Shown: piece by piece, positions 1 through 42,855 of the stretch
Position numbering within the stretch: position 1 is the stretch's first letter
Layout of the letters: every line of letters begins with the position of its first letter
Source: Anaerolineae bacterium
GTDB lineage: Bacteria; Chloroflexota; Anaerolineae; B4-G1; DUEL01
Assembly: GCA_034435875.1 (NCBI GenBank)
Contig: DAOTWL010000188.1
Coordinates: 1 to 42,855 of the forward strand
DNA: 42,855 nucleotides
Direction of reading: 5' to 3'
Position numbers and translations under genes: made by a program
The notes under the pieces: generated by a model
The model's input: only the letters and a program-made list of their open reading frames with translations
What the model was told of the DNA's origin: nothing
Databases searched by the model: none

Positions 1-275
1 TCACCGAGACCGGCGCCTATATCAACCACCGTCCAACCGTCCTCAATTCGCGTGCCATATAACTCATACTGGCGGTCCAGACAGGTCTCCTTGATAATCC
101 AGACATCCATCAGACTCCGCACCCGGAACCTGCACCCGTTCCTGAGCCAAATGACGGTCTGTTTGCCCAGCAAAAGGAAGGGCAAAAAATGCCAGTTCTC
201 AACCTGCCCGAAAAGAGTCGGGATGGAACGGAAATAATAGCCGAGGCGCGAGGCCATCCCGGTGGCCCGAGTCAT
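1..275 (-). CDS. SAM-dependent methyltransferase, N-terminal part (gene continues beyond the window edge)
   Basis: Not in the ORF track because it is partial. Manual minus-strand translation from ATG 275 gives MTRATGMASRLGYYFRSIPTLFGQVENWHFLPFLLLGKQTVIWLRNGCRFRVRSLMDVWIIKETCLDRQYELYGTRIEDGWTVVDIGAGLG. It ends in the VVDIGAGxG SAM-binding motif I (FkbM/class I-like). ATGA overlap with the stop of the upstream gene (272-275). Confidence 0.5.
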   Translation of the reverse strand, partial: MTRATGMASRLGYYFRSIPTLFGQVENWHFLPFLLLGKQTVIWLRNGCRFRVRSLMDVWIIKETCLDRQYELYGTRIEDGWTVVDIGAGLG

Positions 276-1822
276 GGACACGCTCCAGAGGGATTTAATG
301 CCAGGGCGGGGTCAACGAAATATTTCCACCAGTTGTTGGCCTTCCCATCGGGCCCGCATCCGTTGGCAGGAGGGATATGCCTGAACCAGTACACCAGATA
401 GTCAAAATCCGTACAATTCCAGGATGAGCAGTTGGTGGGTTTTGCTGTAAACGTCGGGTCACCCAGATAGGGATAATTGAAAAAGTCATCGCAAGTGGAA
501 GGGGTATACGAGACGTTGCGATAATCATAATCGCTTTGTCCGTTCGGTGGATAATGGATGTTCCCGCACCCGCTGTAAGAGTAGTTAGGCGAGAGAGCCT
601 TCACCAGGGCAAACCGCTCCCAGTTATGGTCCGTTCGGTTTTGCTGCCAACCCCCGTAAACCCTCGTCATCGTGGCTTCCATCCGGTGTCCGAAATTGTG
701 AATGGCGCAATCCAGACCCCGCTCAGGGCTCGGCCCCATAATCGGAATGAGCCGCTGGCAGGTGTGAGGCTCCGGGACCGGAGGGGAATTGTACCAGTAC
801 GCCCCCGGGCCAACAAGAGTGGACTCATAGAACCCAAAATAGGGGCCGTTATAAATCCAGACCTCGTCTATTTCGCCGCGATTGGCTTTACCGCAAATAT
901 CCAGTGCGGGTGAATTGACAATAGTGTTATAATCCACTGTGTCCGGAAAGTGAGGAGGACTTTGGCCGTTGATGACGGCAAGATATTCGGCTTCCGTATA
1001 GCGGAACCCGTCTGTCTTGGCGGGCCAGCCGTCGGTAACGATTGTAGTGTAAACGACGTTGTATTGGAGACTGTTGTTGGTGACCTGGCGGAAGAACTCT
1101 ATCGTCCCTTGAGTCAAGGCAGTATGAGCGTTCCAACCAAGATAATCGCTGAGATATTGGCCGTTGCTCAAGATTGGGTCGTAAACAATCACGTAGACGT
1201 TTCTCCGGAGAACCTCCTGCGGATAGGAACGGGTGACAAGGGGAAGAAACGCACGCGGTGAGAGTGACTCGTCCTGGGTTGCCATTGTTTGGGCCTCTGG
1301 CAAGATTTCGTGGGTCGTTATACCATCGGAGAAGGCGATACCAGGGGCGGGAATCGCGAAGGTAATGTTTTCTGGCATCAGTGTGATCCGTACGTTGCCC
1401 ACCCGAGGCTTACCCAACTCCGTCAGCACAGAATATGTCCTGCCGATAAGTGACTGCTGACGGCTTCCCTCCATTTGCCCATTCTGTACTGTTACGGAGA
1501 AATCAATAGCGTAGAGGTAGAAATTCCCGCAGGAATCTCTCTCCCCATACTCCCCGGCGTTGACAATGGCCTGAATCCCCATCTGAGCAAGGGCTTTTCG
1601 GGCCTGATCTGCAATTTCTGGCCGGTCTGGCCCATTCATCCATACCCAGCCGCTACCTGGAACGCAGTTGGCCGGCATAGTTGTGGCCGTAGTTTCTGAA
1701 GACCAGGCCATTACTACTGTTGGAGTCAGTGATGCTGAATGAGAATTTACCAGCCAGGAGGTGGGGATAATTAATAATATTGCGATAAGCAGAGAGGCGA
1801 ATGCGAACGACGAGGTTTTCAT
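272..1822 (-). CDS. secreted Cys-rich hypothetical protein
   Basis: ORF 272..1840. I prefer ATG 1822 (MKTSSFAFASLLIAILLIIP..., a classic signal peptide) because GAGGAGGGGG lies just upstream. The C-terminal half is Cys/Trp/Tyr-rich. No family recognised. Visibly lower GC than its neighbours. Confidence 0.7.
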   Translation of the reverse strand: MKTSSFAFASLLIAILLIIPTSWLVNSHSASLTPTVVMAWSSETTATTMPANCVPGSGWVWMNGPDRPEIADQARKALAQMGIQAIVNAGEYGERDSCGNFYLYAIDFSVTVQNGQMEGSRQQSLIGRTYSVLTELGKPRVGNVRITLMPENITFAIPAPGIAFSDGITTHEILPEAQTMATQDESLSPRAFLPLVTRSYPQEVLRRNVYVIVYDPILSNGQYLSDYLGWNAHTALTQGTIEFFRQVTNNSLQYNVVYTTIVTDGWPAKTDGFRYTEAEYLAVINGQSPPHFPDTVDYNTIVNSPALDICGKANRGEIDEVWIYNGPYFGFYESTLVGPGAYWYNSPPVPEPHTCQRLIPIMGPSPERGLDCAIHNFGHRMEATMTRVYGGWQQNRTDHNWERFALVKALSPNYSYSGCGNIHYPPNGQSDYDYRNVSYTPSTCDDFFNYPYLGDPTFTAKPTNCSSWNCTDFDYLVYWFRHIPPANGCGPDGKANNWWKYFVDPALALNPSGACP

Positions 1823-1855
1823 TTCCCCCTCCTCACACATGCTGTGTGGTGTCTA

Positions 1856-2332
1856 TTATAATCCAGATTGACCAAGTAGCAACTCCTCCGAAACCACTTT
1901 TACCCCCTCCCGTCGCAGAAGGGCGGCGGTGACGCCCTCCCCGGGCACCAGCCGTTCGCTGTGCGTCCCATCGTAGATTCCGGAGGGGCTGCAGGAGGGG
2001 CTGCGGGCCTTCATCACCGCCAGCCGAATCCCGTACCGCCGGACCAGGGCCAGCGCGGCTTCCGCCCCCCGGATGTAGGCTTCCGTCACATCCTCCCCGG
2101 CGACGGTGAGGACGCGCGCCCGGCCGTCCAGAACGTCGCCGCCGCTGCCGCCTGCGATCTCCGCCGGCGGACGGGGCACCGGGAGCCCACCCGCCACCTC
2201 CGGGCAGACCGGGACCACCCGCCCCAGCGCCGCCTGCCGGATCAGTTCCGCCACCGGACGCCCGCGCCCGTCGTAAGCGACGGGCAACCCCAACAGACAC
2301 GCACTGACCAGGATGACCTCATCTCCGTCCAT
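1856..2332 (-). CDS. DUF523 family protein (TudS-like 2-thiouracil desulfurase family)
   Basis: MDGDEVILVSACLLG...VPVCPEVAGGLPVPRPPAEI...ARSPSCS matches my recollection of DUF523 with conserved Cys ligands. SD AGGAGGG upstream of ATG 2332. Confidence 0.75.
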   Translation of the reverse strand: MDGDEVILVSACLLGLPVAYDGRGRPVAELIRQAALGRVVPVCPEVAGGLPVPRPPAEIAGGSGGDVLDGRARVLTVAGEDVTEAYIRGAEAALALVRRYGIRLAVMKARSPSCSPSGIYDGTHSERLVPGEGVTAALLRREGVKVVSEELLLGQSGL

Positions 2333-2496
2333 CGTACCCTCCTGAGGGGCAACCCCTGCTGGGTATTATACCCATCCCGCACAAGAAACAAAAAGCAGGA
2401 CGCCCGACGCTCAAACCGTCCTCCCACCTTGCCGCTTGCTACCTTACCCATCTCGCCATTTTGCCTCTTGCCATCGTGCAATCCTGCTCCTCCCCC

Positions 2497-2525
2497 TTGA
2501 CATCCGGCAAAAACTGCGCTATAAT
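2497..2525 (+). promoter_or_regulatory. sigma70-type promoter, TTGACA-17 nt-TATAAT
   Basis: TTGACA at 2497-2502, a 17-nt spacer, TATAAT at 2520-2525, about 34 nt upstream of the GntR start codon. Confidence 0.55.
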
Positions 2526-2558
2526 CATAGCGCATTAGTTCAATGGGTTATTAGTTCA

Positions 2559-2951
2559 ATGAGATTGCAGATAGAGCCCCAGAGCCCGATCCCCATCTAC
2601 GTCCAGATTGAGGAGCAGGTGCGGGCGCTGGTCGCGGCGGGGCAACTGCGCCCAGGGGACCAGTTGCCCACCATCCGCCAACTGGCCGTGGACCTGGGGG
2701 TGAACTACAACACCGTCGCCCGGGCCTACCTGGAACTGGAACGGGCGGGGGTCATCACCACCCAGCGCGGGCGGGGGACCTTCGTCGCCGGGGTGCCGGA
2801 CGAGGCCCGGCAGGCCCAACTGCGGGCGGAGAAACTGCGCGCCCTCCTGCGGGCCGCGATAGACGAGGCGCTCCGCCTGGGGTATGGTCGGGATGAAATC
2901 GCGGCCGCGTTCCGGGAGGAGATAGAACGGGAGCCAGCACAAACGAACTGA
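2559..2951 (+). CDS. GntR family transcriptional regulator (short YhcF-like type)
   Basis: MRLQIEPQSPIPIYVQIEEQVRALVAAGQLRPGDQLPTIRQLAVDLGVNYNTVARAYLELERAGVITTQRGRGTFV is a canonical GntR winged-HTH. ATG 2559 lies inside ORF 2436..2951. Confidence 0.85.
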   Translation: MRLQIEPQSPIPIYVQIEEQVRALVAAGQLRPGDQLPTIRQLAVDLGVNYNTVARAYLELERAGVITTQRGRGTFVAGVPDEARQAQLRAEKLRALLRAAIDEALRLGYGRDEIAAAFREEIEREPAQTN

Positions 2952-3006
2952 ACGGGCCAGCCACTTCGGAAAGCGCCTATCCCTGTCACCGAATGGAGGA
3001 GACAGG

Positions 3007-3993
3007 ATGGACAAACGGGAACGCCTTCAGCGCACCATTGCCGGAGAGCCGGTGGACCGCCCACCGGTGGCCCTCTGGCGCCACTGGCCCGTGGACGACC
3101 AGACGCCGGAGGGGTTGGCGGAGGCCACCATCCACTTCCAGCGGGAATGGGACTGGGACCTCGTCAAGGTTACCCCGTCCAGTTCCTTCTGTCTGCGGGA
3201 TTGGGGCGTCCGGGACGAGTGGAGGGGCAATCCGGAGGGTACCCGCGATTACGTCTTCCGTCCCGTCCAGTCCCCCGACGACTGGGCGCGCCTGACACTC
3301 CTGGACCCCCGCCAGGGCTCCCTGGGTGCCCAACTGACCGCGCTGGGGCGGATTCGGGCCGCTCTGGGCGATGAGGTCCCCGTCATCCAGACCGTTTTCA
3401 GCCCCCTGGCTCAGGCGAAAAACCTGGCCGGAGAGGACCGGCTGCTCCTGCATCTCCGCCGGTATCCCGACGCCCTGCATCGGGGCCTGGAGACCATCAC
3501 GGAGACGACGGTCCGGTTCGTGGAAGCCGTCCGGGAGCGGGGCGCAGACGGCATCTTCTATGCCGTCCAGCACGCCCGGTACGGCTACATGAGCGAGGGG
3601 GAGTACCGCCTCTTCGGGCGTCCCTACGACCTGCGGATTCTGGAAGCGGCGCGGGGGATGTGGCTCAACGTCCTGCACTTGCACGGGGAGGCGGTGATGC
3701 TGGAGACGCTGGCGGATTCCCCCGTTCAGGTTCTCCACTGGCACGACCGGGAGGGCGGCCCCGCGCTGGAGGCCGGGCAGGCCCTCTTCGGAGGCGCGGT
3801 CAGCGGCGGCGTGGGGCGCCGGACCCTGGTCCTGGGGACGCCGGAGGAGGTGGAGGCCGAGGTCGCCGACGCGGTGGCCCGAACCGGGGGGCGTCGGCTG
3901 ATTCTGAGTACGGGGTGTGTGGCCCCGCTGACGGCCCCCTGGGGCAACCTGCGGGCCCTGCGCCGGGCCGTGGAAAGGAGCGCTTTTGGATGA
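3007..3993 (+). CDS. uroporphyrinogen decarboxylase (URO-D) family protein
   Basis: 328 aa. The N-terminus RLQRTIAGEPVDRPPVALW and the overall length fit URO-D/MtaA-like enzymes. SD GGAGGA upstream. Confidence 0.75.
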   Translation: MDKRERLQRTIAGEPVDRPPVALWRHWPVDDQTPEGLAEATIHFQREWDWDLVKVTPSSSFCLRDWGVRDEWRGNPEGTRDYVFRPVQSPDDWARLTLLDPRQGSLGAQLTALGRIRAALGDEVPVIQTVFSPLAQAKNLAGEDRLLLHLRRYPDALHRGLETITETTVRFVEAVRERGADGIFYAVQHARYGYMSEGEYRLFGRPYDLRILEAARGMWLNVLHLHGEAVMLETLADSPVQVLHWHDREGGPALEAGQALFGGAVSGGVGRRTLVLGTPEEVEAEVADAVARTGGRRLILSTGCVAPLTAPWGNLRALRRAVERSAFG

Positions 3994-4088
3994 TGAATCC
4001 TTTATTGAAATGAGAGATACGGTTTCTGTGTCGGTGGTTTTGCCGCCGGCACAGAAACCATCCCCCATCGTATTTCAAGGAGGCAACG

Positions 4089-5093
4089 ATGGTCGTAGTT
4101 CCGGCAACTCAATCCCGGCGCGGGGAGCGCGCGCCGACATCGGGAGTCGTCCAGCGGAGAGAGTCCACCCTCAAAGGCTTTAGCGGCCTGGCCCTGGCGG
4201 CCTTCCTCCTCCTGCTGGCCGTCTCCGTCATCCTGGCCGTCGTCCTGGATTCCCTGGGCGTCCCGGACGGCTGGATTGCCGCCGAGGTCATCCTCCTCAA
4301 CCTGGTGGGCCTCTACATTCTCTTCGCCCTGCGCGTCGCCAACCAGTGGGAGAAGGCCATCGTCCTGCGGCTGGGGCGCTTCCGGGGCCTCAAGGGCCCG
4401 GGGCCGTTCTGGATCGTCCCGGTCGTGGACACCATCCCGGCGATGGTGGACCATCGGGTGATGGTCACCCCCTTCACGGCGGAGCGGACGCTGACGAAGG
4501 ACTCGGTGCCGGTGAACGTGGACGCGGTGCTCTTCTGGGTCGTCTGGGACGCGGAGAAGGCGGTCCTGGAAGTGGAGGACTACCAGACCGCCATCGCCTG
4601 GGCCGCCCAGACGGCGCTGCGGGAAATCATCGGTCAGATGGACTTGGCCAGCATCCTGGTCGGGCGGACAGTAATGGATGCCGAACTGCAGCGCATCATT
4701 GATGAGCGGACGACACCCTGGGGGATCACCGTCCAGTCGGTGGAAATCCGCGATATCGTCATTCCGGAGGCGCTGGAGGACGCGATGAGCCGTCAGGCGC
4801 AGGCGGAGCGGGAGCGGCAGGCGCGGGTCATCCTGGGGGAGAGCGAAAAACAGATTGCGGCGTCCTTCGCCGAGGCCGCGCAGGCCTACCGGGATAACCC
4901 CACCGCGCTCCACCTGCGGGCGATGAACATGCTCTTTGAGGGGCTGAAGGAGAAGGGCGCGCTGGTTATCGTCCCCTCCAGCGCGGTGGAGACGATGAAC
5001 CTGGGCGGGCTGATGGGGATGGCCTCTATGACGGGCACCTTGCAGACGCTCCTGGCGGGCGGACAACCTCCGGCGCCGCCGCAGGAGGGCTGA
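4089..5093 (+). CDS. SPFH/band 7 (stomatin-like, slipin) family membrane protein
   Basis: An N-terminal TM segment followed by ANQWEKAIVLRLGRFRGLKGPGPFWIVPVVD...TKDSVPVNVDAVLFWVV...ALREIIG..., a typical SPFH domain. SD AAGGAGG upstream. Confidence 0.9.
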   Translation: MVVVPATQSRRGERAPTSGVVQRRESTLKGFSGLALAAFLLLLAVSVILAVVLDSLGVPDGWIAAEVILLNLVGLYILFALRVANQWEKAIVLRLGRFRGLKGPGPFWIVPVVDTIPAMVDHRVMVTPFTAERTLTKDSVPVNVDAVLFWVVWDAEKAVLEVEDYQTAIAWAAQTALREIIGQMDLASILVGRTVMDAELQRIIDERTTPWGITVQSVEIRDIVIPEALEDAMSRQAQAERERQARVILGESEKQIAASFAEAAQAYRDNPTALHLRAMNMLFEGLKEKGALVIVPSSAVETMNLGGLMGMASMTGTLQTLLAGGQPPAPPQEG

Positions 5094-5094
5094 C

Positions 5095-5598
5095 ATGGTG
5101 CCCGATGTACTGCGTGCGGACCAGATAGAGGTCATTCCCTCTGGCTTTTTCAGCCTCCACTACGAGTTTCGGTCGCCAGTGGGGACCCTGGGGGTGCTGA
5201 CCGTCCCCGCCTTTCGGACGGAGGGCCGGTTCCAGGACGCCGACGGCCGCCAGTGGCGGATGCGGCGGAGCCGTTGGTGGCGGCGGGAGTACGAACTGCG
5301 GGCCGGCGACGCGGTGGCGGCGACGGCGCGCGGGCGGGGGTTCCGGCGGGCCGACCTGGACATAGCGTTTGGGGGAGAACCGTATCTCCTGGAGCAGGCG
5401 GATTTCTGGGGCGGGAAATGGCGGCTCCTGGGCCCGGTGGGGGCGGCCCTGCTGGAGATTCGGCGGCGCGGGGTGCTGCGCCCGGGGCTGGTCATGGATG
5501 TGCTGGGGCCGGTAGCGGGGGAACTGATGGCTTTCGCCGTCTACCTGATCGTGACCATCTGGCGGGAGGGCGCGGCCGCAGCGGCGGCCAGCGCGTAG
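5095..5598 (+). CDS. hypothetical protein with a C-terminal TM segment, translationally coupled to the SPFH gene
   Basis: 167-aa ORF starting 1 nt after the SPFH stop, with SD GCAGGAGGG. High GC3. No family recognised, and it is not an obvious NfeD. Confidence 0.5.
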   Translation: MVPDVLRADQIEVIPSGFFSLHYEFRSPVGTLGVLTVPAFRTEGRFQDADGRQWRMRRSRWWRREYELRAGDAVAATARGRGFRRADLDIAFGGEPYLLEQADFWGGKWRLLGPVGAALLEIRRRGVLRPGLVMDVLGPVAGELMAFAVYLIVTIWREGAAAAAASA

Positions 5599-5642
5599 AC
5601 CTTCACCGCAGAGAGCGCAAAGGACGCAAAGCGCGCTCTAAG

Positions 5643-5940
5643 GTAGCGCAGGCCGCCAGGCCTGTAAGAGATTGTCTGAAAAGTCGTTCGTAGTGAGGCA
5701 CGGAACGAAGTGGAGTGCCGTCGTTCGTAGTGAGGCACGGAACGAAGTGGAGTGCCGTTTTGGCAAAACGCCCCTCCGCTTCGCCTCGGCGCGAGCGCCT
5801 TCGGCCACGCCGCAGGCGGCTCGCCGCGTGGCGGCGCGTGGCGCTTCGTGGCTGACTACGAACATCTTTGCTGTTCTCGCAATATTTTTCAGACAGGCTC
5901 TAAGGGCAGGCCTCATCATAGGCTAACAGCCTGCGCTACG
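5643..5940. repeat. composite intergenic repeat: family C 23-mer plus a family B hairpin element bounded by GTCTGAAAA...TTTTCAGAC
   Basis: GTAGCGCAGGCCGCCAGGCCTGT lies at 5643-5665. A tandem duplication of TCGTTCGTAGTGAGGCACGGAACGAAGTGGAGTGCCG follows at about 5684-5757. The inverted partner CTTCGTGGCTGACTACGAAC is near 5836-5860. Related copies are at 12425-12605 (inverted) and 28505-28580. Confidence 0.6.
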
Positions 5941-6000
5941 AAAAAATCGGTGCCATTGGGCTTTTAGCCCCTGACGCAGGTAGTTACTAAGGAGGCAAAG

Positions 6001-6774
6001 ATGTTGCTTGTGGCGTTTATCGTGGAAATTCTCATCATGCTGGGTGCGCCGGTGGCGCTCTGGCTCTTCTTGCGGCGGAAGTACCGGGCCGCCTGGGGGC
6101 TGATCGCGGTGGGCGCGCTGACGTTCGTCCTCTCCCAGGTGGTGCATATCCCGCTGAACCTGGGATTGGGCCTGATCGGGGGCGGGCGTGGGGTGGCCCT
6201 CTGGCCCCTTCCGGCGATGGCCGCCGTGGCGGGCCTGAGCGCCGGAATCTGCGAGGAGGGGGCCCGCTATCTGGTGCTCCGTTTCTGGCGGAAGGAGGCC
6301 CGCTCGTGGAGCCAGGGGCTGGCCTTCGGGGCCGGGCACGGGGGGATAGAATCCATCCTGCTGGGGCTCTCCGTCCTGAGCGGCTTCGTCGGTATGCTGG
6401 TCCTGCAAAGGTTGGGGCCCGAAAATCTGGGGCTCTCCGGGGAGTTGCTGGAGCAGACCCGACAGCAGATGGAAGCGTACTGGGCCACGCCCTGGTATCT
6501 GCCCCTTCTGGGCGGGCTGGAGCGGGTTTTCGCCATCACGATGCATATCGCCTGGACGCTCCTGGTGCTGCGGGCAGTGGTGCGGGGGAACCTCCTCTGG
6601 CTGGTCCTGGCGGTGCTGGCCCACGCGCTGGTGGACGGGCTGGCGGTGGGCCTGATGCAATCGGGGGTTTCCCTTCCGGCCATAGAGGGGGTGGTCTTCC
6701 TGCTGGCGCTGGGCGCGCTGGCCATCATCCTGGCCCTGCGGCCGCGCGGGGCGGCGGAAACCGCCAGCGGATAG
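6001..6774 (+). CDS. YhfC family intramembrane metalloprotease-like membrane protein
   Basis: 257 aa, polytopic, with the motifs GICEEGARY and ERVFAITMHIAWT that are typical of YhfC/DUF2324. SD AAGGAGG upstream. Confidence 0.7.
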   Translation: MLLVAFIVEILIMLGAPVALWLFLRRKYRAAWGLIAVGALTFVLSQVVHIPLNLGLGLIGGGRGVALWPLPAMAAVAGLSAGICEEGARYLVLRFWRKEARSWSQGLAFGAGHGGIESILLGLSVLSGFVGMLVLQRLGPENLGLSGELLEQTRQQMEAYWATPWYLPLLGGLERVFAITMHIAWTLLVLRAVVRGNLLWLVLAVLAHALVDGLAVGLMQSGVSLPAIEGVVFLLALGALAIILALRPRGAAETASG

Positions 6775-6920
6775 GGGGGCGCGTTCCGTTTTTAACGCCG
6801 CCGTGGAACGGGGCATGGCGCCGGACCCGGAAAAGGCAGTGGACCAGGTACTGGCCAGACCCCTTGCCCGCATGGGATGTTTCACGTGAAACGACCCAGG
6901 TGCCTGGCGCGGAGAAGAGA

Positions 6921-7760
6921 ATGGACCCTTCCCTGTATTCCCATCTCATAGACCTGGCCCTGGCCGAGGACATCGGCCCCGGAGACGTCACCTCGGAGGC
7001 GGTGTTGCCGCCGGACCTGCGCCTGCGCGCCCACATCGTCGCCAGGCAGGCGGGAGTCGTCGCCGGATTGCCCATCGCCGAGGCCGTCTTCCACCGGGTG
7101 GACCCGTCCATCCGCTTTACCCCCTGCGTCGGGGACGGCGCCCGGGTGGAGGCCGGAACCGTCCTGGCGGAGGTGGAGGGGCCGGCCCGAAGCCTCCTGG
7201 CGGCCGAGCGGACCGCCCTCAATTTCCTCCAGCGCCTCTCCGGCATCGCCACCCTCACCCGCCGCTTCATGGACGCCGTCGCCGGGACGCGCGCCGTCAT
7301 CCTGGATACCCGCAAGACCCACCCCGGCTACCGGGCCCTGGAGAAGTACGCCGTCCGCATGGGCGGCGGGCAGAACCACCGCATGGGCCTCTATGATATG
7401 GTGCTCATCAAAGATAACCACATCGCGGCGGCCGGCTCCATCACCGAAGCCGTCCGGCGGGCCCGCGCCGCCCGCCCCGACCTGCCCGTAGAGGTGGAGG
7501 TCAGGAACCTGGACGAACTCCGGGAGGCGCTGGAACTGCCCGTGGACCGGATTATGCTGGACAACTTTGACCTGGAGACCATCCGCGCCGCCGTCCGCAT
7601 CGCCGCCGGACGGGTGCCGCTGGAGGTCTCCGGCGGCGTGACGCTGGAGCGGGTGGCCGAACTGGCCGCAACAGGGGTGGACTACATCTCCGTGGGCGCG
7701 CTGACCCACTCCGCGCCGGCGCTGGATATAAGTATGGAGGTGATTGAGGGAGGGAGATGA
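6921..7760 (+). CDS. nadC: nicotinate-nucleotide pyrophosphorylase (carboxylating)
   Basis: LALAEDIGPGDVTS...ERTALNFLQRLSGIATLT...ILDTRKTHPGYRALEKYAVRMGGGQNHRMGLYDMVLIKDNHI...MLDNF...EVSGGV is canonical NadC. ATG 6921 lies inside the longer ORF 6306..7760, whose N-terminal extension is low-complexity junk. Confidence 0.95.
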   Translation: MDPSLYSHLIDLALAEDIGPGDVTSEAVLPPDLRLRAHIVARQAGVVAGLPIAEAVFHRVDPSIRFTPCVGDGARVEAGTVLAEVEGPARSLLAAERTALNFLQRLSGIATLTRRFMDAVAGTRAVILDTRKTHPGYRALEKYAVRMGGGQNHRMGLYDMVLIKDNHIAAAGSITEAVRRARAARPDLPVEVEVRNLDELREALELPVDRIMLDNFDLETIRAAVRIAAGRVPLEVSGGVTLERVAELAATGVDYISVGALTHSAPALDISMEVIEGGR

Positions 7761-8459
7761 TGCCAGTGGACCGACTGACGCGCGCTCTCATCGTTCTGCT
7801 GGTCATCCTTTGTCTGCTGGCCGGAACCATCGGGGCGGTGGCCTGGGCCTACTTCCGGTACCCCAATCACCCGATCTTCGTCTTTCTCTCCGGAGCGACG
7901 GCGACTCCCACTCCAACGCAGAGTCCACCCATCACCAGAACCCCGTTGCCCACCCGAACTCCTTCTCCGACTTCCCGCCCGGCTCCCTCACCGACGCAGA
8001 CGTTCACGGCTACCCCCCGCCCCCGGCCCACCCGCTCCCCTTCCCCGACGCCCACGCCGGAGCCTGCGGTTCTGCTACCCCCGGAGGCGGTTCCTCTCTC
8101 CAGGGGAGTGCCTCTCCCGATGGACCTGTATTTCATTCGGGATGGCGGCCTGGGGCGCTGGTCTGAACAGGGGCAACTGGAACTCCTTGTCGCTCCGCCC
8201 CAACAGAGCGGTGCCCCCGGCAACATCCGGGCCAGGTACGTGACCGCTGGACTTCCCCGTCCTGTGGGCGTTACCCATTACCGCCTGAGCCCGGACGGAC
8301 GGTGCCCTGCCGCTCCCCCAGTCCGCCGCCGCCGACCGGGGGGTTCAGCCCGGCCGGCGCATCCTGGCGGAGACGCTGGGGATAGACGGACCGTTGCATG
8401 GGGACGCGGCCGCCGCTCTGGGGATGGGACGGCGGGAATACTACCTGGTGGAGGTCTGA
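7757..8459 (+). pseudogene. membrane-anchored Pro/Thr-rich protein, apparently frameshifted near 8293-8300
   Basis: ATGA overlap with nadC. An N-terminal TM helix is followed by a PT-rich linker. After ...HYRLSPDGR the listed frame becomes R/G junk and runs antisense through rpsT. The frame offset by one nt reads ALPLPQSAAADRGVQPGRRILAETLGIDGPLHGDAAAALGMGRREYYLVEV* with high GC3 and stops at 8459, just before a terminator hairpin. Confidence 0.55.
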
Positions 8460-8462
8460 GGA

Positions 8463-8499
8463 ACAAAAATAGCGCACCACAGCGTTCGCCGTGGTGCGC
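8463..8499 (-). terminator. intrinsic terminator downstream of rpsT
   Basis: GCGCACCAC (8472-8480) pairs with GTGGTGCGC (8491-8499). On the minus strand the hairpin is followed by TATTTTTGTT. Confidence 0.6.
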
Positions 8500-8527
8500 A
8501 AAAGGGAGGGGGCGGGAGGGGCGCTGC

Positions 8528-8800
8528 TCAGGACTTGCTCGTCATCTGTTGGAAAAATCGCATCAGCCGCGCCTTGCGGCGGGCGGCGTTGTTCTTGTGG
8601 ATGATGCCCTTCTCGGCCGCCTTGTCCAGCGCGCTGTATGCCCGGCGGATTGCCTCCTGAGCCTCCTCCGGCCGACCGGAGAGGATAGCCAAGCGGGCCT
8701 TTTTGACCATCGTCCGAGCGCGGGTGCGGAACATCTGGTTGCGCAGCCGCCGACGCTCGTTTTTGCGGATATTTTTGATCGCCGACTTCGTGTTTGCCAA
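8528..8800 (-). CDS. rpsT: 30S ribosomal protein S20
   Basis: [35 protein letters not shown]...[13 protein letters not shown] is unmistakable S20. Confidence 0.95.
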
Positions 8801-8830
8801 CGCTTCCCTCCAGGATTCAGATGCGGGGAT

Positions 8831-8859
8831 ATTTTACCGCAATTCGCCGGATTTGTCCA
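8831..8859 (-). promoter_or_regulatory. candidate rpsT promoter, TGGACA-17 nt-TAAAAT
   Basis: On the minus strand, TGGACA (8854-8859), a 17-nt spacer and TAAAAT (8831-8836), about 30 nt upstream of ATG 8800. Confidence 0.45.
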
Positions 8860-8865
8860 GCGCGT

Positions 8866-9022
8866 CCTCACCCCTCCCCCAGCAGCTCCGCCGCAGTGAA
8901 AAATATTTTTTGTTCTTCTGGCCGGACAGAAGGCCGTTTCCGGCGATTTTCTACCCGCCTCCCCCGAAAAAGCCAAACTTCAGGGAGGGGGTGCCGCCGA
9001 AGGCGGCGGGAGTGGGGGGGAG
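8866..9022. repeat. family A GC-rich palindromic MITE/REP-like element (long variant)
   Basis: It starts with CCTCACCCCTCCCCC and ends with GGGAGTGGGGGGGAGG. It contains the GCCGCCGAAGGCGGC hairpin and the segments GCCGCAGTGAAAAATATTTT and AAAAGCCAAACTTCAGGGAGGGG, which are shared with the 17086-17345 copy. Confidence 0.6.
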
Positions 9023-9042
9023 GAACCCCAGCGCCCGGCCCG

Positions 9043-9801
9043 TCAGTTGATCGCCGCCCGGCGCAACAGGGAGATCACCAACGGGCGCGCCGGGTGCTCC
9101 ACCCGCTCCAGTTCAGCAATGACCCCTTCCACGTCGTAGGCCACCCGCCGCAGGGTGACAGTGCACTCCGGGCCGTGGAAGTCCAGCAGGACATATCCGG
9201 CGCGGGGGTCGCCGTCCAGCGGCAGGCCGACGCTCCCCCCGTTGACCAGCCGCACCCCGCCCACCTCCCGGTCCAGCGGGCGATGGGTATGCCCGTAGAC
9301 CATCAGGCGCGCCTCCAGGCTGGAGAGGTGGGGGAGGATCTGCTCCTCCGGCGTGTCGGGGAAGATGTTGGTCTCGTCGTCGCCGGGGACGGCGTGGACC
9401 GCCACAACGCGGCCGTAGCCGGGGATGTCCATCTCCAGCCGGGTCGGCAGGTCGCGCAGGAAGAGGTAATCCTCCCAGGTCAGCTGCCCCACCGTCCAGC
9501 GGAACAGCGCGTCCCGCATCTCCAGAAAGCCGGGCATGCGCGCCCAGTCCTCCGGGGAGCGCACGGGCGCCACCGGACGGCGCCCGGTGACCAGGTAGCG
9601 GTCGGTGTTCCCCTGGAGGAAGGAGACATTGGGGAGCGCGCGCAAGCGGGCCAGAGTCTCCCCGGGCCAGGGGCAGAAGGCGACCAGGTCGCCCAGTACC
9701 CAGTAGAAGTCCGGCCGGCCCTGGCGCTCCGCGTCGGCCAGGACCGCCTCCAGCGCGGGCAGGTTGCCGTGGATGTCGGAAAGGACGGCCAATCGGGTCA
9801 T
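9043..9801 (-). CDS. metallophosphoesterase family protein
   Basis: MTRLAVLSDIHGNLPALEAVL...VLGDLV...GNTD...VYGHTHRP...NGGSVG are the canonical calcineurin-like phosphoesterase motifs. ATG 9801 has SD GGAGG, inside ORF 9043..9960. Confidence 0.85.
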   Translation of the reverse strand: MTRLAVLSDIHGNLPALEAVLADAERQGRPDFYWVLGDLVAFCPWPGETLARLRALPNVSFLQGNTDRYLVTGRRPVAPVRSPEDWARMPGFLEMRDALFRWTVGQLTWEDYLFLRDLPTRLEMDIPGYGRVVAVHAVPGDDETNIFPDTPEEQILPHLSSLEARLMVYGHTHRPLDREVGGVRLVNGGSVGLPLDGDPRAGYVLLDFHGPECTVTLRRVAYDVEGVIAELERVEHPARPLVISLLRRAAIN

Positions 9802-9814
9802 AGAAACCTCCTGT

Positions 9815-10342
9815 TCAGGAAACCATGCCCCCGGAGGGAGATTTCTCCCCGGCGAACCGGCGTCCCCGGGGGAAGAGAATCGCCCACACGATGACCAGGA
9901 ACAGCCCGGAGAGCAGCAGGTCTCGCAGACGGGTCTGGCGGGCGTAGTCGGACGCGTCAAAGAGCAGGTGGTTCAGCCAGACGTGGGCCTGGTAAAGCGT
10001 CGCGGCGGCCAGGGTGGCCCGGCGGCTCCAGGGACGCCGCAGGTAGAGGCCCACCGCGCAGGCCGTCAGCGCGATCCCCCAGAACATCCCCACCCCCGCC
10101 AGATAGGCCCAGGGGACGGTCAACGGGAGGTCGGGGAGAATCCGTGCATAGTGGAGAGCCATCCCGGCCCGCCCCAGGTTGCCCAGGCCCACCAGTCCGA
10201 CCAGTAGGACGCCGATCAGCGCCGATAAACGCGGATATTTTTCCCCGGACGTCTGCGCTTGTTCGCGCTTGTCCGCGCTCGTCCGCGTCCTGTTGGAAAA
10301 GGCGAGGAAAGCCATCCACCAGCGGGAGAGACGGGCTTTCAT
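9815..10342 (-). CDS. hypothetical polytopic membrane protein
   Basis: ORF 9815..10417. ATG 10342 (MKARLSRWWMAF...) forms an ATGA overlap with the upstream deacetylase stop. About four hydrophobic segments. Confidence 0.55.
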   Translation of the reverse strand: MKARLSRWWMAFLAFSNRTRTSADKREQAQTSGEKYPRLSALIGVLLVGLVGLGNLGRAGMALHYARILPDLPLTVPWAYLAGVGMFWGIALTACAVGLYLRRPWSRRATLAAATLYQAHVWLNHLLFDASDYARQTRLRDLLLSGLFLVIVWAILFPRGRRFAGEKSPSGGMVS

Positions 10343-11217
10343 TGGACCCTTCCCAGGTCTGGGAGGCACAAAGGAGTTCCCGCGCCGCGCCAGGGGAGCC
10401 GGCCCACAAACCCCCACAACGGCTGGAGGCCGCTGACCTCCGTCCGCCGGAGATAATAGCGGCGCTCCGGCCGCTGGACGGGAGTCCCCCCTCCGCCTGC
10501 GGCGACCCGATAGCCGGCCCGCTCCAGCAGCGCCGGTAACCCTTTCCTGTAAGCGTTATAGGGATAGGCGAAACTGACAGCCGAAACCCCCAGCTTCTCC
10601 TCCAGAACCTCCCGGGAGCCGGCGATCTCTCGCCATGCCTCCCGGTCGTCTGCATCGGCCAGGTTGACATGTTTGCGACCGTGGGACGCGATCTCCATCC
10701 CGGCGTCCCGCAGTTCGGCCAGCTCCTCCCAGGTCATAAAGCGCGGGTAGCCGATATACGCTGTTATGATGAAAAACGTGGCCCGCATCCCGTACCGCTG
10801 GAGGATGGGAAAGGCGACGTCGTACTGTTCCCGCCAACCGTCATCAAAGGTCAGGGCGACGGGACGGTCGGGCAGGGTCATCTGGCCATCCAGCGCGGCC
10901 GCAATCTCGCCGACGGTCACCGGATGGTAGCCCAGTTGGTGCAGGAGCAACAGTTGGGCCTCCAAATCCGCCGCCGTCACGTTGAAGCGGGAGACGGAGC
11001 GCCCATCCCGCTCCAGCGTCTCCCGACCGACGAAGTGGTACATCAGAATGGGGATCAGGACCTCCCCCTCCTTCAGGTTGTAGACGGGGTCCGGGGCACA
11101 GAGGTGCCGGTTAAGGAGCGGGTCGGGTGGGGGTTCTCCCGGCGCGACACCGCCGACCCCCGTCGTGAGAAGGAAGACGAGGGGAAACAGGACGAAGAGC
11201 ACGGATAGAGGGCGCAT
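10339..11217 (-). CDS. polysaccharide deacetylase family protein (secreted)
   Basis: A signal peptide MRPLSVLFVLFPLVFLL is followed by LTFDDGWREQYDVAFPILQRYGMRATFFI...EIASHGRKH, the NodB-homology motifs. ATG 11217 has SD AGGTGA. Confidence 0.85.
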   Translation of the reverse strand: MRPLSVLFVLFPLVFLLTTGVGGVAPGEPPPDPLLNRHLCAPDPVYNLKEGEVLIPILMYHFVGRETLERDGRSVSRFNVTAADLEAQLLLLHQLGYHPVTVGEIAAALDGQMTLPDRPVALTFDDGWREQYDVAFPILQRYGMRATFFIITAYIGYPRFMTWEELAELRDAGMEIASHGRKHVNLADADDREAWREIAGSREVLEEKLGVSAVSFAYPYNAYRKGLPALLERAGYRVAAGGGGTPVQRPERRYYLRRTEVSGLQPLWGFVGRLPWRGAGTPLCLPDLGRVQ

Positions 11218-11245
11218 ATCTTTCACCTCGGGGGCCGTCGCCCGA

Positions 11246-12361
11246 TCAGTTGCTGTCACGCGAACGGGGTCTTCTCCTCGTCTGGACAAAGCGGACCAGG
11301 AAGTCGGCCTCCTCATATTCCCGGTCCGCCGGCCTGTACCATTCAAACGCCAGTTCCAGGGGACGGCCGTCTTCCCCTTGACCCCGCACATAGAGGTAGC
11401 GGCGGTCCTTCAGATACGGCCCTCCCGCCGGGGTTGCGGCTCCCAGAGCAGAGGCCAGGGCCCCCTTCAGGATGTGCCCGACGATGAACGGCTTCCAGTC
11501 CGGGCGCGGCAAAGAGACCTCCACGCGGATGTGACCCAGGGGCATGATACACCACCCATCGGGCCGGCCGTCCAGTTTGCTGCGCAGCGAAGGGTAGAGC
11601 CAGGCAAGCAGATAATCCGGTGTTAATTGTACATCCCCCAGGGAACTCACCGCCTGGGCGTTCAGGCTTTCCACGAAGGCCTGCTCCTCCGGCGTGGCGG
11701 CCGCCCGGTCTATGATACGGATGTGCCGGAAGGCCGGCCGGGAACGGTGGTGCCAGGGGAATTTCTGATAGAGGCGGAAGTACTCGTTCCCCTCGCGGTT
11801 GCGCCACAAGCACTCCAGAAGGTCCTGGAAGAAACGGACCGCCGCCGGGTCCTCTACGGAGAGAACGAAGCCCCACGTCCCTTCTTTGGGGAGGAGGGCC
11901 ACTTCGTCCACGAAGTACGCTTCCGGAAAGACGGCCAGCACGTCCTCCCGGCGGGCGCCGGGCAGGTGGATTTCCTGCACGCTGGGATAGAGGGTGATCC
12001 TGGCGTTGGGCCGGGATAAGCCGCTGGTACCGGCCGCGATTTTGGCCCTGTGCGGTTGCGTGAAATCCACCTCATGCCAGCGGCGGCCCGTGCGCCAGCG
12101 AAGACGGTCGCCCTCCAGCACCAGTTCGCCCCGCCCCCGCTCGGCCAGGCGCATGAGGAGCGGGTAGGTCACCACAGCGACGGCCAGCCCGGGGATAAAC
12201 CCTCCGAGGCAGACCAACACCCCCAGCCAGCCGGGGACGTTCCAGCCCAGGAGGACCAGGATGCCCAGGTATAGCCCTCCCCAGACCCCCAGGCAGATCA
12301 GGGTGGGCAGGACAACGGTGTACCAGCCGCTGGTGTACGGAATCTTCAGGTGATGCATCAT
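11246..12361 (-). CDS. hypothetical membrane protein (two or three N-terminal TM helices plus a cytoplasmic domain of about 280 aa)
   Basis: 371-aa ORF with high GC3 and SD GGAGGG. It is the first gene of a four-gene minus-strand operon. The segment after the TM helices (GELVLEGDRLRWRTGRRWHEVDF) may be bPH-like, with low confidence. No family recognised. Confidence 0.65.
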   Translation of the reverse strand: MMHHLKIPYTSGWYTVVLPTLICLGVWGGLYLGILVLLGWNVPGWLGVLVCLGGFIPGLAVAVVTYPLLMRLAERGRGELVLEGDRLRWRTGRRWHEVDFTQPHRAKIAAGTSGLSRPNARITLYPSVQEIHLPGARREDVLAVFPEAYFVDEVALLPKEGTWGFVLSVEDPAAVRFFQDLLECLWRNREGNEYFRLYQKFPWHHRSRPAFRHIRIIDRAAATPEEQAFVESLNAQAVSSLGDVQLTPDYLLAWLYPSLRSKLDGRPDGWCIMPLGHIRVEVSLPRPDWKPFIVGHILKGALASALGAATPAGGPYLKDRRYLYVRGQGEDGRPLELAFEWYRPADREYEEADFLVRFVQTRRRPRSRDSN

Positions 12362-12424
12362 AACCCTCCACGCCAGGGGCTCAAAGTCCCTGGCTCAAAT
12401 GCGAAGCCCTCTTCGGAGGCTCTC

Positions 12425-12605
12425 AGAGCTTGTCTGAAAAATTGGGAAGGGGATAAAGATGTTCGTAGTCAGCCACGAAGCGAAGCGGAGTGGCGTTTCA
12501 GTGGGCCAAAACGGCACTCCCCTTCGTTCCGTGCCTTACTACGAACAAAACGGCACTCCCCTTCGTTCCGTGCCTGACTACGAGCGACTTTTCAGACTGG
12601 CTCTC
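12425..12605. repeat. family B hairpin element (inverted relative to 5660-5915)
   Basis: TCTGAAAAA...GTTCGTAGTCAGCCACGAAGCGAAGCGGAGTGGCG... is followed by two tandem copies of CGGCACTCCCCTTCGTTCCGTGCCTTACTACGAAC and ends in ...TTTTCAGAC. Confidence 0.6.
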
Positions 12606-12615
12606 AGATAGCCTG

Positions 12616-14226
12616 TCAGGGCCACGGTCCGAGCCCTCTGCAAGCAGTTGTCCATTCTCCCCCCACCATCGTCCACAGCACCCGCGTCTGGGGGATGAGG
12701 GACGGGTCGGCGGCGAAAATGTCCCGGTCCAGCACCACCAGGTCGGCCCATTTGCCGGGGGCCAGGGTGCCCAGGCGGGAATCCAGCCCGGCCGCATAGG
12801 CCGCGCCCCAGGTATAGGCCCGGACGGCCTCCTCCACGGTGATCCGCTGGGCCGGAATCCATCCCTCCGGCCCGCCGTACCCGTCCAGGCGGGCGCGGGT
12901 GACCGCCGCGTGGATGCCCAGGAAGGGGTTGGGGCTCTCCACGGGGCAATCGGAGCCGAAGGCCAGGACGGTCCCGGCGTCCAGGAGGGAGCGCCAGGCG
13001 TAGGCGGTGGCGCAACGGGCGGGGCCCCAGTACCGGTCCGCCATCGGCGCGTCCTGGACGGCGTGGATGGGCTGCATAGAGGCGACAATGCCCAGCGCGG
13101 CCAGCCGGCCCACGTCCTCCGGGTGGAGCAACTGGACGTGCTCTATGCGGTGACGGAGACGGACGCGGTTCTCCGGCGGCAGGGCCTCCAGGGCGTCCAG
13201 CACCAGCCGGTTGGCCCGGTCGCCGATGGCGTGGACCGCCAGCGCCAGCCCGCCCTCCGCTGCCCGCCGGATGGTCTCCCGCAGCGCCTCCGGCTCCATA
13301 GTCAGGATGCCCCGGTTGTCGGGTTCGCCGACGTACGGCTCCAGCATGGCCGCCGTGCGGGGGCCCAGCGCGCCGTCGGCGAAGAGTTTGACGCCGCCGA
13401 TGCGCAGGAAGTCGTCCCCCAGACCCGAGCGAAGATGGAGCGCCAGCGCGTGCTCCAGCGCCTCCAGCGGCAGGTAGAAGACGATGCGCAGGGGGAGCGG
13501 GTCCCCGTCCTCCCGGAGCCGCTGATACGCCTCCAGTGCGGTCAGGTCGCCCATGTCGTGGACGGCGGTGAGGCCCAGGCGGGCCAGGTGCTCCAGCGCG
13601 GGCGGGAGCACCCGCGCCAGTGCTGTCGCGTCGGGGCGGGGGATGGCCTCCTGGACCAGCCGCATCGCCTCTTCCAGGAAGAGGCCGGTGGGGCGGCCCG
13701 ACTCGTCCCGGACGATTTGCCCGCCGGGCGGGTCGGGAGTATCGGCGGTGATGCCGGCCCGTTCCATCGCGCGGGTGCTGGCGACCAGCGCGTGCCCGCT
13801 CCGGGCCACCAGCAAGACGGGGTGGTCCGGCGCGACAGCGTCCAGGTCGGCGGCGGTGGGGAAGCGGCGGTCGGGCCATTCTTCCTGATGCCACCCCCGA
13901 CCCAGGATCCACTCCCCCGCCGGGGTGGCGGCGGCCCGCGCGGCCACCCGCGCCAGCATCTCCTCCCGGGTGGCCGTCCCGGTCAGGTCCAACTGCTGCA
14001 GCCCCAGGGCGAACCAGGAGAGGTGGATGTGGCTATCGGTCAGGCCCGGCAGGACCGTCCGCCCTTCCAGGTCCACCACCTCCGTCCCCGGGCCGGCCAG
14101 CGCGCGCAGGTCGTCCCCGCCCACAGCCCGGACCCGCCCCCCACAGACCGCCAGCGCGCTGGCCCGGGGATGCTGCGGGTCCATCGTGTAGATGCGCCCG
14201 TTCAGAAGGAGTAAATCAGCGTTCAT
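12616..14226 (-). CDS. amidohydrolase family protein (YtcJ-like, amidohydrolase 3)
   Basis: LLLNGRIYTMDP...VLPGLTDSHIHL...GGVKLFADGALG...HAIGD...IASMQP is typical of YtcJ-type metal-dependent hydrolases. I prefer ATG 14226 (SD GGAGAT); the alternative is 14244. Confidence 0.85.
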   Translation of the reverse strand: MNADLLLLNGRIYTMDPQHPRASALAVCGGRVRAVGGDDLRALAGPGTEVVDLEGRTVLPGLTDSHIHLSWFALGLQQLDLTGTATREEMLARVAARAAATPAGEWILGRGWHQEEWPDRRFPTAADLDAVAPDHPVLLVARSGHALVASTRAMERAGITADTPDPPGGQIVRDESGRPTGLFLEEAMRLVQEAIPRPDATALARVLPPALEHLARLGLTAVHDMGDLTALEAYQRLREDGDPLPLRIVFYLPLEALEHALALHLRSGLGDDFLRIGGVKLFADGALGPRTAAMLEPYVGEPDNRGILTMEPEALRETIRRAAEGGLALAVHAIGDRANRLVLDALEALPPENRVRLRHRIEHVQLLHPEDVGRLAALGIVASMQPIHAVQDAPMADRYWGPARCATAYAWRSLLDAGTVLAFGSDCPVESPNPFLGIHAAVTRARLDGYGGPEGWIPAQRITVEEAVRAYTWGAAYAAGLDSRLGTLAPGKWADLVVLDRDIFAADPSLIPQTRVLWTMVGGEWTTACRGLGPWP

Positions 14227-14249
14227 ATCTCCATTTTCAGCCACGAAAA

Positions 14250-14276
14250 ATTCGTGAAATTCGTGCCATTCGTGGC
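14250..14276. repeat. 3 x 9-bp tandem repeat ATTCGTGNN in a divergent intergenic region
   Basis: ATTCGTGAA, ATTCGTGCC and ATTCGTGGC follow one another, preceded by the inverted CACGAA at 14242-14247. Confidence 0.7.
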
Positions 14277-14363
14277 GAAAAAACCCTTATTCGCTGGGGT
14301 GCTACCGCGCCATCCCGACCTGGTGTATAATTATACCCACCTTCTTCTGGAGGAAAAATCGCC

Positions 14364-15767
14364 ATGCGCCTGCTCATCCGCCAGGTCGCCGCCATCCCGC
14401 TGGACGGGGAAAAAGACATGCTCCCCGAAGGGGACATCGCCATAGAGGACGGGCGAATCCGGGCCGTCGGGACGGTCCCGCCCGATTTCGTCCCCGAACA
14501 GACGATAGACGGGCGGGAGTTCCTGGCCCTGCCGGCCTTCTTCAACGCCCACACCCACGCCGCGATGACCCTGGAGCGGGGCTGGGCGGAAGACCTCCCC
14601 TTTGACCGCTGGCTGAACGAGAAAATCTGGGTGGCCGAGTCGGCCCTGGAGGAAGAGGACGTCTACTGGGGCGCGGCGCTGGCCTGCTGCGAGATGATCC
14701 GCTCCGGCGTCGTCGGCTTTGCCGACCACTACTTCTGGATGCACCAGGTCGCCCGCGCGGTTCTGGAGGCCGGGATGAAAGCCCACCTGGCCTGGTGCCA
14801 GTTCGGCATCGGCGCCGAGCACGAGGTGGGCGGCGCCACGCTGGAGGACACCGTCGCCTTTATCCGGGAGTGGCACGGCGCGGCGGAGGGCCGCATCCGC
14901 TGCGCGCTGGGGCCCCATTCCCCCTACATGTGCCCGCCGGAGTTCCTGCGCCGGGTCGTGGAGGAGGCGGAGCGGCTGGGGGTGGGCATCCACCTCCACG
15001 TGGCCGAATCGGAGGAACAGGTCGCCAACTCGCTCCGGGCCTACGGCCGGACCCCGGTGGCCCATCTGGCCCACCTGGGCGTCTTGGACCACCCCACCAT
15101 CGCCGCCCACTGCATCGCCGTCACCGATGAGGACCTGGACATCCTGGCCCGGAAGGGCGTCTGGGTGGCCCATACCCCCAAGACCTACATGAAACTGGCC
15201 ATGGGGATGGCCCCGCTGGACCGCTTCCTGGCGGCGGGGGTCCGGGTGGCGCTGGGGACGGACGGGCCGGCCTCCAACAACGACCTGAACATGCTGGAGG
15301 TCCTGCGCATCACGGGGCTGGTGCACAAAAACCGCGTCGGCGACCCGGCGGCGTTTCCGCACGACCTGCTCCTGCGGCTGGCGACGCAGGAGGTATGGGG
15401 GCCTCACCCCTCCCCCAGCGGCTTCGCCGCTACCCCCTCCCCTCTCCTGACCTTCGGTCAGGAGAGGGGAGGGGGTGCCGCCGAAGGCGGCGGGGGTGGG
15501 GTGAGGTTGCGGCCCGGCGCCCCCGCCGACCTGATCCTGATGGACACCCGGGGCGTCCATTGGGCCCCGCGCCACGACCTGGCCGCCAACGTCGTCTACG
15601 CCAGCCACCCCACCGACATCCGCTACGTCTTCTGCGACGGGCGGCCCCTCCTGTGGGACGGCGAACTGGTGACGCTGGACGAGGAGCGCATCCGCTACGA
15701 GGCGGAGCGGCGGGCCTTCCGCATGGTTGGCACCCCCATGCGGCAGGTGCGGAGATACACAGGATAG
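14364..15767 (+). CDS. mtaD: 5-methylthioadenosine/S-adenosylhomocysteine deaminase-like amidohydrolase, carrying a 35-codon repeat-derived insert
   Basis: FFNAHTHAAMTLERGWAEDLPFDRWLNEKIW...FADHYF...HVAESEEQV...AHC...GTDGPASNNDLNMLE...ADLILMD match MtaD/TrzA-type deaminases. SD GGAGGA upstream. Confidence 0.8.
   Translation: MRLLIRQVAAIPLDGEKDMLPEGDIAIEDGRIRAVGTVPPDFVPEQTIDGREFLALPAFFNAHTHAAMTLERGWAEDLPFDRWLNEKIWVAESALEEEDVYWGAALACCEMIRSGVVGFADHYFWMHQVARAVLEAGMKAHLAWCQFGIGAEHEVGGATLEDTVAFIREWHGAAEGRIRCALGPHSPYMCPPEFLRRVVEEAERLGVGIHLHVAESEEQVANSLRAYGRTPVAHLAHLGVLDHPTIAAHCIAVTDEDLDILARKGVWVAHTPKTYMKLAMGMAPLDRFLAAGVRVALGTDGPASNNDLNMLEVLRITGLVHKNRVGDPAAFPHDLLLRLATQEVWGPHPSPSGFAATPSPLLTFGQERGGGAAEGGGGGVRLRPGAPADLILMDTRGVHWAPRHDLAANVVYASHPTDIRYVFCDGRPLLWDGELVTLDEERIRYEAERRAFRMVGTPMRQVRRYTG
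15402..15506. repeat. family A palindromic element (105 nt) inside the mtaD-like CDS, in frame
   Basis: CCTCACCCCTCCCCC-AGCGGCTTCGCCGCT-ACCCCCTCCCCTCTCCTGACC-TTCG-GGTCAGGAGAGGGGAGGGGGT-GCCGCCGAAGGCGGC-GGGGGTGGGGTGAGG. Its reverse complement differs from the 34592-34696 copy at 3 of 105 positions by my manual alignment. Confidence 0.8.
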
Positions 15768-15780
15768 ACGGAGGCATCGG

Positions 15781-17067
15781 ATGAACTTCATCAGTGCCCT
15801 TCGCTGCACCATCTGCGGCGCCGGGTACGGCCCGGATGAATGGGACTACGTCTGCCCGCATCACGGGAATGACGGCATCTTGGATGTGGTCTACGACTAC
15901 GACCGCATCCGGCGGGAGGTCTCGCCCCGGGAGTTGACCGCCAGTCCGGAGCATTCCATCTGGCGCTACATGCCCCTCCTGCCGGTGGACCCGGAGGTGG
16001 CCCGGCGGCTGGCGGAGGGGACGGTGCTGGGAAGCGTCGGCGGGACGCCCCTCTATCCGGCCCCCCGCCTGGCCCAGGCGCTGGGGCTCCGGCATCTCTG
16101 GGTCAAGGACGATAGCCGCCAGCCCACCGCGTCGTTCAAGGACCGCGCCTCGGCCATAGCGGTCGTCCGGGCGCGGGAGCGCGGGGCGGAGGTGGTGACG
16201 ACGGCCAGTACGGGCAACGCCGCCGCTGCGCTGGCGGGACTCTGCGCCGCCGTCGGCCAGCGCACCGTCATCTTCGTCCCCCGGACCGCCCCCCCGGCCA
16301 AAGTGGCCCAACTCCTGGCCTTCGGCGCCACCGTCCTGCTGGTGGACGGCACCTACGACCAGGCCTTTGACCTCTGCCTGGAGGCATCGGCGGCCTTCGG
16401 CTGGTACAACCGCAACACCGCCTACAATCCCTACATGTCCGAGGGGAAGAAGACCGCCGCCTACGAAATCTGCGAGCAACTGGCCGCCCAGAGGGGGGAT
16501 TCGGCCCTCTTCCGGCCCCCGGACGTCATCCTCATCCCCGTTGGCGACGGGTGCATCATCGGCGGCATCCATAAGGGACTGCGGGACCTGGCCGCGCTGG
16601 GGTGGATAGAGCGGATGCCGCGCCTGATCGGAGTCCAGGCCGAGGGCTCCTCCCCGCTGGTGGACGCCTGGGAGCGGGGGCTGGAGGGCTGGGAGATGAT
16701 GCCCGTGGAGGCCCACTCGGTGGCCGATAGCATCGTCGCCGGACTCCCCCGCGACCGCATCAAGGCGCTGCGCGCGGTGCGGGAGACGGGCGGCGCCTTC
16801 CTCCGCGTGAGCGACGAGGAGATTCTGGCCGCCATCCCCGCGCTGGCCCGGGGGTGTGGGGTCTTCGCGGAACCGGCGGCGGCGGCGGCCTACGCCGGTC
16901 TGATAAAGGCCGTGGAGCGGGGACTGGTGGGGGCGGAGGATGAGGTCGTCGTCCTGGCTACCGGCTCCGGCCTGAAGGACGTCGCCAGCGTGATGAAGGC
17001 GACGGGCCAGCCCCTCACCGTCGCCCCCAATCTGGAGGACGTCCGGCGGGCAATGGCCCAAATGTAG
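15781..17067 (+). CDS. thrC: threonine synthase (PLP-dependent, with an N-terminal Cys-rich zinc-ribbon-like segment)
   Basis: CTICGAGYGPDEWDYVCPHHG...PTASFKDRASAIAVVRARERGAEVVTTASTGNAAAALA is the PALP fold with the SFKDR lysine motif. ATG 15781 has SD GGAGG. Confidence 0.8.
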   Translation: MNFISALRCTICGAGYGPDEWDYVCPHHGNDGILDVVYDYDRIRREVSPRELTASPEHSIWRYMPLLPVDPEVARRLAEGTVLGSVGGTPLYPAPRLAQALGLRHLWVKDDSRQPTASFKDRASAIAVVRARERGAEVVTTASTGNAAAALAGLCAAVGQRTVIFVPRTAPPAKVAQLLAFGATVLLVDGTYDQAFDLCLEASAAFGWYNRNTAYNPYMSEGKKTAAYEICEQLAAQRGDSALFRPPDVILIPVGDGCIIGGIHKGLRDLAALGWIERMPRLIGVQAEGSSPLVDAWERGLEGWEMMPVEAHSVADSIVAGLPRDRIKALRAVRETGGAFLRVSDEEILAAIPALARGCGVFAEPAAAAAYAGLIKAVERGLVGAEDEVVVLATGSGLKDVASVMKATGQPLTVAPNLEDVRRAMAQM

Positions 17068-17085
17068 CGCAGGCCGCCCGGCCTG

Positions 17086-17345
17086 TTCCTCACCCCACCC
17101 CCCGGCCCTTCGGGCCGGGGGAGGGGCGAGGCCCCTCCCCCAGCCCCCTCCCCTGAACTTGGGCTCTTTGGGCGAAGGGGCGGAAAAGAAAATTGGGAAA
17201 CCGCCCCAAACGGGCGAGAGGGAGTAAAAAGAAAATATTTTTCATTGCGGCGGCTTCGCCGCCGCAATGAAAAATATATTCTCTTTCATCCCGCTGGCGA
17301 AAAGGCCAAACTTGAGGGGAGGGTCAGAGGGAAGGGTGAGGAGCA
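17086..17345. repeat. family A-related long palindromic element (about 260 nt) with an AT-rich central hairpin
   Basis: CCTCACCCCACCCCCC is at the left end and GGGAAGGGTGAGG at the right end. The central perfect hairpin is TTTTTCATTGCGGCGGC-TTCG-GCCGCCGCAATGAAAAA (about 17237-17277). Confidence 0.65.
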
Positions 17346-17423
17346 GACCAACAGCCTGCACCCCCGTAGCGCAGGCTGCCAGGCCTCTATCCGTTGGGCA
17401 GTGAGCCGGTTAAAGGAGGTCCG

Positions 17424-18581
17424 ATGAAACGGATTTATATGGACTATTCCGCCACCACGCCGGTGGACCCCCGGGTGGTGGAGGCGATGGCGCCCTACTG
17501 GAGCGACGTCTTCGGCAACACCTCGTCGGCCCACGCCTGGGGGCAGGCCGCCGCGGCCGCGCTGGAGCGGGCGCGGGAGCAGGTGGCCCGCCTCCTGGGC
17601 GCCTGCCCGTCGGAAATCGTCTTCACCGCGTCGGGGACGGAGGCGGATAATCTGGCCCTGCGCGGCGTCGCCTGGGCCGCCCGTCGGGCCGGTCGCGGCA
17701 ACCACATCGTCACCACGCCCATAGAGCACCACGCGGTGGAGGCCACCGGGGAGCAACTCCACCGCCTCTTCGGTTTTGAGGTGACGGTCGTCCCGGTGGA
17801 CGGGCACGGGCTGGTGGACCCGGACGCGGTCCGGCAGGCCATCCGTCCCGATACGGTCCTGGTCAGCGTGATGACGGCCAGCAACGAAGTCGGCACAGTC
17901 CAGCCCATCGCCGAAATCGCCGCCGTCTGCCGGGAGTACGAGGTCCCCCTGCACACCGACGCAGTTCAGGCCGCCGGGCGAATGGCGCTGAATGTGGAGG
18001 ACCTGGGGGTGGACCTGCTGGCCCTCTCGGCCCACAAGTTCTACGGCCCCAAGGGGGTGGGGCTTCTCTACGTCCGGCGGGGACTGGCGCTGATGCCGGC
18101 CATCACCGGCGGGGGGCACGAGGGGGGCCGCCGCCCCGGGACGGTCAACGTGGCCGGCATCGTCGGCATGGCGACGGCGCTGGAACTGGCAGAGGCGGCG
18201 CGGGAGGAGGAGACAGCCCGCCTGGCCCGCCTGCGAGACCGGTTGATAGCGGGCGTCCTCTCCGCCGTCCCGGACGTCCGCCTGACCGGCCACCCGACCC
18301 GACGGCTTCCCCACCTGGCCAGTTTCGCCATCCGAGGCGTGGAGGGGGCGTCGGTGGTGGTCGGACTGGACCTGGAGGGGATTGCGGCCAGTTCCGGAGC
18401 GGCCTGCGCGGAGGGGGAGGCCCGCCCGTCCCCCGTCCTGGAGGCCATGGGACTGGCGCCGGAGTGGGCCGTGGGGGCGCTGCGCCTCTCCCTGGGCCGG
18501 TACAACACCGATGAGGACGTGGAGGCTGTGCTGGAAGTCCTGCCGCAAGTAGTGGCCCGTTTGCGAGAACCTTCTGGATGA
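17424..18581 (+). CDS. cysteine desulfurase (class V aminotransferase, NifS/IscS type)
   Basis: MKRIYMDYSATTPVDPRVVEAM...FTASGTEADNLA...SAHKFYGPKGVG...SSGAAC is canonical. SD AAGGAGG upstream. Confidence 0.9.
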   Translation: MKRIYMDYSATTPVDPRVVEAMAPYWSDVFGNTSSAHAWGQAAAAALERAREQVARLLGACPSEIVFTASGTEADNLALRGVAWAARRAGRGNHIVTTPIEHHAVEATGEQLHRLFGFEVTVVPVDGHGLVDPDAVRQAIRPDTVLVSVMTASNEVGTVQPIAEIAAVCREYEVPLHTDAVQAAGRMALNVEDLGVDLLALSAHKFYGPKGVGLLYVRRGLALMPAITGGGHEGGRRPGTVNVAGIVGMATALELAEAAREEETARLARLRDRLIAGVLSAVPDVRLTGHPTRRLPHLASFAIRGVEGASVVVGLDLEGIAASSGAACAEGEARPSPVLEAMGLAPEWAVGALRLSLGRYNTDEDVEAVLEVLPQVVARLREPSG

Positions 18582-18587
18582 GGCACT

Positions 18588-18960
18588 ATGACGAAGACAA
18601 GGGGATTGGAGAAACCGGAGGACCTGGAAGCATTGAAAGGAGTTTTCAGAAAGTATCCGGAGGTCCAGGCCGTTTACCTTTTTGGCTCAGCGGCAGAGGG
18701 AGGGTGGGGGGCCTGAAAGTGACCTGGACCTGACCATTGTGCTCCGGTCTCCCGCCGCGCGGGCCCGCCGTCTGGACATCCTGGCCGACCTGGCCCGGGC
18801 GGGTTTCGGTAATGTAGACCTGGCCTTTCTGGATGCCGAAGACATCGTCCTGCAATACGAGGCCGTTCGCCTGAACCGGGTGGTATATCAGACGGCGGAT
18901 TTTGACCGGGGGGAGATGTATTCTCGCGTCGTCCGTCGCTACCTGGATTTTTTGAAGATA
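18588..18960 (+). pseudogene. MntA-like nucleotidyltransferase (pol-beta superfamily), frameshifted in a G run and C-terminally eroded
   Basis: Frame 1 reads MTKTRGLEKPEDLEALKGVFRKYPEVQAVYLFGSAAEGGWGA* (stop at 18714-18716). The next frame continues GGPESDLDLTIVLRSPAARARRLDILADL...VVYQTADFDRGEMYSRVVRRYLDF. Joined, the two frames give the hallmark GS..EG....SDLDL motif. The shift lies in GGGTGGGGGG (G6 at 18706-18711). The 3' end runs into a family A repeat. Confidence 0.6.
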
Positions 18961-18992
18961 TTTGCGACTTGTCAAGCGTTGCGGCCAGATTG

Positions 18993-19155
18993 CCCCTCCC
19001 CCCGGCCCCCCCTCCCCACCGCCGCTGCGCGGCGTGGGGAGGGGGAGAGATTGTGGGGTTTGTGGGCGGCGGCTTCGCCGCCGCCCACAAACCCCACCCT
19101 TTCACCCCCCTCCCCCATCGCTGCGCTTGGGGGAGGGGCCGGGGGAGGGGTGAGG
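18993..19155. repeat. family A-related GC-rich palindromic element
   Basis: It reads CCCCTCCCCCC...GTGGGCGGCGGCTTCGCCGCCGCCCAC...GGGGAGGGGTGAGG, with a central perfect hairpin around the GGCGGC-TTCG-CCGCC core. Confidence 0.55.
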
Positions 19156-19372
19156 CAAGCGCGCCGAAAAAGTTAGCGCCATCGGGCTAACAGCGGTAGG
19201 TCTGCAGGAAATCGTGGTGACGCTCTTCTAACGGGTGTAAGAACCCCCAGATGTAGGACATCCTTTCCAGGCTGTCCCCCCATATGGCGGGCTGAAAGCC
19301 CGCCCTACGTCTTCCCACGATTCAATGCAGTGCTACCGGGCGAACCGCCTGTGCCACGAATACGCAGTTCCG

Positions 19373-20473
19373 ATGAGTCACCATGTCGCGATCGCGATGA
19401 GCGGAGGGGTGGATAGCAGCGTCGCGGCGGCGCGGCTGGTGGAGCAGGGCTACCGGGTGACCGGCGTGATGCTGCGGCTGTGGGCCGAACCCGCCGCCGG
19501 TTGCCGGGAGAACCTCTGCTGCACGCCGGAGGCGGTGGAGCGCGCGCGGGACGTCGCCGCGCGGCTGGGCATCCCGTTCTATGAAGTGGACATGCGGGAG
19601 CCTTTCCGCCGCGCCGTCGTGGAGACCTTCGTCGCCGAATACGCCGCCGCCCGTACCCCCAACCCCTGCATCCCCTGCAACCGGGAAATCCGGTTCGGGT
19701 TGCTGATGAATTGGGCCCTGGAGCACGGCGCGGACTTCCTGGCGACCGGCCACTACGCCCGCGTCCGCCGGGCGGGGGACCGCTACCAGTTGCTGCGGGG
19801 CCGGGACCGCACCAAAGACCAGTCCTACGTCCTGCACGTCCTGACGCAGGAGCAGTTAGCGCGCGTCCTCTTCCCCCTGGGCGACCTGACCAAGAGGGAG
19901 GTCCGGGAAATGGCGCGGGCCCGGGGCCTCCCCGTCGCCGACCAGCCGGAGAGCCAGGATGTCTGCTTCCTGGCCGACGGGGACTACCGCCGGTTCGTCG
20001 CCGAACACGCGCCGGAGGCGGTCCGCCCCGGCCCCATTCTGGATACGGCGGGCCGGGTGCTGGGAGAACACAAGGGGTTGATCCACTACACCGTCGGGCA
20101 GCGAAAGGGCATCGGCGTATCGGCCCCGGTTCCCCTCTACGTCCTGGCGCTGGACCCTCAGCACAACGCCCTGATCGTCGGGCGGGCGGAGGAGTTGGGG
20201 CAATCGGAGTGCGTCGCCGCCCGGATGCACTACATCTCCGGAGAGGAGCCGCCGGGGCCCTTTGAGGCCACCGCCCAGATTCGTTACCGACACAAGGAGG
20301 CCCCGGTAGTCGCCACTCCCCTGCCGGACGGCCGTCTCCACGTCCGCTTCGCCGTCCCCCAGCGGGACATCACCCCGGGCCAGTACCTGGTTCTGTATGA
20401 CGGCGAGGTTGTCCTGGGGGGCGGGGTGATTTGTGCGCCATGGGAAAGTATGATACAATCAGTATCAGGATGA
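19373..20473 (+). CDS. mnmA: tRNA 2-thiouridine(34) synthase
   Basis: VAIAMSGGVDSSVAAARLVEQGYRVTGVMLRLW...NPCIPCNREIRF...ATGHYAR...KDQSYVL... is canonical MnmA. ATG 19373 lies inside ORF 19325..20473. Confidence 0.92.
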   Translation: MSHHVAIAMSGGVDSSVAAARLVEQGYRVTGVMLRLWAEPAAGCRENLCCTPEAVERARDVAARLGIPFYEVDMREPFRRAVVETFVAEYAAARTPNPCIPCNREIRFGLLMNWALEHGADFLATGHYARVRRAGDRYQLLRGRDRTKDQSYVLHVLTQEQLARVLFPLGDLTKREVREMARARGLPVADQPESQDVCFLADGDYRRFVAEHAPEAVRPGPILDTAGRVLGEHKGLIHYTVGQRKGIGVSAPVPLYVLALDPQHNALIVGRAEELGQSECVAARMHYISGEEPPGPFEATAQIRYRHKEAPVVATPLPDGRLHVRFAVPQRDITPGQYLVLYDGEVVLGGGVICAPWESMIQSVSG

Positions 20474-20639
20474 AACGGCACCTTTGGTGATGAGGAGACT
20501 TTCTTAACCCCATGGGACCTCTTTGATGAAGCCGACGCTCAGAAAGCGGTGGAGGATGCCCGGCGGTGCATCACTGTCGCCGGGGAGATTTATCAGCGTC
20601 AATTCGGGGAATTGCCATCCCAATTCAGAGGAGAGAGCG

Positions 20640-21107
20640 ATGGTAGCCAAGAGGGAGAATCCGGAAGCCGTCCCCACGCCCGCTGAGGCGCGTCTCAAGC
20701 GCAATCTGGTGCTGAGTCTGGTCATCGTGGGCGTGCTGATGCTGGGGATGATCGTCCTGCTGGTCGTGCTGGCGGTGGACGCCTATCGCTCCCCGGTCCA
20801 GCCCAGCCCGGGGGCGGCGGTCGTCTCCCTGCTGCGAGATGCGGCCATCATCCTGGTCGCCTTTGAGACCCTCCTGATCGGCATCCTGCTCATCGTCCTG
20901 ACAATCCAGGTGCAGGCCCTGGTGTCGCTGTTGCGGGACGAGATTCGTCCCATGCTGGAGACCCTCAACGACACCCTGGCGACCGTTCGGGGGACGACGC
21001 GGTTTGTCAGCCATCACGTCGTCTCCCCGACGATCCAGGCGGCCAGTTTTATGGCCGGTGTGCGGCGGGTGCTGAAGGAGATCGCGGGGTTTTTGAGTGG
21101 GCGCTAA
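20640..21107 (+). CDS. membrane protein, DUF948-like (N-terminal TM helices plus a coiled-coil tail)
   Basis: ATG 20640 has SD AGAGGAGAG. MVAKRENPEA...LVLSLVIVGVLMLGMIVLLVVLAV...LLRDEIRPMLETLNDTLATVRGTT. The family assignment is tentative. Confidence 0.55.
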   Translation: MVAKRENPEAVPTPAEARLKRNLVLSLVIVGVLMLGMIVLLVVLAVDAYRSPVQPSPGAAVVSLLRDAAIILVAFETLLIGILLIVLTIQVQALVSLLRDEIRPMLETLNDTLATVRGTTRFVSHHVVSPTIQAASFMAGVRRVLKEIAGFLSGR

Positions 21108-22084
21108 TGGAGAAGTCGCTGCTTCTGCAACCCCCGAAACCCATAGAAGACCGATTCCGGCCCGAAGCCGAAATCGTGCTCTTTCCCGGCGACGCCAGTG
21201 CATTCCTTGCCCAAATTCCAGACCGGTCGGTAGCGCTGATTCTCACATCGCCCCCCTACAACCTCGGCAAGGAATATGAAACGCGCATGGCTGTAGAGCA
21301 GTACTTGCAGGGGCAGGCGGAAGTCATCGCCCAACTGGTGCGCGTGCTTCGGGACGACGGCAGTATTTGCTGGCAGGTGGGGAATTTTATAGAAGACGGT
21401 GAGGTTTTTCCTCTGGACATCCTGTACTATCCCATTTTCAAGGCCCTGGGTCTGAAATTGCGCAATCGGATTATCTGGCGCTTCGGCCACGGACTGCACG
21501 CGTCCCGGCGCTTTTCCGGCCGTTACGAGACCATCCTCTGGTTCACCAAAAGCGACCGCTATATTTTCAACCTGGACGCCGTGCGGGTTCCTGCGAAATA
21601 CCCGGGTAAGCGCTATTACAAAGGGCCCAACAGGGGCAAACCGTCAGGAAACCCGCTGGGGAAGAACCCTTCAGATGTATGGGAGATTCTGGTCCAGGAT
21701 TGGGAAGAAGCCTTCTGGGATATTCCGAACGTGAAATCCAACCACCCTGAGAAAACCATCCACCCCTGTCAGTTTCCGATAGAACTCGCCGAGCGGTGCG
21801 TCCTGGCGTTGACGAACGAAGGGGACTGGGTGCTGGACCCTTATATGGGCGTGGGTTCGGCTCTGATTGCGGCGGTGATGCACAACCGACGGGCAATGGG
21901 CAGTGAGAAAGAAGAGGAATACGTGGATATTGCCCGCCAGCGCCTTCTGGCCTATTTCAACGGCACGCTTCGTTATCGCCCATTGGGCAAACCCGTCTAT
22001 CAGCCGACCGGCCGGGAGAAAGTCGCCCAGATACCCGAAGAGTGGAAACATTCGCCCATCTCCGCCGGGCTGAATCCTCTATAG
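21107..22084 (+). CDS. site-specific DNA methyltransferase, beta-class N4/N6 type with a TSPPY motif (probably N4-cytosine)
   Basis: LILTSPPYNLGKEY (motif IV) precedes DPYMGVGSALIAA (motif I), and HPCQFPIELAERCV is also present. This circular permutation is typical of beta-class amino-MTases. Its start overlaps the upstream stop (TAATG). Lower GC than the flanks. Confidence 0.88.
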   Translation: MEKSLLLQPPKPIEDRFRPEAEIVLFPGDASAFLAQIPDRSVALILTSPPYNLGKEYETRMAVEQYLQGQAEVIAQLVRVLRDDGSICWQVGNFIEDGEVFPLDILYYPIFKALGLKLRNRIIWRFGHGLHASRRFSGRYETILWFTKSDRYIFNLDAVRVPAKYPGKRYYKGPNRGKPSGNPLGKNPSDVWEILVQDWEEAFWDIPNVKSNHPEKTIHPCQFPIELAERCVLALTNEGDWVLDPYMGVGSALIAAVMHNRRAMGSEKEEEYVDIARQRLLAYFNGTLRYRPLGKPVYQPTGREKVAQIPEEWKHSPISAGLNPL

Positions 22085-22122
22085 CCCTCGTGCTCTCAAC
22101 CAAAAGAACCAGGAGGTTTCCC

Positions 22123-22512
22123 ATGGCAAAAGACAACGGCAGCGATGTGGTGGCATTCCTGACCGGATTTGTGGTCGGCGGGCTGGTAGGGGCGGCGGTG
22201 GCCCTGCTTTTCGCCCCCCAATCCGGTGCGGAGACCCGGGCCCAGATTCGCGCCAGAGGCGTGGAACTGAGCGAAAAGGCGAAGGAAGAGGCCGAGAGGG
22301 CCCGCGCCCAGGTAGAACGGGCACTGGAAGAGGCTCGCGCGAAGGCCGAGGCGGTCGCCGCCGACCTCCGCCGCCGGGCGGAAGAAATCCAGGCCCAGGG
22401 ACAGGTGGTCCTGGAGGAGGGCCGCCGACAACTGACCGAGGCGGTAGAGGGAACCCGTAAGGCCGTCACCCGCGCCCGGGGAGGCGCCCCCGCGGAAGAA
22501 CCCACCGCCTGA
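22123..22512 (+). CDS. YtxH domain-containing protein
   Basis: MAKDNGSDVVAFLTGFVVGGLVGAAVALLFAPQSGAETRAQIR is followed by an Ala/Glu-rich coiled coil. SD AGGAGG upstream. Confidence 0.8.
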   Translation: MAKDNGSDVVAFLTGFVVGGLVGAAVALLFAPQSGAETRAQIRARGVELSEKAKEEAERARAQVERALEEARAKAEAVAADLRRRAEEIQAQGQVVLEEGRRQLTEAVEGTRKAVTRARGGAPAEEPTA

Positions 22513-22583
22513 CCCCTGCGGCCTCGGGACTACCGGCCAGGAACCGCTGTAAAAGAGCGGGAAAGGTACGCGCGCCTTGCGCC

Positions 22584-22632
22584 CTTCACCTTTCACGCTT
22601 CACGTCTCACGCTTCACGCCTCACACTTCACG
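22584..22632. repeat. tandem heptanucleotide array, 7 x (C/T)(T/C)TCAC(G/A/C)
   Basis: CTTCACC TTTCACG CTTCACG TCTCACG CTTCACG CCTCACA CTTCACG, immediately upstream of the SD and start at 22647. Confidence 0.85.
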
Positions 22633-22646
22633 CCGCGAGGTGACCG

Positions 22647-23132
22647 ATGGAACTCCTGACCGTTCGCATCCAGAAGCCGGATGACGTCAACTTCATCCTG
22701 GGGATGAGCCACTTCATCAAGACGGTGGAGGACATCCACGAGGCGCTGGTGAACGCTGTGCCGGGCATCCGCTTCGGCCTGGCCTTCTGCGAGTCTTCCG
22801 GCCCGGCCCTGGTCCGCTGCAGCGGCACCGACGAGGCTATGATAGAACTGGCGAAGGGGAACGCCCTGGCTATCGGCGCGGGCCACTCGTTCATCATCTT
22901 CCTGGCCCCCGGCTTCTACCCCATCAACGTCCTCAACGCCGTCAAGATGGTGCCGGAGGTCTGCCGCATCTTCTGCGCCACTGCCAACCCCGCCGAAGTC
23001 ATCATCGCCCAGACGGAGCAGGGGCGGGCCATTCTGGGGGTGGTGGACGGCGTCAGCCCCAAAGGGGTGGAGGGGCCGGAAGACGTAGCCCACCGCAAGG
23101 AATTCCTGCGGAAGATCGGCTACAAACTGTAG
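22647..23132 (+). CDS. adenosine-specific kinase family protein
   Basis: MELLTVRIQKPDDVNFILGMSHFIKTVEDIHEALVNAVPGIRFGLAFCESSGP...GHSFIIFL...FYPINVLNAVK...CATANP matches my recollection of the archaeal/bacterial 'adenosine specific kinase' domain family. Confidence 0.75.
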   Translation: MELLTVRIQKPDDVNFILGMSHFIKTVEDIHEALVNAVPGIRFGLAFCESSGPALVRCSGTDEAMIELAKGNALAIGAGHSFIIFLAPGFYPINVLNAVKMVPEVCRIFCATANPAEVIIAQTEQGRAILGVVDGVSPKGVEGPEDVAHRKEFLRKIGYKL

Positions 23133-23141
23133 GAGGCCGGG

Positions 23142-23608
23142 ATGCGCACTTCTCTTCCGCCCGTGGTACGAGAGGCCTGGGGAGAGAGCGTCGCCGACGC
23201 CTTTACCCTCTGGCTGGAGGATTGGGAGGCCGCCTGATCCGGGAGAAGGCCGTTTCACGGGACGAATATCGGGAAATCCTCTCCCGCCTGGACACCCTGG
23301 AGCGAGAGGGCGCCCTCCTGCGGGCAGAATTCCGCCAGGAAATTCAGGCCCTCCGCCAAGAGATGCTCGCTCTCCACCAGACGACGCTGGAGCAGTTAGA
23401 CCGGTATCAGGCCCAGGCGCAGGAGCGGATGGACCGGATGGAGGCCCGGACACAGGAGCGGATGGACCGGGAATTTGCGGCAGTCCACGAACGCCTGGAC
23501 CGGATGTACCACCAGATGGTCATCCAGACCCGCTGGCTGATCGGGGCCCTGCTGGGGTTCGGCACCATCATCACCGTCCTGCTGGCGATCGCCCCGTTCA
23601 AACCGTAA
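23142..23608 (+). pseudogene. coiled-coil protein with a C-terminal TM anchor, apparent 1-nt frameshift near 23225-23235
   Basis: ATG 23142 has an excellent SD (AGGAGG plus 5 nt) and gives MRTSLPPVVREAWGESVADAFTLWLEDWEAA*. The listed ORF 23222..23608 starts at TTG with no usable SD spacing and continues RLIREKAVSRDEYREILSRLDTLE.... Joined, the two parts read as one protein. Confidence 0.5.
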
Positions 23609-23618
23609 AAGGTCGGCG

Positions 23619-24347
23619 ATGGAAATCCCCTCCCTCTTCCTGGCCCTCCTGGCGGGCCTGGCATCCTTTCTCTCCCCCTGCGTCCTCCCGATGGTGCCGG
23701 CCTACATCGGCTATCTGAGCGGCCGCGCCATCGCCGGGGCGGATGCCGGGACCTCTGCCCGGGAGCGGTTTGCCACCTTCCTCCATGCCCTGGCCTTCGT
23801 CCTGGGCTTCTCTGCGGTCTTCGTCGCCCTGGGCGCGGCCGCCGGTGGGCTGGGCCGCCTCCTGCGCGCTGACTGGGTGCGCTGGCTCGGTGGTCTGGTC
23901 ATGGTCTTCTTCGGACTGGCGCTGATGGGGGCCGTCAAACTCCCCGCGCTCTACACCGAACGGCGGCTTCATCTCCGCGCCGGCTCCCGATGGGGCTACC
24001 TCTCCTCGGCCCTCGTCGGTGTCTCCTTTGCCGCCGGGTGGACCCCCTGCGTGGGCCCGGTGCTGGGGGCCATCCTGGCCCTGGGGGCCAGCCAGGAGAC
24101 GGCCGGGAAGGCCGCGCTCCTCCTGGCGGCCTATTCCCTCGGCCTGGGCGTCCCCTTTCTTCTGGTCGGACTGGCGGTAGACCGGATGGGCGCGCATCTG
24201 CGGCGACTGCACCGTTACCTTCACCCCATCCAGGTTGCCACCGGTGTCCTCATTCTCCTCTTTGGTGTCCTCCTGTTTATGGACTGGCTGCGTGTCCTGG
24301 GCGCGTGGATGACCTCCCTGGGCCTGGGCTGGGACCTGGGGCTCTAA
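23619..24347 (+). CDS. ccdA: cytochrome c biogenesis protein CcdA (DsbD transmembrane-domain family)
   Basis: LAGLASFLSPCVLPMVPAYIGYLSG... and ...AAGWTPCVGPVLGAIL are the two conserved Cys motifs. Confidence 0.88.
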   Translation: MEIPSLFLALLAGLASFLSPCVLPMVPAYIGYLSGRAIAGADAGTSARERFATFLHALAFVLGFSAVFVALGAAAGGLGRLLRADWVRWLGGLVMVFFGLALMGAVKLPALYTERRLHLRAGSRWGYLSSALVGVSFAAGWTPCVGPVLGAILALGASQETAGKAALLLAAYSLGLGVPFLLVGLAVDRMGAHLRRLHRYLHPIQVATGVLILLFGVLLFMDWLRVLGAWMTSLGLGWDLGL

Positions 24348-24358
24348 GGGCCCTGTGG

Positions 24359-25267
24359 TTACCCATCCCGCTTCAGTTTCCCTGTCCGTTTGGCGTACTG
24401 CTCGGCCTGGTGGAAAATCGCCAGCCCCAGGGGGATGGAGACGATGCCCGCCAGCAACGTCGGCCAGAGATAGGGCCAGAGAGACGCCGTGGGCACGCCG
24501 TGCAGGATGGCCGCCCGCATCCCCTCCAGCACAAACGTCGCCGGGGAGACCCGCGCCAGCGGCTGTATCCAGGTCGGGAGCACCTCCACCGGGTAGTAGA
24601 CGCCGGAGATGAGCAGGAAGATGGCCTGGAGGACGTTGGTCATCTGCGCGCCTCGCTCCGGGAACAGCAATGGCAATACCGATGCGACGATGCCCAGTCC
24701 GATAAAGGAAAGACTCCCCGATAGAAGCACCACTGTTGCCCCCCAGAGGTTCGCCCCGCTCAGGTCCAGGTGGAAGAAGAGCACCACCACGCCCAGGATG
24801 ACCAGTGTGAAGAGCAGGCTGTAAGCCACGGCGAAGGCCGTCTGTCCCATCATATGGGTGAAGCGGGTAACGGGGGCCATCAGGGTGTACTCTATCGTCC
24901 CCTCCCACCGCTCCCAGGCAATCATCTCGCTGATGTTGTCAAAGATGAGGGCCAGGAAACGCCAGACCATGGTCCCGATGAGCAGGTAGAGGATAAGGTA
25001 GTTGGTGTCCACCTGCACGCCGGAGATGGCCTCCATCCCGGCGCCGATGTAGGTGATGGAGAGGGTGGTGGCGATGGAATATGCCAGCCAGACCGCCTCC
25101 CATCCCCAGTAGCGGCGCACCAGATTGAAGTTGCGCTCCACGAACGCGTAGGAAGCGCGGATCGCCCATCGCAGATCGCCAATCGCAGATCGCGGATCGC
25201 GGGTTGTAGGTCGCTTCTGACAGGTCGCAGGTAGATTGTCATATATCGCATTTTGCCTTTTGTTCAT
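24359..25267 (-). CDS. ABC-2 type transporter permease
   Basis: 302 aa with six TM segments. FVERNFNLVRRYWGWE...RVSPATFVLEGMRAAIL is typical of ABC-2 permeases. The N-terminal 35 aa include a heptamer-repeat-encoded low-complexity stretch. Confidence 0.85.
   Translation of the reverse strand: MNKRQNAIYDNLPATCQKRPTTRDPRSAIGDLRWAIRASYAFVERNFNLVRRYWGWEAVWLAYSIATTLSITYIGAGMEAISGVQVDTNYLILYLLIGTMVWRFLALIFDNISEMIAWERWEGTIEYTLMAPVTRFTHMMGQTAFAVAYSLLFTLVILGVVVLFFHLDLSGANLWGATVVLLSGSLSFIGLGIVASVLPLLFPERGAQMTNVLQAIFLLISGVYYPVEVLPTWIQPLARVSPATFVLEGMRAAILHGVPTASLWPYLWPTLLAGIVSIPLGLAIFHQAEQYAKRTGKLKRDG
25160..25201. repeat. tandem heptanucleotide array, 6 x (G/C/A)ATCGC(C/A/G), inside the permease 5' coding end
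   Basis: GATCGCC CATCGCA GATCGCC AATCGCA GATCGCG GATCGCG. Confidence 0.8.
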
Positions 25268-25307
25268 TGCGCGTCACTCCCCCGATCAAAACCGCCCTGT
25301 GGATAGC

Positions 25308-25384
25308 GGTCAGCCGGCAGTGGGCAGTCAGCAGCCTCAGTGATCGGTACTCTGTCGTCGGTGGTCAGTGGTCTGTCGTCGGTC
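25308..25384. repeat. degenerate tandem heptanucleotide array (about 11 units, GTC/CAG-GTG type)
   Basis: GGTCAGC CGGCAGT GGGCAGT CAGCAGC CTCAGTG ATCGGTA CTCTGTC GTCGGTG GTCAGTG GTCTGTC GTCGGTC. The array spans the GNAT-permease spacer and the last codons of the GNAT gene. Confidence 0.7.
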
Positions 25385-26306
25385 GTCTCCAGAACATCAG
25401 GTCGGTCTGGAATTCCAGGCCCAAGGCGGAGGCCAGAGTCCCGCCCTCCGGCTCTTCCAGAAGCAGGTCCACGTAGGCAAAGCCCAGTTGGGCCGCCAGG
25501 GCCTGCAGGGCCTCCACCGCCGGGCGCAGATCAGCCTCCGGCGGCGCCCAGACGAAACCGTCGGCCTGGGTGGGGGCCAGGGGTTGCGCCCGCAGCCCCA
25601 GCCAGACGGTCTCTCCGCCCGGCATGCGGGCCTGCCAGCGCCCCCAGGGGAGACGGGCCAATTCCGGCAGCGGCCGGTCGCCGATTTCGTGCCACATATG
25701 GCGCCCGGTCTGGTAGCGGCCCACCCGCAGCGCCAGCCCCTGCCTGGCGGGGTAAGGGGCATCATCGGCCCGGCACAGGTCGGCAGGGAGCGGCCCCTCC
25801 CGCGCCGGGGCCTGCCACTCCCGCAGCCATAGCCAGGGCTCAAACCCCATCCGGCGGTAGAACGGCTCCGCCTCCCGCTCCGGTTGGGTCGTGAGCGCTA
25901 CACAGCCCCGCTCCCGCGCCAGCGCGCCCCCCGCCTCCACCAGCGCCCGGCCTGCTCCCCGTCCCAGATGGGCCGCGTGGACGTAGAGGAGAGAAATGTG
26001 CAGGACGTGCCCGTACGGCGGCGGTTCATCGTCCTCCACGAACTCCGCCTCGCCCACCCCCTCGTCCCCCCGCAGGGCGACCCGGGCCAGATGGCCCGCT
26101 CCCAGCCAGCGCCGGAGGTGCGCCGCGCAGGTCTCCACACTCATCCACGGGCCGCCGTGGAGCCACCGCTCGTACAGGGAGAGGGCTTCGTAGGGGACCG
26201 GCTCCCCCTTCCCGCCCCGCCGCCAGACCCGGATGTGGCTGCAGTGGACGGCGGTGATGGCGGCCGCGTCCTCGGGCGTCGCCGGACGGATGGTCAACCC
26301 GTTCAT
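25365..26306 (-). CDS. GNAT family N-acetyltransferase with a C-terminal extension of about 150 aa and unknown function
   Basis: MNGLTIRPATPEDAAAITAV...LLYVHAAHLGRGAGRALVEAGGALARERGCVALTTQPEREAEPFYRRMGF is the GNAT core. Residues from about 165 to 313 are unrecognised. ATGA overlap with the ATPase stop. Confidence 0.8.
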   Translation of the reverse strand: MNGLTIRPATPEDAAAITAVHCSHIRVWRRGGKGEPVPYEALSLYERWLHGGPWMSVETCAAHLRRWLGAGHLARVALRGDEGVGEAEFVEDDEPPPYGHVLHISLLYVHAAHLGRGAGRALVEAGGALARERGCVALTTQPEREAEPFYRRMGFEPWLWLREWQAPAREGPLPADLCRADDAPYPARQGLALRVGRYQTGRHMWHEIGDRPLPELARLPWGRWQARMPGGETVWLGLRAQPLAPTQADGFVWAPPEADLRPAVEALQALAAQLGFAYVDLLLEEPEGGTLASALGLEFQTDLMFWRRPTTDH

Positions 26307-27130
26307 CCTTCCTCCTGCAGCTGTTTTCCCGTCAGTTCCATGAAAACATCCTCCAGCGTCACATCGTGGCCGTTAGCCACTCCAACGTGCGCTTTCAGCG
26401 CGCCGGGAGTGTCCAGGGCGATGATGCGCCCGTCATCTATGATGGCCACCCGGTCGCAGAGGGCGTCCGCCTCCTGCATATCGTGCGTGGTCAGGAGGAT
26501 AGTGGCGTCGTGGCTATCCCGCAGTTCCCGCACGAATGCTTGGACCTCTCGCTTGGACCGGGGGTCCAGCCCGGTGGTCGGCTCGTCCAGCAGGAGCAGG
26601 ACCGGCCGGGTGAGGAAAGCGCGAGCGATGGCGACCTTCTGCTGCATCCCCCGGCTCATCTCCTCCATCGGCTGGAAGACCTCATCCCGCTTTAGGCCCA
26701 GACGGGTGAGGATATAGAGGGCGCGCTCCCGGGCCTGACGGCCGTCCAGCCCGTAGAGGCGGGCGCCGTAGAGGAGGTTCTCCATCGCCGAGAGTTTCTT
26801 GAAGAAGGACGCCTCCGCCGAGACGCGGTTGATGAGCCGCCGGACGGCCATTTCCTCTCGCACGACGTCATGGCCGAAGACGGTTATCTGGCCAGAATCG
26901 GGCAGGAGGAGGGTGGCGATGAGCCGCACCAGCGTGGACTTGCCGGAGCCATTGGGGCCCAGAATGCCGAAAATCTCCCCCCGTTCCACCTGAAAACTGA
27001 CGCGATCCACGGCGACAATGACGGATGGGGCCGCGTCTGCCCATTTCCGCAGGTGGAAGAACCGGTTATGTTTGCGGAACCGCTTGGTGACTTCGGATAC
27101 GACGACGGCAGTGCGGATGTTTTCGTACAT
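26303..27130 (-). CDS. ABC transporter ATP-binding protein (DrrA/ABC-2 subfamily)
   Basis: Walker A GPNGSGKST, signature SRGMQQK, Walker B LLLLDEPTTGLD and H-loop TTHDM. ATG 27130 has SD GAGGGAGA, inside ORF 26303..27220. Confidence 0.92.
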   Translation of the reverse strand: MYENIRTAVVVSEVTKRFRKHNRFFHLRKWADAAPSVIVAVDRVSFQVERGEIFGILGPNGSGKSTLVRLIATLLLPDSGQITVFGHDVVREEMAVRRLINRVSAEASFFKKLSAMENLLYGARLYGLDGRQARERALYILTRLGLKRDEVFQPMEEMSRGMQQKVAIARAFLTRPVLLLLDEPTTGLDPRSKREVQAFVRELRDSHDATILLTTHDMQEADALCDRVAIIDDGRIIALDTPGALKAHVGVANGHDVTLEDVFMELTGKQLQEEG

Positions 27131-27174
27131 CTTCTCCCTCGGGATGGTAGCCGCAGAATATGTCTGGATAGACA

Positions 27175-27205
27175 GCGAGGCCGTGGTGGAGTCCCACGGC
27201 CTCGC
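27175..27205 (-). promoter_or_regulatory. 12-bp perfect hairpin in the 5' leader of the ABC operon
   Basis: GCGAGGCCGTGG (27175-27186) pairs with CCACGGCCTCGC (27194-27205). It shares the GGCCGTGG/CCACGGCC core with the terminator just upstream, so alternative pairing is possible. Confidence 0.5.
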
Positions 27206-27214
27206 GCGGTGGAG

Positions 27215-27253
27215 AAACAAAAAGGCCGTGGGCTCCCGCAGGCGCCCACGGCC
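27215..27253 (-). terminator. intrinsic terminator on the minus strand, between the sORF and the ABC operon
   Basis: On the minus strand GGCCGTGGGC-10 nt-GCCCACGGCC (27224-27253) is followed by TTTTTGTTTCTCC. Confidence 0.65.
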
Positions 27254-27269
27254 TTAAGTATTATTTCAA

Positions 27270-27365
27270 TTACCAACCGGGTGGCGCACTGCGGCAAGGC
27301 ATGCTGGCAGCATTGCTGCACAGCACAGGAACTCCGATCATCCAGGAAGTCGTCGCAATGCGCAT
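27270..27365 (-). CDS. candidate 31-aa small ORF (MRIATTSWMIGVPVLCSNAASMPCRSAPPGW), or a non-coding structured leader
   Basis: Found by manual translation; it is too short for the ORF track. SD GAGGAG (27374-27379) lies 8 nt before ATG 27365, the stop TAA is at 27270-27272, and the terminator stem begins 16 nt later. Codon usage is not GC3-rich, unlike the host genes, so coding status is uncertain. Confidence 0.35.
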   Translation of the reverse strand: MRIATTSWMIGVPVLCSNAASMPCRSAPPGW

Positions 27366-27395
27366 CTGGCCTGCTCCTCAGTGGTTTTGTCTTCT

Positions 27396-27423
27396 ATTTT
27401 ACTCCGATTCGGATAATTGTCAA
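27396..27423 (-). promoter_or_regulatory. near-consensus promoter, TTGACA-16 nt-TAAAAT (minus strand)
   Basis: TTGACA is the reverse complement of 27418-27423 and TAAAAT of 27396-27401. The predicted transcription start is near 27389. Confidence 0.55.
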
Positions 27424-27436
27424 ATCAGAATGGCGC

Positions 27437-27465
27437 TTGCCACCTCCGATTCCAAATGGTATAAT
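27437..27465 (+). promoter_or_regulatory. promoter, TTGCCA-17 nt-TATAAT (plus strand), back to back with the minus-strand promoter
   Basis: TTGCCA at 27437-27442 and TATAAT at 27460-27465. It points toward the DedA gene through a repeat-containing leader of about 320 nt. Confidence 0.5.
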
Positions 27466-27518
27466 CCTGCCATCCGAGAAAAGTCCACCTGTGCAGTCAT
27501 GGACGCCGTTTTCAGAAA

Positions 27519-27672
27519 GCCTCTCCCCCCTTGCCCCCTCCCCGTTGCCGCTGCGCGGCATGGGGAGGAAGGAGACAACGGGGGTTGGGGGCGGCGGCCT
27601 CCGGCTGCCGCCCCCAACCCCCTCCTTTCTCTTCTCCCCGCTGGCGGGAGAGATGGAGGGGGTCTCCTCCCG
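27519..27672. repeat. family A-related GC-rich palindromic element
   Basis: It reads CCCCTTGCCCCCTCCCC...GGGGGTTGGGGGCGGCGGCCTCCGGCTGCCGCCCCCAACCCCC...GGAGGGGGTCTCC, with a long central hairpin. Confidence 0.5.
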
Positions 27673-27792
27673 TTTCGGTGTAAAGGGGGCAGGAGGATGA
27701 GGAGGGGTAAACCGCTGCCCGCCCATTAAGGAATACCCGCCTCAACCGCACAGGTGGAAAAAGTTACAGACCGAAACCATCAAAGGAGTCCT

Positions 27793-28452
27793 ATGGAAGC
27801 AATAGAAACCGCTATTGTGGAATTTCTCCATTCCGTTCTGAACGCCATCGGCTGGCCGGGGGTCGTGCTGATTATGGCGCTGGAGAGCGCCAATATCCCC
27901 ATCCCCAGCGAAGTAACGATGCCGCTGGCCGGATGGATGCTGGTCCAGGCAAAGGGATGGCCTCTCTGGCAGGCCGTTCTGGACGGCGGCTTTTACGGTG
28001 GGCTGGGGTGTACCATCGGCTCTATCGCCTCCTACTTGCTGGGCATGTGGGGAGGGCGGCCCTTCCTCCAGCGCTGGGGCCGGTACATCCTCATCTCTCG
28101 GCACGACCTGGAGCAGGCCGACCGCTGGTTTGCCCGCTGGGGCGATTGGGCCGTCTTTATCTCTCGCCTCCTGCCCATCATGCGCACATTCATCTCCTTC
28201 CCTGCCGGCGTTGTCCGGGTTCCGCTTATTCGGTTCACCGTCCTCAGTTTCATCGGCTCCTTCATCTGGTGCGCCGCGCTGGCCGCCGCAGGCCACGCCT
28301 TCGGGAGCGAATGGGAGCGCATCCGGGAAATCATGCGCCCCTTTGACATCCCCATCGCCATCGCTATTCTGGCTGGCCTGGGCTACTACATCTACCGGCA
28401 CATCCGCCGGGCCCAGACCCCCATCGCTGCCGGAGAGGGCGAACCGGTATAA
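27793..28452 (+). CDS. DedA family membrane protein
   Basis: WPGVVLIMALESANIPIPSEVTMPLAG...GRPFLQRWGRY...RWFARWGDWAVFISRLLPIMRTFISFPAG is canonical DedA/SNARE-associated. ATG 27793 has SD AAAGGAG. Confidence 0.9.
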   Translation: MEAIETAIVEFLHSVLNAIGWPGVVLIMALESANIPIPSEVTMPLAGWMLVQAKGWPLWQAVLDGGFYGGLGCTIGSIASYLLGMWGGRPFLQRWGRYILISRHDLEQADRWFARWGDWAVFISRLLPIMRTFISFPAGVVRVPLIRFTVLSFIGSFIWCAALAAAGHAFGSEWERIREIMRPFDIPIAIAILAGLGYYIYRHIRRAQTPIAAGEGEPV

Positions 28453-28504
28453 AAAGCGGAAGGCGCTTTTGGAGCTGGCATGACCTTGATGCAGCGAAAC
28501 CGTT

Positions 28505-28580
28505 TGTGGTCAGCCACGAAGCGGAGCGGCGTCAAAACGGCACTTCGCTGCGCTCCGTGCCTTACTACGAACAAGAACGA
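28505..28580. repeat. family B hairpin element (short copy)
   Basis: GTGGTCAGCCACGAAGCGGAGCGGCG-TCAAAA-CGGCACTTCGCTGCGCTCCGTGCCTTACTACGAAC. Confidence 0.5.
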
Positions 28581-28600
28581 AGCGGTTCGGGCAATCCCTG

Positions 28601-29416
28601 ATGAACGTCCTTCAGCATCTGCGAGAACTCTGGCAGTACCGGGACCTGGTCCGCAACCTGGTTGTCCGGGACCTGAAGGCCCGCTATAAAAACTCCATCC
28701 TGGGTGTGGCCTGGTCGTGGGTCAACCCCCTGATGATGATGGTCGTCTACACTATCGTCTTCAACATCCTGGCGGGTCGCTCCAACCTCCGCAACTATCC
28801 GGTCTTCATCCTCTGCGCCCTGTTGCCCTGGAACTTTTTCGCCAACGCCGTCTCCCAGGCGACCAACAGTATCGTGGACGCCGCGCCCCTGGTCAAAAAG
28901 GTCTACTTCCCCCGCGAGGTGCTCCCCCTCTCCGCCGTCCTGAGCAATATGGTCCACTTCCTCATCTCCCTCCCCGTCCTCTTCCTGCTGGCCCTGGCGA
29001 TGGGAAACCCGCTGACCGGCTGGGCTCTGCTGTTCCCCGTCACCCTGGCCATTCAAGTAATGTTCACCGTCGGCGTCGGATTCATCACGGCCACGCTGAA
29101 CGTCTTCTACCGGGACACCCGGCTGATTATGGATGTGCTCCTGCTGGCCTGGTTCTTCCTCACCCCCATCTTCTACCCGCTCACCACCGTCCCGGAACGG
29201 TACGTCCTCTGGGGCGTCTCTATCAACGTGCGGGCCTGGCTCTTGCGGCTGAACCCGATGGCCTCCATTATATCTTCGTATCGGGACCTCCTGTACTGGG
29301 GAACCTCCACCGCCTGGGACTTCCTTCTGCGAACGGCGGTGACATCGCTCATCGTCCTGGTGATCGGCTACCTGGTCTTCCTGCGGTACAGCCCCCGGTT
29401 TGGGGAAGAGGTGTAA
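28601..29416 (+). CDS. ABC-2 type polysaccharide/teichoic-acid export permease (Wzm/TagG-like)
   Basis: LWQYRDLVRNLVVRDLKARYKNSILGVAWSWVNPLMMM...VKKVYFPREVLPLS...FYRDTRLIMDVLL is the canonical Wzm/TagG signature. Confidence 0.88.
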   Translation: MNVLQHLRELWQYRDLVRNLVVRDLKARYKNSILGVAWSWVNPLMMMVVYTIVFNILAGRSNLRNYPVFILCALLPWNFFANAVSQATNSIVDAAPLVKKVYFPREVLPLSAVLSNMVHFLISLPVLFLLALAMGNPLTGWALLFPVTLAIQVMFTVGVGFITATLNVFYRDTRLIMDVLLLAWFFLTPIFYPLTTVPERYVLWGVSINVRAWLLRLNPMASIISSYRDLLYWGTSTAWDFLLRTAVTSLIVLVIGYLVFLRYSPRFGEEV

Positions 29417-29417
29417 A

Positions 29418-29445
29418 GAAGCAGGAAGTAGGAAGCAGGAAGCGA
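29418..29445. repeat. tandem heptanucleotide array, 4 x GAAG(C/T)(A/G)(G/A), filling the whole intergenic spacer
   Basis: GAAGCAG GAAGTAG GAAGCAG GAAGCGA lies between the stop at 29416 and ATG 29447. Confidence 0.75.
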
Positions 29446-29446
29446 G

Positions 29447-31153
29447 ATGAAATGTACGACGGTTGGCTTCCGGATGGTGGTCGTTGGGATTTTCCTGACG
29501 GCGATCCTGGCGTGTGCTCCTTCGGGGTTCCTGCCCAGACTGCCCTCCACGCTCCTGCCCACACCATCGCTCCCATCTCCGCCCCCCGATATCGCCCTCG
29601 CCCCTGAGGACGTCACGCTCTACCCCCTGCCGGTCCCCGGACCGGGGGGCCGCTGGCTTTTCTACCGGGGCGACCAGATTTCTTTTGACGTCACCCCCCG
29701 TTATCTGGGCACAATCCCGCCAGAAGATGTGACCGTCCGCATTTATCGCCTGAAGGGGACGGGACAGGAAGTCCTGACCGAAGGGACCGTTGGCTATCCG
29801 ACTTTTGACGGGGCGCCGCGTGCCCGCCTGACCTGGGTCTGGGATACCCGGGACGCCGGGGGACGGGAGACCCTGGTCGTCCATCTGGACCCTGACGACC
29901 ACATCCAGGTCGGAGACGAGGACCCGACCAACAACGTGGTCACGTTGACCATCCGCTTCATCGCCGACGCCGCCCGCCCGGCCCCGGAGGCCCTGGCCAC
30001 CTGGGCGACGACGACCACCCACTGCTGTGTCCTCCATTACCTGACCTGCACCCGCGCCGAGCGGGACCTCACGATTTTGACCCAGGCTACCGAACGCGCC
30101 GTTGCCCTTGTCCAGGAGCGGCTGGGCACCCGGCTGGCATCGCCGCTGGAGATATACTTCATCGGACGGGTGGTCGGGCAGGGCGGGTATGCTCAGGAGG
30201 GCGTTGTCCTCTCCTACCCGGACCGCCTCTACACCGGGGAGGGGCTGGAAATCGTCCTCCGCCATGAAGCCGTCCATGTGCTGGATGCTTCCCTGGTAGG
30301 GCCGGCGACGCCGGCCCTGCTGCGGGAGGGGCTGGCCGTATGGGTCGCCGGAGGCCATTACCGGCCTGAGTCTATTCCCTCTCGGGCCGGTGCGCTGGTC
30401 CGGCGGGGTTGGTATATCCCGCTGGCAGAACTGGCGGAGGATTTTTACAGCCACCAGCACGAAATCGGTTACCTGGAAGCCGCCGCCCTGGTCGCCTACC
30501 TGGTGGAGACCTATGGCTGGGACGAGTTCCTTTCCTTCTACCGCCGGGCCGGGGAGAAGCCCGACGCATCCCCGACCGAGGCACTGGATAACGCGCTGCG
30601 CCATTCCTTCGGCGCAGGGTTGGAGGAAACCGAACGGGCTTTCCGGACCTGGCTATCGGGTCAGCCCACCACCCCCGAAGAGATGCGGGATTTGGAACTC
30701 ACCGTCCGCCTCTTTGAGGCCATTCGCGGCTATCAGCAAATGGATGACCCCATGGCATATTTTCTGAGCGGGTGGTTCCCCGACGCGGCGGAGGGGAAAC
30801 AACGGGGCATTACCACCGACTTTCTCCGGCGCCCGCGCACCGCGCGGGCCGTTGCCGTAGAACTGATGTTCGTCTCGGCCCAGGAGGCCCTCCGGCGGGG
30901 CGCACTGGATGAGGCCGACTTCCTGATCGGCGGAGCGGAGCAGGCCCTGGAGGGAGATTTTTCTATCCCCCCGGCATCGGAGTACCTGGCCATCGCGCGA
31001 ACTATCGCTGGCCGGGGCAGCGAGGCCCAGCGGGTGGAGATACGGGGAGAAATGGCCTATGTCTGGGTCACCCCCATCGGGGACAAGACCGCCTGCTCGC
31101 TCCAGATGTGGACGCTGTACCGCGCCGATGCGCACTGGATAGCGGGGGAATAA
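29447..31153 (+). CDS. lipoprotein with an HExxH (peptidase MA-like) motif
   Basis: The signal peptide has the lipobox ILAC. LEIVLRHEAVHVLD is a zinc-metalloprotease-like HExxH. 568 aa, otherwise unrecognised. Confidence 0.7.
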   Translation: MKCTTVGFRMVVVGIFLTAILACAPSGFLPRLPSTLLPTPSLPSPPPDIALAPEDVTLYPLPVPGPGGRWLFYRGDQISFDVTPRYLGTIPPEDVTVRIYRLKGTGQEVLTEGTVGYPTFDGAPRARLTWVWDTRDAGGRETLVVHLDPDDHIQVGDEDPTNNVVTLTIRFIADAARPAPEALATWATTTTHCCVLHYLTCTRAERDLTILTQATERAVALVQERLGTRLASPLEIYFIGRVVGQGGYAQEGVVLSYPDRLYTGEGLEIVLRHEAVHVLDASLVGPATPALLREGLAVWVAGGHYRPESIPSRAGALVRRGWYIPLAELAEDFYSHQHEIGYLEAAALVAYLVETYGWDEFLSFYRRAGEKPDASPTEALDNALRHSFGAGLEETERAFRTWLSGQPTTPEEMRDLELTVRLFEAIRGYQQMDDPMAYFLSGWFPDAAEGKQRGITTDFLRRPRTARAVAVELMFVSAQEALRRGALDEADFLIGGAEQALEGDFSIPPASEYLAIARTIAGRGSEAQRVEIRGEMAYVWVTPIGDKTACSLQMWTLYRADAHWIAGE

Positions 31154-31162
31154 CGCCGGGGC

Positions 31163-31191
31163 TTGACACCCCCTCCGGTTTATGCTATCAT
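31163..31191 (+). promoter_or_regulatory. promoter, TTGACA-17 nt-TATCAT
   Basis: TTGACA at 31163-31168 and TATCAT at 31186-31191, upstream of the MBL hydrolase gene. Confidence 0.5.
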
Positions 31192-31274
31192 CTTTTTACC
31201 CCTAAAGGGAGAGATTTGGGAGCATCAGAGCGGCCCTTCCTCCCTCCTACCAGCAGCAGGCAAGGAAGTGAACG

Positions 31275-32156
31275 ATGCTCCAGGAACGAGTCTCCGCCGA
31301 CATCTACCTTTTTACCAGTGATCTCTACACCCAGGTTACCGCCGGTGTCATTGTAACCCCAGCGGGAGCCGTCCTGGTGGACACGCTCCCGTTCCCGATA
31401 GAGACGCAGGCCATCCTTCACTTCCTCTCCCGTCGGGCGCCAGCAGGTCTCCGTTATATTATTTATACCCACTACCATGCCGACCACATTTACGGGGCCT
31501 GCCTGTTCCCCGATGTCCCTATCATTGCCCACGCGCGCTGCCGTGAACATCTGCTTACGGCAGGGGAGGAGGGGTTAGAGGCCGCGCGCGCGGAAGCGCC
31601 AGACCTCCTGGAGAACGTCTCCATTCGCCTGCCCGACATCGTGCTGGATCGGGGAGAATTGATTCTATCCCTGGGTGGCAAAACCCTGCGCATCTTTGAG
31701 ACCCCTGGCCATTCCGATGATGGGATCTCCGTCTACGTGGAAGAAGACCTGGTGCTCTTCGCTGGAGATGCGATGATGCCTGTGCCTACGATCGTGGACG
31801 GTGACCTGGAGATACTGAAGCAATCACTCCGGAAGATTCAGGCCATAGAACCCGAAAGCATTGTCCAGGGGCATGGAGAGGTGATCCTGCGAGGGGAAGT
31901 CAAAGATGCGCTGCGGACCAACCTGGCGTACCTGGAGACCATCCAGCGGATCGCGGCCGAGGCGGTGACTAACGAACGGCGCCGGGCCACCCTCCTCAAA
32001 ACCGACGTGGAGAAGTGTGGGGTTCCTCGCGTGGCGCTGAACGGAGAAGCCCCGCGCCTCCATGCAGCCAACCTGCGGACGCTCTACAACCGATTAGCCC
32101 AATCTGCAGACCAGAGCGGGGCATCTAACTCCCAGAAACCGGGGAGAAAAGGATGA
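31275..32156 (+). CDS. MBL-fold metallo-hydrolase
   Basis: IIYTHYHADHIYG (HxHxDH) and TPGHSDD motifs. 293 aa. Confidence 0.88.
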   Translation: MLQERVSADIYLFTSDLYTQVTAGVIVTPAGAVLVDTLPFPIETQAILHFLSRRAPAGLRYIIYTHYHADHIYGACLFPDVPIIAHARCREHLLTAGEEGLEAARAEAPDLLENVSIRLPDIVLDRGELILSLGGKTLRIFETPGHSDDGISVYVEEDLVLFAGDAMMPVPTIVDGDLEILKQSLRKIQAIEPESIVQGHGEVILRGEVKDALRTNLAYLETIQRIAAEAVTNERRRATLLKTDVEKCGVPRVALNGEAPRLHAANLRTLYNRLAQSADQSGASNSQKPGRKG

Positions 32157-32407
32157 ACGTCGCGGTTACCGGGGCGGCAGGATATGTGGGACAGCGGCTA
32201 ATGGCCCGACTGAGATCCGACCCTGACGTAGAACAAATCGTCGGTATGGACATCCGGCCCCCTGAAACGCTGCTTCCTCCCAACGCGACCTTCCTCCAGA
32301 TGGACATCCGTGACCCTGCGCTGGGAGACATCCTTCGGCACTATAGAGTAGAGAGCCTGATCCACACTGCGTTTATTCCGGTTATCGCGGTGGCACTAAT
32401 TCGGTAG
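32153..32407 (+). pseudogene. N-terminal fragment of an NAD-dependent epimerase/dehydratase (truncated after about 72 residues)
   Basis: MNVAVTGAAGYVGQRLMARL (a Rossmann GxxGxxG) ...VESLIHTAF, after which the reading frame leaves family-like sequence and stops at 84 aa. Full-length members are about 300 aa. ATGA coupling to the MBL gene. Confidence 0.6.
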
Positions 32408-32462
32408 GAAGCAAGAAGTATTTCATTTGTTGTCTGCTTTTTTCCGCAGTCACCGTAGAAGA

Positions 32463-32803
32463 TGTGGATTTGTGGATAACCGGACATGCGGGATGAGCCC
32501 CCCAATTCCTGGGCTGTCGGTGCGAACCGGGTGTATTAGTGGGGGGATAGGGGAGAGATACCGCTTCCAGGGGCAGGGGATAAGTGGGGGAAAGTTGGAG
32601 AGAGTCTCCTCAAAGGACCGCATTGAGGGAGGGAGGATTCGTCGGGAGAGACACCGTACACAGGCGGAATTATCCACAGGCAATCAGAGTTATCCACAGA
32701 AATTAGCGGGTTATCCACACCCGAAGCGGGGCCCGGGGTGGGAAGAAGGCCACATATGGGGGGAAGGGGTCACCGATGTGCCAGGAATAAGGGATGTGGA
32801 TGG
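32463..32803. promoter_or_regulatory. DnaA-box cluster (oriC-like or DnaA-titration site)
   Basis: Perfect TTATCCACA occurs at 32670-32678, 32690-32698 and 32711-32719 in the same orientation, 20-21 bp apart. A perfect inverted box TGTGGATAA lies at 32471-32479. Degenerate 7/9 inverted boxes lie at 32463-32471 and 32795-32803. The AT-rich tract 32413-32447 is adjacent. Confidence 0.6.
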
Positions 32804-32851
32804 GTGGGAAGAGTTGTGTCTTCCAGTAGATAAACCTCAAGGAGGTACCCC

Positions 32852-34579
32852 ATGGAACTTGCCCGATTTCTCGCAGTAGCGCGAGGTGATGAGCCCGCGG
32901 AACTGGTGCTCCGGAACGGACGGGTCATCAATGTGTACACGGCCGAGATCATAGAGGCCGATATTGCTGTTGCGGACGGCCACATTGTCGGCGTGGGGGG
33001 CGGATACGACGGCCGCCAGGAGATAGACCTGGGGGGCCGGTACGTCTGCCCCGGCCTGATAGATGCCCATGTCCACATAGAGTCCTCTATGGTGACCCCC
33101 TATCAGTTCGCCCGTGCCGTCGTCCCTCGGGGGACGACGACCGTCGTCTGCGACCCCCACGAAATCGCCAACGTGGCCGGGACGGCCGGGATCCGCTATA
33201 TGCTGGACGCGTCAGAGGGCCTGCCGCTGACCGTCTACGTGAACCTGCCCTCCTGTGTGCCGGCCACAACCATGGGGACCGCCGGCGCTGAATTGAGCGC
33301 AGCCGACCTTCTGCCGCTGGCTGACCTTCCCCGGGTCCTGGGTCTGGCGGAGTTGATGAACGTCCCGGGCCTGGTCCTGGGATTCCCCGACGTGCTGGCG
33401 AAGGTGGCGGCGTTCCAGGACCGGGTGATAGACGGCCACGCCCCGGGCATCGGCGGGAAGTGGCTCCAGGCATACGTGGGTGCCGGGCCGGGTTCAGACC
33501 ACGAATGCACCACTGCCGCCGAGATGCTGGAGAAACTCCGCCTGGGCATGCGGGTCTTCATCCGGGAGTCCACGGCGGCGAAAAATCTGCGCGCGCTGAT
33601 ACCGGCCATCACGCCCCAGAACAGCCGTCGGTGTGCTTTCTGCACCGATGACCGCCATCCGGCTGACCTGCTGGACGAGGGGCATCTGGACCATCTCATC
33701 CGGCTGGCGGTGGCTGAAGGGTTGGACCCGGTCACGGCCATCCAGATGGCTACCCTGAACGCGGCCGAATGGTTCCGTCTGCGCGACCGGGGAGCCATCG
33801 CCCCCGGTCTGCGGGCCGACCTGGTGGTCTTTTCGGACCTGAAGAATTTCCGCCCGGAAATGGTCTTTTCCGCCGGGCATCTGGTGGCTCAGGCCGGAGA
33901 ACCGGTTGGCCGCTGGGAGGAGCCTCCGGCGGACGACTCCCCGGTGCGGGGGACGGTGCGGGTGGACTGGGGACGGGTCTCCCTGCGGATTGAGGCCCCA
34001 GATGCTGGTGCCCGGAGGGTCCGGGTGCGGGTCATCGGTGCTATCCCCGACCAGGTCCTGACCGAGCACCGGGTAGAGGAACTTCCCGTGCGGGACGGGG
34101 AGGTAATGGCCGACCCGGAGCGGGACATCCTGAAACTGGCCGTCATAGAGCGGCACCGGGGGACGGGCAACGTGGGGCTCGGGTTTGTGCAGGGGCTGGG
34201 ACTTCGCCAGGGAGCATTGGCGGGAAGCGTGGGGCACGATGCCCACAATCTCATCGTCGCTGGCTGCGATGATGTCTCTATGATGACGGCCGCCCGCGCG
34301 GTGGCCCGGATGGGTGGCGGCCTGGCCGTCGCGGTGGGGGAGCGGGTGCTGGCGACGGTGCCGCTGCCGGTCGCTGGCCTGATGTCGGACCAGCTGGTGG
34401 AGACGGTCCGCTTCCAGATGGACAGCCTGACCCGGGCGGCGAGATCGCTGGGGACCGCTCTGCCGGACCCCTTGATGACCATGAGTTTCCTGCCCCTGGA
34501 GGTCATCCCGGCGCTGAAGTTGACGGATCAGGGGCTGGTGGACGTGGAACAGTTTGCCTTTGTATCCCTTTTCGTCTGA
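32852..34579 (+). CDS. ade: adenine deaminase
   Basis: LVLRNGRVINVYTAEIIEADIAVADGHIVGVG...PGLIDAHVHIESSMVTP...GTTTVVCDPHEIANV... is canonical Ade. 575 aa. SD AAGGAGG upstream. Confidence 0.92.
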   Translation: MELARFLAVARGDEPAELVLRNGRVINVYTAEIIEADIAVADGHIVGVGGGYDGRQEIDLGGRYVCPGLIDAHVHIESSMVTPYQFARAVVPRGTTTVVCDPHEIANVAGTAGIRYMLDASEGLPLTVYVNLPSCVPATTMGTAGAELSAADLLPLADLPRVLGLAELMNVPGLVLGFPDVLAKVAAFQDRVIDGHAPGIGGKWLQAYVGAGPGSDHECTTAAEMLEKLRLGMRVFIRESTAAKNLRALIPAITPQNSRRCAFCTDDRHPADLLDEGHLDHLIRLAVAEGLDPVTAIQMATLNAAEWFRLRDRGAIAPGLRADLVVFSDLKNFRPEMVFSAGHLVAQAGEPVGRWEEPPADDSPVRGTVRVDWGRVSLRIEAPDAGARRVRVRVIGAIPDQVLTEHRVEELPVRDGEVMADPERDILKLAVIERHRGTGNVGLGFVQGLGLRQGALAGSVGHDAHNLIVAGCDDVSMMTAARAVARMGGGLAVAVGERVLATVPLPVAGLMSDQLVETVRFQMDSLTRAARSLGTALPDPLMTMSFLPLEVIPALKLTDQGLVDVEQFAFVSLFV

Positions 34580-34591
34580 GTGGAGGGGCAA

Positions 34592-34696
34592 CCTCACCCC
34601 TCCCCCGCCGCCTTCGGCGGCACCCCCTCCCCTCTCCTGACCAAAGGTCAGGAGAGGGGAGGGGGTAGCGGCGAAGCCGCTGGGGGTGGGGTGAGG
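34592..34696. repeat. family A palindromic element (105 nt)
   Basis: CCTCACCCCTCCCCC-GCCGCCTTCGGCGGC-ACCCCCTCCCCTCTCCTGACC-AAAG-GGTCAGGAGAGGGGAGGGGGT-AGCGGCGAAGCCGCT-GGGGGTGGGGTGAGG, 12 nt after the ade stop. Confidence 0.8.
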
Positions 34697-34857
34697 TTGA
34701 CGCCCGGCGCAAGCCCCCAGGGGAGGCCGATTTCCAATCGGCGCCCGGGGCGGCGGCGGGAGGGGCGACCAAACCCAGCCTGAAATGGATGCATATGGGG
34801 CAACCCTTGCGGTTGCCTCCCTTGCAGTTGCCCCATTGCAGTTGAAGGAGGCGGGAC

Positions 34858-36819
34858 ATGACGTTCGCCAAAGCAGGAGTGACCCTCGGGGAGGGGCCCC
34901 TTCGCCCGGCGGACCTGGAGGCCCTCCAGCAGGCCGCCGTAGAAGCGGTGCGGCTGCGGGCCGGAGTCAACCCGGTCGGCGACGTGGACACGCTTCGGGG
35001 GCTGGGCATCCAGCGGTTCCTGGTCCAGTTGCTGAGCCCCCGGCCCGGCGCAGCGCCGACGTCGCCGGAGACGTTTGTGGAGGACTTCGCCCCTCTGGTG
35101 GCCGCGTTCCTCCGCGAAGGCGTCACCGACTTTGAAATCCACGGGGAGCCGAACACCGCCCCGCGCGGCTACAGCGTCTCCTGGGATTCCCCCGCCGCCT
35201 TCTCCGCCTGGTTTCTCGCCGTGGCCGACGGCCTGCGCCGCCGCTTCGGCCCGCCCCTCCGGGTGGGCTTCCCCGGCCTGGCCCCCGCCGGCCCCGCTCT
35301 GCCCGGACTGACCCCTGTTGTCCCCGATGAGGCGTTCCTGAACGAGTGCCGGGAGGCGCTGGCCGCCGCCGACTTCGTCTGCTGTCATGTCTACTGGACG
35401 ACACGGGCGGAGATGGAGAACTACAACGGCGCCCTGCGCTTCCTGCGCCTCTATCTGGAACGGCCCGAGGTCCGCCCCAAACCGGTCGTCATCTCCCAGT
35501 TCGCCCATGTTAACCCAGCCCAATCGGATACCGAAAAGGGCGCCCAGTACGCCGATTTCTACTTTTTCTGTACCCAGTACGACCGGATAGAAGCCGTCTA
35601 TGGTTTTCTCCTCCGTTCTTCCGACCCCTCCTGGGCCGGGCTGACCTGGCTCCGGCCCGACGGTACTCCGACGGCAATCCCCGGCGCGGTGGGCGGTCGG
35701 AAGCGGATGCCCCATCCGGCCGCGCTGCGGTTGCTCTGGCCGACGGTCACCCGGGCCTACACCCAGGCCTACGGCGACCGTCAGCAGAGCTACTACGAGG
35801 CTTCCTGGGACCCCGTCCACCAGACCTACTGGCTGCATGGGGGACACGAAGGGGTGGACTTACAGGCGGCGGAGGGTTCTCCTATCCTGGCCTGCCTGCG
35901 GGGACAGGTCTCCCACGGCCCGCCCGGCACGGCCTACGGGAAGTACGTCCGGACGGTCAGCAACGTCCCCGGCGTGGGGCAGGTCACCGTGCTCTACGGC
36001 CACCTGCGGGAGATTCTGGTGCCGGATGGCAGTACCGTCTCGGCGGGGGAGGTCATCGGTCTGGCGGGACGGACCGGTCAGGCGACCGGGCCGCATCTGC
36101 ACCTGGGGATGCGGATTGGGGGGCTGGAACTGCGGCCCACCAGCCATTACCTGAACGCGCGCCGCTACCTGGAGCCGGTGCGGGGGACCCCCCGGGTGCC
36201 GTACGAGCGCACCTACGTCCTCCTGCCCCCGCAGGCCGACCGGGCCTGGGCCGAGGCGGTGGTGGCGGCCACATGGGACACCCGTCGTTTCACCGTGGGT
36301 GGCAGCGCCGACGACGCCGGCATCGGCGACCTGCCGGTCCGGCGGGTGATGGCCGTCAATCCGGAGGGCTGGCCCGGCGACCTGGCGGCTTTCTTCACCG
36401 AATACTATCCGGGGGTGGCGCTGGTGCCGGTCCACGCGGAGACCCCCGGAGAACTGGCGGAGATTTTGCAGGCCCCGCCGCCTTCCCCCGGGGTGCCGGG
36501 AGGGCCACCCCCCTCCGGCGGGTTGCCCCGGGTCCAGTACGGCCGGACCTCCGTCCTTCTGCCCCCGCAGGCCGACCGGGCCTGGGCCCGGGCGGTGGTG
36601 GCGGCGACGTGGGACCGCCACCGGTACACCCTCGGCGGCAGCGCCGACGACGCCGGCATCGGCGACCTGGATTTCCGGCGGGTGATCGCCGTCAACCCGG
36701 CGGGCTGGGGCGGGGACCTGCGGGCCTTCTTTGAGCGGTACTATCCGGGGATCATCTACGTCCCCGTGGAGGCGGAGACGCCGGAGGGACTGGCGGAGTG
36801 GCTGGAAGAGAGGGGGTGA
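34858..36819 (+). CDS. multidomain M23 family metallopeptidase (N-terminal TIM-barrel glycosidase-like region, M23 domain, two tandem C-terminal domains of about 112 aa)
   Basis: HEGVDLQAAEGSPILA...GKYV...LYGHL...GRTGQATGPHLHLGMR is the M23 signature. FEIHGEPN resembles a GH catalytic NEP motif. An internal nucleotide duplication has a period of 336 nt (36223 versus 36559). No signal peptide is evident. Confidence 0.85.
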   Translation: MTFAKAGVTLGEGPLRPADLEALQQAAVEAVRLRAGVNPVGDVDTLRGLGIQRFLVQLLSPRPGAAPTSPETFVEDFAPLVAAFLREGVTDFEIHGEPNTAPRGYSVSWDSPAAFSAWFLAVADGLRRRFGPPLRVGFPGLAPAGPALPGLTPVVPDEAFLNECREALAAADFVCCHVYWTTRAEMENYNGALRFLRLYLERPEVRPKPVVISQFAHVNPAQSDTEKGAQYADFYFFCTQYDRIEAVYGFLLRSSDPSWAGLTWLRPDGTPTAIPGAVGGRKRMPHPAALRLLWPTVTRAYTQAYGDRQQSYYEASWDPVHQTYWLHGGHEGVDLQAAEGSPILACLRGQVSHGPPGTAYGKYVRTVSNVPGVGQVTVLYGHLREILVPDGSTVSAGEVIGLAGRTGQATGPHLHLGMRIGGLELRPTSHYLNARRYLEPVRGTPRVPYERTYVLLPPQADRAWAEAVVAATWDTRRFTVGGSADDAGIGDLPVRRVMAVNPEGWPGDLAAFFTEYYPGVALVPVHAETPGELAEILQAPPPSPGVPGGPPPSGGLPRVQYGRTSVLLPPQADRAWARAVVAATWDRHRYTLGGSADDAGIGDLDFRRVIAVNPAGWGGDLRAFFERYYPGIIYVPVEAETPEGLAEWLEERG

Positions 36820-36842
36820 AGCGCCCCCCCGGCAATCAAAAA

Positions 36843-36869
36843 GGCCGCCCCTGCAGGGGCGGCCTTTTT
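36843..36869 (+). terminator. intrinsic terminator (potentially bidirectional)
   Basis: GGCCGCCCC-TGCA-GGGGCGGCC is followed by TTTTT and preceded by AAAAA. Confidence 0.65.
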
Positions 36870-36876
36870 GATGGAG

Positions 36877-37036
36877 CCTCACCCCTCCCCCTGACCCCCT
36901 CCCCTCTCCCGAACGAAGTTCGGGAGAGGGGAGGGGGGAGCGGCGAAGGGCCATCCCTCGCCGGCGCTCGGGACGGGATGCCGAAGAGCCACGGCCCGTG
37001 GGGCTCGCCCGAGGCGCCGCTGGGAGTGGGGTGAGG
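36877..37036. repeat. family A palindromic element (160-nt variant)
   Basis: CCTCACCCCTCCCCC...CCCTCCCCTCTCCCGAAC-GAAG-TTCGGGAGAGGGGAGGGG...GGGAGTGGGGTGAGG. Confidence 0.6.
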
Positions 37037-37043
37037 AAGGCTC

Positions 37044-37310
37044 TTACACCTGGTCCTTCCCCGGACCGATCTTGTAGTAGTCGGCGTTCTTCTGGATGTC
37101 GGCCTTGTAGGCGTCGGGCACCTCATCCTCGTGGAAGATCGCCTCGTTGGGGCACTCGGCGGCGCAGGCCCCGCACTCAATGCAGGTATCGGGGTTGATG
37201 TAGTAGGTGGGCCAGTTGGGGTCCCCGTCCACAAAATGGATGGAGTCGGTGGGGCAGACATCCACGCAGGCCCCGGCCCGCTTGCACAGGCTGGTGATGA
37301 CGTATGTCAT
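37044..37310 (-). CDS. 4Fe-4S ferredoxin
   Basis: MTYVITSLCKRAGACVDVCPTDSIH...CIECGACAAECPNEAI carries two Cys clusters of bacterial-type ferredoxin. Confidence 0.9.
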   Translation of the reverse strand: MTYVITSLCKRAGACVDVCPTDSIHFVDGDPNWPTYYINPDTCIECGACAAECPNEAIFHEDEVPDAYKADIQKNADYYKIGPGKDQV

Positions 37311-37403
37311 TTTGAACCTCCGTGTATATTGGGGTGATGATGGTCTCTTTTGAGAAGGGTCGCCGGACGGCGCTATTATACCATCATGCCGGAGATTTGC
37401 AAT

Positions 37404-38165
37404 TCAGATTGGGCGCGGGCCGACGGGACGGCGGTGGGCCCAGCGTTCGCCGCCGTCCACGAAGAGGACTTCGCCCGTGATGTAGTCGGCGCGGAGGAGG
37501 AAGAGGACGGCCTCCACCACGTCCTGCGGGTCCCCCCAGCGCCCCAGCAGGGTCCCCTGGGCGATCCGGGCCCGGTCTTCCTCCGGATAGTCCGGCGGCG
37601 GGAGGACGGGCCCGGGCACCACGCCGTTCACCCGTACATGGGGGGCCAGTTCCACCGCCAGGTTGCGGGCCAACGCCCAGAGCGCGCTTTTCCCCACGCT
37701 GTGGGCCAGAAAATCCGGCCACGGGTCAAAGGTCCCCCGGTCCAGAATGACCACTATGCTCCCCTCCCCGCGCGCGACCATCCCCGGGGTGAGTTCGCGG
37801 GCCAGGATGAAGAACCCATCCACCAGTACGCCCAGGACCTGGCGCCAGAGTTCGGGGGTCGTCCCGGAGAGGGAGGCCCGCACAAAGGGGGAGGCACCGT
37901 GGACGATGACGTCCACGCGGCCGAAGTGGGTGAGGGCCTGCCGGGCCAGCGAGAGGGTCTCCTCCGGGTTGGCCAGGTCGGCCGGGAGGGCCACCGCCTC
38001 CACGCCCTGCGCTCGGGCCCCGGCGACGGTCTCCCGGGCGGCTTCGGCGGAGCGGTGGTAGTGGACGACCAGATGGGCCTCGGCCGAAGCCAATCCCAGG
38101 GCAATAGCGCGCCCCACCCGCACGGCGCCCCCGGTGACCAGCGCGACTTTGCCGGAGAGGTTCAT
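37404..38165 (-). CDS. SDR family oxidoreductase
   Basis: KVALVTGGAVRVGRAIAL (TGxxxxG) ...HSVGKSAL... (YxxxK-like region with H in place of Y) ...VNGVVPGPV. ATG 38165 has SD GGAGGT, inside ORF 37404..38279. Confidence 0.85.
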   Translation of the reverse strand: MNLSGKVALVTGGAVRVGRAIALGLASAEAHLVVHYHRSAEAARETVAGARAQGVEAVALPADLANPEETLSLARQALTHFGRVDVIVHGASPFVRASLSGTTPELWRQVLGVLVDGFFILARELTPGMVARGEGSIVVILDRGTFDPWPDFLAHSVGKSALWALARNLAVELAPHVRVNGVVPGPVLPPPDYPEEDRARIAQGTLLGRWGDPQDVVEAVLFLLRADYITGEVLFVDGGERWAHRRPVGPRPI

Positions 38166-38283
38166 CGGCAATGACCTCCACTTCAGGGCTGACTCGTTAC
38201 GGCCACTGGCGGCCCACGTCCTGGATGGCGCGGAAGATCGCGTCGTATCAGCCCGATGCAGGCTGTTGCAGTTTAACAAACGC

Positions 38284-38407
38284 CCTCACCCCACCCCTAT
38301 ACCCCTCCCCTCTCCCGCTTGCGGGAGAGGGAAGGGGCCGGGGGAGGGGTGAGGGCCCCGCCGCCGAAAGCGAGCGGGAGAGGGGCCGGGGGTGAGGCGG
38401 GTGAGGG
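38284..38407. repeat. family A-related GC-rich palindromic element
   Basis: CCTCACCCCACCCC...CCCTCCCCTCTCCCGC-TTGC-GGGAGAGGGAAGGGG...GGGGTGAGG...GGGGTGAGGCGGGTGAGGG. Confidence 0.55.
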
Positions 38408-38658
38408 CGAGTCGCAGTTGATTGCCCAAATAATTTTTCCAGTTGCAAAAGCCTGCGGTACGCCTGATGCAGGCTGAGCGCCAGGGCGGGGACGGCATGG
38501 GCTTTGCAGGCGCGGCAGGGCACAAGCCAATGCCACCTTGCAGGGGTGCCACAGCATTGGTTGGGTTTGAAACAACATCAAAGCGGCAAGCCTCGCCTGT
38601 GTAGGGGCGACCCTTGCGGTCGCCCTATGGTGCAGCCAGGCCTGGCGGCCTGCGCTAC

Positions 38659-38687
38659 TTGCCAAAATCCGCAATGCCTGCTATAAT
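38659..38687 (+). promoter_or_regulatory. tRNA promoter, TTGCCA-17 nt-TATAAT
   Basis: TTGCCA at 38659-38664 and TATAAT at 38682-38687, 9 nt upstream of the mature tRNA 5' end. Confidence 0.6.
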
Positions 38688-38696
38688 ACAAATCAG

Positions 38697-38774
38697 CGGG
38701 GCGTGGCGCAGTTTGGCTAGCGCGCTACAATGGGGTTGTAGAGGCCGACGGTTCAAATCCGTCCGCCCCGACCA
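38697..38774 (+). tRNA. tRNA-Pro (anticodon GGG), CCA encoded
   Basis: Manual cloverleaf: acceptor stem CGGGGCG/CGCCCCG, D stem GCGC/GCGC, anticodon stem CTACA/TGTAG with loop AUGGGGU (U33, GGG, G37), T stem GACGG/CCGTC with loop TTCAAAT, discriminator A, then CCA. Confidence 0.93.
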
Positions 38775-38775
38775 G

Positions 38776-38820
38776 AGACGTGCCGGGCACTGGAGGAAGT
38801 GCCCGGCACGTCTGCTTTTA
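38776..38820 (+). terminator. intrinsic terminator after tRNA-Pro
   Basis: AGACGTGCCGGGCAC (38776-38790) pairs with GTGCCCGGCACGTCT (38799-38813), followed by GCTTTT. Confidence 0.6.
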
Positions 38821-39450
38821 CACCCGAATCCCCACCAGTTGCCGGAGCCGCTCCTCGGAGGCCGCCCGAACCTCCTCGTGGATGGAGCGTCCGTGGCTAT
38901 CCATCGTCACCACCAGAGGGAGGTTCTCCACCCGGATGACCCAGAAGGCCTCCGGCACCCCGAACTCGTCCTTCTTGTAGACGGTGAGGACCTCCTTGAC
39001 GGCGTCAGCGATGAGGGTGGCGGCCCCACCGACTGCGTGGAGGTAGACCGCGCCGTATTCCTGGCAGGCCCGCAGGGTTCGGGGGCCCATCCCGCCTTTG
39101 CCGATGACTCCCCGCAGGCCGAAGTGGGCGATGACGTCGGCCTGGTAGGGCTCCTCCCGGATGGAGGTGGTGGGTCCGGCGGCGACGAACTCCCGGCGCC
39201 CGTCCTCCCGCTGGCGGACCACCGGCCCGCAGTGGTAGATGGCGCCGCCCGCCAGCAACCGGCGCAGTTCCTCGTAGAGCGCCCGTTCGCTCTCCGGCAC
39301 GGCGGCGGAGCGGATAAACGTCTCCACCATGTACTTGTGGGCCGCATCCCGCCCGGTGACGATGACGCCGGAGAGATACACCGTATCCCCCACCTGGAGG
39401 GAACGGACGGCTTCTTCGGAGATGGGAACGGTCAGATGAACGGTTGCCAT
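38818..39450 (-). CDS. Fe-S type (class I) fumarate/tartrate hydro-lyase, beta subunit
   Basis: LSGVIVTGRDAAHKYM...IYHCGPVV...AAGPTTSIREEPY...GVIGKGGMG...AVYLHAVGGAA is the canonical FumA C-terminal/TtdB domain. ATG 39450 has SD GGGGAGGAAAAGG. Confidence 0.88.
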   Translation of the reverse strand: MATVHLTVPISEEAVRSLQVGDTVYLSGVIVTGRDAAHKYMVETFIRSAAVPESERALYEELRRLLAGGAIYHCGPVVRQREDGRREFVAAGPTTSIREEPYQADVIAHFGLRGVIGKGGMGPRTLRACQEYGAVYLHAVGGAATLIADAVKEVLTVYKKDEFGVPEAFWVIRVENLPLVVTMDSHGRSIHEEVRAASEERLRQLVGIRV

Positions 39451-39473
39451 GTCCTTTTCCTCCCCGGTCGGGC

Positions 39474-40340
39474 TCATGCGTACGTCACTGTCCCGCCCCG
39501 GACTTCCATCCGTACCCGGCGGCACGCCCAGCACATGTAGGCGACGGTGACGAAGTAGCAGGCGGGCAGCCGGTGGGCCGCGCCGATTTTGACGCCGAAG
39601 ATGGTGGTCTTCCCACCGAAGCCCATCGGGCCCACCCCCAGTTCGTTGCACTCCCGCAGCAATCGCTCCTCCAGCGCGGCCAGTTCCGGCACCGGGTTGA
39701 CGTCATCCAGCGGGCGGAGGAGTTGCATCTTGGCGTAGGTGTAGGCCGTCCCCCGGTCGCCCCCGATGCAGATGCCCAGGATGCCCGGGGCACATCCCTC
39801 GCCCTGGGCCCGGTGGACGGCGTCCAGCACGACCCGCCGGACCCCCTCCAGGTCCCGGCCGGCCTTCAGGGGCTCGTAGGGGAGGCTGTACTGGATGCTG
39901 ACGTTTTCGCTGCCGCCTCCTTTGAGGAGCAAGGCGACTTCCAGGGCATCGCTCTCCCATTCCTCCATGTGGAAAACAGGGAAGCCGATGCCCAGATTGT
40001 TGCCGCTGTTGCGCCCGGTGAGGGAATCCACGGCGTTGGGGCGCAGGTAGGCCCAGCGGGTGGCCTCTGCCACGGCCGCTTCCGCCTGGGCGCGCAGTTG
40101 CCCGGCGCTCATCCCGGCCGGATAGCGGATGTGGAAGATGGGGGTGCCGGTATCCTGGCAGATGGGCTGGGAACGGGCGCGCGCCAGGGCGACGTTCTCC
40201 AGGATGGCCGTCAGCGTGCTGGCGGCGGCGGAACCCGCTTCCTCCCGGTCGCGGGCGGCCTGCAGCGCGGCCTCCACGTCGGCGGGCAGGTCGGTGGAGG
40301 CCTTTCGGATCAATTCTACCAGAGGTTCGGTCAGGTCCAT
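39474..40340 (-). CDS. Fe-S type (class I) fumarate/tartrate hydro-lyase, alpha subunit
   Basis: ARARSQPICQDTGTPIFHIRYP...LRPNAVDSLTGRNSGNN...LLLKGGGSEN is the canonical N-terminal catalytic domain. Confidence 0.88.
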   Translation of the reverse strand: MDLTEPLVELIRKASTDLPADVEAALQAARDREEAGSAAASTLTAILENVALARARSQPICQDTGTPIFHIRYPAGMSAGQLRAQAEAAVAEATRWAYLRPNAVDSLTGRNSGNNLGIGFPVFHMEEWESDALEVALLLKGGGSENVSIQYSLPYEPLKAGRDLEGVRRVVLDAVHRAQGEGCAPGILGICIGGDRGTAYTYAKMQLLRPLDDVNPVPELAALEERLLRECNELGVGPMGFGGKTTIFGVKIGAAHRLPACYFVTVAYMCWACRRVRMEVRGGTVTYA

Positions 40341-40380
40341 CGGGTCTTCTCCTGAATCTGGCTATCTGACACTTTTCAAA

Positions 40381-40600
40381 TAGGACGCGGAAAAACACGG
40401 ATGAACACGGCAATAAAAAAATGATTTTCCGTGCATTTCCGTGTTCTTCCGTGTGCTACAGGACGCGGAAAATGGGGATAGACGCGGGTTTTTTTTCAAA
40501 ACGCATGGCAAAAGGCATCTCACCCAAAGGCACAAAGATCACAAAGATTTATGTTGATTTTCTTTGTGCCTTTGTGTCTTGGTGTGAGAACGATGGGTAG
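40381..40600. repeat. low-complexity hairpin and oligonucleotide-repeat region
   Basis: AGGACGCGGAAAA is repeated directly at about 40381 and 40459. CACGGA.../...TCCGTG motifs occur in inverted arrays at 40394-40455. An imperfect palindrome CTCACCCAAAGGCACAAAGATCACAAAG...CTTTGTGCCTTTGTGTCTTGGTGTGAG lies at 40519-40588. Confidence 0.55.
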
Positions 40601-40709
40601 CTCCTGAATTTGTCCTGTAGCGCAGGCCACCAGGCCTGTATCCGCGGGCTGACAGCCTGCGCCCCGGCGAGCAGCCTGCGCTACAGGGAATTCCATCACT
40701 CAACTCTCA

Positions 40710-40982
40710 TCAATGAAGTGTGCTCAGCCAGCGGTCGTAAGCGGAGAGGTCGGGCCGCATCAGGCCCTTTTCCACCAGGATTCTCTCCAGCATCGCGATG
40801 CGCTGCCGGTACCGGCGCATTTCCGCGTCCAGCGCCTGGACCCGCTCCTCCAGTTGCCGCATTCGGGCTTCCATCTCCTGGAGGCGACGCTCCTGCTCCC
40901 GGAGTTTCCGCTCAACGGTCTCCATCCACTCTTCTACGGAAAAATGCTCCAGCATACTTACTCTCCTCCTGTACTCCGACAT
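40710..40982 (-). CDS. small coiled-coil hypothetical protein
   Basis: 90 aa, heptad-rich (LREQERRLQEMEARMRQLEERVQALDAEMRRYRQRIAMLE). SD GGAG upstream. High GC3. Confidence 0.5.
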   Translation of the reverse strand: MSEYRRRVSMLEHFSVEEWMETVERKLREQERRLQEMEARMRQLEERVQALDAEMRRYRQRIAMLERILVEKGLMRPDLSAYDRWLSTLH

Positions 40983-41000
40983 TTCTGCTCCGGTGAAAGG

Positions 41001-41957
41001 CTACCGTGGCTTCGGGATAGCCAGGTCGGCCGGGCCCTGCTCGGAGAGTTTGAGATGAGGGTAGGTGGCCTGGATGAGTTCGTGGATGATCTGGGCGTAC
41101 TTCACCTTTTCGCGGGCCTGCCAGGCCAGGAAATCCGGGCTGGTCCAGGGGCGGTACATCGCTCCGGCCCCGGCCGCCAGCGCCGGTCCAGGCTCAATCT
41201 TGAAGTAACAGGGTGCGCAGACCCGCGCCATCTCCGCCCCTTCGTAAAAACGATTGAAACCGCCGAAGGAGTCAGAGAGGTAAATATGCAGGTCCAGCGG
41301 GATGTCCACAGCCTGACGGATAGCGGCCAGTTGGGGCAGGGAAAGGTCGCCCAGAGGGTTAAACGTAGACGCACCCAGCATCTGGAGTACCTTTCCGCCT
41401 GCCGCCGACGCGTGCCCGGCGAAGATACTGACCTTGAAGACCACGTCCTCGGGGATGTCGCCCGTCTTCTTTAACTGGTTGACCACCCAGAGGAGCCCCT
41501 CGTCAATGCAGAGGAAGCCGCGAAAGCCGATGTCAATGCAGCGGAGCATCTCGGCGATGACGTAGGAGAGTTGGTCGGAGCCGCGATAGCGGAGGCCGGA
41601 AAGGGCGCCCTCCGGTGTCGCCAGTTGTCGCCCCACGTCCCAGCCGGAGCGGGGGCCGGGGGTGATGATGACTTCCAGTTTCGCCTCCGCCGCCATCTGG
41701 GCGAAGTCCCGCAGTTCGGCATCGTCCAGCAGCGTGGAGCCCATCACGGTGGAGATGAGCCGCTGGATGGGGACGTTGCGCTGGCGCATCTCGTCAATGA
41801 GCGCCTCCAGCACCTGAGGCCGCTCCACGCCGGAGATTTCCATCCGGTAGTGCGCGCCATCGGGGAAGCGCTTGGGGCTATCCGGCAGGTCGTAGGCATC
41901 CCGTCCGGGAATGCCGATCTTCTCCAGCATCTTCCGAACGTCGTTCAGACTGCGCAT
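41001..41957 (-). CDS. hypothetical protein (318 aa, possibly alpha/beta-barrel enzyme-like; family not recognised)
   Basis: ATG 41957 has a strong SD AAGGAGG, inside ORF 41001..41990. Composition and GC3 are coding-like. Confidence 0.7.
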   Translation of the reverse strand: MRSLNDVRKMLEKIGIPGRDAYDLPDSPKRFPDGAHYRMEISGVERPQVLEALIDEMRQRNVPIQRLISTVMGSTLLDDAELRDFAQMAAEAKLEVIITPGPRSGWDVGRQLATPEGALSGLRYRGSDQLSYVIAEMLRCIDIGFRGFLCIDEGLLWVVNQLKKTGDIPEDVVFKVSIFAGHASAAGGKVLQMLGASTFNPLGDLSLPQLAAIRQAVDIPLDLHIYLSDSFGGFNRFYEGAEMARVCAPCYFKIEPGPALAAGAGAMYRPWTSPDFLAWQAREKVKYAQIIHELIQATYPHLKLSEQGPADLAIPKPR

Positions 41958-41983
41958 GGTTCCTCCTTGGGGTGGGATTCGGG

Positions 41984-42721
41984 TTACCACATCGGGGGAA
42001 ACGCGGGCCAGGGCGAGGAGCCTCCGGCCCGAATGTCCGTCCAGGGGTACGGGGGGCCGTCCAGGCGTCCGCTCACCGTCACCGCCATTTCGTTCAATTG
42101 CATCCAGGCCGGCAGGAACAGGCTGAACGGGTAGTAGTGGGTCCGCCCGTCGTAGGCATCTATCAGGTAGAGGCCGTCGGCGTCATAGCCGACGGCGATG
42201 AAGGTGTGCTCCCACTGGACGACGATGGAGACAGTGCCGTCGGCGGCGGTCCAGGAGGCGATTTCCGGCTGGAGCATCCGGTAGGTGGCCCAGATGACGA
42301 CGGGGCGTCCGGCGGCCAGTTCTTCTTTCAGGGGCTCCAGCCCGAACCAGCGGTGGGCGCGGGCGTCCAGCCCGTACCGGCGCAGGGCGGTGGCGACGGG
42401 GCCGGCGTAGACGCCGTAGCCACCCGGGGGCAGGCTCCCCGGCGGGTCATCCACGTCGCCGACAAAGCCGGAGTGGGGGTTATCGGAGCGGGGCAGGGTG
42501 GCGAAGAAAGCCTCCTCGCTGACGGCGACCCCCCAGAACGCGGCCAGGTCCACCGCGGAGCGGGCCTCACAACTGAGCGGGCGCTCCTGCCGGTGCCCCA
42601 GCACTCCGGGGACGTAGGCGGATTCGGGGGGCCCGGGGGCCGCGTGGACGGTCAACGGCAGGAGAAAGAAGAGGGCCAGGGCCCGGCTCAGGAGTCGGTG
42701 CGCCGCCATTGCGGGGATCAA
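41984..42721 (-). CDS. secreted C39-like (YvpB/BtrH-type) cysteine peptidase domain protein
   Basis: A signal peptide LLSRALALFFLLPLTVHAAPG, QERPLSCEARSAVDL (the nucleophile Cys context) and WEHTFIAVGYD (the His context). The start is either TTG 42721 (TTGA overlap with the upstream stop) or ATG 42709. Confidence 0.65.
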   Translation of the reverse strand: MIPAMAAHRLLSRALALFFLLPLTVHAAPGPPESAYVPGVLGHRQERPLSCEARSAVDLAAFWGVAVSEEAFFATLPRSDNPHSGFVGDVDDPPGSLPPGGYGVYAGPVATALRRYGLDARAHRWFGLEPLKEELAAGRPVVIWATYRMLQPEIASWTAADGTVSIVVQWEHTFIAVGYDADGLYLIDAYDGRTHYYPFSLFLPAWMQLNEMAVTVSGRLDGPPYPWTDIRAGGSSPWPAFPPMW

Positions 42722-42855
42722 CCTCCTTTCAGCCGGGCCAGTTCGTCCCGTAATCGTTCCAGTTCCTCTTCCGCCCGGCGGCGGGCTTCCGCCTCCTCCG
42801 CCGCCCGTTGCTCCGCCTGCTGGCGGGCCCGTTCCGCCTGCTGGCGGGCCCGTTC
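42718..42855 (-). CDS. C-terminal end of a coiled-coil protein (partial; the gene starts beyond the window)
   Basis: Manual minus-strand translation gives ERARQQAERARQQAEQRAAEEAEARRRAEEELERLRDELARLKGG*, with the stop at 42718-42720. Confidence 0.4.
   Translation of the reverse strand, partial: ERARQQAERARQQAEQRAAEEAEARRRAEEELERLRDELARLKGG

Follow-up and report, generated by a model that had tools for sequence, protein, structure and literature searches.

A 105-nt palindromic repeat in frame within an MtaD-like deaminase gene of a Chloroflexota bacterium and its relation to known intragenic repeats

Palindromic repeats inside genes

Rickettsia palindromic elements (RPEs) are inserted in frame in housekeeping genes that are unrelated to one another, where they are read as a conserved peptide; their insertions are apparently compatible with the fold of the host protein, and other copies are intergenic, as recounted in PMC10969869 and PMC3733652 (Ogata et al. 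2000, Science 290:347; Ogata et al. 2002, Genome Res 12:808). A 2024 review considered RPEs unusually frequent and called it "conceivable" that MITEs drive protein evolution in a similar way in other prokaryotes (PMC10969869). The window analyzed here, a contig of 42,855 nucleotides from an Anaerolineae bacterium, carries a repeat, family A, which resembles RPEs in being a palindrome in the range of about 100-150 bp (105 nt), in its many copies, and in its in-frame occurrence in several unrelated genes (MtaD-like, HdrA-like, DUF2298, Mfd, and CpXC). However, the host of family A is a free-living thermophilic Chloroflexota, whereas that of RPEs is an intracellular alphaproteobacterium. Family A is also extremely GC-rich and built of three nested hairpins whose modules are lost and gained; it takes the place of native codons, an ordered helix among them, where an RPE simply adds a loop; and it lands where other repeat families already sit. 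Homology to RPE-1 to RPE-10 is unlikely, since family A is very GC-rich and the host phylum is different.

REPs of the GTAG/CGTC super-families, along with REP dimers and clusters, also occur inside ORFs, DNA repair genes being notable hosts, and account there for 20-82 residues; in recB, two Xanthomonas species carry different REPs at nearly the same place (Di Nocera et al. 2013, PMC3733652). The repeats found at the orthologous deaminase site of related genomes (GTAGGGGCAACC... and GTAGGTCGG...CCGACCTAC) share with GTAG REPs the GTAG head followed by a palindrome, and Mfd and the end of UvrC carry repeats here too. Family A itself, however, starts with CCTCACCCC, lacks a GTAG or CGTC head, and measures 105 nt compared with 20-40 nt. 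Moreover, at least 14 alleles with nested duplications at one codon contrast with the single same-site case, recB, noted in the section of PMC3733652 consulted, a paper in which Thermoflexales are not covered.

Analogous to REPs and BIMEs, family A is mostly extragenic and located near gene 3' ends. It shares with BIMEs and REPINs (Nunvar 2010, PMC2817692; Bertels and Rainey 2011, PMC3116915) the composite, clustered, and inverted hairpins, a conserved stem mismatch, and the accumulation of new repeats at existing ones. It differs from them in having no GTAG tetranucleotide. A tblastn search with an approximate E. coli RayT sequence gave no match in the window and other loci (about 250 kb in total). 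The terminal inverted repeats are reminiscent of MITEs, but no target-site duplication accompanies the family-A copies examined. GC clusters and double-hairpin elements of mitochondria are sometimes found in frame within coding genes. These are likewise GC-rich, mobile, mutually nesting hairpins (yeast mtDNA, PMC4478555; sponge RHEs, PMC2800124); however, they belong to organelle genomes and to unrelated sequence families. Family A is an undescribed repeat of a known sort, i.e., that of RPEs and intragenic REPs, and a literature search found no paper on Thermoflexus repeats.

The element and its family

The in-gene copy occupies positions 15402-15506 of the forward strand, corresponding to residues 347-381 of a 467-aa ORF (14364-15767, forward strand), and its translation in the deaminase frame, PHPSPSGFAATPSPLLTFGQERGGGAAEGGGGGVR, contains no stop. 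Its outer stem arms (15402-15416 and 15492-15506) form 15-nt terminal inverted repeats of the pattern CCTCACCCC[T/A]CCCCC / GGGGG[T/A]GGGGTGAGG with a conserved T.T mismatch, and they enclose a left hairpin (15417-15431), a long central hairpin (15432-15476), and a right hairpin (15477-15491). A sequence-only reading of this DNA had described a full-length family-A element here, which begins on a codon boundary, has a length divisible by three without a stop, and shows 3 mismatches in 105 positions to the reverse-complemented copy at 34592-34696. Each of these statements is borne out: the element has the full three-hairpin architecture, (15402-14364)/3 equals 346, the 105 nt make 35 stop-free codons, and the three differences fall at element positions 10, 54, and 96.

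Folding of 15395-15515 yields the outer stem around three hairpins at -107.6 kcal/mol (z = -9.8, equaled by 0 of 200 shuffles), and the 105 nt alone reach -48.5 kcal/mol at 75 °C, compared with a mean of -14.8 kcal/mol for 105-nt stretches elsewhere in the gene. A 27-nt core is present at only two sites in the window, namely the element and 34592-34696, while none is expected from 100 shuffles; Rfam contains no family matching at the element. Three of the six frames are stop-free, and frame 0 is open in both orientations; since 105 nt equals 35 codons, the element is read through as peptide. No direct repeat indicative of a target-site duplication lies beside either full copy in the window or beside the copies at loci L001-L022, and some copies end in an asymmetric 4-nt tail (CCYT / AAGC).

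The 43-kb window holds two full and at least five partial family-A copies, and all those other than the in-gene element are intergenic. The sister copy (34592-34696, reverse strand), identical at 102 of 105 positions, begins 12 nt beyond the stop codon of an adenine deaminase gene (32852-34579), in the region upstream of a gene for an M23 peptidase. A partial member with one outer arm (36877-36950, reverse strand) has a variant central hairpin, CCCGAAC..GTTCGGG, with a compensated stem; such compensated variants were recognized by eye only, in divergent copies. In a split member (8866-9022, forward strand), an AT-rich insert takes the place of the central hairpin, with the left outer arm and hairpin at 8866-8894 on one side and their right-hand counterparts at 8983-9022 on the other. 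Two short family-related intergenic palindromes, given no strand, are found at 38282-38356, with the outer stem CCTCACCCC...GGGGTGAGG as in family A, and at 17088-17146, just past the stop of a threonine synthase-like gene.

A 41-nt core matches 17 further loci in several MAGs, and family A is common in Thermoflexus/Thermoflexales (Chloroflexota) genomes. Full-length copies across genomes show 94% mean column identity with almost invariant stems, and the in-gene element is 97-98% identical to copies elsewhere. About a quarter of the copies sampled lie within genes. Related genomes carry family A in frame in HdrA-like, DUF2298, Mfd, and CpXC genes, whose Pfam domains span or flank the element, and also at a UvrC-MurE junction. 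In the Pyr_redox_2/HdrA-like gene, the element lies at 245-279 inside the domain at 156-505, again in place of a variable loop. Frame 0 is used in six of eight in-gene copies, and no copy uses the frame that contains stops. At the protein level, a word-index search with a 41-aa query returned no match, though the insert-bearing HdrA-like protein P0121 is in the same database; the index is evidently blind to a short, low-complexity query. A phmmer search against 1.84 billion representatives returned five matches, all of them short and probably spurious ORFs over intergenic copies; a 35-residue query is statistically too weak for such a census, and clustering at 50% conceals insert-bearing members.

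The host enzyme and the repeat nest

The host gene encodes an MtaD-like (TRZ/ATZ-type) metal-dependent amidohydrolase/deaminase, as assigned from the ORF, Pfam, PDB, and Foldseek. The earlier statement that conserved amidohydrolase segments flank the element is upheld by the Pfam Amidohydro_1 match (9.6e-51) and by MtaD 4f0r as the closest PDB match (4.5e-61; Foldseek TM-score 0.84/0.89). The fold is that of MtaD/TM0936-type 5'-methylthioadenosine/S-adenosylhomocysteine deaminases (PDB 4f0r, 1p1m, 4gbd; TM-score 0.84-0.89), with a TIM barrel, a beta-sandwich, and the HxH, H, H, D ligand columns; however, identity is just about 29%. The best NCBIfam match of the window protein reaches 392.6 bits where the cut-off is 609, and a native orthologue also falls below it with 438.7 bits; the name "MtaD-like" is used because no equivalog cut-off is reached. 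The metal and catalytic residues H63, H65, H212, E215, H249, and D300 occupy invariant alignment columns, the window sequence included, and the HxH, H, H, and D residues, here taken to be the metal ligands, are intact. Beyond the Thermoflexus clade, most orthologues measure 441 aa, and the conserved gene neighborhood indicates that the compared genes are true orthologues. Tryptic peptides expected from the window protein are LATQEVWGPHPSPSGFAATPSPLLTFGQER and GGGAAEGGGGGVR.

Homologues outside the clade have 12 residues, e.g., AARALGFAESGV, between ATQE and L(R/K)PG, where the window protein has VWG followed by the 35 element residues. In 82 of 90 aligned homologues, a 13-residue segment, xxAxA[LM]GFxxSG[VIA], is fixed in length, and only the eight Thermoflexus-clade proteins deviate. 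The window allele has lost the short helix QEAARA and the LGF..SGV turn, including F350 and G354, which are invariant in the 82 homologues. On this alignment, the event is a replacement of native codons and not a clean insertion, in keeping with the earlier suspicion that a few native codons had been displaced; 12 codons gave way to the element and nine further bases. These nine bases, GTATGGGGG (Val-Trp-Gly; 15393-15401, forward strand), are neither native nor element by comparison with orthologue DNA and may be what is left of the GTAG head of a previous REP. At the right junction, the native frame resumes (LRPGAPADL) with a TTG Leu codon (15507-15509, forward strand), which is CTG in all compared orthologues. 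A native hairpin at the target, with the stem CTCGG..CCGAG, is weak and not significant (z = -1.8).

At the same codon position, Thermoflexus-clade relatives display at least 14 distinct alleles with other hairpin repeats, mostly GTAG-headed REPs, which contribute 4 to 66 extra residues, all in frame and stop-free. Most of these alleles are built from the hairpin units GTAGGGGCAACC..GGTTGCCCC, GGGGCAGGGGCAAGCCCTGCCCCTAC, and GTAGGTCGGTTTGACAAACCGACCTAC, and the alleles of loci L021, L018, and L022 all form hairpins when folded. The inserts differ completely among lineages in family, length, and sequence, and several are decaying remnants. The left junction of L018 is the same as that of the window, CAG GAR followed directly by GTA, after which a GTAG-headed REP array begins, and AARALGF is absent there as well. 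As to whether the two inherited the AARALGF deletion from a common ancestor, an NJ tree pairs the window and L018 exclusively in 1 of 200 bootstraps, quartet sites split 16/10/8, and their flanking DNA contains no common tract; recombination or a near-star phylogeny may lie behind this pattern.

The insert site lies between the last helix that follows the catalytic barrel and the strand that opens the C-terminal beta-sandwich. The AlphaFold model of the window protein (mean pLDDT 85.8, pTM 0.88) has a lone low-confidence stretch of three or more residues, 347-377, with pLDDT below 50, whereas the same region of the native orthologue has block-mean pLDDT values of 95-98 and a helix at 342-347. 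The inserted Gly/Pro/Ser/Ala-rich peptide is most likely a disordered surface loop, a possibility that the sequence-only reading had raised, and the fold outside residues 347-377 is predicted to be normal.

Function, however, has to be weighed against a fresh pseudogene, in which the enzyme would have been killed or destabilized and the ORF would be intact merely by virtue of 35 stop-free codons and a short time. Loss of activity or stability, which AlphaFold cannot judge, is plausible because the replaced segment, helix 342-347 included, is ordered in the native model and F350 and G354 are invariant. The element is undecayed, with every stem intact, so that the insertion may be too recent for dN/dS to register, and about half of random 105-nt element insertions would keep the ORF, given three open frames of six. 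The pN/pS of the window lineage, 0.30 from 15 specific changes (8 synonymous, 7 non-synonymous), is higher than those of L018, L019, and L027. Yet this value lies within the range of other lineages (0.09-0.44), the changes are far from a neutral non-synonymous to synonymous ratio of about 3:1, and frameshift, stop, and catalytic-residue loss are all absent. The repeat alleles of relatives indicate that the position tolerates 4-66 extra residues, and even L018, with another repeat array and no AARALGF, has a constrained terminal branch (15 synonymous, 5 non-synonymous, pN/pS 0.11). Pairwise dN/dS of the gene is about 0.1-0.14; by these estimates, the gene is under purifying selection at the lineage level, and the insert-bearing enzyme is probably still working. 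Of the two alternatives named by the sequence-only reading, a very recent pseudogene or a tolerated Gly/Pro-rich loop, the evidence leans to the loop because of the many in-frame repeat alleles, the purifying selection, and the predicted intact fold; a very recent inactivation, for which the lost helix and turn and the pristine element copy speak, is possible but less likely.

It is improbable that the mRNA hairpins or the protein loop are themselves selected, e.g., for a translational pause, mRNA stability, or a flexible loop. The stability at 75 °C, the location at a domain junction, the many lineages with repeats at one codon position, and the conservation of the family between genomes would agree with such a role; however, inserts that are wholly different among lineages and in several cases decaying fit tolerance rather than selection for any one sequence or structure, homologues from outside the clade lack any insert, and the inserted peptide is predicted to be disordered. 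Misplacement of the repeat by metagenomic mis-assembly is very improbable. Although the element is repeated in the genome and the window protein forms a singleton cluster, both flanks belong to one gene in one frame with conserved synteny, which argues against a two-locus chimera; independent assemblies from many samples carry other repeats at the same codon position, and 105 nt is probably below the length assumed for a typical sequencing read. An ancestral origin of the 35 residues, from which the dispersed repeats would derive, could draw only on a shared GFA tripeptide (SGFAAT in the element, LGFAES in the native segment) and on the similar 10-mers GGCTTCGCCG and GGGTTCGCCG. It was rejected and is barely conceivable: no repeat-free orthologue carries a homologous 35-residue segment, as the alignment suggested by the sequence-only reading established, the 82 homologues having an unrelated fixed 13-residue segment instead, and the element is also found, in several genomes, within unrelated genes and between genes.

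Proposed origin and significance

We propose, with a probability of about 0.62, that a modular palindromic repeat was absorbed into the MtaD-like coding sequence at a pre-existing repeat nest and that the enzyme is tolerant of it. Family A would be a modular, non-autonomous palindromic repeat with an outer 15-bp stem around up to three hairpins, and the deaminase site would have been colonized in the clade by GTAG-headed REPs before its arrival. The element may then have entered by insertion or recombination into hairpin repeats already present, after which selection would have spared only in-frame, stop-free, and structurally tolerated outcomes, leaving the element as a passenger and not an adaptation. 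This route is inferred because neither a transposase nor a target-site duplication nor an empty-site allele was found for the deaminase event, and the intergenic regions compared are too diverged to define empty sites. A DUF559-like gene is absent from the window; separately, a DUF559 link was observed at L011 and L012.

A wider and more tentative reading, which we consider possible but unlikely, is that Thermoflexales genomes contain "coding repeat nests", in which loop codons of MtaD-like, HdrA-like, Mfd, and other housekeeping genes serve as landing pads where several hairpin repeat families in turn insert, duplicate, nest, and replace one another, always in frame. If so, loop length would be hypervariable among close lineages, a hairpin-targeting insertion mechanism would work inside genes, and family A would be partly selected for translatability (35 codons, frame 0 open both ways).

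The absorption of family A extends the RPE phenomenon, in which selfish palindromes become protein segments, to a hot-spring lineage of Chloroflexota that is free-living, thermophilic, and GC-rich. For annotation, it serves as a warning that Gly/Pro-rich, low-complexity "linkers" in Thermoflexales-type genomes are repeat DNA. The deaminase locus constitutes a natural allelic series, from the native form to forms longer by 4 to 66 residues, in which the conserved helix is either kept or lost. This series could be used to test how an enzyme tolerates repeat-derived loops at about 70 °C and could reveal any cost of very stable mRNA hairpins inside ORFs.

Fold, phase and host of the family-A element

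The 105-nt segment at 15402-15506 (+), which the sequence-only reading had described as a full-length copy of the palindromic repeat family A lying in frame and free of stops inside a deaminase gene, was borne out base for base; the feature is real, and the first reading of it was correct. It differs from the reverse complement of its intergenic sister copy (34592-34696, minus strand) at 3 of 105 positions (10, 54 and 96), and its 27-nt core occurs in the window at these two sites only, where shuffled sequences predict none. The element is a composite palindrome, in which a 15-nt outer stem (CCTCACCCCTCCCCC / GGGGGTGGGGTGAGG) with one conserved mismatch encloses a left hairpin (AGCGGCTTCGCCGCT), a central hairpin of 45 nt and a right hairpin (GCCGCCGAAGGCGGC). 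The RNA of 15395-15515 has a folding energy of -107.6 kcal/mol (z = -9.8), and at 75 °C that of the 105-nt element alone is -48.5 kcal/mol, against a mean of -14.8 (sd 3.4) for 105-nt segments elsewhere in this gene. Each module of the element can lie in either orientation whatever that of the others, as seen among the window copies and those of related loci L002-L013 (alignment A4): depending on the copy, the central loop reads either TTC/TTT or GAA/AAA and the conserved outer-stem mismatch is T.T or A.A, a pattern that looks like flip/flop of palindrome parts.

The host ORF (14364-15767, plus strand, 467 aa) encodes a genuine amidohydrolase (Pfam Amidohydro_1, 9.6e-51), the closest solved structures of which are, by sequence search, MtaD-type deaminases (4f0r, 4.5e-61; TM-score of the fold match 0.84/0.89). 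Since neither the window protein nor the native orthologue, a homologue with the original short helix and turn at the element site, reaches an NCBIfam equivalog cut-off, the name is taken no further than MtaD-like. The neighbouring order of Amidohydro_3 (-), host gene (+), threonine synthase-like PALP (+), class-V aminotransferase and MnmA is kept in orthologous contigs. Adjoining the Amidohydro_3 gene is an intergenic composite inverted repeat (12455-12591; arms of 39-44 nt, 82-85% complementary, with CGTAGTCAG), which has no sequence relation to family A.

The element begins at codon 347 and encodes PHPSPSGFAATPSPLLTFGQERGGGAAEGGGGGVR. Because it is 35 codons long and three of its six frames are open, about half of random insertions would, by that count, leave an ORF; the actual filter on insertions is the tolerance of the protein.

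Replacement of a native segment and constraint on the gene

In 82 of 90 aligned homologues, exactly 13 residues separate ATQ from L(R/K)PG and conform to xxAxA[LM]GFxxSG[VIA], and only the eight nearest proteins, of the Thermoflexus clade, deviate. At this place the window protein has E and VWG ahead of the 35 residues from the element. The suspected loss of native codons was confirmed, 12 being gone, such as AARALGFAESGV, while the nine bases beside the element (GTATGGGGG) are neither native nor element sequence; the following codon is TTG in the window and CTG in all compared orthologues. In the model of the native orthologue, the segment is ordered (block-mean pLDDT 95-98), forming a helix at 342-347 and then a turn, and F350 and G354 are invariant across the 82 native sequences. 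In the window protein model (mean pLDDT 85.8, pTM 0.88), residues 347-377 are the sole low-confidence stretch of three or more residues (pLDDT < 50). The event is thus a replacement: the claimed phase stands, but rather than a clean insertion into a loop, a small ordered element has been exchanged for a loop that the model indicates is probably disordered.

The choice previously offered was between a recent pseudogene and an enzyme that tolerates the loop. Pairwise dN/dS of the window gene against seven orthologues is 0.10-0.14; changes unique to the window lineage comprise 8 synonymous and 7 non-synonymous (pN/pS 0.30, compared with 0.09 to 0.44 in other lineages); and the alignment shows no substitution at the metal-ligand or catalytic residues. 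Together these values favor a still-functional gene, and we put the probability that the enzyme works despite the element at roughly 0.6-0.7. The copy looks young, with intact stems and 97-98% identity to other copies, so the selection data give no date for the family-A event. A fresh pseudogene is considered less likely, at clearly lower odds than a working enzyme. Locus L018, which likewise is without the helix, has a pN/pS of 0.11 on its own branch.

A nest of repeats at one codon position

Comparison of orthologue DNA revealed repeat-derived DNA at the codon position of the element in every deviating allele, mostly GTAG-headed REP-type hairpin repeats that are variously duplicated, nested and decayed. 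Repeats GTAGGGGCAACCCTTGCGGTTGCCCC and GGGGCAGGGGCAAGCCCTGCCCCTAC occupy the site in L021, L027, L028 and L032, longer nested forms in L022, L025, L026, L031 and L033, and short remnants in L019, L023, L024, L030 and L034. The largest allele (L072, 65-346) is an in-frame doubled nested REP cluster of 66 extra residues, and L018 carries a different REP in four tandem units (GTAGGTCGGTTTGACAAACCG...CCTAC). Folding of the inserts of L021, L018 and L022 gave hairpins in all three. The site has at least 14 distinct alleles, which add 4 to 66 residues, and every one keeps the frame without a stop; since retrieval was based on tblastn, which would also have caught frameshifted alleles, it is argued that selection maintains the ORF.

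Among the deviating alleles, AARALGF is lost only in the window and L018, which also have the left junction CAG GAR / GTA in common; from its sequence, the GTA of the window junction may be a relic of a GTAG head. The REP type occupying the site in other lineages has a single copy in the window, the GTAG-headed hairpin GTAGGGGCGACCCTTGCGGTCGCCC in the 38601-38771 region, which precedes a tRNA gene (38697-38771) by about 70 nt.

The analysis demonstrates the identity and phase of the element, the replacement, and recurrence both at this site and in other genes. As to its arrival, it is proposed that the element landed in a REP cluster already present, through transposition or recombination at hairpins, during which flanking repeat and native DNA would have been lost, and that the in-frame product may have survived because the barrel/beta-sandwich junction tolerates extra residues. 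No transposase was found in the window and the related loci searched, nor an empty-site allele for the window event among the orthologues compared.

Recurrence and standing of family A

A 41-nt core matches 17 loci in MAGs labelled Thermoflexus, Thermoflexales and "Anaerolineae". Between genomes, full-length copies share 94% column identity on average, and most of their differences fall in loops; copies are modular, in that any one of the three inner hairpins may be absent, and divergent ones carry compensated stem changes (e.g., CCCGAAC..GTTCGGG and GGCGCC..GGCGCC). Family A also lies in frame in genes for an HdrA-like flavoprotein (residues 245-279, within Pyr_redox_2 domain 156-505), a DUF2298 membrane protein (652-677, domain 117-729), a CpXC protein and Mfd (L015, 2-3364), in the last between the UvrB-interaction and RID domains with tandem GTAG REPs. 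Across the UvrC-MurE junction (L001, 2094-2170) it has no stop codon, and the UvrC and Mur ligase domains are thereby joined in one ORF of 1182 aa. Frame 0 (..SPLLT[FK]GQERGGG..) is read in six of eight in-gene copies and frame 2 in two; the stop-containing frame is never used. The several in-frame repeat segments of the L015 Mfd gene include tandem VGATLAVAPN units, the GTAG REP that is also seen in orthologues of the deaminase, and copies of family A.

In the HdrA-like gene, family A again stands in place of a variable loop, where orthologues have GVGEPLK or the apparently REP-derived PVGAGLAPAQVQ. This loop (L008, 967-1071; related proteins P0121-P0173), which in one MAG holds family A, differs in length from orthologue to orthologue and in P0173 contains PETLKLETLKPET repeats; these sequences make it look like a second nest of repeats within coding sequence.

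Several further arrangements were observed. In L012, direct copies of a family-A variant (890-967 and 1361-1438) flank a DUF559 (PD-(D/E)XK endonuclease-like) ORF, the whole unit being nested in frame inside a CHAT-domain gene; in L011, an element directly follows what looks by eye like the C-terminus of DUF559, for which Pfam gave no confirmation. DUF559 may be linked with the mobility of these repeats. Many copies (L004, L007, L013 and L002) are centred in another palindrome (CGTAACTATTCAG / ... / CTGAATAGTTACG), accompanied by an asymmetric 4-nt tail that reads CCYT or AAGC according to the side, an arrangement suggesting nesting in a second repeat family that is absent from the window. Two intergenic clusters of the window (8895-8982 and 17214-17330) have in common an AT-rich core (GAAAAATAT[T/A]TT) and a motif (AAAAGCCAAACTTCAGGGAGGGGG / AAAAGGCCAAACTTGAGGGGAGGG), the rest of the window being 66% GC; in the former, a family-A copy has this core where its central hairpin would be. 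The core may be promoter-like or a separate mobile unit.

Family A behaves like Rickettsia palindromic elements (RPEs) and like the intragenic GTAG/CGTC REPs that the catalogue of Di Nocera et al. (PMC3733652) describes as biased to DNA-repair genes; Mfd and UvrC are likewise affected here. However, it lacks the GTAG head of REPs and, as no target-site duplication was found at the copies compared, does not qualify as a classical MITE. The most fitting name is composite palindrome, RPE-like or BIME-like, of an undescribed family; literature searches turned up no paper on Thermoflexus repeats. The behavior of family A is of a known kind, while the family itself is undescribed; two aspects of the finding are less ordinary, namely the many-allele repeat nest at one codon position and the disappearance of a conserved, ordered helix with no obvious drop in constraint.

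Follow-up and report, generated by a model that had tools for sequence, protein, structure and literature searches.

The stretch at positions 27175-27425 on the minus strand of the window, by which we mean the whole 42.9-kb piece of Anaerolineae DNA that was analysed, is a putative control region, previously uncatalogued and widely conserved in the Chloroflexota. We propose that it is the leader of a DrrAB-like ABC-2 exporter operon and that it probably acts as a ribosome-mediated (leader-peptide) transcription attenuator. Leader-peptide attenuation is a known type of mechanism; what is new here would probably be the use of the initiation region as a pairing partner and the presence of twin, look-alike terminators. 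To our knowledge, hardly any experimental work has addressed gene regulation in the Chloroflexota, and very few cis-regulatory RNAs have been described from this phylum. The leader spans several classes of the phylum and at least four kinds of operon and therefore offers a handle on a regulon, whose signal is possibly translation stress or natural antibiotics.

A conserved leader upstream of an exporter operon

[quoted passage not shown] The promoter (27396-27423) consists of a -35 element TTGACA (27423-27418), a 16-nt spacer and a -10 element TAAAAT (27401-27396) and matches the consensus at 11 of 12 positions, while a 2-kb promoter scan returned three promoter-like sites against 0.5 expected. 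Homologues carry TTGACA-16/17-TAnAAT at the equivalent relative position, and transcription would start near 27389. The SD sequence GAGGAG (27374-27379) lies 8 nt 5' of the ATG at 27365 that opens the leader ORF (27270-27365), whose 31 codons are followed by TAA at 27272-27270 and encode MRIATTSWMIGVPVLCSNAASMPCRSAPPGW; we predict that this ORF is translated. The claim that the region is much richer in AT than its surroundings stood in part, as its GC content is indeed lower (0.50-0.57 versus 0.60-0.75 nearby), but the contrast is only moderate.

The operon that the leader would regulate (24359-27140, minus strand) begins with the SD sequence GAGGGAG (27140-27134) of the ATPase gene (27130-26303, ABC_tran match), continues with the GNAT gene (26306-25365, GNAT match) and the permease gene (25267-24359, ABC2_membrane match), and is limited on its 3' side by a convergent gene. 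Among NCBIfam models the ATPase and the permease are nearest to the DrrA and DrrB subfamilies, both below the cut-off, and the GNATs gave weak AAC(6')/STAT-like matches, also below the cut-off; neither the permease nor the GNAT yielded a clue to function in PDB sequence searches. The leader is constantly accompanied by the ATPase-permease pair, with the GNAT optional and missing from most operons. In metagenomes, leaders also precede GNAT, HAD-hydrolase and methyltransferase genes, and these HAD, methyltransferase and GNAT-only operons contain no exporter. The downstream genes thus form what looks like a detoxification-like set. The exporter itself is unusually conserved across classes (63-93% amino acid identity), as would be expected of a housekeeping function more than of a drug pump.

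About 68 of 80 Chloroflexota genomes carry the leader ahead of the orthologous DrrA/DrrB-like ABC-2 exporter. It is conserved in MAGs bearing the labels Thermoflexales/Thermoflexia, Anaerolineae, Ardenticatenia and Dehalococcoidia, and 62 full-length homologues of the unit were collected. Within these orthologous operons the leader frame and its covarying helices are conserved, and the conserved block runs from the -35 element through the second hairpin, 5' of the orthologous ATPase gene. Its flanks, namely the upstream intergenic region and the neighbouring DedA gene, are not conserved beside the leader elsewhere. A metagenome pattern scan with GCAGTGCGCC-N20-50-GGCCGTGGG returned mostly chance matches, 14 of its 120 loci being true leaders by nhmmer.

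The 271-nt stretch is more stable than its shuffles (z = -4.9; none of 200 shuffles equally stable), and the feature stands above chance because the whole unit recurs in the 62 full-length homologues. In Rfam 15, the sole match in the window at gathering thresholds is a tRNA outside the leader, and at E values up to 10 the matches within 27171-27425 reach 16-22 bits, where the thresholds are 40-70. The possibility that the region is a degenerate copy of a local repeat family, or a REP-like element, was rejected, as both nhmmer and a covariance model found a single copy in the window, the GGCCGTGGG word is not over-represented there (53 matches versus 47.7 expected) and the unit is conserved in homologues.

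The presence and position of a short, SD-led ORF is kept, as in leader-peptide attenuators. Such an ORF, of 27-35 codons, occurs in 55 of the 62 homologues, where shuffles lead to an expectation of 0.54 and the antisense strand yields none in 62; the SD sequence, the start codon, the ORF length and the position of the stop are all conserved, the stop codon in these 55 lying 0-21 nt past the segment designated region 2 below and 13-33 nt before the terminator T1.

Alternative pairings in the leader RNA

RNAalifold on a MAFFT alignment recovered only the two terminator-like hairpins, T1 and T2; the pairings of the long-range helix P1, of the proposed antiterminator and of a helix between the two hairpins (helix X) were specified by hand and then counted across the homologues. 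The co-variation statistics given here are raw counts over homologues and ignore their kinship. Strongly conserved nucleotides occur only within the switching helices, and invariant alignment columns are limited to region 2, T1 and T2.

T1 (27215-27255) has the form of an intrinsic terminator; it comes after the leader ORF, 16 nt past the stop codon, and precedes the first structural gene. Its 15-nt arms (27255-27241 and 27236-27222) are 93% complementary and TTTTTGTTT follows directly, the U tract occupying 27223-27215. Across the homologues the stem is GC-rich and 12-15 bp long, and all 62 of the 62 have a U-rich tail; pairing holds in 93.8-94.8% of alignment cells, with compensatory change at 8 of the 12 pairs, kinship ignored. 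A simple terminator scan did not report T1, presumably because of the stem mismatch near its loop.

Region 2, UGCCGCAGUGCGCC (27283-27296), spans codons 24-28 of the ORF and is the most conserved segment of the leader. It serves as the 3' strand of P1 and, in the proposed antiterminator, as the 5' strand. In P1 (27363-27354 with 27293-27284), which is seen both in the sequence and in the fold, it pairs with region 1, GCGCAUUGCGACG (27351-27363), a segment that overlaps the leader start codon and the first codons. P1 is paired in 76-84% of cells, with compensatory change in 9 of 13 pairs (homologue alignment, kinship ignored). Distant homologues have the equivalent strand, GGCGCA, between the SD sequence and the AUG, so the first pairing partner is always within the translation-initiation region. 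From region 1 to region 2 the sequence is variable and only the ability to form a hairpin is kept; in the window this hairpin is P2 (27301-27326; GUGCUG-U-GCAGC AAU GCUGC CAGCAU), and nearly all homologues have one at this position with differing stem sequences (median z -1.6; 37% below -2).

The alternative partner of region 2 is region 3, GGGCGCCUGCGGG (27235-27247), which comprises the upper 5' arm and the loop of T1. Their pairing, 12 bp with one bulged U, is the proposed antiterminator. It is absent from the model used to build the alignment, and yet 83-91% of its cells are paired, as against 33-48% when the partners are slid; 26 cells are doubly changed against 7.1 +/- 2.2 in shuffles, kinship ignored, and the window's clade shows a compensatory change from a U-A to a C-G pair. 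Cognate pairs of regions are more stable than permuted ones, with z scores of -7.7 (antiterminator) and -6.8 (P1). Region 2 can thus pair with either region 1 or region 3, the two pairings are exclusive and conserved, and the leader ORF extends over the segment open to masking by a ribosome.

Folding of partial transcripts bears on how such a choice could be made. In nascent RNA that ends before the T1 3' arm, with region 1 blocked, 57 of 62 homologues pair regions 2 and 3. When region 1 is left free, the minimum-energy fold has the antiterminator, not P1, in 41 of 62, the window included, which makes the no-translation state of our model uncertain. In equilibrium folding with a 'ribosome' blocking various segments, T1 forms regardless; therefore, the switch must work kinetically. 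Only the top of the T1 5' arm and the loop are spanned by the antiterminator, which would leave the lower 8 bp of T1 able to pair.

The proposed mechanism and its rivals

We propose that the strong promoter would yield a leader RNA, about 175 nt long and usually terminated at T1, and that region 2 would choose between region 1, forming P1, and region 3, forming the antiterminator. With no ribosome loaded, P1 would form first, T1 would then fold and transcription would end. With the lead ribosome on pace and arrived at the stop codon, which lies 10 nt beyond region 2, region 2 would be covered and T1 would again fold and terminate transcription. A ribosome delayed at the start of the ORF, or anywhere within its first two-thirds, would block region 1 and leave region 2 free to capture region 3 ahead of the synthesis of the T1 3' arm, with read-through by RNA polymerase as the outcome. 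We infer both the kinetic order of folding and the assignment of the ON and OFF states. As the signal, our leading guess and most plausible candidate is a slowing of translation, such as ribosome-targeting compounds or antibiotics would cause.

In such a mechanism the leader ORF would act as a track for the ribosome, and its peptide is not conserved as a protein would be. Within the window's clade, the body of the ORF shows 109 nonsynonymous versus 22 synonymous codon differences and no third-position bias, and in nine homologues a different frame runs through the conserved GCAGUGCGCC of region 2, with its nucleotides unchanged. The majority of homologues share a peptide tail, ...(L/M)PCRSAP (RSAPP in the window), which is lost by the frame change in those nine, and because most homologues keep it the nascent peptide may play a role. 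The R-S-A-P ending resembles the R-A-P-P and R-A-G-P motifs of translation-arrest peptides such as SecM, ApdA and ApdP. The tail here, however, has an extra residue and is dictated by a conserved RNA segment, the genes downstream are not Sec or YidC, and an arrest at R-S-A-P would cover region 2 and so favour termination.

The same observations weigh against the reading in which the unit is an independent small gene, encoding an exported or modified 31-residue peptide (bacteriocin, RiPP or membrane peptide) or a trans-acting sRNA of about 175 nt, with read-through as an incidental event. A precursor or bacteriocin-like peptide, with the acetyltransferase in a modification or immunity role, was one of two readings offered by the earlier note, and such a gene could have the strong promoter, SD sequence, ORF and terminator of its own, as well as the common tail, that are seen here; leader peptides and attenuator RNAs that function in trans also exist, for example peTrpL and rnTrpL (PMC7298713, PMC7968998). 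Nevertheless, the peptide has no match in Pfam or NCBIfam, neither purifying selection nor a constant modifying enzyme was found, the tail gives way to the nucleotides beneath it, and the leader also heads operons of unrelated genes from which the exporter is missing. We therefore reject the bacteriocin or RiPP precursor, and regard an independent small gene of any kind as quite improbable.

The other reading of the earlier note, a riboswitch or attenuator, held up in its attenuator form through the conserved unit, the terminator and the co-varying exclusive pairings, with a ligand-binding riboswitch being less likely. If a ligand or an RNA-binding protein acting on P1-P2 or on the twin hairpins set the choice between P1 and the antiterminator, the ORF would be incidental or secondary. 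The arrangement of P1, P2 and a terminator with exclusive helices does resemble the expression platform of a transcriptional riboswitch, several unrelated detoxification-type genes lie behind the leader, as in riboswitch regulons, and the stem sequence GGCCGUGGGC is kept in two hairpins, where it might be a site of protein recognition. However, the sequence that would have to form the ligand pocket, between regions 1 and 2, is the part that varies, with no invariant core in junctions or loops; the ORF and its signals are kept far above chance and a riboswitch needs none of them; and no Rfam family matched even at the relaxed threshold. The loops of the twin hairpins range from about 4 to 25 nt among the homologues, and arm changes are compensatory in both hairpins, so that pairing fits better than sequence-specific recognition. 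We consider control by a ligand or a protein unlikely.

In the trp, his and leu attenuators of Proteobacteria, segments 1 and 2 form an anti-antiterminator, segments 2 and 3 an antiterminator and segments 3 and 4 the terminator. The leader shares this four-segment logic, which is what speaks for a classical amino-acid-sensing attenuator, in which a stall at particular codons reports the charging of one tRNA; here, too, segment 2 would be covered by a ribosome that has reached the stop codon. Unlike the trp, his, leu, ilv and pheA leaders, it has no runs of regulating codons, no amino acid in its ORF being enriched more than about 2.5-fold, and it precedes transporters, acetyltransferases, hydrolases and methyltransferases in place of biosynthetic enzymes. 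On these two grounds the amino-acid biosynthetic attenuator was rejected, and we hold it to be highly improbable. The leader differs from the trp, his and leu leaders further in that its segment 1 is the start-codon and SD region, not the sensed codons, and in that it carries a twin terminator.

Antibiotic-inducible counterparts and a possible relay

Ribosome-mediated attenuation in front of an exporter has a precedent in the BmrB leader of the Bacillus subtilis bmrCD ABC exporter, which responds to protein-synthesis inhibitors (PMC4191407). There, a small translated ORF lies directly 5' of the exporter genes, alternative stem-loops include an intrinsic terminator and read-through is proposed to follow ribosome position (PMC4191407), an arrangement matched here with translation predicted. 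The two leaders nevertheless have no relationship in sequence or family; BmrCD is a type I heterodimeric exporter and not a DrrAB-like ABC-2 exporter, and its terminator lies inside the bmrB coding region. The leader described here, in addition, uses its own initiation region as the first pairing partner and has a second hairpin with arms identical to those of the terminator. Antibiotic-sensing leaders and upstream ORFs (uORFs) are known from further resistance genes, including vmlR (PMC9226507), msrD (PMC10314930) and the toiL uORF (PMC12121999), and have been reviewed (PMC5418344). They share with our leader a short uORF before efflux or modification genes, and ribosome stalling has been proposed to remodel the leader RNA; in contrast, they have defined stalling peptides or drug-specific contexts, whereas the peptide body is free to vary here, and they mostly precede ABC-F or erm/cat-type genes. 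With respect to antibiotic-inducible attenuators as a group (BmrB, vmlR, msrD, erm, cat), the gene context of exporter, GNATs and methyltransferase is suggestive. As an attenuator, the leader would be a compact example that pairs first with its own ribosome-binding region.

The re-use of the same arms by both hairpins, claimed in the earlier note and found to be exact, became the most unusual conserved feature of the leader. T2 (27175-27205) has T1-like arm sequences at 27205-27194 and 27186-27175, paired at 12 of 12 positions. CCCACGGCCT in the T1 3' arm (27232-27223) is the exact complement of AGGCCGTGGG in the T2 5' arm (27202-27193), and the two can form helix X (27193-27232), 10 bp with a 20-nt loop. 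Over the 62 homologues 96.5% of the cells of helix X are paired and 6 of its 10 pairs show compensatory change, kinship ignored. A U tract follows T2 in 49 of 62 homologues and is absent in the window and its clade, where the relay described next may therefore be vestigial or otherwise used.

In the ON state, the T1 3' arm, once freed, would pair with the T2 5' arm of identical sequence to form helix X; with the T2 5' arm captured in this way, one decision would disarm both hairpins. Extended to the whole family, this suggests a possible, though doubtful, picture in which one ribosome-position sensor controls two successive terminators by a strand-exchange relay and serves as the common cis-regulator of a translation-stress regulon spanning the Chloroflexota; the regulon, proposed jointly with the relay and just as tentatively, might comprise the ABC-2 exporter, GNATs, the HAD hydrolase and the methyltransferase. 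If true, the relay would give a very tight OFF state together with a coordinated ON state. We know of no described attenuator whose terminator arms are kept identical for such a relay. The twin arms have stayed identical across long evolutionary distances, which suggests a relay design, perhaps of use in engineering low-leak switches, and in four homologues (L036, L047, L052 and L055) the arms of T1 and T2 have been altered in concert.

Leader elements and their conservation

On the minus strand, read over 26900-27700, we found the leader elements that the earlier note had described. The promoter TTGACA-16-TAAAAT at 27423-27396 scores 11/12 and is one of three promoter-like sites in 2 kb, against 0.5 expected. 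It is followed by GAGGAG at 27379-27374, the ATG at 27365 after a gap of 8 nt, a frame coding for MRIATTSWMIGVPVLCSNAASMPCRSAPPGW with its stop at 27272-27270, the intrinsic terminator T1 (arms 27255-27241 and 27236-27222, then TTTTTGTTT) and a second hairpin, T2, a perfect 12-bp stem with arms at 27205-27194 and 27186-27175. The proposed re-use of hairpin arms was borne out, as a 10-nt run in the T1 3' arm has its exact complement in the T2 5' arm, and the predicted fold, which is more stable than 200/200 shuffles (z = -4.9), contains both the long-range helix P1 (27363-27354 with 27293-27284) and the internal hairpin P2 (27326-27301). The genes downstream encode an ABC ATPase, a GNAT and an ABC-2 permease, as had been read. 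The stretch had also been described as much more AT-rich than its surroundings; its GC content is indeed lower (0.50-0.57), but only moderately so against 0.60-0.75 nearby.

The ATPase is 89-93% identical in amino acids to its nearest MAGs, placing the window among Thermoflexales-like Chloroflexota. Between the -35 and T2, identity to the closest relatives is 85-89%, and the stretch can still be recognised well outside them. A profile built from 24 leaders, searched against 80 genome loci and the window, found a like-oriented copy ahead of the ATPase in ~68 of the 80 loci and exactly one copy in the window; a covariance model agreed with it, and 62 full-length homologues were obtained. Both the conserved upstream frame and the covarying helices that the earlier note had named as tests are present across the homologues. 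Neither the intergenic DNA farther upstream nor the divergent DedA gene is conserved alongside the leader. The word GGCCGTGGG is not over-represented within the window, which, together with the single leader copy there and the conservation of the leader in relatives, excludes a degenerate local repeat. In one close relative (L004:3609-4000), ~390 nt of tandem ~35-nt repeats (AATAAATCCGAGAGAATCTGCGTTTATCTGCGTCC) lie between T2 and the ATPase start. In L006, from a Thermoflexus sp. MAG, 155 nt (1-155) precede the orthologous ATPase before the contig ends; they contain G/C-rich polypurine repeats and lack a T2 hairpin, so the leader may have been displaced or lost.

Competing helices and twin hairpins

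The most conserved nucleotides are those of region 2 (UGYCGCAGUGCGCC), of T1 including its loop, and of the T2 stem. Region 1, the partner of region 2 in P1, always lies within the translation-initiation region of the leader; it overlaps the AUG in the window's and related clades (AUGCGCAYUGCGA), and in distant clades is GGCGCA, between SD and AUG. Region 2 is complementary also to the upper 5' arm and loop of T1 (region 3; GGCGC-CUGCGAC), which explains the conserved T1 loop. In the 24-sequence alignment P1 is 84% paired and the region 2-region 3 helix, the antiterminator, 91%, versus 33-48% with partners slid; the latter holds a compensatory U-A to C-G change marking the window's clade. Across 62 sequences, with an alignment model built without that helix, it is 83% paired and shows 26 doubly changed cells, where shuffles give 7.1 +/- 2.2. 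Compensatory changes occur at 9/13 pairs of P1, 8/12 of T1 and 7/11 of T2, helices to which the 62-sequence alignment was fitted. Lineage-specific compensation, for example, pairs GUACUGCGCC with GGGUGCAGUAC (L034), GGAG with CUCC (L027, L036) and GUAG with CUAC (L047, L052), and P1 reaches 14 bp in L039 and L031. Pairing is stronger for cognate than for permuted segments (z = -7.7 for the antiterminator and -6.8 for P1, with no control for phylogeny). In nascent RNA ending before the T1 3' arm, the antiterminator forms in 57/62 homologues when region 1 is blocked. Nearly all homologues carry P2 inside the ORF, with differing stem sequences. The suggestion of an attenuator or riboswitch leader is supported in its attenuator form by these mutually exclusive, covarying helices. 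No Rfam family matches the leader, either at gathering thresholds or with E relaxed to 10. The sole Rfam match in the window at gathering threshold is a tRNA gene at 38697-38771 (+).

A U-rich tail follows T1 in 62/62 homologues and T2 in 49/62, being absent after T2 in the window's clade. The arms of the two hairpins remain alike across homologues: both are GGCCACGGG...CCCGUGGCC instead of GGCCGUGGG...CCCACGGCC in L036, L047, L052 and L055, and both begin AGCC in L039, L031 and L040. Pairing in helix X, between the T1 3' arm and the T2 5' arm, is 96.5%, with compensatory change at 6/10 pairs. Because the hairpin loops differ greatly in length, a DNA operator for a dimeric protein is less likely.

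The leader frame and a proposed switch

An SD-led ORF of 27-35 codons starts at the same place in 55/62 homologues and stops 0-21 nt past the conserved GCAGUGCGCC segment, 13-33 nt ahead of T1; dinucleotide shuffles yield 0.54 such ORFs and the antisense strand 0. Codon differences in the ORF body of the window's clade are 109 nonsynonymous versus 22 synonymous, without third-position bias, and in 9 homologues an insertion or deletion puts the conserved segment into another frame, turning RSAP into SQCA or YCAC with the nucleotides unchanged. There are no codon runs, and no amino acid is enriched more than ~2.5-fold. The peptide is thus not conserved as a protein, and the reading frame appears to be kept as a track for ribosomes. 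This speaks against the bacteriocin or precursor peptide that the earlier note had offered as its other reading, and against an amino-acid attenuator. Between the leader stop codon and T1 (27272-27256 in the window, carrying UAAUUGAAAUAA), many homologues, e.g. L009, L010, L015, L017 and L019, have a small hairpin with UUGACAUAA. It gives stop codons in two reading frames right before T1, and looks as if it were a means of ending translation in any frame.

By analogy, we propose that the leader has the architecture of a trp-type attenuator. Without a ribosome, P1 (1:2) would form first, letting T1 (3:4) fold; a ribosome at the stop codon would cover the 3' half of region 2, and T1 would fold likewise. 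A ribosome held up at the start, or anywhere within the first two-thirds of the ORF, would block P1 and leave region 2 free for region 3. T1 would then be unable to nucleate, and its freed 3' arm could pair with the T2 5' arm, so that one decision would beat both terminators. Were T1 folded, T2 would fold as well, catching leak. In equilibrium folding T1 always wins, and therefore the switch must be kinetic. Two further features weigh on this model: the lower T1 stem lies outside the antiterminator, and even when region 1 is available the antiterminator is often the pairing of lowest energy. The lack of regulatory codons and the detoxification-like gene set (exporter, acetyltransferases, methyltransferase, hydrolase) point to slowed translation, e.g. 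by ribosome-targeting compounds, as the most plausible signal, for which BmrB-bmrCD (PMC4191407) and other antibiotic-sensing leaders (PMC9226507, PMC10314930, PMC12121999, PMC5418344) are precedents. By its sequence features the leader fits the leader-peptide attenuator class; it belongs to no catalogued family. Unlike in classical and antibiotic-sensing attenuators, segment 1 is the leader's own initiation region, there is no defined stalling peptide or codon run, and a second hairpin has arms held identical to those of the terminator. We did not find this leader described in the literature on Chloroflexi leader peptides or tandem-terminator attenuators.

Genes behind and beside the leader

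The ATPase and permease of the operon, which ends at a convergent gene, are nearest to the DrrA and DrrB subfamilies and are the constant partners of the leader; the GNAT is present in some lineages only, either between the two or ahead of both. A DNA-pattern scan of metagenomes returned largely noise, with 14 true leaders. Among the metagenome loci, the leader precedes two tandem double-domain GNATs and then an SDR (short-chain dehydrogenase), a HAD hydrolase and then a weak MFS-like fragment, a class I SAM methyltransferase, or a truncated membrane protein (loci with non-exporter genes: L142, L168, L151, L178, L172, L108, L141). As several metagenome leaders precede other genes, the leader is a cis-element common to several operons, which suggests a multi-operon regulon under one leader type. 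Across Chloroflexota classes the DrrA-like ATPase of the operon (operon at 24359-27130 in the window; loci L001-L080) shares 63-93% identity. Such conservation is uncommonly strong for a putative drug exporter and hints at a core or housekeeping function.

Back to back with the leader promoter stands a promoter-like site (TTGCCA-17-TATAAT, 27437-27465) belonging to the divergent DedA/VTT gene (27754-28452, +). Within 27437-27753 (+), and notably at 27580-27622, the ~280-nt 5' region of this gene contains a 20-bp G/C hairpin and then a T-rich run; the hairpin was scored terminator-like by the scan and is flanked by polypurine/polypyrimidine direct repeats. It may represent another attenuator, or else a repeat element.

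Follow-up and report, generated by a model that had tools for sequence, protein, structure and literature searches.

A conserved DnaA-box element unlinked to dnaA as a candidate chromosomal origin in thermophilic Thermoflexales/Anaerolineae (Chloroflexota)

The chromosomal origin, oriC, is an essential and well-known kind of element, and the locus described here is notable mainly for its distance from dnaA. To our knowledge no replication origin of the Chloroflexota has been characterised experimentally, and a literature search for a Thermoflexus origin or dnaA found nothing relevant. Other loci that gather DnaA boxes include datA and DARS, which are defined functionally and have as their hallmarks the stimulation of DnaA-ATP hydrolysis in the case of datA, or of the exchange of ADP for ATP in that of DARS, together with a dependence on IHF. 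The oriC of E. coli itself lies about 42 kb from dnaA, and secondary clusters of DnaA boxes are typically origin-proximal too (PMC3245932). For origins situated between dnaA and dnaN, the rule for a basal unwinding system (BUS) calls for at least three consecutive DnaA-trios (3′-NAN-5′) within 16 nt of a box. Since about 15% of the origins in DoriC have no BUS when judged in this way (PMC8287927), trios are frequent but not obligatory. Within the Chloroflexi, at least one predicted origin, that of Caldilinea, is listed at about 1.05 Mb, not near position 1 (PMC8287927). parS sites are found mainly close to oriC (PMC5961200, PMC7022226).

The window analysed here, a stretch of 42,855 bp from an uncultured member of the Chloroflexota, contains four perfect copies of the DnaA box TTATCCACA, every one inside 32471–32719: three on the plus strand, starting at 32670, 32690 and 32711, and one on the minus strand at 32471–32479. 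An earlier note on this DNA held that four perfect boxes within 250 bp exceed chance, and this was borne out, as shuffled windows are expected to carry 0.06 perfect boxes and none of 100 shuffles reached four. Its figure for the spacing of the direct boxes is correct (20 bp, then 21 bp), and both of its 7/9 boxes (32463–32471 and 32795–32803, minus strand) were recovered. Two further minus-strand 7/9 boxes start at 32575 and 32825, and a truncated epimerase gene contains an 8/9 box on the plus strand, at 32358. The cluster of boxes looked for in an oriC is present, with four perfect and at least three 7/9 boxes spanning 340 bp of non-coding DNA. DnaA boxes were the only repeats returned by a repeat search of the region, and across the 21.7-kb loci of relatives the homologous clusters are the sole source of perfect boxes. 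The gap that holds the cluster runs from 32408 to 32851, between the epimerase fragment and an adenine deaminase gene (ade); it was rightly described as intergenic and measures 444 bp, and the flanking genes are co-oriented in the gene annotation of the window, as had been claimed.

DNA homology with the loci L081, L185, L187, L188 and L190 delimits a conserved non-coding element, our candidate oriC, at 32409–32835; beyond these limits the flanks vary between lineages on the left and on the right. The same architecture is found in six lineages of Thermoflexales/Anaerolineae (the window, L081/L082, L185/L186, L187, L188/L189 and L190/L191), with GCA_014874475.1, GCA_017880035.1, GCA_052745315.1, GCA_025060135.1 and GCA_049720595.1 among the element-bearing MAGs. 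Identity is 0.92–1.00 in the boxes versus 0.49–0.58 in the spacers, and the element is, as judged from sequence conservation, under strong purifying selection across lineages. It occurs in three gene contexts: between an MBL gene and ade, between an MBL gene and the contig end, and between a bPH_5 gene and an epimerase gene, where it is inverted. Conservation as a unit, here over six lineages and three contexts, is expected of an oriC. Since it is retained in all three, the element is autonomous and kept for its own sake, and is not a feature of the adenine deaminase promoter.

The gene contexts also bear on whether the boxes form a DnaA-controlled promoter of the downstream ade-M23 genes, linking the cell cycle with purine salvage or with remodelling of the cell wall. 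At box clusters DnaA is known to act as a transcription factor (PMC3245932). The ade start follows the right-hand inverted box by about 50 bp, and the stretch from the boxes to the ribosome-binding site includes a palindrome that is conserved and a small hairpin. The boxes of a DnaA-regulated promoter should, however, travel with the regulated gene, and these do not: L190/L191 keep the element in front of an epimerase gene, with ade at a distance of 2.7 kb and two further genes in between, and the ade orthologues of L001, L002 and L192 are not preceded by boxes. A GTDB synteny search by adenine deaminase gave best matches (80%) that were non-syntenic and lacked boxes. A search of the plus strand gave no sigma-70-like promoter, and five to seven boxes over 340 bp with an AT-rich flank exceed the needs of a repressor site. 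We therefore regard such a promoter as an improbable explanation of the element as a whole, although a subsidiary role is possible, in which the right-hand box would modulate a flanking promoter by analogy with E. coli mioC.

The features at this right-hand end are conserved to different degrees. The palindrome CCACATATGG (32750–32759; pairwise identity about 0.89) is a candidate factor site or promoter element, and its ATATGGG is invariant in 6/6 lineages, including L190 with its different downstream gene. The right-hand inverted 7/9 box TGTGGATGG (32795–32803, minus strand; pairwise identity 0.82) is a perfect TGTGGATAA in L185 and an 8/9 box in L187 and L188. A small inverted repeat, GGAAGA-GTTGTG-TCTTCC (32807–32824, plus strand), lies 5′ of the ade ribosome-binding site; it is conserved where ade follows the element but not in L190, whose downstream gene is an epimerase, and it is probably part of the ade leader or promoter and not of the origin. 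A riboswitch or leader RNA before ade was considered and ruled out, as Rfam gave no match in the repeat and leader either at gathering thresholds or at E ≤ 1.

On the left, the truncated gene encodes an 84-amino-acid N-terminal epimerase fragment (Pfam Epimerase, positions 1–76 of 240). The earlier note had pointed to it when raising a relic replicon origin. On that reading a plasmid, phage or other replicon would have integrated here, truncating the gene and leaving its origin stranded beside it. The adjoining fragment, a local dip in GC content and a gene order around the element that is rearranged among relatives would all be compatible with this history. The fragment is nevertheless an ordinary SDR/epimerase remnant decaying in place, shorter in L185 and absent in L188; it was also considered as an orthologue of the full-length epimerase of L190, but the two are only 30% identical and the adjacency is coincidental. 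The hallmarks of an origin from a plasmid or phage (iterons, linked genes for rep or mobility, homology to mobile replicons) were not found: the element has no match among 72,556 plasmids or 50,697 phages, and rep, integrase and mobility genes are absent among the annotated neighbours, which are housekeeping genes. In the relatives too it lies mid-contig in housekeeping surroundings on chromosomal contigs of 64–288 kb (at about 106.9–107.3 kb of 288 kb in JADBJJ010000026.1), and strong purifying selection also speaks against a relic. A relic replicon is scarcely credible given these observations, and we consider that reading effectively refuted.

The left end of the element has the features expected of an unwinding region. 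An AT-rich segment at 32409–32447, T-rich on the plus strand, is a candidate DNA-unwinding element (DUE) on the basis of its AT rank, duplex stability and conserved composition. It reaches 71% AT over 35 bp versus 34% window-wide. Its duplex stability over 60 bp, −77.7 kcal/mol, is about 2.8 sd weaker than the average for the window (−95.2, sd 6.2). The claim that this is the most AT-rich tract in the window did not hold: it ranks third at 35 bp (the top tract, at 40534, has 74%) and fourth to seventh at 50–120 bp, and roughly ten other sites in the window are equally unstable or more so. Between lineages the sequence of the segment has diverged while its composition is kept, lying at the 94.5th–99.9th AT percentile with T exceeding A in every lineage. 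In 6/6 lineages this T-skewed segment adjoins a double DnaA box that faces it, the arrangement predicted for a DUE. The double box (32463–32479, minus strand; pairwise identity across lineages 0.92) consists of the perfect TTATCCACA copy at 32471–32479 and the 7/9 box AAATCCACA at 32463–32471, which share 1 nt.

Between the segment and the double box lies the conserved block AGTCACCGTAGAAGA (32448–32462, plus strand), which is degenerate and DnaA-trio-like, with a mean pairwise identity of 0.75 versus 0.49 for the spacers. Read along the box strand, the double box is followed by a 4-nt spacer and then by CTA YGR TGA CTR, so that the first CTA sits at the canonical trio offset (4 nt) of dnaA-dnaN origins. 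At most two consecutive trios (CTT CTA) are present in the window and its relatives, fewer than the BUS rule demands; of the dnaA-dnaN control loci, 9/12 pass this rule at the double box and 3/12 fail. The double box itself (TGTGGATTTGTGGATAACC) is an exact 19-mer, comprising the two boxes and two flanking C residues, that many unrelated bacteria carry in the interval separating dnaA from dnaN. Among metagenome matches with at least 1.5 kb on both flanks, 13 of 22 lie between dnaA and dnaN, and at dnaA-dnaN loci the 19-mer leads into a GC-rich spacer of 4 nt, then CTA/TTA trios and a DUE that is AT-rich, which is the layout of the BUS (PMC8287927). Apart from other origins and box clusters sharing the motif, the metagenome scan with the 19-nt double box gave nothing, and none of its matches was a true homologue of the element.

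To the right of the double box, the spacer has the plus-strand purine skew described earlier, plain in the sequence and reflected in a GC skew of +0.152 at 32–33 kb. It includes two blocks of conserved alignment columns, CCCCAATTCCTG (32500–32511) and TATTAGTGGGG (32534–32544), and a degenerate 7/9 box, AGGGGATAA (32575–32583, minus strand), in the orientation of the left double box. This last is a candidate low-affinity site; its pairwise identity is 0.73, its GGGGAT core is invariant in five lineages and its counterpart in L188 is an 8/9 box (TGGGGATAA). The array of perfect direct boxes comes next, on the plus strand: box 1 (32670–32678) has a pairwise identity of 1.00 over the six lineages, and box 2 (32690–32698) and box 3 (32711–32719) each 0.96, with the bases flanking box 2, GTTATCCACAGAAAT, also conserved.

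The earlier note saw no dnaA or dnaN nearby, and both are absent from the window: neither these nor other classical origin-marker genes were found within the 32 kb to the left and 10 kb to the right of the element, or within 10 kb on either side of it in relatives. The element is therefore without the adjacency to dnaA or dnaN that is common, but not obligatory, for an oriC; given the position of the E. coli oriC relative to dnaA (PMC3245932), this is not disqualifying. A ParA-like gene that relatives carry some 8.7 kb to the right was rejected as an origin marker, being a P-loop match only and far below the family cut-offs. A parS-like palindrome, TGTTTCACGTGAAACG, which matches the consensus at 15 of 16 positions, lies at 6878–6893 in the intergenic region between yhfC and nadC, 25.6 kb from the element, where shuffled sequences lead one to expect 0.05 sites at up to three mismatches. 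We regard this putative site as a supporting marker of origin proximity. As secondary clusters are origin-proximal too, it does not separate an oriC from a datA- or DBC-like locus. In the window, GC skew at four-fold sites is about 0 to the left of the element and rises to +0.06 and +0.14 to its right, but a coding-strand C3>G3 bias dominates, and the minus-strand genes of L185 show no shift. With L187, L188 and L081 also included (loci of up to 42.8 kb), there is no reproducible switch across loci and the coding-strand effect is dominant.

The chief competing reading is an origin-proximal regulatory cluster, of the kind of E. coli datA or DARS or of the DnaA-box clusters (DBCs) of B. subtilis, with the true oriC elsewhere, for example beside dnaA, which we hold to be possible but decidedly the less favoured view. 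Such a cluster might, with the same modest likelihood, bind many DnaA molecules and tune the availability or nucleotide state of the initiator. The dense, intergenic, high-affinity boxes with neither dnaA nor dnaN nearby are consistent with it, as are the unmet canonical trio rule, the only moderate DUE and a local skew without an origin signal; known clusters, moreover, are usually near oriC and can regulate neighbouring genes (PMC3245932). On the other hand, a titration site needs no unwinding-module geometry, and the left end of the element has just that, with a strong and a weak box facing a conserved T-rich segment and a conserved block between them. A cluster of this kind would be expected to lack an unwinding module, yet a DUE-like flank, a BUS-type double box and the conserved block are all here, and homology extends over the whole length of the element in the six lineages and three contexts. 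A deeply conserved datA/DARS-like locus of the Chloroflexota, controlling the DnaA cycle with a borrowed unwinding double box and a meltable flank, seems doubtful to us. If a datA/DARS-like reading were true, this would be the first such element known outside the Proteobacteria and Firmicutes, and of a new design, since no control locus described so far is known to have such a module.

Taken together, the data favour the view that 32409–32835 is probably a chromosomal oriC situated away from dnaA in these uncultured thermophilic Thermoflexales/Anaerolineae. The earlier note had left oriC, a datA/DARS-like locus and a relic origin as roughly equal options. The conserved unit, the double box of dnaA-dnaN type, the T-rich flank, the E. 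coli-like polarity and the nearby parS-like site raise oriC above the rest; the datA/DBC-like option remains and the relic is unsupported. We infer that the element would serve as a single origin. DnaA would be expected to bind the boxes of the element, and unwinding would be predicted at 32409–32447. In the proposed mechanism, DnaA would fill the high-affinity sites: the double box on the left, the direct boxes, which are three in number and two helical turns apart, and the inverted box on the right. With these sites as anchors, two opposed DnaA assemblies could then spread over weaker sites of the G-rich spacer (GGGGAT-type boxes). The assembly on the left double box would cross the conserved block, with its 4-nt spacer, CTA and 3-nt-periodic sequence, into the T-rich AT segment, which would melt and be held single-stranded for helicase loading. 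A milder novelty is that the element may be the origin but with the CTA-YGR-TGA-CTR block, which is 3-nt-periodic and non-canonical, doing the work of the usual DnaA-trios.

The element offers a clean, conserved origin candidate for the Thermoflexales/Anaerolineae, in a phylum where predictions have so far rested on weak, degenerate boxes. If it is the origin, it provides a further example of an oriC uncoupled from dnaA, and a natural variant of the unwinding module, from a thermophile of 66% GC, in which the double box is canonical and the trios are degenerate; this variant bears on how strict the trio requirement is. In practical terms it could anchor read-depth estimates of growth rate (PTR) in hot-spring metagenomes and help to orient MAGs. 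It changes no general principle.

Compared with the BUS of dnaA-dnaN origins of the B. subtilis type (PMC8287927, PMC6669920), the element has an identical double box, GGTTATCCACAAATCCACA, with the stronger box upstream, the same 4-nt spacer, CTA at the first trio position and an AT-rich region beyond. It differs in having one or two canonical trios followed by the conserved CTA YGR TGA CTR where a BUS has at least three, in an AT-rich region of 57–71% AT against 70–87% in the dnaA-dnaN controls, and in not being sited between dnaA and dnaN. With datA/DARS and the DBCs of B. subtilis it shares an intergenic cluster of high-affinity boxes away from dnaA, a probable origin proximity (given the parS-like site) and a possible influence on a neighbouring gene. 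Unlike these loci, it has a DUE-like flank and a double box resembling that of an unwinding module, and unlike the Bacillus DBCs (PMC3245932) it is a homologous unit across species and contexts. The Chloroflexi origins predicted in DoriC, for example those of Anaerolinea thermophila UNI-1 and Caldilinea aerophila, belong to the same phylum and have weak BUS/trio scores. Those predictions rest on degenerate boxes with 2–4 mismatches; in the element four boxes are perfect and the architecture is much clearer.

The E. coli oriC, which lies between mnmG/gidA and mioC, is likewise unlinked to dnaA. The two differ in several respects: there is no sequence homology outside the boxes, and the element, from a high-GC thermophilic member of the Chloroflexota, has no GATC/SeqA sites or 13-mer repeats. 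Where E. coli has a single R1 the element has a tandem double box, and in place of R2, R4 and the intervening low-affinity arrays it has three perfect direct boxes at 20–21 bp spacing. When polarity is taken from the annotated E. coli oriC with identical code, the order of parts is nonetheless shared: a T-rich DUE, a TGTGGATAA box facing it (R1 in E. coli), a weaker site in the same orientation and, about 100–180 bp further on, boxes in the TTATCCACA orientation, within an overall size of 250–400 bp common to both.

All four perfect copies of the DnaA box TTATCCACA in the window fall within a 444-bp gap (32408-32851), three on the plus strand at 32670, 32690 and 32711 and one on the minus strand at 32471-32479. 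The earlier note had reported these four and held that chance does not explain their clustering; dinucleotide-preserving shuffles, with an expectation of 0.06 and 0 of 100 reaching four, bear it out. Allowing up to two mismatches adds minus-strand boxes at 32463-32471, 32575-32583, 32795-32803 and 32825-32833, the first of which shares one base with the perfect box to form a double box, TGTGGATTTGTGGATAA. Read from left to right on the plus strand, the element comprises a T-skewed AT-rich segment (32409-32447), a conserved block AGTCAYCRTAGAG (32448-32462), the minus-strand double box (32463-32479), a G-rich spacer with conserved blocks CCCYAATTCYTG and TATTAGTGGGG and a degenerate inverted box GGGGATRR (32575-32583), the three direct boxes, at spacings of 20 and 21 bp and flanked by conserved bases, a palindrome CCAYATATGG (32750-32759) and the inverted box at 32795-32803, which is perfect in the related locus L185. 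Only where ade follows is it completed by a small hairpin and that gene's ribosome-binding site. A further 8/9 box, TGATCCACA, lies outside the gap at 32358, within the truncated epimerase fragment.

To the left of the gap is an 84-aa N-terminal SDR/epimerase fragment (32153-32407; Pfam Epimerase, positions 1-76 of 240), whose start overlaps the stop codon of the MBL-fold hydrolase gene (ATGA), and to the right the adenine deaminase gene, ade. All neighbouring genes are on the plus strand and neither dnaA nor dnaN is present in the 42,855 bp, as the earlier note had stated; gyrB, recF, parAB, gidAB and rnpA were likewise not found in the window. Its genes, at about 66% GC overall, encode housekeeping functions (URO-D, an SPFH-domain protein, nadC, amidohydrolases, cysteine desulfurase, mnmA, a DNA methylase, ABC transporters, the MBL-fold hydrolase, ade, an M23 peptidase, fumarase and tRNA-Pro). 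The nearest relatives of ade come from Thermoflexia, Thermoflexales and Anaerolineae MAGs, and the host is therefore an uncultured Chloroflexota bacterium, probably a thermophilic one. Among the low-GC patches elsewhere are positions 1-2000 (0.54 GC at 1-2 kb), with a 522-aa ORF lacking a Pfam family, and a dip at 21-22 kb (0.57) with an N6/N4 DNA methyltransferase gene (PF01555; 21107-22084) downstream of a 194-aa ORF without a Pfam match. The methylase may be an orphan or form part of a small restriction-modification island.

Contigs of relatives, retrieved through homologues of both flanking genes, carry the element in five further lineages. It lies between the MBL gene and ade-M23 in L185/L186 (a 288-kb contig), L187 and L188/L189, and between the MBL gene and the contig end in L081/L082; in L190/L191 it is inverted, 2.7 kb from ade, and flanked by a bPH_5 gene (3′ end) and a full-length epimerase gene (5′ end). 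No boxes occur near the MBL gene in L083, L085 and L087 or near ade in L001, L002 and L192, and no relative has a perfect box outside the element in its 21.7-kb locus. In the six-way alignment mean pairwise identity is 0.96-1.00 for the three direct boxes, 0.92 for the double box, about 0.89 for the palindrome and 0.82 for the right inverted box, against 0.49 for the 190-bp spacer and 0.58 for the inter-box linkers. The palindrome, located about 30 bp beyond the third direct box, is kept in all six lineages even with a different downstream gene, and may bind some factor, act as a −10-like promoter element or be a target of methylation. On this evidence the element is a selected non-coding unit, and since it is kept while its neighbours change, it is not something that belongs to the ade promoter alone. 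The element is unlikely to serve chiefly as a DnaA-regulated promoter, though its right-hand box may modulate a promoter alongside, as happens at E. coli mioC.

For relatives that share 81-94% protein identity, the genes surrounding MBL and the element are arranged in unusually variable order: comparing L081, L083, L085, L087, L185, L188 and L190 with 27754-34579 of the window gives at least five different sets of left or right neighbours (PepMA-MBL, GlmS-MBL, MBL-FeADH, MBL-LTD/PLDc and bPH_5-element-epimerase). Contigs of several independent assemblies (L081, L082, L182, L183 and L184) stop at or beside the element, about 80-600 bp after the MBL gene; L081 ends 85 bp past the element, at the same terminal base as L082. 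This suggests that assemblies break here repeatedly, owing to rearrangement between strains, a change in coverage or a repeat. The epimerase fragment is a pseudogene decaying in place: its remnant in L185 (9154-9237) is shorter (28 aa, 68% identical), and it is absent from L188 and L081. The L190 epimerase, only 30% identical, is not its orthologue, and its adjacency to the element is coincidental.

The AT-rich segment had been described as the richest such tract in the window; it ranks third among 35-mers (71% AT), the most AT-rich spot being a low-GC patch around 40.5 kb (40300-40700). Over 60 bp its stacking energy of −77.7 kcal/mol compares with a mean of −95.2 (sd 6.2), and about ten other sites are equally unstable. 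What is conserved is composition, not sequence: every lineage has an equivalent meltable segment at the 94.5th-99.9th percentile of AT content with T exceeding A.

The element has no similarity to 72,556 plasmids or 50,697 phages, nor any RNA family match even at E≤1, and the relic replicon origin suggested earlier is effectively excluded. Four-fold-site GC skew rises across the element in the window, but coding-strand bias dominates it and L185 does not show the same shift; C exceeds G at four-fold sites of coding strands in L185, L187, L188 and the window genes flanking the element, and at this scale the bias hides any replication-associated skew. In relatives, a ParA-like gene on the right of the element was discounted as an origin marker, since its similarity to partition ATPases is confined to the P-loop. 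A parS-like palindrome, TGTTTCACGTGAAACG (15/16 to consensus; shuffles expect 0.05 even at up to three mismatches), lies at 6878-6893, 25.6 kb from the element, between yhfC (6001-6774) and nadC (start near 6923); neither parB nor parA was found in the window. In general parS sites lie mainly near oriC (PMC5961200, PMC7022226). Because secondary clusters of DnaA boxes, too, are typically found near the origin (PMC3245932), the site supports origin proximity rather than origin identity. An origin-proximal regulatory cluster like datA or the B. subtilis DBCs is the main rival, possible though not favoured.

A chromosomal oriC unlinked to dnaA is the best-supported reading of the element, and a fairly probable one; we infer that the element is unique in its genome. 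Two oppositely oriented DnaA assemblies would form on the high-affinity boxes, and the left one, at the double box, would reach across the conserved block to the T-rich segment and melt it. The general design is textbook knowledge, also for origins that lie far from dnaA; the novelty is a clean candidate, combining a canonical double box with degenerate trios, in a phylum that has been little studied.

Scanning metagenome contigs with the 19-nt double box gave 94 matches. Of the 22 whose flanks extend 1.5 kb or more in both directions, 13 sit precisely in the dnaA-dnaN interval of unrelated, mostly low-GC bacteria. There a 4-nt GC-rich spacer comes after the motif, then CTA or TTA trios and an AT-rich DUE, which is the basal unwinding system, or BUS (PMC8287927). 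The exact 19-mer GGTTATCCACAAATCCACA recurs in such spacers (for example L088, L096, L104, L143, L155 and L175), and the unwinding module is remarkably invariant in sequence across phyla. A separate contig family (L093, L101, L120, L130, L132, L133 and L157; 53-56% GC, several from human-gut assemblies) has four to five perfect and eight near-perfect boxes around the same 19-mer, with dnaA and dnaN not found within several kb, and may hold another dnaA-unlinked origin or DBC in a different lineage. The box strand in the window family reads NNNN CTA YGR TGA CTR, with the first CTA at the canonical offset, as in the BUS; unlike the BUS, the family has only one or two consecutive canonical trios, and so falls short at the double box of the published rule of at least three NAN trios within 16 nt of the box (PMC8287927), which 9 of 12 dnaA-dnaN control loci satisfy. 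One control that does not, L097, alternates CTA and CGA and resembles the CTA CGA TGA CTA TGA of L185, and BUS scores of DoriC-predicted Chloroflexi origins are also weak (PMC8287927). The annotated E. coli oriC, about 42 kb from dnaA (PMC3245932) and measured with the same code, follows the same polarity logic as the element: a T-rich DUE, TGTGGATAA (R1), a weak inverted box, and R2 and R4 in direct orientation about 105 and 180 bp further on.
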